Assembly (NCBI GenBank): GCA_043228905.1
Contig: JBHGNT010000010.1
Coordinates: forward strand, 1,674,001-1,738,000
DNA from: Azolla caroliniana
Lineage: Eukaryota; Plantae; Polypodiophyta
DNA length: 64,000 bases
Direction: 5' to 3'
This document shows, in pieces, positions 1 to 64,000 of the stretch (within the stretch, counting starts at the first letter, position 1; each line of letters starts with the position of its first letter). The position numbers and the translations under genes were made by a program. Below the pieces are notes generated by a model. That model saw nothing but the letters and a program-made list of their open reading frames with translations, was not told the DNA's origin and ran no database searches.

Positions 1-3000
1 ACCTATACATGATGATGCCCACAATAATCAATTGTCTAGATATCTTGTTAACCCTCATGACATGATAATTTCTAGGCTCATAAGCAAAGAAGTTGATAAT
101 TTTTCTAAAGCCACCATGTTGCCCCTCACTCATACAAAATCTATTGTTACCACGAGGTATTTTGATTAGTTTTGTAAAATTAAGGGTATTTGGATCATTT
201 TAGTAAGCGTACGGTAGTTTAATAAATGTCTAAGAACTTAGAGCCATTTTGACGTTTTCACAAATTTAGATATTGTTAAGAAACATTATAGTTCAATGTG
301 ATAAAAAAACATAACCAAATGAAGAAATTGTCAAAGGAATCAATTTAAAATGAGTGGATACGCTCCTAAGTGATATTGACTTCTTTCGACAAACTATTTG
401 GGAATCATAAGAGATCTTTAGAGATACAATTGCATATCCAAATCCAACTTTCTAGAAAAAAGCAACTACAAACTACAAGAAGGAATAGGAAACTATTTAC
501 AACTACAGAAAACCATGTCCTAGGATTGTGAATGTTTCAATTTGCACGTTAATCATATGACAATATTAGGAAATTTAAGGTGACATTTATCAAAGTTATG
601 TTAAATGCATGGAAACTAGTTCAATGTGAAATGAATCCACAGTGATCTAGCCGATGAATCAATTTGCTTTGTTTATTTTACTACAATGTATCTTCTTTTA
701 AATCAAGCCAACAAAAAAACTAACCAATTGGAAGGTCAAAATAGATGACTTAGATGGACATAAAAGTTAGTTTGATCAACGGGGGAACTTATTTATGGAA
801 CATACATGCAAAAACATTCAATTTTGTAGTAAAATACAATTTAGCACAAGAATACTATAATACGGAAGGTTTTCATTTGTCACATTCTACATTTCTCATG
901 AGAGGTGCCAATATGATCGATGCGAGTGTGTACAGTTTATCAAGCACTTTTATCTTTATTGAAGATAAGACCCCCATCAATCTACAATATATGAGGAAAA
1001 GGGCCATGCATGAATAGTAGCCCCCAAAGGTAGGATACTATACAATAATTTTGTGAGCGTCCTCGATGCTTGGAATGAATAGAATTAACATTAACATGGA
1101 TCCAACCATTATGCTATTTGCGAGGACATTCTTGACAATATCTTTTTGACTTTGGATCAATGGTAATATGTAAAAAAGACGAACACAAAATCTACAAATT
1201 CAAATTCGTACGTGACAAATTGTATGGTTTTGGTTACAACAGCTATGTGTGGACTTTGAGGAAAGGTTTGAGAAAATAATAATTCTAAGTCCATTCAAAT
1301 GTAGTACTTTATCTTCGCCTTCTTCTTTTCTTGATCCTCCACTATCATATGCATGTGTGAGTTTTCAAAAAAAATGTTATTAAAGTTATGCATATGCAAG
1401 TGCTTTTTTCATAGTGACATGTTGACCTATGGTGTGGATCAGGGAAAGGTCTACAATGGAATGTAGAAAAGAAAACACCAATGAACCATGTAGAGAGAGG
1501 TTCCACATTCTTCAACCTCCACAAAGGAGATACATACACTCAAACAATAAAACACAGAGCAAACACTTAACCACAATTTATTTTCACCCTAGTTAAAAAT
1601 GATGACTTGGGTTAATGTTGAAATTTATTTTGCAATGATGTGATTTAGATGGCTATGGAAGTTTCGCATTCCTAGAGACAGATTAGGCCAAAATATAGAG
1701 GAGAGATATGGACTATTTATCAGGCTTTAGTTATCATAGGCTCCATGGCATAAAGGAAGAGAATCCACACAAAGGAGTACAACGCATGTGAATACAAAGG
1801 CCATATGCCACTTCATGTTTTTATAAGCATGTGTGCATGTTCATTAAATAACCTAAGTTTAGTTTTATTCTTATTGGGTCATTGAAGAAGACATGCATAA
1901 CATCATCCCTAGAAACAAGATTATGATGTTAAAATGTCTACATCATTGAATGACTACAGTCGACAACATTATTGCACGTCCAAGATCTTGTTTGATGAAT
2001 TTTTATTGATTTGCCATCGGTGGACATTGGATGATGGGAACGTGCCATTCACATGTGAGAGCAACAACATAATATATTAGACTTGTGATGGCGAGGATTT
2101 TAAAGGTCCAATATTTTTGTTGAAGGGGGGTCAATTTGATCAAACTAATATTGCATTGTTTTTAGGATAATTAGTCTAATAATAGATTGAGCTCTCGATT
2201 GTAACTAAAAATCAATGTCTATCGATTTCAAAAGAGGGTTGTTTTCATAGGAGATATTGCAAACCATACATAAATGTACAATGCTCGCTAATGTAACACA
2301 ATTACTAATTACATCATTCTTAACTATGTGGACACTTGGTTGTGCATCCCTCCCTGTTGGAGTCTTTAGTTAAAACCTAGGTTGTTGAAAACTTAAGTAA
2401 ATCTCACCTCATTTGTTGGTCACTCCATGTTTCAAGGTATTGTTGATTCTCATGGTAAACCAAGTTTAATTCAACATTTTGTTCAAATTATAGACACATG
2501 GACTAAAATGTCTATGTGTGCCACCATTGGACACAAGAGAAAGTGTTCCGAGCTCTTTTACGACACTTGGAAAAAGAATACTTAAGCGAAAAAAGCAAGG
2601 GAGTGTACCACGGTGGTTGAAAAACCTAGAACTTTTTAGCTTGACATTGGGGCCTATCACCCACAAGCTAGTTAAGTTAGCATTGAACTTTTTTATTACC
2701 TTTATTTATTTGTTTGTTTGAACCTTAGGCAATAGAATCAATCCGGCAAAAGTAAATTATGCAAGCAAAAGAGTTTGGTCATACATCTTACAATTAACGC
2801 GTGTCACGTTGAGCCTCAGGGTCATGTATGGCTTGTGAAAGGCCATGGAAATATGTGAAGGAGATCGAGCGTACTTAGGAAGGAGGGGGTGGGTGAAAAT
2901 GTTTTTTTTCGGGTCGTGTGACACATTGGGAGGCTAGTCGCAAAAGAGCCTAAAAGGAAGTGCGCATGTATCGAGGGGGAAGGGGGGGGGTGCTGCAATG

Positions 3001-3380
3001 TGCATGGGACGACGAGGATATATATAAACACAAGAAGCTACCGGGGGTGTGTGTTGTGTGGTTTTCTGTGACAATGCGCAAAGGTGATGTCTGAGGGGAT
3101 GAGTGAGGCGCATGCATGCATGCATGGCGACAAAAAGACGAGGGAGCGTAGTGTAGGCATGGGGGGTTATATATATGGGCATGGGCAAGGTGTGTGCGCG
3201 TGGGACGACGAGAACCCGTGGAATGATGGGCAAATCATTGCAAGTTTGCATGGATGGGGTGGTGGGAAATGGGTGACCAATGCCCAACGCTCAATGTATG
3301 CATATATGCATGCATGCATGCATGCGACAGAGCCTTGGGTTTGAAGAAAAGCACAAAACACTTTTCGAAAAACAGAAAAG

Positions 3381-3458
3381 AAGAGAGAGGGAGAGAGAGA
3401 GAGAGAGAGAGAGCAAAAGTGCAATGATGAAGATAGGCAAGAAGGAAGGGGACACGTG

Positions 3459-3505
<47 letters not shown>
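3381..3505. repeat. (GA)n microsatellites within a simple-repeat-rich region upstream of the Sec14 gene
   Basis: Direct reading. Neighbouring (CATG)n, (ATGGC)n, (CATC)n, (TTG)n and (CT)n tracts lie between 3.1 and 4.85 kb. Confidence 0.9.
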
Positions 3506-3507
<2 letters not shown>

Positions 3508-5436
3508 ATGGGTGACAGGAGGCCGTTTCACACGCTCTAGGCCCCTGGCCCTGGCCCTGGCCTAGGGAGGAGAGTGGAGAGACCCAACGGCACCATGACC
3601 ACACACCCCCCCCCCCCCCACACTTACACTTACTTACACACACACACATCACAGAGCTATGGCGGCCACATCTACCAACGCCTGCACACACACATACATG
3701 TACCATACACGCCGACATCCCATTCAGTACCATACATCTGTCTCTGCACATTTTATTATATGCACCCATGGGCCATCATCACATAGCATAGCATAACATA
3801 GCATACATATACACATAGGATAGATAGCATATGCCATAGACGTGCATGCATGCATGCATGCATGTGCGCGCGCGCGTCTATGCTATATATCTATCTATCT
3901 ATCTATCTATGGGCCTGCCAAAAACAGTGCAAAAATTTGATTTAAATATATGTCATATATATCTATCTAATATATATAATATTATTATCATGAGCGTAAG
4001 TGTATGTACTTGGTTTTCTGTTTTGTTGTTGTTGTTGTTGTTGTTTTGTGTTCCTGGATTTAATTATCCCAAAAAAATCCATCAATCAAATTGATTTTTC
4101 TATTTAATTCTTGCCAAATTGCAATACTTTTGTTCCTTGTTTTTTTTGACACAGCCTTCCATGCTGATTCTTTTTTGGTTTTATTACTTTGATTTAATGT
4201 TTTGGTTTTGTTTTTTTTCACCTGGCCCATTCAAATCCCCTCCCCCCACCTCTCCACCTCTCTCTCCAAATTTATCAATCCATCCATCCATGTATGGCAT
4301 GGCATGGCATGGCATGACATCCATCCATCCATCCATCATATATGAATGGCATGGTATGGCATGGCATGGCATGGCATCCATCCATTCATTGCAGTAACAT
4401 CTAATAATGAATGGCATGAACAGAACAGAACAGAACACTCTCAATTTATGTATATCATATTTATATGCACATGTCTCCTTTTGTTTCCATATATAGTAAG
4501 ACAGAGAGTGGGGTAGAGGGCTCTCCAAAATTATGCTCAATCAATGCTCTCTTTCTCTCTCTCATCTTCCTTCTGATGATCATTGATAGTGTGCCTGTGT
4601 AAAAAATAAATAAAAGCATAGCCAGTAAGGAAAAATGTCATGGTTATAATTGGTAAAACGAATGAAATATGAAGGAAAAGGAAGGAATTAGGGCTGGGGT
4701 TGTTTTCCTTCTTCTTCTTCTTCTTCTGGCTATGGTTATGGTGTGTGTGGTCCAGCAATCAATCAATCCTACCCATCATTTATTTTAGCTGTTATAAACA
4801 CCCTTCCCCACTTTCTCTCTCTCTCTCTCTCTCTCTCTCCCTCCAAATACATATGAAATTTCATGAACAAAACGCAGAGAAGGCTCTTCTTTTCAATTTT
4901 ATCCTCTGTTCTTGTTTGTTTGCTCTGTTTTCATACATATCCTCTCTGTTGCTCTCTCTCCCTAATCTTGCAGTTCCCCCCTTCATTCACCCTTTTCTTA
5001 TATCAGCCTATGCTTGTCTAGCTCCTTTCTGCTGGGTTAATTTAATTGAATATACTGCATGTAGATAGCTCTAACATCCTGATGAGAATTGCATACAGCC
5101 TTTCTAATTACACTGTATATTTCTTCCATATACAATGCCACTCGGAAGCAGTATGGTAAACCTAATATTACTCTAGGATTACTTTACAATTATGACATAA
5201 GTGTCTCTTTGATCTCCCCTGCCAATACAATACATACACACATGCATAACTCACTATTATAATAGTGTCAGAAATACATAGATCAGCCTCTGGCGATAAC
5301 TTATACCCAAAATCATCAACAGTTCAGCGATCATCAACACATATTCCATGCTAATACATCCAATTCTTCCCAATATTATTAGCAGCAGTAATATTGCTAT
5401 TATTAGTAGAAGAATAAATACTCTGGTATAATAGCT

Positions 5437-8400
5437 ATGGTGAGGTCTTTCATATTATTAGGGAGCAGCAGGAGGAGTTCCACAAGCTGTGTGAGCACAG
5501 AGCAGCTTGTGAATGAGAAGGTGAAAGAAGTGTTGCAAGTCGTAAGAAGGAAAGGACCGCCTCTCACAGCTAAACAAGTGAGGAAAAAAAAAGGATGAAG
5601 AAAACCCTAATAAATTAATATAAGTAATTATAAGCATAATATCAGATTCATTCATGGACTGGGATAATTGGACTTAAATCATCTCTAATTATTTCTCCAT
5701 ACATTATATGCAACTTATGTGTACATGTCTCAATGTGGTATAACTTAAATTGCCGCAGCAGCAGTTCTTGATGTGAAGCATTCTTTCAATTTGAGTTTTG
5801 CAATCTTGGAATTATATCGACGAATTCTGAAATGGATTTATATGTTTCTTGTGATTTAGGTTGAGTTTTGCAATGAGGCTTGCATTGTGAGGTTCTTGAA
5901 AGCCAAAGGAAGCCATGTGAAGAGAGCTGCAAAGCAGCTCAGAGCAACTCTTACATGGAGAGCTATGCTTGATGTTGGTACTAAAGTCTAATCTTCTCCC
6001 AAAAGCAAATTAGTATATACATTCTTTTATATAAGCCACAATCTATCATAATGGATTATCTTCCAACTGTTTTGTACTGAGTATTGTATCGTGTTTGTTA
6101 TATGCTATAGATTACCTTACAGCTGATGAATTCTCAGCAGAGCTAGCCTCTGGAAATGCATTTGTAGCAGGACAAGATGAAGAAGGAAGACCTGTTGTGG
6201 TAATAATTCTATACATATATATAGTTTTTTGTTCAGTGTAATTTACAAAATGGATTATTGTAACTACATCTAATCCTCTCTTTAACTAGTCCTTGATCAT
6301 TTATATAATGCCATTGTGCTCGTTCTTTTAGCATTTCTATCATAAACCACACACACTTATAATGAGTTAATTCTGAGCTTTAATGGCGGTTATATTTAAA
6401 CAGATTGTGAAGCTCAAACCTGAAAGCCTTTCAAGCCACGAAGCTCAAAAACAGTGAGTCACTCATGACTTAGTAATCTGGGAGAGCACAAAACCCTAAA
6501 CTTTAAGTCATGAATGAGTCCCTTCATCATAAGTAATGGGTTCTCGATTCAGAATCAATAAGTATGTGTTGTAATGCTATTCTTTAATCAGTAGTTCCTA
6601 ATGTTATGGGTCCATTTAATGTTCCTCAGGTTTCTTCGATACTTTGCCTTCACCATGGAGGTGGCCATGTCCTGCTCCACAACACAACCTGAGTGTATAC
6701 TCATTCTTGATGCATGTAAGCACTTACTGCATAGACAAAATAATGGTGTGAATTATATATAGCTCATGACCTAAAACATTTCCTTACTCTTGCATCTCTT
6801 TTCCTACTGACCATTCCTTTCTTTCTTAATTAATGAACAATCTTATGCTGATTTGTACATTAATGAATCCTGTGATCTTGTTCTAATGTTTTTGCTTTTG
6901 TTGTTTGTAAAAAAAGCTTATCTGAAGAGAGGTTCTTCTCCATCCCTATCAGCTGTGGCCCAGCTCTTGAAAGTGATTGGTGAGCATTACCCTGAGAGGT
7001 TAGCAAGGGCCTTCATTGTGGATGCCCCATCAATGTTCCATCTCTTTTGGAAGGTAAAATTCTATCTTTGTCCATGAAAACAGAATGTTAGCAATGCCCT
7101 AAACAATAATATCTCATGACTTTTTGCTTCCTATAACACTACCATCACACAATCAGAACCCTTTTTTTGTGTGCTATACACAATGATTCCCATTCTAGAA
7201 TGACCTAACATTAGAGATGGGATGACCGTGTCTCGACTTATCATGACTTGAGTGATGATCATGTCTTCATGTTATCTTGGGTTGATAGATAGAAGTCTTG
7301 GGTCTTCATGTCTTGGGTTGATAGAGAGAAGTCTTGGGTCTTCACGTCTTGGGTTGATAGAGAGAAGTCTTGGGTCTTCATGTCTTGGGTTGATAGATAG
7401 AAATCTTGGGCCTTCATGTCTTGGGTTGATAGAGAGAAGTATTGGGTTGATGGATAGAAATCTTGGGCCATCTCTTGTCTTTGAATGAGGCAAAATGTGG
7501 GCTCTTCCCCACATGGGCAAACATTGTGCACAAATGAGGGGAAACTAGTGGGCTCCTTCCCCCATGACCAGGCTATGGGAAAATGTCACCACATCACATT
7601 GGGAAAATGTTAGTGGGTATGGAAAGTGGGCTCTTTCACAAATGGTGAAATGCCTTGGATATTGAAGGAAAGTGGGCTCTAAATCACCACATCGGGGAAC
7701 TTGTGTTTATATGAATCGAGGGAAAGTAGGCTAATGTGTTAATGGATATGGAGGGAGAATGAGCTCTTTCCCCCCATGGGGAAGCAACTTGTGATGAAAA
7801 AGGGGTCATTTTGCCACTTTGGGAAACATTGGAAAAGTGGTGGAAATAATGTATGTGAATATTGAGGGAACAGAGGAATGTCCATGGAGTTGCCATATTA
7901 CGAGGAACATAAATTTCCATGGATTTATCTTTGTGTCTCTAACCACATTGACCTTTTTCTTTTGTAGGGAATGGGTAAATTTCTCGATTTGAAGATGCGG
8001 GAGAAGTTAAGGTTTGTTTATTCAAGACACTACATCAACACAACATCAACTATTTCTAGTAGTAGTAGTGTGGCCTCAGCAGCCGCAAACCATCTCATGC
8101 GAGCAGTGAGGTCCTATTCAAATAGATCATTATGGGCCGAATCACACCACTCATACCCTCACATCGTAAGTGATGAAGAAGATGATGAAGGATCCGAACT
8201 CGAAGACGTTATTAATATCATCAAACATAAGGAAAAGCTTGATGCGAAAGCTCGACGACAATCCACACTCTCTACTACAAGTGCCTCTCTTCTTTGTGAT
8301 AAAGGCCATACAAGGTCCCTCTCATTTGCATCCATGAATGTATTGTCAAGGAAAGGAGCTTTAGAAACTCTAGAGTTCCGGAGCTTTCGAGCCGACACAC

Positions 8401-8729
8401 AACCAAAGCAAAGAGTAATGATCAACGAAGAAGGAAGTAGTAGAAGATGGACAGGAGATCTCATAGATCATTATGATTCTAGTGCTTGTATCCGTAACCA
8501 AGATCACCTCAACAATACGAAGAAGAGCCTTGAGCTATTTAGGCCATATTATAATGCCTTCCTACTTCGACCTTATAATGAAGCTTCGTATAGAGCCTAT
8601 ATGAAACCACCCTTAGCTGGACTCATCTCCATCCTCTCTTCTGATCTCAAGGTTAGGCAACCAAGCTTCTCACTATCACACATGAACCCAAGTTGCACCA
8701 TGGAGGCCATGCTTATGAACCACCTTTGA
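5437..8729 (+). CDS. Sec14-like CRAL-TRIO lipid-binding/transfer protein, 7 exons (5437-5577, 5860-5977, 6111-6199, 6404-6453, 6630-6715, 6917-7053, 7968-8729)
   Basis: GT-AG introns join in frame to give ...[33 protein letters not shown]...[23 protein letters not shown]...FTMEVAM...LILDA...[25 protein letters not shown]..., which are CRAL-TRIO N-terminal and core motifs. The start ATG at 5437 is less certain than the internal exons. Confidence 0.88.
7261..7470. repeat. 36-bp minisatellite, about 5-6 units, in intron 6 of the Sec14 gene
   Basis: The unit TCTTCATGTCTTGGGTTGATAGA(G/T)AGAAGTCTTGGG is repeated head to tail. The ORF track shows matching 12-aa periodicity ([12 protein letters not shown]). 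Confidence 0.9.
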
Positions 8730-10475
8730 CATTGTTTCCATAAGGTCCATTGATTTTTGGGACTCTTCATATATAGCTCTATAGATAGGTGTATGGAAGG
8801 CTATCATCGTGAATCACCTCTAACTTTGGTTGATAGGTATAGTGTAACTAACTACATAGCTAGGTGTAGATGTACACATTGCACACACAGACACACTCAC
8901 TCACAAACTAACCCACGTTTTTCATCAAAAAATGTGTACACACTATACCTAGCTAACCCATGGTGGTGGTTGGTGTTCATCTTAACGTGTTCCTCTCAAA
9001 CACAACTCTTATATTATATCATATGATCGCGAGATTCAATGGCCGAGGTGGGACATTTTCAATGTTATAATATGAGTATGGTTATCTACATGAGATCAAA
9101 TGGTCCCTTCATTCCATAGATTCTCCTTACCACATCTTCAGTTACTCCAAGTTTGTATGTTGGAAAAAAAGATTTATAGGTTATTTTCACTCCACATAGG
9201 TATGTACTAACCTTAATAGTGTTGTTATCTCTCTCGGTTATCATACCTCTTACCAGTGATGCTTAATTAACAGTATATCTAGTGTATCCTTGATTGTGTT
9301 TTTAATATACCAACCACCAATGCTTACATCAACAATATATTTGAGTGTATCATTGTTTTCATTTTAATCTCAATTATCATACATCAATTCCCAATGCTTA
9401 CATTAACAATACATATTTCGTATCATTGTTTGCATAGTTAATTGTCTCATATTTCTATGTGATTATATTAAATATATATTTTTTGAGTTTTGGAGTAACA
9501 TGGACAAGGATTGGTTGAAGGTTTGAAGAGTAAAAAGCTCCTATAAAATTTCCAACCTTACATGTGATTGAATCTCTTGAAGGAAAAAGATTGAAAGGAA
9601 ACATAATATGGCCACCACATTGTGTTCCAACATCATCTTAAACTACAATTGGGGTGAGTGAGCCAAGGATTCACTTTTCCTTGATGGTTGGTTTCTCTTT
9701 CCTTTCTATAGATTGGCAATGCCACAATCATTGGTGTCTTTTGGAACTTTCAAATTGAATTCTCAATATTCTATGATGTTATTCATCACTTGGCCAAAGA
9801 GGACTTTTCCATGGCCAACACTTAAGAAAAGAAAATTGAGGATATCCTAAGATTGAAATAGACATCTACGTTCATGAGGGTGAATATACCTACTACCAAC
9901 ATTGATTATAAAAGGCATTCAATAATGAAACTTGCATGAGTTTTCAAGCAAGAAACTTGCAACTGAATTTTATCTAAATCGAACATACTTGTGTAATACT
10001 CTCGAAGTGAAAATTGCATGAGTTTGCAAGAGAGAAACTTGTGTCATGAATGTTCATCTAGAGCTAACATGATACCAATTATATTGATAAAAAATAAAGC
10101 ATTCGTTAAATGTTATTGATCTCTATAAGTGAGAGTTGCGTGATTTCAAGAATGTGCAAGTGGAACCAATGCTGACCGGAAAGCACGAAGAGGCCTCGAT
10201 TTTAAAAATAAAAATGGGGAACCAAATACGACAAATAAAAATGAGCCTCAGATATGTCTCTAGAAGGATGGCGTTACATGCACCCAACCCAACGTTACAT
10301 TCGTTGCAATTAATCAAGTTACGTTGCAACAAACACGATGCTTTTTTCCGGTGCACCACATATGCAATCACCACAAGCATGCTTTTTCTAGGTCTAGCAC
10401 TAGCAAAGTGGGCCACCACAAGGGAGAGTGTGTGTGAGGAAACCGGAGGGCGATATGATTGATTTCTTTTGTCCG

Positions 10476-10930
10476 TAAAATCAAGCAATATATGTATATT
10501 ACGATGATGTGTCAGATAAGGTGGACCAATGCCGCACACCTCTGTTACTCTCTTTGGGAGGCATCCGCCCTATATAAATTGTACATACATACATACATAT
10601 ACATTTGTATACATACAAACATACAAACACAATACATATACATTTGCATACATACAAACACAATACATATACATTTGCATACATACAAACATACAAACAC
10701 AATACATATACATTTGCATAAAATCAAGCAATATATGTATATTACGATGATGTGTCAGATAAGGTGGACCAATGCCGCACACCTCTGTTACTCTCTTTGG
10801 GAGGCATCCGCCCTATATAAATTGTACATACATACATACATATACATTTGTATACATACAAACATACAAACACAATACATATACATTTGCATACATACAA
10901 ACACAATACATATACATTTGCATACATACA
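10476..10930. repeat. 243-bp tandem duplication (unique ~105 bp plus compound TACA-type microsatellite) upstream of RabH1
   Basis: TAAAATCAAGCAATATATG...GCCCTATATAAATTGTACATAC starts at both 10476 and 10719, and the copies look identical by eye. Confidence 0.92.
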
Positions 10931-11299
10931 TACATATAGATTTGCATACATACAAAATACATATTACATACTGATACAAACATACGAACACAATAAATAT
11001 ACATTTGCATACATACATACATACATACATACATACATACATACAAAATCCAAAGGTCTCTCTCTCTCAATTCAAAATTTGCGACGCCTCAGAACTTACA
11101 AGAAGGAAAACTCCGACAAAATAATAGTAATAATTATTAATAAACAAAGAAAAACATAAAACTAAATTATATTTTCCATCGCTTGTGCAGAGCTCTCTGC
11201 AGCGATGGTGACGGGGCCAGGCCCAGGGCTCTGGCTCTGGCTATGGCTCTCGCTCTTTCTTTCTCTCTTCCTTCTTATCGTCCTTCCCTGTTTAACTAA

Positions 11300-14563
<3,264 letters not shown>

Positions 14564-17189
14564 ATATATGTGAAATTGTATACTGATATAGCCACCACAC
14601 ATGCCCTTATCGAGGCCATTTCAATACATGTCTTTTTGGGGGCTACTTCAACATATAGCGTGGAAACTTCACAAAACAGTTAAATAATATGCATGTGCAA
14701 ATATTCCAGATTGAGAATTGAGATGATTGTAAATCCAAATTGTGCTCTTATTTATTTTAAGAAATATTTATTCGCATAAATTGTTATATTGTTTATATGT
14801 ATGTGTTGAGAGGTTTTCTTGTATTCTTAAGCCCAAGGTGTATATACCCATTAGCAAATGATATTAAAATTATATTCTTTGATTTGTAAGGTCAATGAAA
14901 TTTTCCTTAATCTGAAATTGATTACCAAAGGAGAGTATTACATTTAGCAAGTGGTTTGTGCCATTGTGAATTCCTCACCTCAAACATAACTTTTACAACT
15001 TTAAGTACGTAATATATTTCGCTGTGATTTGAAGTTGGAAGTCTTAGTGTTCATCTTGTTATCATAACATGCTTTGATATAGGTCTTTATCGCAATAATG
15101 GCAGACAATCGCAAGTGATCATCGTCCAAAATGACATTGAGAATGCTATGATTGTTTATTAGAGTGCTAAGGATGCCACGATATTGTTTTCAATCCCCTC
15201 TTATCCAAAATAGATATATAAAACCATATTCTTTGAACAAGTTTATTGATGTTCATGATTTCAAAACGAAAAACAGGATTTCTTTTTTAATAACAAATGA
15301 TCTCTTGGCAATTTTGAGGCTTGACCTTGCAACTGTAGTTAGTGAACCTCTAATTATGAATTATGTTAGATTGAATTGGTGGGAGAACATATGCAAATGT
15401 ATCATTGAAACTTGGTAATGTTGTTTTACAATTAACCATATATAAATAAATTAGAATATGCTTGTTGTAGCAAACAACTCCAATTCCAATCTAATATACT
15501 TCTTGTAAGATTTTTATCACCATATAAGAGAGTTTCTTATGTTACATGCAAATAAAGGCAATGTTTTTGTGTTGAGAGACAATGTCTTGCTTTTCTATTT
15601 ATTTATTGATATAGATGTGTTTTGTCCAACATTTTATCTTCCTCATGTCAACACTTTATTTAAGATCCTTGTGAACCTAAGGCCAAGGGGATAGATCAAA
15701 CATATTTTTTGTGGATAATAAGTAACTTAAGTGACATACAATCATATGTATATTAAGAAAAAAATCTTTACATACAAATGGTTTGGCATAGGCATGGTGC
15801 CACAATCCTTTTCGGATACTCTTTGGTCCAAGATTTTGAGCCTTACCTATTGCTTTGTCCTCTTGCAACAAACCATTTAGAGCCACAGTACATTCAAAAT
15901 ACGAAAAACTCCAATTCCACAAAAAACACCTTTCATTTGGAGGCACCTTGCTCTCATAGGAGTTACCTATATTTCGCAACACCTTAAATGATTTAACTTG
16001 CCATGAGAACCTCACCATTGTGATTTCATCTCCATTCTTGTGGTAATGTTTGAAAAGCTATGCATTTAGACCTTTTCTCAATCTATTTGCAATAACTATT
16101 GCGAAATATATCCAATAGATTCAATGTCTTTCCAATTCTCTAAAAGTAATGAAGATAACCAAATTTTAAAAAATTGAGAATTCAATCAAATTGTGTTAGA
16201 TTTTCTCATGACAATACTCAAAAATCTAGAAACTAACATTTGCTCTTGAGACCTTCATAGCACTACACGAAACTTTTTTATTTGACCTCATGAACATGGT
16301 TGGGTAGTATAAATGAACAAAGGGTGACTTGTCAGCGTAAAACAAACAAAGTCGAGAGGACGGAGTAAACAAGATACATCCTTGCATGCCCAAAATGTTG
16401 GGTTATCCAATGACTCCCTTGATGATAATCTGACTTCAAAATCTCAATGCATTAGTTTATAGCTACCAAAGGAGCTCTCTTCCTCCATTATCAGTTGTCA
16501 AGAGCTCTCTCATTAAAACAGACAATTCCGTTCGTAGCACGCCTCGTCACTTGACCCTAGAGAACGCTCAACTATAGCAAAATCTGCACCATTTTGTTCA
16601 TTTTTGTTGTGTACCTCATTCTTGGAACTTTTGTAAGTTGGAGATCACCATCCCCTCATCGAGCCATGTGCCCATTTGCAGTTTGTTTCGAGGTCAAGAG
16701 GAAGAGGGGCAGGTTGGAGAGCGGACCACGGAAGAAGCCTGAGCTACTGCTACTTTTGACCACAAACAAGGTACAAGAAAGAAGAAGAGCAGCTACTTTT
16801 TGACCCATGGAAATGTGAGCATGGCCTCGGGTTGCCGGAAACAGATTGGTTCCACCCGGGGCATTTCATTTCACGAGAGAGCTCTTCATCTCTAGGGGCA
16901 AATAATCTATCTATCTATCTATATTTTGGGGGGGTGAGAAGTAGTATAGTAGTAGTAGTAGTTTGTATCTTCATGAGCTTGTGTACAAGTATGTATGTAT
17001 GTATGTATGTATGTATGTATGCATGTATGTAGGTATGTATACAGTATAATGAGTGTATTTTGAGCAGTTAGATCTTTAGATCTTAAAGAAGAAAGAAGCA
17101 GTAGAACGTGGAGGAGAAGAAGAAGAAGAAGAAGAAGAAGAAGAAGCAGGGCAGGGCAGGAGGAGCAAGAAATCTGAATCTCGATCTCG

Positions 17190-20100
17190 ATGGAGAGCCT
17201 CATCGGCCTCGTCAACCGAATACAGAGAGCTTGCACCGCCCTAGGCGACCATGGAGGTGACAATGCCTTGCCTACTCTGTGGGAAGCTCTTCCTTCTGTT
17301 GCCGTCGTGGGTGGGCAGGTGGGCACTTCTTCTTCTTGCTCAGGATTTTAATTTAACCCTAAAATTTCCTCATTTTTGTCTGATCCTTTTTAGCGTGATG
17401 TAAATACTGTCCGTGCCTTTCTTCGAATGGATCTTGAAATTAATGTTGATTTTTCACAGTTCCCATGTCTTTTTAGCATCTTCTATGCTCCCTAAACCTG
17501 CCCTTGAATCAATCTTAAACCTATCATTAGACTGTGCCTTTGAGGAGTTTCTCACTAGACTTAGCATAGTCTATGCTCCTTGGATTTGTTTTCAAATCAA
17601 TAAAAATTAATCAGAACCTAATTTTGAACTGTTTCTGACTTGGTTTAACATAAAGTGGCTCCTTTATTCCATATCTACAGAGCTCTGGGAAATCTTCAGT
17701 TTTGGAGAGCATTGTTGGCAGAGATTTCTTGCCGAGAGGCGCAGGTAGACAGAATTTGCTTGAAATTTTGATCCATCCATAAAGATTTCTTATGGATCCT
17801 TCTGTATTTGTAGGTATTGTGACCAGAAGGCCACTAGTTTTACAACTACACAAAGTAGATGATGGACCAGAGTACGCTGAGTTTCTTCATCTGCCAAAAC
17901 GAAGGATTACTGATTTCGGTAAGTATTTCATGTTAATTTTTCACTAATAACTGCCATCTCAGTAGGTAGTTTTTGTTTTTCCCAGAGCAATCACAGCTAC
18001 ACATAGATGTCAAGGTCTTGAGTTTTTAGATCGGAACTTTATCAAAGTCAGATGTATTGGGCTTGCCTGGTTATATGGGCCGTACTAGTAATTAAAATGG
18101 ACATGGTGTATAGTTATGATTCTTTTGATCTTTAGGGTCAAGTTGTTATACTTTTTTATTGGCAGTATGTGAGTGGCATAGTTGTTGCTGGACATAAGCA
18201 GTGAATGCTGAATATTCAGAACTTTCTTTCTCTAAAATTGGAAAACTGCCTCTTCCATAACATTATTTCATTGATTTTGTTTTCTTGTTTGTAAGTTTCA
18301 CTCACGTTATGTGTGAAATGGGTTCTTCAGGTGTCAAAATATTTGTCTGACATAAATTACTTGTATTGCGTCATTCTTTGATCTGATTATGGTTCAATGC
18401 AAATCTTATCCTAAAATTTACAAAATTTCACCCTTGTGTGGTACCCATATCCTATATTTTTAAAGAATGTTGCATAGTAAAATGTCACTTATAAAGTCAA
18501 ATGATTCCAAGGAGCTAAGAGAGTGGCTCAATGATTTTATAGGTAAATGTTGTGATGCTTGAACAATAGAAAAGCTGATGGCCGGATGATATAGAAATGC
18601 TGAACACCATAATTCAGTTACTTTGGTCTGATGCTTATAGATCTACTTGTAATATCGGTTATATGAGTAGGGATGCAATGTGCCATATATGTGAGTAGGA
18701 CTTGGTAATTTCCTATGATTAGAATTCTTGTGAATAAGTAACTTTATAAATTTGTTTTTAAACATCTTCACTTTTTCATCTTTTGTTTGATAAACCCATA
18801 TATGGTTGTTAGTTGCAGAATATGTTCAACTGATTAGTTTTTATTATCCATAAGCTATAAAGCATCCTTATTTTGTTTCCAGCTGCTGTAAGAAAAGAAA
18901 TACAAGATGAGACCGACAGAGTAACAGGCCGAAGCAAACAGATATCGCCAATCCCGATACATCTGAGCATTTACTCACCACATGGTAAGCATTTTCTAAT
19001 CAAAGAAAACATTTACTCACCACATGGTAAATTCAGTTATCATACTTTCATTAGTTAATCCAATCCACTATGTTTGCAGTTGTAAACTTAACTCTTATCG
19101 ACTTGCCGGGTTTAACCAAAGTTGCTGTGGGTAATATTTTGTGCTTAGAAAACAAACCCTTTGTTTGGTTCTAATTTCCATTAGTAAAACATAATGTCCT
19201 GATATGAAACGTTTTCAATAGAGGGGCAACCTGAAAGCATTGTAGCGGATATCGAGAACATGGTTCGTTTATACGTCGAAAAGGTATTTGATGCACTTTT
19301 AATTGTGTTAAGTCTTGCCAATGTAGATGGGCTTCATTTAAGCATGGATTCTAGTGTCATAATGTGAACTTAATCCTCTTGATGGTAGTAACCATATTAT
19401 GATGGATTGTATGACGATTGCTAATCAAGTGAATTGTTTTTCTCCTGACAGCCAAACTCAATCATACTTGCCATTTCACCTGCAAATCAAGATATTGCGA
19501 CTTCTGATGCGATCAAATTGGCTCGAGAAGTAGACCCTTCAGGTATAAGGTTTTGTATCAATCTTTAGAATGACTTCATTTTAGCTGAAATTGAGCAACC
19601 CCAAAAGCATAATTGAAACAAGGAAAAAGAAAATATATTGGCAACTTTGGAGAAGCCAAAATAGCCTATTTGGCTCGAACAGAAGAAGCAATGTAATTGC
19701 ATTTGACATCTCAACCATAAAAAGAGAAATGTTCAAAAGCTGAAATTAGGACTCTTTAAGTAGGATAAGTGCACGAGATAGAAAGAAAGAAAGAATGATA
19801 TATTAACATCTTCCAGATGCCAAAATGGCCTATGAGACCAAATGAGAACATCTTAAAATGCCGTTTGTGTTTGAGATGACTTTCCAAGGTTACTGGAGAA
19901 TCTCGTTAGCTAATCCATGAACATTCCCAACTTAGATGCATTGAAACTTCTAATTCAAAATATCTCCAATATGGGCCGGCTCAAGATGGACGGGTCTTCA
20001 AAGTAAGGGGAAGCACCTCTAGTGGTGGGTGATGATGGCATATTTCTGTCGATGGCAAGTGTGTTGGGATCATGGTCCAATTGGAGGCCATGGTATCTTC

Positions 20101-23100
20101 ATCTTATTTTGTAAAAAAACAATGCAATCACAAACATGGTGCTCTGCTAATGAAACAATTGGAATACATTTTGCCAGTTTTACCATTTATGTTCATAACT
20201 GATGTGAAGAGGTCTTAAGCTGCCCTATCTCACTATAGAGCGCATGTGATAGATGTGTATCTATATAAGAAGGCTGATGATAAATCTACCTTGACAGATG
20301 TGTAAAATGAGGGTCTTATAGTGAAAATCAACTTCTTACCAAAAGATGTCGTAGGGTTGATCTATGTCCTTTCGTTCTCCAATTTAATGGTATTAGTTCT
20401 TTTGTTAGCCAATTTAGAAAAAGGAGAGGGCAATATAGGAGAGGAGAAAGGGATATATATAAAGAAATGATTATTCAGGTTGAAACTGACTAATGCCACA
20501 AATATGAGTGGCTTCTGCTTATCCGGGCTAAAAGTCTGAAAAAAGAAAGGTTTGGGCTTACTAGAGATAAATATTTAAGCTACTAATTTCATCAGAGATG
20601 GTTTTACAGTCAATGAGTACACAAATAAGTAACATATGGTGCTTTGGGGACTTGATGTGGTGGAAAGGGGAAACTATAAACTACATTGGCTGCATTTGGG
20701 TGTTAATCTGTGGTTTGGACATGGCATGCGATGATGTCCATGATATGCTAGCAGGATTTACCAATGGAACGACGTTTATTTGTGTCAAGTGATTATCTTG
20801 CAAGTATCCCCAGAAAAGATGTATGAGAGAGTCGAAAATGCTTTAACAGATGTGAAGACATCTTTGGAGTAAGCAAGGGGTGGACATCGTAAATGTTAAT
20901 GGCAATGGATAGAGCTTTAGCCTCAGATTGAAGATGCAAGAGGGGAAGTGTATCTATAGTTCACTCTCTAAGCACCCAAGAGGATGCGAAGATGCATGGC
21001 ATATGTTTTTCTACAAGGCTTCCTCCTTGCCACACGAAGAAAGACTCATTGCATAGTGTTTTAATTACAAAATGTTTTTGCTGTTTCTGAAACTGCTGGC
21101 TGCTATGAACATAATCCCATGACAGAACCTTCATTAAGTTGTCAGTGTGGTTTATGCATGAATGACAATATGTTATAAAGTTAAAATGTCTCCTTCAGAA
21201 AGTAATATGATATTTTGTTCTTTACTTCTCTGAAACTTCATAGTATCAATCAAAATTAAGCAGCGGTTAATTTCTTTTATAGGAGAGCGCACATGGGGTG
21301 TTTTGACAAAGCTTGATCTGATGGATAAGGGTACAAATGCTGTAGATGTAAGCTTCCTGGTTTTGTTTTCCATCATTAACGCCTTATTTTTTATCAATGA
21401 AGGTTTGAAGGCAAGCAGTGATTTCAACACATGATAAGTAATTAAGAATTCTTAGATCATTTCAGGTGCTTGAAGGCCGAGCATATCATTTAAAGCATCC
21501 ATGGATTGGCGTTGTTAATCGTTCTCAGGCAGATATCAACAAGAATGTTGACATGATAGCTGCTAGACGTAGAGAACGTGAATATTTTCAAACTAGCCCT
21601 GATTATTCTCATTTAGCAAATCGCATGGGATCTGAGTATCTAGGAAAGATGTTATCTAAGGTGAGTTTTAAAAGATAAATTGAAAATATATATAATTTTC
21701 TTTTGTCAATGATTGTTGTTGTGGTGACATTGCATTTTACATGTTTCTCTTCAGTATTTAGAGGCAGTGATTAAGGCAAGGATTCCTAGTATATTGTCCA
21801 CAGTGAACAAAAGTATCGATGAGCTTGAAAATGAAATGAATCAACTTGGGAGGCCTATTGCAGTTGATGCAGGGGTAAGAATGCCAGTGTAGACTATTAT
21901 GGTTGGGTTTGTTTAGGTATTTGTGTATCTCAATCACCTTTGTTACCTCCTCTATATTCAGGCACAACTTTACACAATACTAGAGCTTTGCCGGGCTTTT
22001 GATCGTGTATTCAAAGAGCATCTTGATGGAGGGTACTGATTTAATCCTTGTCTCAGTTAGTCTGTTTGTGAGGTTAATTGTCTACGGTTAGGAATCTGCT
22101 GTCAATTTAGCAAACTTGGCTATTCTTGCTCATCGTTCCATAGTCATTTTGGTGCATTTCTTTTCCATTTTTATAGCAAAATATGCTGACTCATGCAATA
22201 TTATCGGGTATCAACTTCATTAGCTTGGCTAATCGAAGTCGAAATTCAGAAAATTCCACTGTAGTTAATTGAAGAAAGCAAAATTTCATAGCATCTTATT
22301 TAACCATTGCCATTTAACTTTTCAATTTTTTCCAAATATATAGCAAATAAGTGAATATTAGAATGCGAAGCGAACCCTGCCAATATTATTTGCAATGCCA
22401 ATCCGGAAGAAACTAGCCACACAAATCACTCATTCCTTTTTAATACAGAAATCTGCCAATTCCTTCAAGAAATGATTGAGGAAATGGCTGTTGTGCTTCC
22501 CTGTCTGGAAGGAAACAGCTTGAGGGTTAGTATTGTGTGTGAACAATGCCAACCACCCACATGGGCAAACAATTGGAGGAGTACATTCATTATGGCAGGT
22601 AGGAAAAGAACCTCATTATAGGGTAGACCATCCCTTGCATCCTCATTATAGGGTTTGTTACAATGAGACATAGCTCTCATTGTAACAAACCCCGTTTGTA
22701 ACCAGCTAAAGTGCTCCGCATAATATACATGGTTTCTGGTTCTATTCTTTATTCTGCATAATATACAATAGATTGGGCAATAGCAATTTGTCAAGCACGT
22801 AGGCCCCGGGCCCACAAACCACCCTTGTTATTGACAGATAAAGGCCATTATCTCCTGCCATCGCAGGCGCTTCCCTCGATTTGGAGACCTCTCCATTCTG
22901 GATCGACCTATGCTAGAGATCTTTTTGAAGACAAAAGTTATAATATATCTAACTTGAGAATCTTACACGTGCTGAAAACCAGATTCTTTAGTCTCCATTT
23001 ATCTTATTTACTTTTATATTTACTTAGAAATATTTATTTTATTTTGATTTGTTGTTCTCAAAGATGAGACAACACTTAAGATGTAATCCCTTGTTTGGTC

Positions 23101-25324
23101 TTATACACCATTTTGGCCTCTTAAAGGACGTTAATATATCTTTCTTTCTTTCTTTCTTTCTTCTTCAAGCATTTGTCTATGCAGTTCTCACATGTTTGAC
23201 TGCATTGCAATTTCATTTAGGAATGTTGTATTCTTTTAAACTCTTCTGTATTTTGATTGGCTTCACCCGTAAACCCAGATATGCATGCAAAGAAGTATAC
23301 TTCCATCACATATTACAACATAGATGTGGATATAGATTTCTTTCACAAAATATGAATTCATCCTGAAGCATAGAGTCTATCTTTTAGCTGTATCCCAGTT
23401 CCAGTTCAAATGGTCAGCCAACTTTACAACACCTTCAATCTTGTTTAAAATTCACTAATTTTAAAGATCACATGAAATAAAAAAGATGCATGTTTCATAA
23501 CAAGTTCAATTAACTGTGCTGTAATTGGAATATATGTTTTTCTTCAATGGTCAGCCAACTATTTGTAAACATTAACTAATTTTATAGATCACATGAAATA
23601 AAGATACATGCTCTATAACAAGTTCAATTAACTGTGCTGTAATTGAAATATATGTTTGCTTTATTTATGATGCTTTTATCTCTCTATGCAGACGTCCTGG
23701 TGGTGACCGTATTTATGGAGTCTTTGATAATCAATTTCCTGCTGCATTAAAGAAGCTTCCATTTGATAGACATTTGTCATTACAAAATGTTAGAAAGATT
23801 GTATCAGAAGCTGATGGATATCAACCACATCTAATTGCTCCTGAACAAGGTTACAGGCGGCTGATAGAAAGTGCTCTCATGTATTTCCGAGGTCCTGCAG
23901 AAGCAGTAGTGGATGCAGTATGTTTCTGACTTCATTTATATATAGCCTTGAGAAATTTTCTGTCATTGATTTGTATAGCTTCATGGTTGTAGGTGCATTT
24001 TGTATTGCGTGAGCTTGTGCGCAAGTCGATGAATGAAACCCAGGTGTGTAATCTTCATATTATATACAAATTCTTTTTATCATATTATATTGGATGAAAT
24101 TTCTATGTTCTGTTTCTTGAATAGTGTGTGATATTTTTTGGGTTTTGACAGATGACTCTCTTTCCTCTTTCTGTCTCCTTTTCTCTGTAAATTATAAAAT
24201 AAATGATGACTTCCAGAAAATCTGTATCAGCATCATTTTGCCTTTCATGTAATGTCACATTTCTTTAAGGATTGTTCATTAATCAGATAGCTGAGCTAGT
24301 ATCATATTTAAGTTTTCTCTTTACTCTTTCTGTCTCCTTTTCTCTGTAAATTATTAAATAAATGACAACTTCCAGGAAACTTGTATCAGCATCATTTTGC
24401 CTTTCATGTAATGTCACATTTCTTTAAGAATTATTCATTAAACAGATAACTGAGCTAGCATCATATTTAAGTTTTGAAATGCTCTTCAGGTTTCTTGCAA
24501 CGAAGAGATGTTAGTAGATATTCTCAAACTGAGGTTATTATTTTTATCTTCTGTGTTCTGCAGGAAGTAAAGAGGTTTCCCACTCTTCAAGCAGAGATAA
24601 CAGCTGCTGCCACTGAGGCATTAGAAAAGTTCCGTGATGAAAGTCGAAAAACAGCTTTGAGAATGGTAGAAATGGAATCAAGTTACTTGACTGTAGATTT
24701 CTTTAGAAAGCTTCCTCAAGAACTAGATAAAGGTGGGAACCCATCATCTACAGCAAATGACAGATACGCTGAGGGCCACCTGAAAAAAATCGGTAAGGAA
24801 AAGTTTCCATAATTAGTGTTTGCTAATATGTATCAAAATTTCATCTTAATGGTAGTTGATTGCTACCGAGGGTAGAGTTAGGAGTTGAAGTCCCAATTTG
24901 TGGCTTGCATGACAGGGTTGAACCACTAGGCCAAGCAATGAATTCATTTTAATTATGTTGTTTTTCTTCTTTTAGGTTCCACTGTACAAGCATATATTGG
25001 TATGGTAATGGAAACATTAAGGATTTCTATTCCTAAAGCTGTTGTACATTGCCAAGTAAGAGAGGCCAAACGATCTCTGCTAGATCACTTCTATACTCAA
25101 GTCGGCAAAAAGGAGGTAAATCGTGCTTTTGAACTATTGTACTGTTATATTTCACAAAGCATTGTAAATGATAAATATGCGTAATCCTTTCATAGGGTCG
25201 GCAACTTGCTTTGCTGCTAGATGAAGATCCAGCTTTGATGGAGCGGAGATCCGCATGTGCTAAGAGGTTGGAACTCTACAAGCAAGCCAGAGATGAAATA
25301 GATGCTGTTGCTTGGGCAAGATAG
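17190..25324 (+). CDS. DRP1: Dynamin-related protein 1 (phragmoplastin-type), 16 exons (17190-17318, 17681-17744, 17814-17918, 18883-18984, 19080-19130, 19222-19283, 19452-19542, 21283-21347, 21466-21660, 21755-21874, 21962-22032, 23692-23917, 23993-24043, 24564-24792, 24976-25115, 25196-25324)
   Basis: [23 protein letters not shown]...[67 protein letters not shown] and a GED ending ...[11 protein letters not shown]. Introns are canonical. The paralog letter cannot be assigned. Confidence 0.96.
23409..23657. repeat. Imperfect tandem duplication in DRP1 intron 11
   Basis: ATGGTCAGCCAACT...GATCACATGAAATAAA...AACAAGTTCAATTAACTGTGCTGTAATTG occurs twice, from ~23410 and ~23547. Confidence 0.8.
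24166..24475. repeat. ~159-bp tandem duplication in DRP1 intron 13
   Basis: CTCTTTCTGTCTCCTTTTCTCTGTAAATTAT...CTGAGCTAG(T/C)ATCATATTTAAGTTTT occurs twice with few mismatches. Confidence 0.88.
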
Positions 25325-25832
25325 GGTGTTGTAACAATGGAGTCCATTTATTCCTCAAATTTGATTTGTGGTTTATATATATATATATATATAGCTCACA
25401 CAACTCGACATGGATTATTGTGTCTAGATAATGAATATGCTAATACCTTACGTAATAAAAATCATTGATTCTTTTGTAGTATATGACTATCTATGATGGG
25501 TTAGTAATACCAGAGATTTGGTCATGAACCTTCTGAGTCTTATGCAAGAATTCCGAATGTTCTAGACATGTGTATCATCAGTAGGCCAGATATAGTGCAA
25601 CTTTTGAATGCCCAAAACGATTATTCTAGATTACGTGGAATCCTGACCTGATGGAAGAATTGTCGATGACACTAGACCATGTTCCCTACTCATCCATTTG
25701 ACCACAGAACCAGACTGATGAAAGATCAAAAGACTGAAATTCAACAAGTAATCTAGTTGTCCATTTGAGATCAAAAACTTCGAATAACTCTAAATAACGA
25801 TTTAAACACCTCCATTTACATGTCTGGTTGAG

Positions 25833-25869
<37 letters not shown>

Positions 25870-26904
25870 GAAGCATTAACTTGCAATGATTATTTACACC
25901 TGCTCAAAAGTCATGGAGTCATATGTAACGGAAAGCATTACATAAAATCAAACTTATGCTTAATGTGTGCATTCTCCCAAACTGTTCAGGGTTCTTTTCC
26001 TTTGCTGAATGCAAGGGAACCATTAAGTGCAGAAGCAAATGCACTTTGTAGATATTTCTCTCATCAAAAACAAATTCTAAGTTTTGTAGGAGATTCTGTT
26101 TTCCTTTTAAGAGGGAAATGTGACACTATATTCAAAAGCATTTCTATTATTGGACTTCTGTAAGCATGGCAGCATTGAAGTCATAGAAAGGCAACATTGT
26201 TTAATTTTCGAAAGTCATAATTTTAGTTTGATGTGACAAACTCCAAAGGAGCAAGACTTACAAGATTGAAATTAGACATTTCAAGAAATATGAAGCATGA
26301 AAAAGATACGCTTACTCCCTACTAAAAGGCAATGTTAAGAAAGTAGAGCTTTTTACAAGAAACGACGGGCTTTAAACCTTTCCATCATACACCATAGTCA
26401 ATGAGTCAGATGCCTTTCCCAACTATGGGTTTGGTTGTACATAAATTGCATAGTGAAGGGGGGTTAAAGGAACAAGTAACATATTTCTATTCAAGGACTT
26501 CATAAGAAAAACCAACAAGATAATTTCCAAAGTGCTAACAAGACAATACCTATTGCATATGCACAAAAGCTGAGGTCCATGAAAATGTATATGTTGGGGG
26601 AGATTTGGACCCAACAAGATATTCGCCATAATGCATTACTTGACCGCAAGTGGACCTTGGGAAGGGTGTGCATGAAAGTATTGCTAGAATTCGGCCCAGA
26701 AAGCTTTGCCACAAAAGTGGATTATGATTGATGCAGATATCTCCTTTCTAATCCGAGGATGACATGAGGCGTGATTCATGTGAGTATGAATGGGGTGGTC
26801 AGGAGGGTGTGTAAACGAAGGAAGCAGTTTTTTTGGACAGACTCAGAGGAAGTGGACATGTCCGCAAGAGTATTGAGCATAATGACAATGAAATTCCTTG
26901 CAAT

Positions 26905-27018
26905 CAATCGGTTTAAATGGTTTCGTGGTTCGGTTTAAGTTTCAAAAAAATTTAACGGTTTTGAATTTGACTCTCTCGAACCGAACCGAAACCAAACCGA
27001 ACCGTTGCCAATTGTTAG
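26905..27018. mobile_element. End fragment of a CCGAA/GGTTC-rich dispersed repeat (probable non-autonomous DNA transposon), same family as 60990-61465
   Basis: It shares TTAAATGGTTTCGTGGTTCGGTT and the terminal AACCGAACC(G/A)TTGCCAATTGTTA with 61355-61465. No TSD or second end was found. Confidence 0.6.
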
Positions 27019-27191
27019 TTGTTTCTCACATTATACATACACACACACACACACCCAAATACTTCAAGAAAACTCTTCTCTTCTCATTTCATTTCCTTCT
27101 TCTTCTTCTTCTTCTTCTTCTCATTTCATTTTCCTTCTCCTTCCTTCATTCTCTGTTGAAAGTCTCACCAGAAAGACAAAAGCTCTCGGCT

Positions 27192-30100
27192 ATGGCGGAG
27201 GAGGACCCCCCCACACACACCAAAACTTCGTTAGAGACCATCGAGAGCCCTGACTCCACAGGGAGCAACTACAAGGTACTACTCTCTTCGTCTTTGTCTT
27301 TGTCTTCTTCACCATCTCCATCGCCATCGATAGGTCATTATTATTCCCCACCCACCGCCTACAGACCTCTGAGGGCTCCTGCAGTTCATCCGAGTATGGT
27401 TCTTTCTACTCCTCACGCCTCTTTAATGCCTGTTCCTCAACCCCTCCCCGTTCCTCTTTCTCTCCCTCCCTATTCCTTTCAAGTACCTAAGAAATGCATA
27501 AACAGCCCCCAAGATATAGAGAAATTCCATTTCTCCGAGGGTGGAAAACACTTCTTAGGCTTCGTAGCTGGGCTGAACCAGTCTATAAAAGGTCACCAGA
27601 TCTCTGATTATTGCTCAGAATCTTCTGTTATTCGAGGTTTGATTCAGATTCTGGAATATATGAGCGCTTGGGTAGATGAGATTCCTCCTCTTCAGCAACC
27701 CGCCAGATATGGAAATATTGCTTTCCGAGATTGGCAAAGAAGATTGCAAGAAGAAGGACCTTCTCTTATGCTAAAACTTCTTCCTAAGGACATTGAATCA
27801 TCGGTCATTGAAATTTTCCCTTATTTTTCAGATAGCTTTGGTAATGCAACCAGAATAGATTATGGAACTGGCCATGAGACCAATTTCGCTGCTTGGCTGT
27901 TTCTATTAGCTAGACTTGGTCTTGTTAAAGAAGATGATTATCACGCGTTAGTTGCTAGAGTGTTTGTTAAGTATCTTGATTTGATGAGAAAGATTCAAAC
28001 TACTTATTGGCTTGAACCAGCTGGTTCTCATGGTGTTTGGGGATTAGATGATTATCACTTCTTGCCCTTTATCTTTGGTTCAGCCCAGCTTATAGACCAT
28101 AAGTATATGAAGCCGAAGTCCATTCACAATGAGGATATACTTGAGAATTTTTCCAAGGAATTTTTGTATTTGGGTTGTGTAAGCTTTGTAAAGAAGATGA
28201 AGAAAGGACATCTTGCAGAACACTCTCCGATGATTGATGATATCTCAGCTGTGGCTTCATGGAATAAGGTTAACAGTGGTATGTTGAAAATGTATAAAGC
28301 TGAAGTGCTTGAGAAGGTTCCCATCATGCAACATTTCCTCTTCGGCTCACTAATCCGCTGGTAAGTTCTCTACAAAAAAAAGACGTTTTTGGTAGCCTTG
28401 GATAATTATTTGTTCTATTTCTTATGTTTTTTGATCGTTTCAATGTTTCAAGTTATCTTTAACTCTTTAACTATCAGTTATTACTGGATGGACATCGATC
28501 CAGATAACAAAGAAACATGCAGAGAATTGAGAAATAATAGTAGCGTTTGGAATGTGGATGCTTTAATTTTATTGCCTTCAAATGAATTTAAATAGAGCAT
28601 CCTGTTGTTTCAATCATAAAATAGCAAACCACTCAGTAGGATATCCCTAAATAGTAAAATGGCTTACATGAATAAGACATGTCAGATCTTTGAACATCAG
28701 AATGTGTGTATGTTCTCACATTCACCTGAACACTTTCCTATTATTACAATTATTTACAAACGTTTTCTATAAAATCCTGAACAATATATTCACATTGCAT
28801 AACTATTTAAATGCGTCAAAACCTAAATCATATTTGTAGAAGAAGCTTAGACTAGTATGGCGTATCTCTCTTTAACTTACCAGCGCATATTATTTTATTT
28901 CTTCATACCATGCTACATAATATTGCCACTCTTCTGGGCCTCAAAGCTACTGAAGGTACCATCGTTAGGATCATTAGTGTCTCATTACTTGGGGATGAGT
29001 ATCTTTACGTTGATAGGTCCTTACAGAAGAGTGTTGTTCTGTGAGAGATGTGACGCTGCCCTGACATGGTATCCAATCCTGTGTGTGTACATCATTTTGA
29101 AAATACTCAAAGACTGATGTTTCAATGTCCTTGATTGCATATATTTCCCTCACTAGAAACAAGATTGCCCAGTTCCCACGTGGTTAATTATTACGCTTTT
29201 ATTAGAATTCGTTTGTGGTTAATTATTACCCTTTTATTTATATTGCATGAGATTATTGAATGAGTAGCTAGATGAACACTGATTTAAAGCAAATTGTTCT
29301 AAATTGTGCATTAACATCTTTGTCGACTGTATATTGGAGGGAGTCTTGCAAGGTCTTCAGTGTTGACATCTGTTCTTATTTCAATGTTAAAGTGTGTCTG
29401 CCTCTTAAGGATGGTAATACAAAATATGGATGTTTCTCTATAGCTGGACATTGTAGCACATTTTCACTAATATGCCATCCCTTACCAATGCTCTAATCAT
29501 TAGAAATATCGTTGATTGACATGTTATTCATGGAAAAATCCTCCTATACCAGGACCAGAGAAATGGATATGTTCACAATGCTAATGCTTGGAATAACATA
29601 GCCATTCCAATTTATTTTATTCCTAGTCTTGTTGGCTTTAGCCACAATACAGCTTGCATTATTCATCCTGAATATGTATGTCAGAAGGTGAGGTTATACA
29701 AAATATTGAATAATAAGGGCGTGCATCCCTGATGCTTAATATATTATGGTACATGGTGGAGTATATGACATAACATCAGTCTTTAGATCTGTTTCACACC
29801 TGATGGGGCTAATACCTTGAACACTTAAGCGCTATGTGATGCCATAACGTCCTTGATCTACTCATATCTGTCTCTCAGCCCTTCCAGCCCCACGACAGAG
29901 GGATCCTCTCGCATTTCTCAGCCGTCGGGGGGCTCATGAAGATGCATATAAATGTTCTTTGGATGACATTTCATACCATAGTTTTTCTATAAGCTCAGGC
30001 AAGTAGAAAGACTTACAAGTTTGTATAGTCCCTTGTTACTTGGCAAGAACACAGAGGTCTCTTTCCACCTCTTGGATGACTTCTCTTCTATATCTGTCTT

Positions 30101-30633
30101 GTTCTGTTATATAGAATGGGGGAGGAATGTGCTCAGTGTTTGCTTCATCTATAATGTTGGCGATCCTTGTCACAAGTTGGAACATTCTGTGAGTGCTTTG
30201 GATACCTCCGAATCTGCTGACAGCTTCTTTTTTGCTTCCTTGAGTTCATGGATGACCTCTAGATCTAGCTTCTTTCTGCCAGAGCCCTGTCATATTTTGC
30301 TGGCCTTTATTCAACAGCTCCCAAATACAACTTTTGTGCATGGATGCTGTAATAATGTGTGCTCTGTAAATGGAAGCATCATGATATTTAAATTTTCTAT
30401 GGTGCAAGTAATGTGTAGATAGCTGTTATATCATAAACAATATCTTTTCAGTTGTTGCTGTTGCAATGTTCTACATGTGCCTGTGTTGCTTTGCTTGACT
30501 GTGCTTTTGTGTACCATTTTGGGTTCACCTATTCAGTATTTAACGCTTATTTCATAAAATATATACAAAGGTCATCTAAAGGGAAAATGTGTATTTATTA
30601 TGTATCATATTTTCTGTACACTGTAGGGAGTGA
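27192..30633 (+). CDS. PTPA: Serine/threonine-protein phosphatase 2A activator (phosphotyrosyl phosphatase activator); exon 27192-28360 plus probable 7-nt terminal coding exon 30627-30633
   Basis: PARYGNIAFRDW, DSFGNATRIDYGTGHETNF, LEPAGSHGVWGLDDYHFLPFIFGS and KAEVLEKVPIMQHFLFGSLIRW are PTPA signature motifs. A donor TG|GTAAGT at 28360/1 and an acceptor CTGTAG|GGAGTGA at 30626/7 give ...IRWE*. Unspliced, the ORF ends at 28364. Confidence 0.93.
29780..30365 (-). pseudogene. Decayed coding-like segment antisense within the last PTPA intron; identity unknown
   Basis: One minus frame reads MFQLVTRIANIIDEANTEHIPPPFYITEQDRYRREVIQEVERDLCVLAK*QG...LPELIEKLWYEMSSKEHL...MREDPSVVGLEGLRDRYE*IKDVMASHSA*VFKVLAPSG, with scattered stops. 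It is preceded by an acceptor-like TTCCATTTACAG. Confidence 0.35.
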
Positions 30634-31869
30634 TTCGGAGATGTGGACATGGAGACACCAACGCCTATGTGTGCTAGATGATCAAGAGGTAGCATTACTC
30701 CAAAGGTTTGACCAAGCATAATCGGCAGACTTGTGACCAAAGGATTCTGCAGAAGTTTTTTTTTCATTCCATACAAATATCTAGCACTTTTTGGATCCAA
30801 TCACCTTACATTTTGAGCTTAGCTTTTATAAAATTTGATCCAATACTAGTGAAAAAAAACACACTTCATTTGCTAAATGGTTTTGCTTTTATAGTGTAAC
30901 ACACCTCTCCCTAATATTATTGGCAGTATCAAAAGTGTTTTACTTGGATCTTTTCGCATTTTCTCTATTTATTTACCTCGTAAGGATGATAATAAATCTA
31001 TTATCAATCAAGCTATGTTTCAAGTTGTGATTTTGTTTTATTTGTACTCGGCAATAGGATGTAGGAGCGTTTCGCAATGCAAGAAATTACAGGACACGTG
31101 TTTTCCTACACATGTTATCAATGCCTAGAGTGAAATGTTTGACTATACTTTCTCCTGTATTAATATTTGAGTTTGTCTTCTTACTTTGTCTTCTTTCTTT
31201 ACTCTCATACTATGCTAGTTTCTTCATATAAAAGAGTATCTGATGTATTTGAGGGTTAACCAAGTTATTATACTACTTTTTTGAAATTCCTTAACAATAT
31301 CTTGTTCTTATCAAAATTTCCCTCCTTGATTCTCTTTTTCAAAATCATAGAGAAAGAAGCAAGTTCCAAAGAGATATCAGAGAACTTGTGAATGATTGTC
31401 AAAGTATTTTTCAAATTTTAAAAAATGTCGTATTTTGGGAATTTTGTGAAAATGAGGATGTTTAGGAAAATAAAATTCAAATCATCTTTGGGCATTGTCA
31501 TGTGAGACAAGTTGTAAACTTATGGAGGGTGATATGGGCGCCACTCACCAATGGCCTATGAGAGAGTTCATTCATACACAACACCTCTCTTTTGATCATT
31601 TTATAACTCCACTACAATCTATACTCCACCCTTTTGTCTCTAGATCTAGCATGTGCATTTTTTTCCTTTTTGTAGGGCATTACCTGTTGCCACTACCATA
31701 ACGAAATATGTGATTTTGGCCTTTCATGTAGATGCTAGGACGTTTCATTTCATTTCTATCCCAAAATATCTACCATATCATACTAACTTTTGTGTAGATG
31801 ATGCAAGGTATGCATTTTGCATACTTAGGTATGAAAGTAATTGCAAATTATGTGAAGGACAGAGCGAAC

Positions 31870-32120
31870 TCAATATTTATGTTGATGACATAATCTTTTT
31901 CTTTGAAACTCATGTGACTCTACACCATCTCAATGTGCTAGATGGTTTTGTCGCTAAAAACAACTTGCAAACCTAGGAAAGAAAAAGGCAAGATCTTCCA
32001 CCCATCAACACTAACTTCTTAGCAAGTTGAAGCAGTGGATTCCTATGCATATGTAGGAGTCACATTTACAAGCACAAAGGTACGCTTCTCTATAAGCCAA
32101 GGTGCCAAAGGTTGACTCGA
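31870..32120 (+). mobile_element. Degenerate non-LTR retrotransposon (LINE) reverse-transcriptase fragment
   Basis: IYVDDIIFFFETH...LHHLNVLDGF is YADD-like. A frameshifted VEAVDSYAYVGVTF follows, resembling the Y.YLG motif of LINE RT domain 7. Confidence 0.6.
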
Positions 32121-33268
32121 TTGTGAGAATCTTATAGTAAGGTCACTTTGGTGAAAATACACAATGATACTAATTGCATGTGATAAGCACTACAATGGTG
32201 TTGCAACTAATTGAATGTTGTTGTCCCATAGGCAAAGCCACCTATTGATTGACTAGATAGCTTTCAGTTGTTGTAATCAACAAAATTGCCAGCACAATAC
32301 TCCCCTTGAACTTCCATAGGTGTGAATATCCCGTCTATGAAGAAATCCCCATTATCTCAAAAACAAAAAAGGCAAACATTTCTTAGTTCAAGACAAGCTA
32401 CCTTAACAAATACGCCAAATTTAAGAAATGTAACCCAAATTATGATGAACAACTAGAGATCATGCGAAGTTGTTAGAGCTAGTGCACAATCGATTAAATT
32501 CTCAATTTCAACATTTATCAGTAAAAGTCTTGAACACCAAGAGTCACTACTCAACTCCACGTAGGTCATACGCTTTACTCTAGCGACAATAAAAAGAAAC
32601 CCATCCATCTCTGTACTCCCAAGTAAGATGCTTTCTCCAAAGATAGATACAAAGCCATAGTCGGGAAGACTTGGAGGCTGGAGTCGCTGCGATCGAGGTG
32701 GTGCGACTCATCCGAGTCTGGGATGGAGGTGGTGTGGCGTAAACACAACTAGTCGAACTAGCCTTCCACCAGTTTAGTGTTACATACCAAGGGTCAGTCA
32801 GCTTCGAATTTCCCGAACAGGAACAAGCAGAGAAAGGAGTGAAATGTGGCCGCCCCGTTCGGTTCTCGCAAGGCATCTATTTGCAAAAGACTCTCTTCTC
32901 TTTTCTTCTCTCTTCTTCTTCTCTCTTCTTCTTCTCTTTTTCATCATGTGTGAATGAAGTGTTGAAGTTATTAGTTGACCTTTTGTTGCGTCTTTAGAGT
33001 ATGGAAGGGACACAAACAAACAAACAGAGACAGAGACAGAAACAGAGTATCATATAAACAAACACATCTGAGACTGAAACTCAGAGAGAAACAGAGCATC
33101 ATATAAACTACCCATTTGAACTAAAAACAGAGTATCAAAAGCAAATCCTCCCTTGTCTCTCGCATTGAAGAGATCCCTCCGCACAGAGGCAGTGACAGAG
33201 GCACAGGCACAGGCACAGGCACAGAGAAGAAGCAGAGAGGGGTGCAGAAGGACAAAGAAAAATACTAC

Positions 33269-36200
33269 ATGGCTTGTCGAAGATTAGGCCCCCACCTGTT
33301 TAAGACGAATCGTCAAATTCTCTCTGATCAGATCCGAGCCGACCCTGGCTTCCCTCGGAGATCCATCACATACATGCCACGTCCTGGCGACGGATCTCCT
33401 CGTGCCGTTACCCTCATCCCCGGAGATGGCATCGGACCTCTTGTCACGGATGCAGTTGTCCAGGTAATGAAAGCTATGCATGCTCCTCTCTATTTCGAAA
33501 CATACGAGGTGAGTGGGAAGATGAATAGTGTCCCTCAAGAGGTTCTTGACTCTATCAAGAAGAATAAGGTCTGCTTGAAAGGAGGTTTGGCTACCCCTGT
33601 TGGTGGTGGTGTGAGCTCCCTGAATGTTCAGATAAGGAAAGAACTCGATCTTTATGCTTCCCTTGTTCATTGCTTCAATCTACCTGGACTCGAAACTCGA
33701 CATCATGATGTTGATATCGTTGTTATAAGAGAGAATACGGAGGGTGAATACTCTGGACTTGAACATGAAGTCGTATCTGGTGTTGTTGAAAGCCTTAAGG
33801 TACACATCTATTACTTTCCGCCGAACTTTATTGACCTGTACAATTTTTGTATGCTCAGACACTTATGCCATCATCTTTTAATGTAGTAGTGCAGAACAAG
33901 TACATTCATTTATTTTAATATAGTAGTGAAGAGCAACACTATTGTAATGCCTGTTATTGAAAGAATTAATGTAACTCTGAGTTCTGACATATTTCTTCAT
34001 ACTTTTGATGCTTGTATCTGAGTGTGTTAATAGTTTACCTGTGCATCATCCAAAGAATATCTGCTTCAATTACAATTGTGCAATTGTCAAAATAATATTG
34101 TGAGACAATTACAAGATATGCTATTGAAAGCTGAAAGGATATATTCAGTTCCTATATCTGCTACCTACTTTTGATGCATATACATGAGGATCTTCTGTTA
34201 GTTCTGCATCATCGATTGGTTTTACTGAATATATTTAATAATAGTGAAATCACAAGAAAAGTTAATGTTGTGAGCAAAATTTAAAGAGGATTTACTTGGA
34301 TGCTCATACGAACAATGCAAAGAAAGATAAAATTTCCAGAAGGATTTACTGGTGTGAAAGTTTGGGGCCTTGTAGCCCAGCTGCTTTTCAAGATACTAAA
34401 AATTTATTTGAAGCTTATTCCTGGTTTAGTGATTAAAAGAAAGAAGTCTCAGGAAAATCTTTCAATGTTGTCTAATAAAAAAACACGATTCAAAAAGCTA
34501 GGAATAGTACAATATCTGAGTCATCTAACTAAATATTTAGTTCATTTATCAGATCTGAGTATGGATGAATATCGGAAATTTCAACATTTTGGTTTAAATA
34601 TTTACAACATTTTGGTTTAACTAACGTATTGTAATAACAAAATTTTCATATCTCTGAATCATATTGGGATTAGAAACTTGCACATATGAAAAAAAAATCG
34701 AATTATAAAAGTTAACCTGGTCAAAGTCTGCACAATAGTTAACCTGAGATGAATTCTGGCTCCATGCCAAATGCACATGTTGTAATATCTGATATGCACA
34801 TCAATGCTGATCCCTGATAATTCATATTTAACTAGATACCTATATCAGCATATTTCCAGCTGTCTTCTTATTGCTTTATCTTGCTAGGTGATCACAAAGT
34901 TCTGCTCCGAACGGATTGCCAAGTATGCGTTTGAGTATGCCTATTTAAACAATCGAAAGACAGTTACAGCTGTACACAAGGCCAACATCATGAAGCTAGC
35001 TGATGGTCTTTTCTTGGAATCATGTCGGGAAGTGGCGAAGAAGTATCCAGGGATAAAGTACAACGAGATGATTGTGGATAACTGTTCTATGCAGCTTGTA
35101 TCACGTCCACAGCAGTTTGATGTGATGGTACGTTCCTTGCTGTGCCCTGTATGTGTGTGTATGTATGTATGTATGTATGTATGTGGGGTATGTGTGTGTA
35201 GACATCATTTCTTAAATTTAGCTCTCTATAAGGTACCAAAAAATGTAGAATCAGTCATTTAATTGTCAGATTGTGCTTTTGTCAAGTTATTTCCTGCATT
35301 GAGAGGAGGGTGGTTAGAGTCAAAAGGATTTATACCATTTATTGATTCTGGGCTGACAAAGGTTATTGCATTCCTGATGGCAAAATTTATTATATTATTC
35401 AATCAAAGCTCTCATAAGTCAAATATAAGATATCCACATTCTTGCATATTCCTATCCACATTTCCTTGATTGCATTTTGATAGTCCGTATGGTCTCATGA
35501 TCCTTATCAATTACATCTCTAACCCTGCAGCATTGTTTCACGTAGAGAGATATGTGCATATCACACACTGCTTATAAATAGTAGACTTATTTATGCATAC
35601 ATGTCGAAAGTGAACTAACATATTGAAATTATACATTTAAATAGTTATTGTTAGTCTCTTTTAAGTGGGTCATTTTTCCTTCGGTTCATGGTAATTGGCT
35701 TATTGTGAACTATTACCAGGTTACACCGAACTTGTATGGGAACCTTGTAGCAAACATTGCAGCTGGTATAGCTGGTGGAACTGGGGTAATGCCTGGAGGT
35801 AAGTGCTCTAAATCTATGGCTATCATGTGTAATCTGCATTACATATAGCTATGGCTATCATGTGTAATCTGCATTATATATAGCTATGGCATGCACATTT
35901 TCTATCGCAGCTTTGTTTACTGATGTTCCTATTTATCCATTGGTTTACCTTTTGAAGGTCTATATATTCTTCAGTTTAGGTTTAATTGCCTCATATTTTT
36001 TGAGTTGTGATGTTTTGGTGTTAAATTGCTGGTCTTTTATTTTCCACCTTTATGAATATCTCATCATTATATATGAAAATTGTGTGAATTGGCAGGTAAT
36101 GTAGGTGCAGAACACGCTGTTTTTGAGCAGGGTGCTTCAGGTGGTAATGTTGGAAATGAGAAGCTGGTTGTACAGAAGCGAGCAAACCCTATAGCATTGC

Positions 36201-36370
36201 TGCTGTCATCTTCTATGCTTCTCAGGCATTTGCAATTCCCTTCTTTTGCTGATAGACTGGATCAAGCTGTGATGGGTGTGATCAAAGATGGTGTTCATCG
36301 TACAAAAGATCTTGGTGGAACTAGCTCTACTCAGCAGGTGGTTGATGCAGTTATTGAGAAGTTGGATTGA
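33269..36370 (+). CDS. IDH1: Mitochondrial NAD-dependent isocitrate dehydrogenase, regulatory subunit, 4 exons (33269-33799, 34888-35127, 35720-35798, 36096-36370)
   Basis: [82 protein letters not shown] and [30 protein letters not shown] match the plant regulatory-subunit pattern. The N-terminus is an Arg-rich presequence. The symbol denotes the IDH1/2/3 class. Confidence 0.93.
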
Positions 36371-38334
36371 CAAGATAACTAACTTGATGTGGATCATAAG
36401 AAGCAACTCCATTTTTTGGTGGTTCTGTGTAACATTCACGAATTGCATGTACTGACAAGTATAATGCTACCATAGAATAACTCCACTCCATGTATAGTAG
36501 GAAATGAAGTTTTTGAAGGATCTTCCTATCAGGATCTTCTTCTTTGAATAATTTGATAACGGCACTCTTGTGCTTTGCAGTTAATTTTGGATTAAGCCTC
36601 AGCTTAATTTTAACAAAAGGGAATAATACTCAATTTCCATGTTTTCTTTTTGGTATCAGAATCATTATGAATTAAACGAATTTTAATTGAAGGAAATAAT
36701 ATTCAATTGCAACATATTTATCAGAAGCGTTCATTAGGTGGTACTTATCATACACAATACCCTGGTGTGTAACAAAAGAATGCACACAGGACCAAGCAAC
36801 CTTCAAATTTTTCGCATACAACTACTTTGTGTTACTAATTCTAGGCTAAAAATGTTGAAAGGTTGGTTTTATAGCAGTCCTGTGGCAGATGAATAAGTTA
36901 TTTTGTAGGAAAGGCTGTTGACTCTAAGTCTATTAGATGGAGTGGATGATGGTGAACATAAATGCTTCTAGTGAAATATGCCTGAATTTTCAATGGTGAA
37001 CATTTAGTGAATTGTTAAAAGAGTGAGTGCTATTATAGAGTAATGTCTATTACAGTACGATGACTCTTTTTACTCACGCTTATTTTCAAAGTTTGCATGG
37101 ATTGCATAATGCCTTTTTCATGGGAGGTGGTTACTTATCGCTTGTTGGAATGGACCACTGCATTGAAATGATGAATAGATTTTGACCTTTTGTACTTAGC
37201 TCCTTCATATCTAGTCAGTGTAGATGTACTCCAATCTCTACATCAGTGGGGGTTATATGTGCGCAGTAATTGATTGTTTGTGCAATTCTTAACTTCACAC
37301 CATGGTGAGCATCATTTCTATTTACACTGCAATTGCTTGCTTGTGAAGTGCAAGTCAATCTTATAAATTATAAAAGCTAAAAATTTAATAAATAGAAAGC
37401 TCTACAATCATGTGTATTAGCCACTCCCCAACTGGACTATAGTGGTCATGCAAGGAACGGAAGTTATATAAGCAGATATGGTGTACTGAGTACCTGCATG
37501 GGACCATGTGATGGGTGAAGATCATAAATAAGATACAGAATATGCAAGTAAGCAGATATGGCTTATTAATATGCCATAATATAGAGAGAGACAATGTGAT
37601 GGGTGGAGATGAGAAATGAGATGGCAAAATCGCCGAGAATCCTAAGAGATCAGAGATGAGATCATATATTAATGTACCCAAAGAGGTCTCATATTAATGC
37701 ATCCTTATTGAAGCTATAATGTAATTTAGTAATCGATGATGTGCAAGGCGAACATATTCAATCAATAAAAGAACGCAATGAATGATTAGGATGTAATCAA
37801 CAATGTTTAGAGAGAGAGACAACAACAGTTGTAGCTACCAGTACAGAAGTGTCTCGTACATTTTCACTATTTTTGAGCAGGCCATGGTCTCTTGTGTCAA
37901 CTTTTAATAGTAATACAACTTTACATTTTGTCTTGAAATGTAGAGGTTCAAAGACCCATAAATTTGTATTAGGTTTGTATATAGCTGAAGTAGACTTGTG
38001 TTTCACATTTACATGGCAGGAGTTGTGAAGAGTGACTTGACTGTACAAGGGTTCTACAAGAAAATTGATCTTGAAAAAAATATGAAAGAACAAGAGATGC
38101 TGATTGTAGTTAGAGAACCCCTTTCATTTTACCCAATCATGCCATGGTTGATTAGCATTACCCACATGATTCAGGCCTACCATCATGTTCTCAAACTGTA
38201 TTGCCTCTGCACAGGTTTCTAAGGCATTGGCAGAGATACAGGATTTGGCTGAAACAATTAAATTGTTGTATATCTATAAATATGTATATATATGTTCTCT
38301 TCGCAAAGGAAATTAAGGAAGAAGAATTCGATAG

Positions 38335-41300
38335 TCAAGGTGGAGGAGCAAAAAAGAATCGTTCCTCCAAGTATGAAATTAGTTGCTCCGCCATTTCAGA
38401 TGGTGTTGGGCATCTTCCTTCTACTGTTGGCTCCATCACAATCTCACAATTGGAGGGAGGCTCATATGGGTCATCGATTCCAGTGAAACCTATATATAAT
38501 AGCACAAGTATGCCCAAGATGTACTAATATTTTATAGAGAGCAGTGCAAGTCATTCAAAAAGAGAACTAAATTTTCATAATGAAGTATGCATTTCATTTC
38601 TGTTTCAAACAATATGCTGAGTTTTTTATATCCTACCTCTGATTTTGCCAGCCCGAGCAAGCTTATAAAGACCCTTGGGATCCCGCTCCTCACACAGTTG
38701 TAATGGAAAATTCATGTATACCTACAGTGATATGAATATCAGTAATTATTAGCACTACAATTGGATAGTATGGAACTTGTATTTATGCTATGATCTTTCG
38801 GAACCATGTATCTCAGGAGGCACTCAGAATAATTCACATCTCAATGCTATGACATCTAGAATCATCATTAAAAAAGACAGTACATGGATAATAAAGCATA
38901 GCTTTCGGCATTGACTTAAATGGCTTAATCATTAGCAGACACATTGTTATGTCCCCAGACATCAGGATGGGCCATTACAGCGTCCGGACTATTGCCAAAG
39001 ATCCATAATAAAAATATTGAGTTGGATCTCCTGTGAATAAACACACATAGTTGAGTAAATGCTTATGAGACCCTAATTTTGATCATTGAGTGATTGCCAC
39101 TCTCCTACTCTTGTGGCAAAGATTGCCTCTATAGCTGAAAGGCAAACGTAATGTTCACCCCATTGGACTTTCTTTTGAATTTGTCTCATTTAATATTATG
39201 TGTGGAGTGAGATGCTGGAGAGGTGAAATCAGACATGAGGTAAAATAAGGATTCCCAATTTCTCTTCATTCATCCTACCCTAATGCCTTCATGAAAAAGG
39301 ATTTCTATTTGCTGTACACAATGAGCCTTAAGAGTTTAAAGTGTTTTCAATGTTATTGTATGTTGTGATCTACACTCACACAAATATATTTCCATGCATT
39401 ATATTCTGCATTGTCACCCCTCACTTCCCATTCCCTCCCACCATCATTCTTCTTTTCACCATTTATTGGCAACCATTCATACAGCCAATGAATGGGTAGC
39501 AATAAATCTCATCTCGAAAATAATCTGCAATAAACGAATCTCATCTTGAAATTTGGTCTCAGCACTCAGGTTTACAGGCAACAAGGACATGACTCACAAA
39601 GATAGGCATTCATATTTGAAATTTATATCATGTGGAACCTTCAAAGAAGGGTTATACAAATTAAAACGAATCCAGGGATCCATTAGAAGCGTAGCATGCG
39701 CAGAATCCTTTAAAATACTAGCATGCAAATCATAACATGACTAAATAAACAATGTAGCTTTTCTTACCATATGATAACCAGATGGTGATTGTCATCAGAA
39801 GATGTTTACCTCAATAAATTCCCCTTCTTCCAAAAGCTTGCGGCATGCATCCCTATCTTTTCTATATGGTGAAATCAAACTGGCAATGCAGATTATCCCT
39901 GCATCAACAAAAAGCTTGGCGACTTCCCCTGTCGAATGAAGATAGGAACATGTCAAATGCAGATGAATCATTATGGCATCATTTGGGAGAATACGCAATA
40001 CACGTGATGGCATATACATAAAGAGAGGGGTGAAAGGACATTATCTTACCAACACGTCGGATATTTTCAGTGCGATCCTCTGCAGAGAAACCCAAATTAT
40101 TATTGAGCCCATGCCGTAGATTATCACCATCTAGTATGTAGCTTAGCTTCCCTCTATCCATAAGAGCATGCTCAAATGCACAAGCCAAAGTACTCTTTCC
40201 TGAAACAACAATAACTTTTTGAGCTGCAGCCGCATATCTCTTGGAACTCAATTTATTTGAATGAGCACATGCTTAAATAAAATTAATGAAGGAAGAAAAG
40301 AAAATTGCAGACTCAAGATTAAAGACAGTTTAAACCATACTAAATATGCAAATGAAGTCTACAATATGAGAACTTCCCAACTGAATGTTACTTATGAGCA
40401 AACGGAACAATAGGATATGGAATCACCACAGTTATCATTTGATAACAGTCAAAATTCACCAGTAGTAAACAGGGATTAAAAATGAGCATTAATAGCAGAA
40501 AAATGTGTCCACAGTACATTTGCAATATCGCAATACATTTCCATATGTTTGCAATGCATTGCATGATACCACTTATTTTACAATATATTGATCCAAATCA
40601 TCCATACTTCCTTGATTGAAGAGACATTGCAGAATGGGCTGTAGGTGGGTGCATATATTTCATTGTTATTTGAAGTTGTTATTCACTATTGGTGGATTAC
40701 TATGACTCATCAAAAGCACAATTTATTTTAGGGCTGAAAGTAGATTTGTGCACTTTGCAAACTAAAGTCTAGCAATGCTTTGATTTGCAGCAGTGCAACT
40801 TTATTTTCAGATTTGTTAACCCTTTCAATGGAGGTCTCAGGTTCCTATGGAAATTTTGGGCCAAATGTAGAAGAACAAGGAGATGAGATTTATCCGAATA
40901 TTGGAGACGTTTTTCCTTTTAAGTTAGTAGAGAGCATATCGGTGATCTTTGATTTCCCCAACGCAGATCATGAATATGAAAAATAGCTTGGCACTTGCAT
41001 TTGAAGGCTTGCCTATGAAATGCATCATGAGAGAAGATTTAAGACAGAGAATGCTCACAAGACTCGACCATAGCGTGATTTTACTTTTCATCATGCATAA
41101 AGACATAAGAGAAATAGGGAAAAATAGCTAAAATATAAGAGAATAACTGGGACATATATTCTCTCTATGGTGAGCATTTACTTCAGACGATCAGTTTTCT
41201 GTCTTTGAATTGGATTTGATTGACCAATTTTGTTTGATTGGAGGTTGATCTTCTGAATTCTAATTCCTTTTATCACCCATCAATGGCCAAGAACCTTCGT

Positions 41301-42390
41301 GGATATTCCAGTTCTGTTTGCATGTGTCCAAAACTTTGACCTGAGCTTCTCCATCAAGTGAGTTGTATGGCCAGTTTTCATGCCAGTCACAGCTAGCCTG
41401 AGTCCATCATCGACTTTAATCTGTTTATTTTGACTACACCTGCCTTTATTTGCTTACATATTGGACGCTGACACCAATTTCAACTATGAAATCTATTCCA
41501 ATTGAAATGTTAGCTGATCCACATATTAGCATCACCGAAATTTTCACTCCCGTTTACAAGATAAATTGTCCACAGTACAAGAAACCCTTCGGAGGTACAT
41601 AACCTTTGTATGCCTCTACTTTTTGGTCTTCTATATTAAAATCCTCGTAGCATATACAATATATTAAAGTAGTTCAGGAACATGGTTAGTTAGAGGAGGC
41701 TTCACTCCCAGACAGCTATTCGTCTTACCAAGTAGAGCCATGTTAATAATGACATTGCATTTATTTATTATAGCATCCATATGTCCCTTCTTTCCTCAAT
41801 TGAGTACTCTTATCATAGATTATCTTGCTTGAAGCATTTACCTTATATTACTAAGATATACCAAATAAGTTTCACTTCACTATGATTTTATGTGCATACA
41901 TACTAACAAATTTCATTATGATCCAAGTTGTATGCTAATAACAAACACATCATTCTGCTAAGACATTAAGATCACAACTAAATCTAAGGCAACTTCAATG
42001 AGATAGTGGTGACTACCTGATCCACTTAGTCCAGTGATCCAAACCACACAGCCTTTCTGACCGATTAGTTTTTGTCTTTCTGCTTTTTTTACCATGCATG
42101 TCTGCCAAACTATATTTGTGGACTTTCCAACGGTTATTGCTGGAGGATAGATTATACCTTCAAAATGTAACAAAGGTTCTGTTAAACATGGGTATCCTCA
42201 CTATGTACTCGTTCTTAACGTCAAGTTCATTAGAAATAAAAACAGGTTCCAGCCATAAAAGGGAAAACGGTGTTAAATTATCAAACAACAAATCATAACT
42301 CGTTTAAAAGAGGATTTTTTTATCAAAATTAATGCATCACTTTCATTGGTGACTTCGTATATATAATATAAATATACATACATACATACA

Positions 42391-42455
<65 letters not shown>

Positions 42456-43982
42456 GGAGAGGGAGAGGGAGAGGAGAAAACAGATACGTACATATGTATA
42501 AGCATGTGTATGATATAAATAGATAGATGTGTGTATATGGACCTTTAAGAGAAAAGTAATCTAGCTTACGAATTAAGTGTGTTAAGGTTATAGAATAGAA
42601 TGAGGGAGAGAAATGAAGGAGAATTGTTAGTTATGATTCATTGGAAAATCCCCTAGAGCCGGTCTTCTGCATGGTTTAAGCCTTGAATGCATCTGCATAT
42701 GATTAAAAGATTGATCTTTTAACATCAGCATGATACCAGTTGATGGGGAAGAAACTCCCCACTATTGTCTCTGCACTTACATGCTTACATGCAAGATTTC
42801 CCAAATTGATCTAGCCATCCAGATCCCAAGACTAGATGCCAGAGGCCTCTGCTTTTGCCAAGTCCTTTGCAATATTAGGCACCATGTAGCTGGAGATGGG
42901 AATCCATCCCAGCATTCTGTCTACCACTTGTGCACTTCACAAATTGGTATAGTCATGCAAATCCCAAAACCTTAAGGTGTTAGGAACCTCTGGTCTATAG
43001 CTATAACTTGATGAAACCTTACAACAACTTGGCACCACCTCAGAGTTAACTGGAGATGACGGTCCATCCCAATATTGCCTCTACAGTTGTGCACAAAAGA
43101 TTCCCCAATTTGGTCTTAACCATCCAGGTCCCAAAACCTGGAGGCTTTAAGGAACCTCGGATCTATAAGTAGCTTGAAACAACCTTACGGCAACTTCGCA
43201 CCACTTTAAAATTAACTGTAGATGTCAATCCGAGGCCCAAAGTAGCCAAATCTCACTCAAAAAACTGATTCGAACAGGCTGGATATCCGTGTGCTGCTTT
43301 CAATCAAGGAACATAGAAGATAATAAGAACGAATATTAGTATCTTTCTTTCCATCAAGTAAATGCAACATAGTAAGTTTGAATATCATTAACTTTCTCTT
43401 CTGTGTATGGATAAGCTCTCTCTGTAATGAAGTAAATGCAGACACATAAAAAGCCCCACTTCCATCAAGAAATTGCAGCATGTGAAGTTGAACAAAATTA
43501 ATATCGTTTAGTGGGAAGCCTATATCTATGTATGGCATACATGCGATGATGGTCATAAAGAGACACGTGCCTGGGATTGAGCTCACGTCCTTGTTGATGA
43601 CACCATTCGAGTTCGGTGCGATTCCAATGGCATTTGTGTTTACAGCTGCATTATCACTGGTAGTAATGGTTCTCTGGATCCTGTAAGAGCGATGGTGATG
43701 ACCTTGTTTGCGAGAAGGAGAAGGAGAAGAAGGAGAAGAAGAGGATTCATTAGATGGAGAAGCTTCGATGCTGGATTGAGCAAGATACAGATAAGAAGGG
43801 GAATGATGATAGGGTCTCATCTTGGTGATGAGAAGGAAGTGCAAAGCCTTGGGGATCTGGTACTGCAAGGCCTCAGGTGGAAGGCGAGCAGAGAATGCGC
43901 TTCCATAAGGATGAGGATGAGAAGATGAAACCCTAATTGTGGCACAGGAAGAGGAGGACTGTAAATGCTGGTGGGAAAGCAT
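38335..43982 (-). CDS. APK: Adenylyl-sulfate (APS) kinase with long Ser-rich, transit-peptide-like N-terminus, 6 exons (43982-43571, 42157-42017, 40199-40050, 39928-39810, 38721-38637, 38489-38335)
   Basis: [32 protein letters not shown] (P-loop), [59 protein letters not shown]. Exon phases are consistent if intron 1 uses a GC donor. Confidence 0.93.
42735..43225. repeat. Degenerate ~155-165-bp tandem repeat, about 3 units, in APK intron 1
   Basis: Recurring blocks GCACCA...CTGGAGATG...CCATCCCA...CCCAAAACCT...GGAACCTC. Confidence 0.6.
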
Positions 43983-44129
43983 GGTTCTTCCTTCCTTGGC
44001 TTTCTTTCTGAAGAAGAAGAAGAAGAAGAAGAAGAAGAAGAAAGTAGAGAATGATGGGCTTTCTTGCTACAACAGAAACCAAACAAAAAAGATGAAGAAA
44101 ATTTTATATATACATATACACAAGGATTT

Positions 44130-44424
44130 GTATGTATCATGTATGTATGTATGCATACATATACACTATACACAAGGATCAGGATTTGTATGTATGTATG
44201 TATGTATGTATGTATGTATATGTATGTATGTATCTATCATGTATGTCTGTATGCATATGTTTGTATGAGTGTACGCAAATATCTGTATGTATGCATATGT
44301 CTGTATGTCTGTCTATATGTATGCATATGTCTGTATGTCTGTCTATATGTATGCATATGTATGTATGTATGTATGCATATGTCTCTATGTATGCATATGT
44401 CTATATGTTTGTCTGTATGTATGC

Positions 44425-44455
<31 letters not shown>

Positions 44456-44565
44456 TTGTGTGTGCGTGTGCGTGTGTGCATGTTATGTTATGTATGCATG
44501 TCTGCATTGTATGTATGTATATATAGCATTCATGTATTTTATGTTATGTATGTATGTATGTATGT
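44130..44565. repeat. Large compound (TATG)n-type microsatellite in the APK upstream region
   Basis: Direct reading. It accounts for the spurious MYVC-rich ORFs. Confidence 0.95.
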
Positions 44566-44732
44566 ATTCTCCGACAAGTGTCAAAGACCCTGGATCTTGT
44601 TGTCGCAATGCTCACGGCCTATACATCCCATTTATATATGTCACGTGCTTCTCGCACACACCCACTGAGTCTCTCCCACGACCTTGGTCTAATGTTGCTT
44701 TTGTGGCATCATCATGCCTATACCCACAAACT

Positions 44733-44745
44733 GAGGACTATAGGT

Positions 44746-44778
<33 letters not shown>

Positions 44779-44803
44779 TTTCGATTATCAGTGAGGCCTA
44801 TAG

Positions 44804-44855
<52 letters not shown>

Positions 44856-44869
44856 TTTGATTATCAGTG
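44733..44869. repeat. Two-copy repeat GAGG(A/C)CTATAGGTAGA-(GA)n-GGTTT(C/T)GATTATCAGTG
   Basis: The two adjacent copies differ mainly in (GA)n length. Confidence 0.85.
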
Positions 44870-47800
44870 CCTCTGTTCATCACACTTAGTCTTGTCTATT
44901 GTGACTTATGTCAACACCCTTGCCTGGGTATCTATGTAATTGTGTATGTGTGTCATGTATTTAGGCTTCCTTTTTACCATTGCTTATGTTGGTTGATGAG
45001 TGGGAATGACGACACCTTGCATGCATGCATGTATGTATGTATGTATGTATGTATGTATGTATGTATGTATGTATATATGTATGTATGTATCACTCATATT
45101 TGACCATGGTATTCGTATATTTGTATGATGTAAGACTTTGTTCAATCTTTATGTCTCCACCATGATGATATATCATGTGTTTTATATTATAGATGTTTGG
45201 TACTTCATTACCAAGCAACTTAGATTTGGACCATTGAATCCGGACACATTTCTTGCATTACATTGGATCAAGTCACCTTTCCCTCTAGTTTGATAATCCA
45301 ATTGCTCCCTTTGAAGACCAATTTATCATATGTTTAATAATATTCGGTCTTCGTGTATTGAAATATCTCGAAAGAACTGGGACCCAACCTTTCATTCGCT
45401 TATAGCCCTGCATGTTTCATGTTTGACTGAATTAGTCTTTAAGTTTGTGTCTCCAATTTCATGGTACGATGACATTGGATAAGTGATTTCGGAGCCCTTA
45501 TAGACATACATTTACTAAGTTTGCTTTGCAATGTTTAATACTAGTTTTCCTATTCTAGTATTTATGAGACGTGATACGTCCGAAGATGCCATGAAAGGAT
45601 TGCAACTGCTCTTTATGATTCGACCCTGATGTAAATGCATATCTCAAATGGCCACGATTATTTTAATAGTTGTAATCTGGTCTATTTTCTTCTTTGTTGG
45701 CATAATCATAAACGGTTGGAAGATTGTTCATCAAAGTTGTTTCGAGGAGCCGTCCACATTTCCTTTAATTTTCAAAGCAATAGTAAACCAAGGACTAACG
45801 TGTCTTTCAAGTAGTGCATATCTGTCTTTTATTCGTTCGATAATACAAAGTAATCATCTATATGTAAAAAACACGAATGTATGCACATGTTGCTTTAAAT
45901 AAGAGGCAGATCTTAAGTTTGAGAGACTTTAAAATGATTAACCCATTCTTGTCAAAACAAAAAGTAATAATAGCAATAGAATACCTTTGCTCTAAAAATT
46001 GCAAATGTTCAGAGAGCAGATGACTTTCCTAATACAATGTTGGGCATGATGATTGAATTTGTTTTCTTCTGAAGCGGAGGCTCAATTATGATTTATGAGC
46101 ACCAAGGTGGGTAGAGTTCACCTTTCAACTTGAACCATTGGGACGATCTGGCCCAGAACATTCTAATCGTTTGTATATGCATATATACATATATTGATTA
46201 TTTTCAAAGACAATTGGTTTATATGAGGTGCATTCTATTTCTAGATGTGCTCAATGGATAATGCCACAAAGGCAATGCATTTGTTTTTATCAACGGAAAT
46301 TAGGAATTTTAATTTTATTCGAATATCTTTGTGATTATGAAAACGATTTATTGATTCGTCCTTTCTCGTATACAATCTATTTTATTCTTAGCCATGGGTA
46401 TGAATTTGTTAGGTTCTCCAATCCATGCGGTGGCTACTTGATTTGCCACAACATTTTAAATCATCCCCAATGTTGATATGGTAGATATTGCCGATGTTTG
46501 TTTTTTTAATGTATGGATATCATGAAAGTTATAACTCATGACGTGGTGTCACCACATAATGACGGTATATGTCCAATGGGAGGGCCATTTCTATGGGATT
46601 CCAACGTTATGCTTATGAATGGCCTAAACCTTTAATGTTTGTCATTTATGTGCTCAAGATATGGATTGTGAAATATTTGTTGATATTGCTCATAAGATGA
46701 TCTATATATGTCCATGTTTTGTTGGTAATTCATGCATGGGCAATCTTTGGTTGATCCATCAATGGAGAAGCACAATTGGTTGTCTTTTGGCATCTCCCTT
46801 GCAAATAACACAAGTTGATGACACCAAAGTTGGCCTAATGAATCGAGTTGTGATTGAATTGGCTTTGTTGAAATAACAAAGGCCCATGAGGTTGTGACTT
46901 CAATTAATCGATACATCATAGAGTTCACAGTAAGATTGTGATATAGGTTGGTGTGATGTGTTGGCGAGGATGATGGTAAGTGTACAAAAAAGATATATCG
47001 ATAAGCATGACAGAGAAAGGGAGGGACAAAAAGAACAACTCAACGGAAAAGATGCATTGTTCATCATTAGAGAGAGACAATTATGATAGTGAACAAAACA
47101 AGTTGTACGACATTCATGAGACAGAGAGAGAGAGAGAGAGAGAGAGATTCAAAACCCGATGATCCACAAAAGAAACTTTGCTAGCGAAGGGGGAAATAAA
47201 AAGACATGTTACATGTTATGGAAGGGGAGTGTAGCGGAAATCATATATTTTATTCTTTGTTTGTCTTTGAGGTAACAACGAAATTTTGAAATAACTTGTA
47301 TATTTGTATCAAATTTCACTGTCATTGTCGACCCCACATTGAGTATACTTTAATGCTAAAGTTGTGTACAATGTTGATTTGACAAAGTGAACCATTAAAG
47401 CTCGTGCAAATAAGAGTTATCCATTGACATCCTTTTTAATGATCTTGTTAATATGGTGGTTACCAATATACACTATGCTCTCATGCATGTGGTCACTCAT
47501 ACATGGTAACACCTTGCATAAATGTGGGGCCCTATGGAATATACATTGATGTCTATACACATGTATACATGCATGCGTCCAAGCAGAGGAGGCCCACTCC
47601 ATGTGCATAATCACATGATATTTAGATAACCTAATTTCTCTGGTCCTCTTAGAAATGCATGTGTCAAAGTATCCAAGATGTTTGTAGATATGTCACATAG
47701 TTAGCTACCATGTCTTGAATGGAGATAAGTGCATTGGCATGATCGTGGGTTTACTCACGTACCTTTCTTCAATTGTCCCAATTGGCAATCTCAAGAAGCA

Positions 47801-49303
47801 TGTTAGAGTTGGATTATGTGCTTTTTAATCCATTCCTAAATTTGGTGCATTTTCAACGCATTCCTTTGGTCTACATTTCTCAAATACATAATTTCCTACG
47901 AGGTTTCATACTTTGAATGTAAAATGGAAAGGTAAATTGGGTTAGAGTCTACTCAATGTTTTACCTCAAATTGATGGTATGGCATAAACCTAAAAACATT
48001 TGACCAAAAAGGTTGAACCATATTGAAAAGCAACCTCGTTTCTTTATTTATGCTTGTGTCGTATGTAGAAAACATTGAGAGCCACATCAAAGCAATCAAG
48101 CAAACAAGGTACATGAGACTACAAAAGCCTGAAATCGAACGTACTGATGTGTAGCTTTTTCTTATCTCCATTGAAATCATTGATTGTCCCATGAAATTGG
48201 GAGATTTAATATTTTACCAATTGTCCCTACAAATTTGAGAATATATGAGATGACATTGTAATCAAGCTTTTATACATTAGTTGTTCCTTTTGGTAATCTC
48301 GAATTTGATGTTTACTCTAAGATTATTTTGGTCTTCATGTCATGTTGAGTATCCAAAGAAAATATGCACAACATGTTGTTATTGATGTAGATTGTAAATA
48401 GTGAATAATGAACTCAGTGAATTGGTTTGCACCTAGTTCTCATACTATGTATTTACTTCCTAATGGCCAACAATCTCAAAAAGGAAACCCCCGTCGAGAC
48501 TTCGATGGGCATACTGAATAAACAGGGGAACCAATCTACCCCCGGCCCTAAACTCGAACTTGGAATTAGAACAAGACATCACTTAGGTTCTGAACCTAGA
48601 TCTTACACTAGCCCCAGAACTAGTTCCTATACTTAACCCTAGCTTGCAACTATGTCATAAACATCATGGCTCAAGCAAAACACCCAAGGTGCAATGGGTT
48701 CCTACGAAAGAGTTGTGTGCACAACTATCCACGCGAACACTACCCCCATGCCTCCTAAACCAATGATTATGCAATGTTCAACCACATTATTATATTAATT
48801 GTAAAATGGTTGGTTTCTCCCTATATTTCCATTGTAAGTTTTTGCCCAAGATTCAATCCTCAATTTGCTCGTCCGCATTCAAATTGCTCTCTACAGTCAC
48901 TATGGAATCTACTCCACCTAACAATTCTGTCTTTTCCTAGGTCACGGGATTCAACTCACCCACAACCATAAAAGTTTGGAGGGTTCCGATTCATCTTTTT
49001 TATTGATGCTAAGCTATGAGATACACCTTTGTTTTATTCCTCTTGAATGTTCCCTATGCAAAAAAACATACTAGCATATGGAAACACATTATCTACAACA
49101 ATATAGAATGGCAAGGCCATTGCTATGGCAATCAAAATGAACCTTGCCATATATGGAGATCTCTTATGGACTGATAAGATAATGGGAAGTGTTGATAATG
49201 ATGACAGAAAGGAAAGGAAATCTCTAAAAGGATGAGTAGGTAGTGTAGAGATAGAGATATCTTCCATTTCTAGAAGAGCCACTCCTTGGAAGATTAGACA
49301 AGC

Positions 49304-49341
49304 TTTAGGGTTTAGGGTTTAGGGTTTGGGTTAGGATTAGG
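49304..49341 (+). repeat. Short interstitial plant telomere-like tract (TTTAGGG)3 plus degenerate units
   Basis: TTTAGGGTTTAGGGTTTAGGGTTTGGGTTAGGATTAGG. Confidence 0.8.
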
Positions 49342-49697
49342 TCTGCACGTCTACTAGTTGAGCTTTGGCAATGAAGCAGAACCGATTGGGAATACCATTA
49401 TTTGTACCCAATCATTAATTTCTTTCAAGGATTTTGGGAAATAAATATGGGGAAGAATAATACTGAAGAATGTTCAAAAAAACTTATGTTTTTGATCCAA
49501 TTATGAAAGAAAAGCCAGAGGTGCTCTCAAAAATGTTTATGGCTACAAACTTAATAAGTCACCCAAATTAATTATTTATTAAGCCACAGATATGGCAAGA
49601 AGAATCTCTATCATAAGAAAACACAGGATACCATAGCATTGCCTCTGCACATGCTTATTATGCAGGTTTCCAACAAAGTGATTCAACTATCATAAAG

Positions 49698-49800
49698 CTA
49701 AAAAAGCCAATCAGCCAATTCTACCTGATTCATCATAATGCTAAAAAAGCCAATCAACTAATTCTACCTGATTCATAAGGCTAAAAAAGGCAATCAACCA
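49698..49800. repeat. ~40-bp tandem repeat, about 2.5 units
   Basis: GCTAAAAAAG(C/G)CAATCA...AATTCTACCTGATTCAT is repeated. Confidence 0.8.
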
Positions 49801-51356
49801 AACAGGGGATGGGGGCTTTGAGCTTGGAGGAGTGAAGGGAGCTTGAGCAATCTCTCCTTTTTTCTTTTCTTTTTTACCCCTTCCCTCTTTTGCAAGTAGT
49901 TAGGATAAAGTTACCAATGGATAAATTTGGAATGGAAGAAGAAATAATTCCTCTATAGATCAAATAATCTCCTTGGTGGACACCACAACAGAAATGCCGA
50001 AAGTGTTTTTGTTGTACGAGGGGTAGAAACAAATGTATGTATGACTAAGCAGTACATGTTGTGTCGGTCATAGTAGCACTAGTAGTTTGGGCTCAAGGGC
50101 TACCACCTTTCATGTGGTCACAATAAGAGAGACCATTGGTCACAATGCTATCATGACAAATCCGAAGGAAACAGAGAGTGCCACATGAAATCCATAGAGT
50201 AGAGTTCACTTTACCTACCCCCCCTTATGCTAGTAGAAACCAAGCTTTCGAGGCATCTCGATCACTCTATGAGTTTGGAGATACTAGCTCCGAGTATAGT
50301 ATTGTGGTCAGTTGGCTTTTTCGAAAACTGCCTGCAAATTAATAACCTACCTCCTCGTAGGTACGACTAAGATACATATAAAACTTTAATCTCTCATGAC
50401 AACCATAATAGAGTGTTACGGCAAGAAATATGACAAATCGATACTCAGACATAGATTGATCAACCCATTAGTGCCACTCCCATCTAAAATCTTTTACTTT
50501 AAGGAACATTTCATGCATTTCTCTGAGTTAGGTTTTATTACACGACCAAAATATCTAGATATATTCTTATCACATGAACTAAGGATTGGTATTGGACAAT
50601 TTAGAGTATCATCCCACTAGCTTGAGGTGAAAAATGTCATAGAGTTCCTAGAGAGGAAAGGATATGTATACTATGTCACGAAGAGATAGAAGATGAGTAC
50701 AATTTTACATACAAATGTCCAGCTTACATCGAGATAAGAGAAACCTATCATGACATACATGAGCCCTTTCCCACCCTCTCCAAATTATTTGATACCGCTG
50801 ACATAAAGACACTAGGTAGGTATATCTTAGAGTTAAAACGACATAAAGAGGGTAAGCTACACAATGTTAACCATTATAATTCTAATATTCACTAACACAT
50901 AACCACATAATTTTTTCAGGGACATGGGGGGATGATGAATGTGGACACACTTGTGCCACTTGCCTCTCACTCTTTGAAGTAGAAAAACCAAAGAGTAATC
51001 AAACGCCCTCGAATACCATGCTTCAATGTCACTGGTTGTTGTACAATAGACATTATGAAGATAAGGAAACGTCAATCACCCCGCCTAGAAGATATGGTCG
51101 TGATACCATTTACATTCCAACTATAGGTCACACCCACATCAAAACCCTTCAACCCCCCGCTCTTTTTCAAGAGACATGGATGGAAATGAAACTAGTTTCA
51201 GCACATTGTCATTGCTTTATAGAACATACTACACCCCATCACACTTTTGTACCACAATATAACTTTTTTTATTTATGTTTCCTTTTCTTCTTTAAATATG
51301 ATTATTGGTTCTTTAAGTTGCTTTTATTTTATTTTTCGATGATTTGGTACTCATCC

Positions 51357-51812
51357 TGTTCGAGACATGAACTAATGTAAGCATTAGATAAGGATAGAAT
51401 ATAGATCTAGATAGAAAGGAGAGACAGAAAGAAGGGTGTTGATCCACCCGACCACCCCTGAGCGAAGGGATCAAGATAGACTCGAGCCTCGATCAGCGTC
51501 CCATACCACCGATGTGGCATCGAGTCATACCTGGTGCTGGCGCGCTCGCTACAAGAGTTGACCCACCACAAGACAGAGTCTCGACGTAGTCAACAAGATG
51601 ATCAAATGAGGGTAGCTAGGCCTCTTATTTATAGCGATACCCAAGGCCCCCAGGCAAGTTCACACTTGGCCTAATGGGTTGTCTCAATCCCGAGGATTTA
51701 AAAGTAATCCTCCCCTTCTTTACACTCTCGTTTAACCCTCACACTTATCCACGTGTATAGAATACTACGGTAAATTCTCACCACGGGATATTATATGGTC
51801 ATGCCTGTAACA
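51357..51812 (-). repeat. 3' LTR of the chromovirus
   Basis: TGTTCGAGAC...CCTGTAACA, roughly 20 differences from the other LTR by eye. The PPT AAAGAGGGGGAG lies on the minus strand at 51815-51826. Confidence 0.96.
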
Positions 51813-54800
51813 TACTCCCCCTCTTTAAAACATTGCACTGTTGCAATGGAAAGTTAGGGAAGTGAGTTCTGAGAGTATTTTTGCGTTCCCATGTGGCATC
51901 TTTTATTGATTTATCCATCCATTTTATTTTAAATTCTCGGATTTCTTTAGTACGTAATTGTTTTTTTTTAACATCGAGAATTCTTTCTGGTACATGTGGT
52001 TTAGAAGATAATTCTTCAGAAGTAACCAGAGTTTCAGTTGTAACTGTATTGTCGCCAGAACCTAGAAGTTCTTTTAGATGACTCACATGAAAAACTGGAT
52101 GAATTTCAATGCCATCAGGAAGAGCGAGATGATAGGCTGATGACCCAATGCGTTTGAGGACTGTAAAAGGTCCACAAAACCGTGGGGCTAACTTAGCGCA
52201 CTTACCATTAGACAATGTCTTAGAATTATGAGGTACACGTAAAAATACCTTCTGTCTAGGGTTGAATACACGAGGTTGCCTATTATGATCGGCATAAAAA
52301 CGCGCTCTATCTTGAGCTGTTTTTATATTATCTCGTGCAATATGCAACATATCTTGCATATCTCGAAGAAAGTTTTGCGTACTTCACAACTCATCATGAT
52401 GTATATTAACATCAATCAGGGCTCGTGGCTGAAAACCATACATCAACATAAAAGGACTATATCCCGTCGACGTATGCTTGGAGCTGTTATAAGTAAATTC
52501 CAAATTTGGGAGATAACGTTCCCATTTTGTTGGTTTTGCACCAACGTATGCTTGAAGCATGTCCCCAATAATTTGATTTACTCATTCTGTTTGTCCATCG
52601 GATTGAGGATGATCCGTGGAACTCATGCTCAACGTAGTTTCTAACTTCTTAAAGACTTGTGTCCAGAAGTCACTATGAAACTTTGGATCTTGATCACTCA
52701 CGATATCCATCGGTAACCCATAAAAACGAAATAATTAGTCAACGAATTGTTAAGCCAATTCAGGAGCTGTTAGCGTGGTTTTAGCAGCAATAAATCTGGC
52801 CATTTTAGTTAGTCTATCAACCACAACCCAGATTGCATCATGGCCTTTTTGGGTGCGAGGAAGGCTAACAATAAAATCCATGGATATACTTTCCCACTTA
52901 TTTTTGGGAATGTCCAAGGGATGTAAAAGTCCTGCGGCTTTAAGTCGCTCGGCTTTGTTAACCTGACAACCCAGGCAAGTTCACACTTGCAAAATAACTG
53001 TCATCAGGATACTTTCCTCGAAGGTGATCATAAAGATCTAATGATATTTCAGTGAAGCTAAGCATGTTAACTTCACGGATGCGACTTAGTGCATCTGTGA
53101 CAGTGTTCATGGAATCTTTACGATATTGTATGGAAAAATCAAAGTCCTGGATGAGATCAGCCCATCGTGCCTTACGACCTTTCAGGTCTTGTTGGTCACA
53201 AAAATATTTAAAGGACTCGTGGTCCGTAGTTACCACAAAGTGATTTCCATAAAGGTAATGGCGCCATGTTTTGAGCGCATGTATAACTGCAAATAATTCC
53301 TTTTCTTGAATGGTATACCGACATTGAGCAGAATCAAGTTTCTTACTCTCGAATGTTATTGGTTTACCATCTTGATATAAGACAACACCTATAGCATAAT
53401 CGCTTGCATCGGTTTCAACCTCAAAAGGTTTTGAAGGATCAGGTAAAAGAAGAGAAGGAGCCTTGCAAACCAGGTCCTTGAGTTCCTTAAAGGCGAGGTC
53501 TAGTGTAGCATTCCACACAATAGGTTTTGTAGACTTACGTGTTTGACCTTTTAGAAGATCAATAAACGACGTCGTCAATTGGGAGTAATTACGAAGAGAT
53601 TTTAGCAAAAACCTGACAAAACCAAGGAATGATCGAACTTCTCAAATATTCCAAAGAGTGGGCCAAAGCTTGATTTTCTCGATGTGAGAAGGATCAATTT
53701 CAAGTCTTCGTTCGGTTATGAGATGTCCAAGATAAGTAATTGATTTCTTAAAGAACTCACATTTTGAGATCTTAGTGCAAAACTGTTTGTCACGCAATGT
53801 TTGTAAAACAAAGGAGACATGTTTAGCATGTTCTTGTAATGTATGGCTATAAACTAAAATATCATCCAAGAAAATAACGACAAATTTTCCAAGTTGTTCT
53901 TGGAAAATGTCATTCATTTCTTGTTGAAATGTAGCCGGAGCATTGGTCAAACCAAAAGGCATAACCAATAACTCATAATGGCCATAGCGCGTACGAAATG
54001 CCGTTTTAGGAACATCGTCCTCACTTATACGTATTTGATGGTAGCTAGTATGGAGATCAAGTTTCGTAAAATACCGAGCTCCCTGGAGATGGTCAATTAG
54101 ATCGTTAGCTCGGGGCAATGGATACGAATTCTTGATCGTCACTTTATTCAAGCGTCGGTAATTAATACACATACGCCATGTGCCCTCTTTCTTTTTAACC
54201 AAGAGAAATGGTGCACCCCACGGAGATTTACTATAACGTATATAACCCATTCGTAAATAGTCCTTGAGTTGCTTAGATATCTCATCCTCTTTGGATTGAC
54301 TTAAGCGATAAGGAGGTATAATTATTGGTGCAACACCAAGTACAATATCTATACGATGGTCTATATTACGTTTAGGAGGTAACCCATCAGGTAGTTCACT
54401 CGGAAAAACATCACGAAAATCATTTAAGATTTCATCAAGTTGTTGTTGTTCAAAATATGTTAATTGAACCGAGACATTATCGATATTGTAAACGTGAATG
54501 TCCGGATCAAGTACACAATAAAATAGAGTAGAACAAGACAACTCGGATATTGATGGACACGAGGAAACAATCAAGAGGGATTGTTTTTTGACACATTGAA
54601 TAAAATGAGTACAATCTGTCAGTACAAAGGAAATGGAATGATGAACCCAATTGATTGATAAAGAAGAGTTTTTATTATAGAACCAGGGATAACCCAGTAT
54701 TACATCAGTGGTACAAAGATTCATTACATGGAAGTCTACTTCCTCTATATAAGTGTCAATAGAAATTCCTAATGAATGAATCGCCCCGTTGATGTATTGT

Positions 54801-56071
54801 ACTCTTCCATCAGCCAAGTGCACCCTATAGGTGTGATCACTTACGATGGGTTGGATTCTCCATATCTAAACCAAACGATCATTCACAAAGTTGTGTGAGC
54901 TTCCCGAATCAAACAAAAATTGTATGGGAGATCCATTGATATACCCGTTTGCACGTAGTAAATCATTGGGACCCAATACATAGTGAGGGAAAGAACATTG
55001 ACAATTACTTAAATGATGTGTATAGACCTGAAGGACATTAGGAATCTGACCTTTATGGTCTGCAACTTTAGCTTTGTTGTCGTGCTCCTTCCATTGGAGC
55101 TTTCGACATTGTTCTTTTGTATGACCCTTCTTTTTGCAGAATGCGCAAAAAGGATGTTGTCGCTTACAATCGCGATCCATGAATTCGTTGGGTGTCTTGT
55201 GTTTCCCAGTGAATTGCGACTGCTTAGTCCCGGGCGCTTCGTTGGGTTTGTTGTGGTCCTTCGAAGTGCGTTGATAGCGAAGGACTATTTCAACAGCCTC
55301 TTCGAAGGATTTTGGATCCTTATCGTGCACTATCCAGTGATAGTCTGAATTGGGGATGCCATTGACAAAACAAGCTATTAACCAATTGTCCCCTTCTAGA
55401 CCCGATTTATGGATTTGGGTTCTAGCATGGTGGACATAGTCTTCTAGCGAGGAAAACTTCCTACTAGAGAGATTCATTAAAGCTTGAGCTGCCTCGGTTC
55501 GTGAGGGAGGTTGTAGAAATTGCCCCTTAAAAACTGTGACAAAATCTGTCTAGGTATCGGGCAATTTCCCCAAAGTACGGAGCCCACGCCACCAGGCGGT
55601 GGCCTTACCCCCTAGTTCTCGGCCGACATATGCAATCTTCGTACTATCTGGCGTGGGATAGAGCTCAAAATGAGACTCCCATCGGCCCAATCACGTATAG
55701 ATTGCTTCTTCGGTTCTTTCCTTTTTTTCTCCCGTAAATGGCTTAACGACAAACGATGGTTCACCCTGTCGCTTATCAGGTCTATTAGTCTCACGTTGTA
55801 AACTAATGACACGTGCCTCAAGAGAACTTTGAGATTGCCGAAGTTCGGTCATCTGTTGAGCGATGAAACTAAGGTATTGGGTTATTTGCGAAAAGTACAT
55901 CTCAATGGACATTTGTCCAGGAGGATTTCCTTGAGTTCCTTCAGCTTGAGCAGATGACATCAAGTCGTTATTTTGAGCCATTGAATGGTTATTTCTGGCA
56001 AAGAAATAGGATAAGGTCAGACAAATAGTCATAACATCATGTCGTGATGTAAACATATCATGGGCAAACAT
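51799..56071 (-). pseudogene. Disrupted gag-pol polyprotein of the chromovirus
   Basis: Motifs: Gag GKATAWW and zinc knuckle CAFCKKKGHTKEQC, protease LFDSGSSHNF, RT LVMPFGLTNAPATFQ and VVIFLDDILVYS, RNase H VETDASDYAIG, integrase WESISMDFI and KLAPRFCGPF (GPY/F), chromodomain PERILD...FKIKW...DATWE. Several in-frame stops and frameshifts interrupt it. Confidence 0.95.
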
Positions 56072-56870
56072 TAATCGATATCATGATCTCACGTCAATAC
56101 CCCTCTAGACGTATGAGATGAGGTTCAAGATCAGGTTACTATGGTAACACAAAGGTGTTTTAAAAACCATGGGGGTGACAAATGAATGTCTTTCCTTTAT
56201 CTCTATATCGATTTTTTAATGGCGGCTCCCCCAGGCTCAACCATGTATGTTTGCGTCATGAGTAGTTTATACATGAAAAAAATGTTAACAATAAACTATG
56301 TTTCAGTGCCCACATATGTGGTTTCGGCTCTTTAAGTCCTATTACGAGGACCCCGAAGTGCACTTAGACCTTAAGTCTAAACATGTGTTATAGTAATATA
56401 TATCAACAATGTTGCATGGTCTTGATAATATTTGAACTCGAGACCTCGAGAACAAATACATTAAACAGTTGAGCCAACCAAGTAGGTTGCTCTTCTTGAA
56501 TGTTTAACGTTTATTGTTTCATGCGTATAAGAGATATGTGACGCATTTGTCCATATATGTTTTTTTAAAAGAAACATATATGTCAGGAGTCCTTATTTCG
56601 CCCTGATTTACTACAACTATGTTGGTACGTTACCTAACCTCAAGTCTTGTAATTACGATGGCATATGCCAAAGTGCAACCTAATGGTCAAGCCAAATGAG
56701 CCCTCTTTTCGTAGTAGGCCCACGTGGCCCATCACATGGTCACATCATTACGAATGCCTCTCGTAAGAATGATCTCATGGTGGCATTGTATCCATGTATT
56801 GAGGGAGGGATGTTTGATACGTGTGTCATAGGAGCGACCTCACATGAAGTGGGTCAAGCCCTACGTACTC

Positions 56871-57304
56871 TGTTACCAGCCGGCAAAGGAGTCTAGAGTG
56901 GGAAACGGAGAGCTAATTAAGTAGTAGGAATATGGTTGTAATTAAGCTATGAGTGTGGACGGACGGACCGGAATCGGTATGCCGTTCCGGATCCGGACCG
57001 ATCCCGAACAGGTGCGGATGGCACCGTTTTGTAATACAGACCGGAAACCTATTTAAAGGCCCGGATACAATGTAATAGAGAGCGGTTAATTAATGAAAGC
57101 TTAAGCGTTGTTATCTCTCTGTGTTAATTGCCGTTCTGTCTTAATTGTTATATCTTACGCGTGTTATGAAAGACGATCCTAATAAGTAACTTAACTAAGT
57201 CGGATTAAGCGTTGAAGTCTAATCCGGTTGCCGTAACACCCTTTGGTGAAGTGTATCACGTAGACACCCTGTGTTAGGCCATTGTCCGGCCCAAAGAGTT
57301 AACA
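56871..57304 (+). repeat. 5' LTR (copy A1) of the nested element
   Basis: TGTTACCAGCCGGC...AAAGAGTTAACA, with a TATA-like TATTTAAA near 57050. Confidence 0.95.
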
Positions 57305-58296
57305 CAGTTTTTGGCGACCACGATGGGATCCCCTTTTGGAGACAAAGTCGAAGATTAATACGTGGCAGAGACAACAACGACGAAATGTGTGATAATGGTG
57401 ACGATGATGTGCGAGAAATCGAATTTATGATGAGTAGCAAATCGAATCAGTAATGTGCAAGAAATGGCGACCACAATGCGTTGGAAATGGCCATGTTAAC
57501 GAAAAAAAGAAGAAACAATCATAGCGATAACTGGAATGACAAAGATCGACAACAAGAACGATGGCCGGACCGAAGATGAGCGGGACAACAACCGGATAGC
57601 CAGAAAGACATGGTTGTTCGTGCCGAACAACAACGAAGATGGAGACGGCCGGACAATAGTTCGAGCGGTCGGATAGGCCGGAGAGTGACTGGACAGGAGC
57701 AACCGGAGCGGCCGAAGTGGCCAGAGAGCGGTCAGAATGGCCGGACAACTACTGAAGAGCAACCGGACGACGATCGGACGGTGACGGAGACGAGCGAACC
57801 TCGGCCAAAAACAGACGACCAATTGCAAATTGGTCGAACAGGGCTGACAAGGCCGGCGACAGAGACATCTGGAGATGGATTGGACAGACATGGCCAGACG
57901 GGCCAAACAACGGAAAGAGCGGCCAGTATGGCCGTAATAGCCGAACAGTGGCCGGAGTGGCCAAACGGGCTGGATAGACGACCAACCACAACAACCAAAA
58001 CAAAGACAACACAGAGAAAAAAGAGGCAGACATGCAGAAAATAAGAAGAAGAGAGAAGAGAAATGCAAGGAAGAAGAAGAACAGTGAAGGAAGAAAAAGA
58101 AGATGTCATGGAAGAAGAGAAAGGCATGAACAGATAGACACGAAGTGGAAGAAACAGAGACAGAAGAAGAAAGAGAGAGGAGGAAAAGAAGACAGGAAGA
58201 GGAGAAGAAGCAACAGTTAACACCAAGAAGGAGGAAGAAGATGCAGACAACACGCAGGAGAAAACGTAAGAAGACAAACAATAATAATAAAAACTG

Positions 58297-58734
58297 TGTT
58301 AACTCTTCAGGCCGGACAATGGCCTAACACAGGGTGTCTATGTGAGACACTTCACCAAAGGGTGTTACGGCAACCGGATTAGACTTCAACGCTTAATCCG
58401 ACTTTAATAGTTAAGTTACTTATTAGGATCGTCTTTCATAACACGCGTAAGATATAACAATTAAGACAGAACGACAATTAACACAACGAGATAACAACGC
58501 TTAAGCTTTCATTAATTAACCGCTCTCTATTACATTGTATCCGGGCCTTTAAATAGGTGTCCGGTCTGTATTACAAAACGGTGCCATCCGCACCTGTTCG
58601 GGATCGGTCCGGATCCGGAACGGCATACCGATTCTGGTCCGTCCGTCCACACTCATAGCTTAATTACAACCACATTCCTACTACTTAATTAGCTCTCCGT
58701 TTCCCACTCTGGACTCCTTTGCCGGCCGGTAACA
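58297..58734 (-). repeat. Internal inverted LTR copy (A2), 438 bp
   Basis: Reverse complement of A1/A3 over the whole length, with a 4-nt insertion. Confidence 0.95.
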
Positions 58735-59265
58735 CATGGCACACCCGTGGGACAGTACCTTGTACGTCGAATCCACAACCGACCCTTGCTATTCTTCGTC
58801 CAAAATGTCCAGAATGCTTTGTTCGAGAGGCTCCAATGGTTCATCTGGAAGTGGTTGTTGTTGTTGTTGTTGTTGTTGCTCTGTTGTTGTTTGCTGCGGC
58901 GGGTCCGTTGGTGGTTGCTGCGGCTGCTCCTCCGTTTGTGGCTCTGACACCGGCGTCTCCGTCGTTGCTCCCTGCGTCGTAGTGGTCTCCGGTTGACTGG
59001 TTCCCGGCTGGCCCTCAGCCGGCGACGGTTCCTCATCACTAAGGTTAACCGTTGTTGCTTCCCGTGCTTTTTCTTCCCGCAACAACCACCAACGGACTCG
59101 CCGCAGCAAACAGCAACAGAGCAGCAACAACAACAACAACAACAACCACTTCCATATGAACCATTGGAGCCTCTCGAACAAAGCATTCTGGACATTTTGG
59201 ACGAAGAATAGCAAGGGTCGGTTGTGGATTCGACGTCCAAGGTACTGTCCCACGGGCGTGCCATG

Positions 59266-59699
59266 TGTTACCAGCCGGCAAAGGAGTCTAGAGTGGGAAA
59301 CGGAGAGCTAATTAAGTAGTAGGAATATGGTTGTAATTAAGCTATGAGTGTGGACGGACGGACCGGAATCGGTATGCCGTTCCGGATCCGGACCGATCCC
59401 GAACAGGTGCGGATGGCACCGTTTTGTAATACAGACCGGAAACCTATTTAAAGGCTCGGATACAATGTAATAGAGAGCGGTTAATTAATGAAAGCTTAAG
59501 CGTTGTTATCTCTCTGTGTTAATTGCCGTTCTGTCTTAATTGTTATATCTTATGCGTGTTATGAAAGACGATCCTAATAAGTAACTTAACTAAGTTGGAT
59601 TAAGCGTTGAAGTATAATCCGGTTGCCGTAACACCATTTGGTGAAGTGTCTCATGTAGACACCCTGTGTTAGGCCATTGTCCGACCCGAAGAGTTAACA
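59266..59699 (+). repeat. 3' LTR (copy A3) of the nested element
   Basis: 434 bp with 9 substitutions versus A1 by eye, followed by the TSD TACTC. Confidence 0.95.
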
Positions 59700-59994
59700 T
59701 ACTCAACATCATTATGGCTATAGGCATTTCTTTACGTAACGAAATATCGAAGTCACCAACGGGGATTTCGACAATAAAAAATTGTTGAAAAAAGGGATGG
59801 TGACAACGCTATTCTCACAAAAATGTGAGGAGGGCCACCAATATCCTTTCCCCGAAAAGGAAAACATTCGATTTAAAATCATGTAATAACTTATATACAC
59901 ATATGTATATTATCACATATATACGATCAACTACGTATACACGTGACCACATATGCTATATTAAACAAATCCTTATATTTAATAACCAAAAATG

Positions 59995-60205
59995 ATGTAA
60001 TCGAGATATGTAATCGAGGCATATACCTCTATGCACACAAGACATCCAAAAATAAGGGTTAATCGTAATACGCAATTGAGGTATTGACCTCTTACGCATA
60101 CGAGACCAAACGCATATCATTTACAACGAATCGAGGTATTGACCTCATACGCAAACGTAACATATGTTTGTGAACGTAATACGCAATTGAGGTATTAACC
60201 TCGTG
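59995..60205. repeat. Short degenerate repeats (CGTAATACGCAATTGAGGTATT(G/A)ACCTC) in the chromovirus 5' leader
   Basis: Copies lie near 60063, 60130 and 60175, with partial copies near 60000. Confidence 0.7.
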
Positions 60206-60488
60206 CACATACGACACTCATCACATATTCAATATACATCCTCATACACATATCTAAACGTTTCATACAGCCAATGAATTACCACTACAACATCATTGAA
60301 TTAATGAAAAAATCTACATATTAACCATACACGTGATTAGATGGGAGAAGAAAAAATAGACAAAAAAAAACAAGAAAGATTACCGAAGTTCCTTTGTTGA
60401 TCCTTGTCTACATGAAGGCCGGTCGCACGTAGATCGATCGCCATCAATCAAGAACACAAAAGACAACAAAAGAAACACTAGAAAATGA

Positions 60489-60500
60489 GCTCTGATACCA
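60489..60500 (-). promoter_or_regulatory. Primer-binding site complementary to initiator tRNA-Met
   Basis: Minus-strand TGGTATCAGAGC lies 2 nt inside the 5' LTR boundary. This is the standard plant tRNA-iMet PBS. Confidence 0.93.
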
Positions 60501-60502
60501 AC

Positions 60503-60958
60503 TGTTAGAGACATGAACTAATGTAAGCATTAGATAAGGATAGAATATAGATCTAGATAGAAAGGAGAGACAGAAAGAAGGGTGTTGATCCACTCGACCA
60601 CCCCCGAGCGAAGGGATCGAGACGAACTCGAGCCTCGATCGGCGTCCCATACCACTGTCGTGGCGTCGAGTTTGTACCTAGTGCTGGCGTGCTCGCTACA
60701 AGAGTTGACCCACCACAAGACAGAGTCTCGACGTAGTCAACAAGATGATCAAATGAGGGTAGCTAGGCCTCTTATTTATAGCGATCCCAAGGCCCCCATG
60801 CAAGTTCACACTTGGTCTAATGGGTTGTCTCAATCCCGAGGATTTAAAAGTAATCCTCCCCTTCTTTACACTCTCGTTTAACCCTCACACTTATCCACGT
60901 GTATAGAATACTACGGTAAATTCTCACCACGGGATATTATATGGTCATGCCCGTAACA
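60503..60958 (-). repeat. 5' LTR of the chromovirus
   Basis: TGTTAGAGAC...CCCGTAACA, followed on the minus strand by the PBS TGGTATCAGAGC. Confidence 0.96.
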
Positions 60959-60989
60959 CATCCCATTATTGTATAATTTGTTTCATGAG

Positions 60990-61465
60990 CTAAACCGAAC
61001 CGTGAAACCGTAGCTTAACGCTTTTAACGATTTGATGGTTTTTAAATATTTTTTATTTTTTTAAAAAATTTAAAATTTGTAAACAACATTTTCCCTTTTA
61101 AGCTTAATTCTCACATTTTAGGAAAAATCTTTAAAATTTTGAAAAATAAAAAATTATAAAATTTGAATTTTGACCTAAGTTGAAGACCGAAACCAAACCA
61201 CGAAACCGCGGTTGAATAGTTTAACGTATTGGATTTTTACCAAACAATTCGATTAAATGGTTTCGTGGTTTGGTTCGGTGACCTAAGTTGAAAACCGAAA
61301 CCAAACCACGAAACCGCGGTTGAATAGTTTAACGGATTGCATTTTTTCCAAATAGTTCGATTAAATGGTTTCATGGTTCGGTTCGGTTCAATTTTCAACG
61401 GTTCGATTTTAAACTGGTTCGGTTTGGACGCTCTTAAACCGAACCGAACCATTGCCAATTGTTAC
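60990..61465. mobile_element. CCGAA/GGTTC-rich repeat, probable non-autonomous DNA-transposon end, with an internal ~108-bp tandem duplication
   Basis: Many AACCG/CGGTT motifs in both orientations. TGACCTAAGTTGAA...AACCGCGGTTGAATAGTTTAACG occurs at ~61171 and ~61278. It ends TTGCCAATTGTTA like the copy at 27018. Confidence 0.6.
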
Positions 61466-63076
61466 TTAGAACACATTAATATATCTTTCTTTCTCTTTCT
61501 CATCAAATTGGATGCAATGAATGCAAATTGACGAGGGTTATATATTGTCATATAAATCATGATGCCATGTAACAATTGAGATTTCCTACATGGATAAGAG
61601 CTTCAACTTGGAAAAAAAAGAGAATGCTTTTAATCAAGACTTTTAGGATTATAGACATATGAATTACAAGTAAAAATGCAAGAATTGATGTGATGCTACT
61701 ATTGAAATGAGATGATTATCAATGCCTTGTAAACACCAACAAAGTATACATGAAAGAAATCAAACAAAAATGCACGCTAAGTGACAAATGCCTTAATATA
61801 GGTGTATTTCTCCAAAATGTATAAACGAATCCATGCATATTCTACCTGTTTTGTAAGGTTTGTTATGCATACTTGATAATGAAGGAAATAAGAGGTGGAA
61901 TTATCCTCCTTTCTTTAGTGTCTCTAACATGCTTAATGTGCTTTTTAGCTGAACATGAAGGGACAAAAGGTCATGAGTGATCTCAATAATGAGAAGAAGA
62001 TTTAATATCTGAAAATGGACTATTATTTCTTCATATAATTTCAATTTCCTTCTCAAGAGGAAGAGACAAACATGCTTTACATGCTAGCGGTTCTAGGGAT
62101 ATTCTACCAAAATAGCCTTAGTATTTTTCTTACATGGTTTGACAAAAACTAGACGTTATTGTACATAGTTGCGCTACAATCTAACACACATCTAAAATGA
62201 GGACTTGCATTAAAACATGATAGCACAAACCTATTCCTTACATTAACAAACCCCCTAGAACCAACTCCCTAGGTATGTGGTTTTTAACTATAATTTATGA
62301 GATGATGAGGCACAACTTAATCAATTTAGGCCCTTAAAGATGGTATGCCAATCACTCATCAACAATATATAATTAAGCTTGGAAAACATCATGAATTCAA
62401 AAATTTAAACGCTATGCATAGGTTCATGTATTGATGTTTGAATATTGAATCTTTGTCTATGTCAAGACGAAAGATGTGTTCACCACAATCTTTTCGTATG
62501 TACACCACCACAAAATTCTAGCAAAAGGATAAGGTAATAACATTCTATGAAGCTAGGGAGAAATTGGATAAAGAAAGTATGTGGACATTGTTTTTTTTTT
62601 TTCCAAAATGAAGCTACTGTCCCATTAGTTAGGAAGGATTATTACATAGAGAGTCTATAAGGAGACTTATACACACAAAGAAATTCCAAACATATAAGGA
62701 TAAGACATTGTACATATAGATACATACATAAGAAAGAAACATAATCCTCTCCATGTCTAAATTTAAGTCACATCTCATAACTAAAACATAGTTATGAATT
62801 AAATATATACCCTAGTAGTAAGCCATTGTGGGCATGTAAAATGTAGAGGTTGGACAACATGATCTTTAGTCTTGCATGAAAAATGATCAAATACATACAC
62901 ACATACATCATGCAATTGACATTTTTTTCACATATCAAACTTTGTGCTTCAAAGTATTAATATCCCTTCTTAGGAAGGAGATACACATCAAGGAAACTTG
63001 TCTACTTAGGTCCCATGGGTCAATATTGGCCTCTCTATGGATTCTAAAAAGATGTTTAATTTACTCTCTCTCTCTG

Positions 63077-63112
<36 letters not shown>

Positions 63113-63117
63113 TGTAT

Positions 63118-64000
63118 ATAGTTAAACTAATGTTATTCAATGCCATGGTAACTCAAGTATTGCTATATGGAGTAGAAGTATGGGGTGACATCATCTCTCT
63201 TAATGCATGGATGAGATTGAGAAAATTCAAAATATGTTTTTAAGGAGGCAATTAGGAGTTAAATGCACTACCTCATACTAGGATATGCTCTTGGAAACAG
63301 GTGTTCGGCCCATATAGGTATTGGCACTCCAAAGAGTATATAGATACATTACAAAAGTCAAGAATATGTTGAATCATTGATTACCACATCTTGCTTGGAA
63401 TGTTGGATGTAAGCTAAAAAGAATCATAAGAGTAAAATTCTCTCATCCGGTTGAGTTGTTGACATAAGAAAATGGTTCCAAAGATGTGGCGTGGATAATC
63501 TTTTAGAGCTTTTGGGCGATGCTATGCATTATGTAATAATGCAAGAAAGGTTGGTGAAATCATTAAGGATGAAGTGGGAAAATGCTAACAAGACAAAGCT
63601 AGAATACTACATGGCAAATGTCAACCTTGAATGTTGGTCTCAATATAATGCGAAAATGCTTATTGATCGTATCCAACCTTATCTCATTATTAATATGAGT
63701 ATTAATGCTCATAGAGCCCTCACACTACTTCACACTCGATCTCACAAGTTAGGTATTGAAGTTGCATCATGGTATCAAAATGTAGCGAATTTGAAGGCAT
63801 GGTAGAAGATGAATGTCACTTGCTCTTCACATGCACGGTATATAGTGCAATTCGTTCAAGATATGTTGACATATTAAGAGGGAGTTATAACTTAAGTGCC
63901 ATACTTAAGACACCACCAAGAAAGTTGAGCTCATATGTGTATGCCTTATTCACACATAGAGACTTTGTGCTTCAATGTATGACTACCCCTTTTTAGGGCG
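63118..64000 (+). mobile_element. 5'-truncated, decayed non-LTR retrotransposon (post-RT region and C-terminal CCHC domain; RTEX-like)
   Basis: KLMLFNAMVTQVLLYGVEVWG, EKIQNMFLRRQLGVK, LLETG and TRSHKLGIE...VEDECHLLFTCTVYSAIRSRY across frameshifts. It begins right after a (TATG)n tract. The clade assignment is tentative. Confidence 0.8.

What the first reader, a model, noticed from the sequence alone, without database searches (positions are those of the whole stretch)
56871..59699. LTR retroelement with three LTRs in direct-inverted-direct order, bounded by a single TSD
Seen: a 2829-bp insertion flanked by TACTC/TACTC, with 434-bp TG...CA direct terminal repeats and a complete third copy of the same repeat on the opposite strand in the middle (58297-58734). 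It has no gag or pol. Established: TRIM/LARD elements have two direct LTRs, and tandem-array TRIMs add LTRs in the same orientation. DIRS elements have inverted repeats but use a tyrosine recombinase and lack this integrase-type 5-bp TSD. The middle copy has no TSD of its own (flanks AACTG and CATGG), so it is not a nested solo LTR. Inference: this is either a one-off rearrangement or a non-autonomous family that moves with a built-in antisense LTR. I do not know of the latter as a described architecture.
Basis: partly seen in the sequence, partly recalled or inferred. Interest (0 to 1): 0.82.

Follow-up and report, generated by a model that had tools for sequence, protein, structure and literature searches.

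The report
Misjoined retrotransposon copy with inverted LTR
This plant jumping-gene insertion really carries three end-repeats, the middle one upside down, but the middle block matches the start of a half-finished DNA copy of the element and was likely spliced in by a one-off copying error, so it is likely a dead-end accident and not a new mobile design.

Summary
Observation confirmed: LTRs at 56871-57304 (+), 58297-58734 (-) and 59266-59699 (+), with a TACTC target-site duplication; the empty site occurs in 3 of 4 runs. The inverted piece is larger than reported. Block 58289-59079 is the reverse complement of an ORF tail, the 3' region, the LTR and the spacer up to the primer site, joined at 3-5-nt microhomologies. 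That is the make-up of the first 791 nt of a minus-strand cDNA. No contig bridges the left joint in 4 of 4 runs, while the internal sequence is present in several copies that leave the window's sequence there. The right joint was barely tested. Most likely this is one reverse-transcription template-switch product, using a sibling's minus strand (Fisher p=0.033), integrated once inside an older chromovirus. A small private family is not excluded, because the assembly's own genome was unavailable. The parent family has no polypurine tract and carries a tRNA-Arg-like 3' end before the 3' LTR. This scan has already reported that lineage many times in this genome, and similar fold-back accidents on other DNA. 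If transcribed, the copy would form a 627-bp hairpin against its abundant family (untested).

The parts
56866..56870 (.). Left target-site duplication TACTC
   Evidence: Sequence; empty-site joint skipping 2834 nt in X1, X5, X7
56871..57304 (+). 5' LTR (LTR1), 434 bp, TG...CA; TATA-like box at 57050-57057 by eye
   Evidence: K2P to LTR3 0.021
57305..57311 (+). 7-nt spacer between LTR and primer-binding site
57312..57329 (+). PBS-like motif (TGG start); family-wide by loose ends; its tRNA not identified here (tRNA-Arg type recalled only)
   Evidence: Loose ends before 58289 show the same first letters of the PBS in 4 of 4 runs; no tRNA gene among 49 pattern hits
57330..58288 (+). Internal segment I1, purine-rich and apparently non-coding, from a low-copy subfamily
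   Evidence: Depth about 50-100-fold below the LTR; no Pfam domain; weak similarity to relative L124
58289..58293 (.). Joint J1: A-run microhomology where I1 meets the primer-side end of the inverted block
   Evidence: not bridged by any contig in 4 runs
58289..59079 (-). Inverted block, 791 bp = ORF tail + 3' region + tRNA-like end + LTR + primer-side spacer; matches the 5' part of a minus-strand cDNA after first strand transfer
   Evidence: interpretation inferred from the Ty3 scheme
58297..58734 (-). Middle LTR copy, 438 bp, 10 private substitutions and a 4-nt insertion
58737..58753 (-). Copy of the tRNA-3'-end-like motif (reads as a second PBS on the + strand)
58789..59079 (-). C-terminal 96 codons of a family 3' ORF, running across the spacer into arm A
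   Evidence: Local alignment to L123: score 135, 0 of 1000 shuffles; spacer alone 70, 3 of 1000; plus-strand frames not significant
58924..59076 (-). 153-nt loop between the arms; high-copy family sequence
   Evidence: Depth 1.1e5 in X1, like the LTR
59077..59079 (.). Joint J2: CCG microhomology
   Evidence: X4 shows 4 contigs leaving the window's sequence behind 59079
59077..59265 (+). Arm B, 189-bp 3' region, 7 differences from arm A
59247..59263 (+). tRNA-Arg-like 3' end (...CCA) 2 nt before the 3' LTR, where a PPT normally lies
   Evidence: Purine share 0.53 in the 15 nt before the LTR; same motif with one extra base is the 3' end of an ARAGORN tRNA-Arg(TCT) in L127, 1 of 2 hits; upstream 30 nt conserved in 4 relatives with sequence there
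59266..59699 (+). 3' LTR (LTR3), 434 bp
59700..59704 (.). Right target-site duplication TACTC
51357..60958 (-). Host chromovirus (Ty3/gypsy with RT, RNase H, SH3 and chromodomain; tRNA-Met-type PBS and a normal PPT by eye) into whose 5' region the element is inserted
   Evidence: LTR K2P 0.043

Best explanation
This is a single 2829-bp LTR insertion whose middle 791 bp match the start of a minus-strand cDNA of its own family, likely copied in by two template switches during reverse transcription and then likely integrated once as a dead-end copy. Inferred steps: (1) tRNA-primed minus-strand synthesis made LTR3, the tRNA-like end and arm B, then stalled 189 nt upstream of the LTR. (2) The 3' end paired by 3 nt (CCG, J2) with a second, sibling minus strand in the same particle and copied it back to its 5' end at the tRNA/DNA boundary, giving spacer, arm A, the middle LTR and the primer-side spacer. 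(3) The T-run at that end paired with an A-run in the RNA (J1) and synthesis went on through I1 to the PBS, skipping the rest of the interior. (4) Normal plus-strand transfer gave two direct LTRs with intact ends, and integrase supplied in trans made the 5-bp TSD inside an older chromovirus. Shown: structure, junction positions, TSD, nesting order, native orientation of the spacer, no bridged J1 in four runs. Inferred: the RT origin, the second template, the single occurrence. If transcribed from LTR1, the RNA is predicted to fold into a 627-bp hairpin, which would hinder re-copying and could feed small RNAs against the family.
For: The block has 3'-region sequence before the LTR and the primer-side spacer after it, and stops within the 5 nt at the tRNA/DNA boundary; in a two-LTR genomic element no LTR has both flanks, in a minus strand after first transfer it does (Ty3 scheme, PMC5371799 passages). 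The spacer is in frame and homologous to L123 only with the middle copy, so J2 is a true strand switch with 3-nt microhomology. One TSD and near-identical outer LTRs are the two marks Sabot and Schulman use for template-switch complexes (PMC1950507, whole text). Second template: 5 of 10 private substitutions of the middle copy start from A/T, against 0 of 9 in LTR1+LTR3 (Fisher two-sided p=0.033); at LTR position 8 the middle copy has the base found in 3 of 4 relatives with this LTR type; K2P middle-LTR3 0.041 and arm-arm 0.038 against LTR1-LTR3 0.021. Single occurrence: no listed piece bridges J1 in X1, X5, X7 or X10; in X7 one contig holding all the depth at 58254 (134.3) leaves the window at 58273 and runs 93 letters into non-LTR sequence, and depth at 58266-58277 (89.6 = 134.3 x 8/12) leaves no other cover; X5 has the same contig (41.6 of 66.5); in X1 two pieces stop at 58293 and depth stays 481 with no successor laid. 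J1 pattern: 0 hits in metagenome contigs. Nesting order fits ages (host 0.043, nested 0.021).
Against: The assembly's genome is not held and the best run holds only 0.42 of the words, so the locus itself was not seen in independent reads; contigs drop rare variants, and X10 has no cover next to J1 at all, so it is a weak test. The second-template signal is modest: private counts 2/7/10 are not significantly uneven (chi-square p=0.076), positions 8 and 24 are methylation-prone sites that could decay twice, position 24 aligns only across an indel, and L123 has the outer-LTR base at position 8. The short 153-nt loop suits an intramolecular fold-back better. A captured cDNA at a later DNA break would leave nearly the same sequence.
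Confidence: 0.5

Rival explanations
1. Post-insertion capture: a normal two-LTR element suffered a double-strand break and deletion, and the gap was patched with a sibling's minus-strand cDNA in inverted orientation.
For: Explains the same block boundaries and the second-template alleles. In yeast, Ty1 minus-strand intermediates are inserted at breaks, with the 3' LTR region as hotspot (PMC11372161 passages).
Against: The end of the deletion (189 nt upstream of LTR3) and the end of the cDNA (345 nt upstream) would be independent, yet lie 156 nt apart in family coordinates. The middle copy has 5 C/G-origin private changes against 2 and 7 for the outer LTRs, so it shows no sign of being younger.
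Confidence: 0.2
2. Intramolecular snap-back: one stalled minus strand folded back at CCG/CGG and copied itself into a 627-bp hairpin, which was then copied again and joined to I1.
For: Short loop (153 nt), 3-nt microhomology and loop orientation fit a self-primed hairpin exactly; arm differences look symmetrical by outgroup bases read by eye.
Against: All three LTRs would be identical at birth, but LTR1 and LTR3 share bases that the middle copy lacks, with a different mutation spectrum (p=0.033), and middle-LTR3 distance is twice LTR1-LTR3.
Confidence: 0.17
3. A mobile non-autonomous family that moves with a built-in antisense LTR and second primer site.
For: All cis signals are kept: PBS, tRNA-like end before LTR3, both TG...CA ends. 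The source genome could not be searched.
Against: 0 of 4 runs bridge J1 although I1 is present at several times single-copy-like depth and leaves the window's sequence there; 0 hits for J1 in metagenome contigs; the RNA is predicted to be a near-perfect hairpin (-1223.6 kcal/mol) that would bury U3-R; no look-alike window in the scan's index (a weak test).
Confidence: 0.06
4. Assembly or library artefact (fold-back chimeric read at a high-copy repeat).
For: J1 not seen in any run; inverted chimeras with short microhomology are a known library artefact (own knowledge).
Against: Artefact arms would be identical; these differ by 3.8-4.1%, by substitutions mostly at CG/CHG sites on both arms, and the middle copy resembles LTR1 on one flank and LTR3 on the other.
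Confidence: 0.04
5. Templated repair or recombination from a genomic tandem (three-direct-LTR) element, whose inner LTR also has both flanks.
For: Tandem complexes are common in plants, and L124 shows two tRNA-like-end + LTR starts in one contig.
Against: A genomic template gives no reason to stop within 8 nt of the LTR end, at the primer boundary.
Confidence: 0.03

Closest known systems
Template-switch complex LTR insertions of Triticeae, rice and maize (Sabot and Schulman 2007, PMC1950507, whole text read)
   Same: Three LTRs under one 5-bp TSD, outer LTRs most alike, proposed origin from two co-packaged templates; rare (2 of 400 insertions in their Triticeae set).
   Different: There the third LTR is direct, the switch is between R regions and both interiors are complete; here the third LTR is inverted, the switches are at 3-5-nt microhomologies, the donor is likely a minus-strand DNA and the interior is largely lost.
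[quoted passage not shown] 2016, PMC4717578, section 8 and passages read; figure not seen)
   Same: Non-coding, more than two LTRs, one TSD, opposite orientations occur.
   Different: This element is 2829 bp (their limit is 1500 bp), has one known copy, and has a direct-inverted-direct order with a cDNA-shaped block.
Defective HIV-1 proviruses with inversions (PMC6235535, passages read)
   Same: Integrated copies with an internal inverted segment; 6% of 531 sequences in the study it cites.
   Different: The passages do not describe an extra LTR or the mechanism; retrovirus, not a plant retrotransposon.
Ty1 cDNA intermediates captured at DNA breaks (PMC11372161, passages read)
   Same: Minus-strand intermediates around the 3' LTR are inserted as fragments.
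   Different: Insertion into an induced break by end joining, not inside a copy of the same family under an integrase TSD.
Mu killer of maize (PMC1563492, passages read)
   Same: Inverted duplication of part of a transposon that would give a long hairpin RNA against its family.
   Different: Muk is a DNA-transposon derivative with shown dsRNA and silencing; here transcription and silencing are untested.
Plant non-chromovirus (OTA: Athila/Tat) Ty3/gypsy (Neumann et al. 2019, PMC6317226, passages read)
   Same: 5-bp TSD, tRNA-type PBS, extra 3' ORF; earlier notes of this scan place the PPT-less parent lineage near here.
   Different: No PPT; no pol in this copy, so its lineage was not tested by phylogeny here.

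Membership tests
LTR retrotransposon insertion | Two direct TG...CA LTRs and a 4-6-bp TSD | tested here: met
LTR retrotransposon insertion | PBS just after the 5' LTR | tested here: inconclusive
   TGG-start motif 7 nt after the LTR, shared by the family, but no matching tRNA gene found
LTR retrotransposon insertion | PPT just before the 3' LTR | tested here: not met
   Purine share 0.53; tRNA-Arg-like 3' end instead
TRIM / TA-TRIM (Gao et al. criteria) | Size under 1500 bp | tested here: not met
   2829 bp; criterion
TRIM / TA-TRIM (Gao et al. criteria) | At least two complete copies with different TSDs | tested here: not met
   J1 bridged in 0 of 4 runs; source genome not searchable, so this is a partial test
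TRIM / TA-TRIM (Gao et al. criteria) | No retrotransposon proteins | tested here: met
LARD | Large (over 4 kb, recalled) non-coding conserved interior, multi-copy | tested here: not met
   2829 bp; threshold recalled, from no call
Template-switch complex insertion (Sabot and Schulman) | Internal third LTR, flanking TSD, outer LTRs most similar | tested here: met
Template-switch complex insertion (Sabot and Schulman) | Two complete core sequences, third LTR in direct orientation | tested here: not met
   Middle LTR inverted, interior deleted
DIRS / tyrosine-recombinase elements | Inverted or split terminal repeats, no integrase-type TSD (recalled) | tested here: not met
   Direct termini and a 5-bp TSD
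Nested solo LTR | Own TSD and no attached internal sequence | tested here: not met
   No TSD; 345 nt of 3' region and 8 nt of primer-side spacer attached
OTA (Athila/Tat) Ty3/gypsy | RT-RH-INT phylogeny, aRH presence | not testable with these tools
   No pol in the element; no full-length parent recovered (genome not held)
Killer-type hairpin locus (Mu killer-like) | Inverted duplication able to form long dsRNA | tested here: met
   Predicted fold
Killer-type hairpin locus (Mu killer-like) | Transcribed, yields siRNA, silences in trans | not tested
   No RNA run was laid

The most novel reading that the evidence does not exclude
In this PPT-less lineage both strands depend on tRNA sites, so the inverted LTR with its own primer site lets a second tRNA make plus-strand strong-stop-like DNA straight from the RNA; the direct-inverted-direct element is then a small, self-propagating family private to this genome, a replication design not found in my searches. 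A milder novel reading (about 0.2) is that this one copy is a natural hairpin 'killer' locus for a family with thousands of copies.
Probability: 0.06. Interest if true: 0.85.

Novelty: new variant of a known kind. Interest (0 to 1): 0.3.

Why it matters
As a single accident it matters little: it is a clean fossil of a minus-strand intermediate and shows that integrase accepts such products as long as the two ends are intact. It adds an inverted form to the known three-LTR template-switch complexes. It would matter more if the 627-bp hairpin were transcribed, since that would be a route by which a very abundant retrotransposon family makes its own silencing trigger, or if the joints proved multi-copy. 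The more surprising feature, a tRNA-like end in place of the PPT, belongs to the parent lineage and not to this rearrangement; the scan has noted it many times in this genome.

Tried and rejected
Whole-genome search: no genome held. Self-BLAST of the window: no fourth LTR copy. No tRNA gene in the window. Rfam on 56800-59800: 2 chance snoRNA hits far below gathering score. Viral-contig scan with a 15-mer gave 120+ matches; none aligned to the window at E<1e-6, so chance. J2 pattern in genome contigs: 0 hits, uninformative because the collection is prokaryotic. PBS1 pattern: 49 matches, 0 tRNA genes. Folding of the 51 nt around the tRNA-like end was not better than shuffles (z 0.22 and 0.68). 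Spacer-versus-L123 at DNA level was not significant in either orientation; only the protein-level test was. Mucin/Piezo/WBP-1 Pfam hits to the minus ORF are below cut-off and low-complexity. No RNA holder listed. Sequence look-ups in earlier findings gave no look-alike. Literature: 'LTR retrotransposon'+'inverted LTR'+'template switch' 0 papers; 'provirus'+'internal inversion'+'reverse transcription'+'template switching' 0; searches listed no paper whose title or abstract start describes a direct-inverted-direct three-LTR element (listings only); motif search listed only unrelated papers among 25 of 123; the motifs were not in the 17,418 characters of supplements held for PMC6317226, and its large element table may not be among them. 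Rejected: nested solo LTR, DIRS, TRIM (see membership).

Full report
Observation. The element spans 56871-59699 with TACTC on both sides. LTR1 (56871-57304) and LTR3 (59266-59699) are 434 bp and differ by 9 substitutions; a complete third copy lies on the minus strand at 58297-58734. Contigs that skip exactly 2834 nt, the element plus one TSD, occur in runs X1, X5 and X7, 3 of the 4 laid; they are empty sites in the host family. The host is a minus-strand chromovirus with LTRs at 51357-51812 and 60503-60958. Its LTRs are twice as diverged (K2P 0.043) as the nested ones (0.021), as nesting requires.

The inverted repeat is 627 bp: 58297-58923 pairs with 59077-59699, so it includes 189 bp upstream of the LTR. 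On its other side the middle copy shares with LTR1 the 8 nt that lead into the PBS (58289-58296). The 153-nt loop is high-copy family sequence and belongs to the middle copy: on the minus strand it encodes the tail of a 3' ORF that aligns with relative L123 (spacer alone score 70, 3 of 1000 shuffles; with arm A 135, 0 of 1000; the three plus frames not significant). So the rearrangement is one inverted block, 58289-59079, with two joints: J1 in a 5-nt A-run and J2 at CCG. X4 shows 4 contigs leaving the window's sequence behind 59079, which fixes J2's microhomology at 3 nt.

What the block is. It reads ORF tail, 3' region, LTR, primer-side spacer. In an ordinary two-LTR element no LTR has both flanks. 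A minus-strand cDNA after the first strand transfer has exactly this make-up, and its 5' end is at the tRNA/DNA boundary, where the block stops (scheme from PMC5371799, passages; the match is my inference). This points to a reverse-transcription intermediate as donor.

One template or two. Private substitutions are 2 (LTR1), 7 (LTR3) and 10 plus a 4-nt insertion (middle). All 9 outer-LTR changes start from C or G; 5 of the 10 middle changes start from A or T (Fisher p=0.033). At position 8 the middle copy has the base of L122, L124 and L125, while L123 has the other. This suggests LTR1 and LTR3 share changes from their own template and the middle copy came from a sibling. The support is modest: the counts alone are not significantly uneven (p=0.076), and two of the sites are methylation-prone. 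A self fold-back stays possible, and so does capture of a cDNA at a later break, which is known for Ty1 (PMC11372161, passages).

Family or one-off. No genome is held, so I used public runs. The best holds 0.42 of the words. In one search the LTR, arms and loop have depth near 1e5 in X1, and I1 about 1000-2500, against 40-90 for single long pieces; depth is no copy number, but I1 is clearly a minor multi-copy sequence. In the focused lay of 57990-58345 (X1, X5, X7, X10) no listed piece bridges J1. In X7 a single contig with all the depth at 58254 leaves the window at 58273 and runs 93 letters into non-LTR sequence. X5 has the same contig for 41.6 of 66.5; its remaining 24.9 reaches at least 58277 but yields no piece long enough to be listed. 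In X1 two pieces end at 58293 and depth stays at 481, so no successor was laid along the window. X10 has no cover next to J1 and tests little. The J1 pattern had 0 hits in metagenome contigs. Thus most I1-bearing copies are not built this way. Contigs drop rare variants and these runs are not shown to be the assembly's individual, so a small private family is not excluded, and J2 had no focused test.

Artefact. The arms differ by 3.8-4.1%, mostly by transitions at CG/CHG sites on both arms. A chimeric fold-back read would give identical arms (own knowledge). I rate this at 0.04, though no read confirmed the locus.

Parent lineage. There is no PPT before LTR3 (purine share 0.53, whereas the host has one). 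In its place is a motif ending in CCA, 2 nt before the LTR, which with one extra base is the 3' end of an ARAGORN-called tRNA-Arg(TCT) in L127 (1 of 2 hits; not a host tRNA). Five metagenome loci carry the motif before two LTR types. I saw this before consulting earlier notes; searches then showed that the scan has reported this PPT-less lineage many times in this genome, along with other one-off inverted copies here (e1-10621211, e1-10619871) and in other genomes, some with recurrent joints (e1-9919579, e1-9828399). Those notes are unreviewed and are not counted as support. tRNA priming of the plus strand was not tested here.

Consequence. The region 58289-59699 is predicted to fold into one long stem (-1223.6 kcal/mol). 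If transcribed it would work like Mu killer (PMC1563492, passages); no RNA was laid, so this is untested.

Known relatives. Three LTRs under one TSD by template switching are described with a direct inner LTR (PMC1950507, whole text). A TA-TRIM of two inverted TRIMs under one TSD is described in maize (PMC4717578, section 8). Inversions make up 6% of defective HIV-1 proviruses in one set (PMC6235535, passages). Searches did not turn up a direct-inverted-direct three-LTR element; the library lacks most subscription papers, and supplements I could not see may bear on this. It is not a TRIM, LARD, DIRS element or nested solo LTR by the features tested.

Verdict. Real feature; most likely a single template-switch accident in a PPT-less plant Ty3/gypsy-like family. 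New variant of a known kind, interest 0.3. Chance that it is a mobile design about 0.06.

Noticed in passing
window 59220-59265 and 58735-58780; L121-L125: No PPT: a tRNA-Arg(TCT)-like 3' end sits 2 nt before the 3' LTR, with conserved upstream sequence, in front of two unrelated LTR types (L121 versus L122-L125). The 19-nt core was the search pattern, so only the upstream conservation is independent. Already noted by this scan in this genome.
   Followed up: partly
L124 (1318 nt): One contig holds two tRNA-like-end + LTR starts from two different LTR families in the same orientation, with an I1-like purine-rich stretch between them: a chimera or nest. It raises the possibility that I1 comes from a second family.
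   Followed up: partly
window 57322-57340: Sequence after the first 12 letters of the PBS differs from the family's commonest continuation seen as loose ends, so the element's 5' interior belongs to a minor subfamily or was joined at the PBS.
   Followed up: no
window 51357-60958 (-): Older chromovirus with LTRs 95.4% identical, TSD CATCC, broken pol, very high copy in the runs; host of the insertion.
   Followed up: partly
window 60064-60228 and 61171-61386: Short tandem repeats: about 55-bp units in the host's 5' region and two 108-bp units outside it.
   Followed up: no
window 26892-28364 (+) and 33125-35262 (+): Plant genes for a PP2A activator (PTPA) and an isocitrate dehydrogenase subunit; host taxon not determined here (earlier notes say fern or moss).
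   Followed up: no
L123 543-1475: Decayed 3' ORF of the family, coiled-coil-like by eye, ending 40-50 nt before the tRNA-like end; not scanned against families.
   Followed up: no
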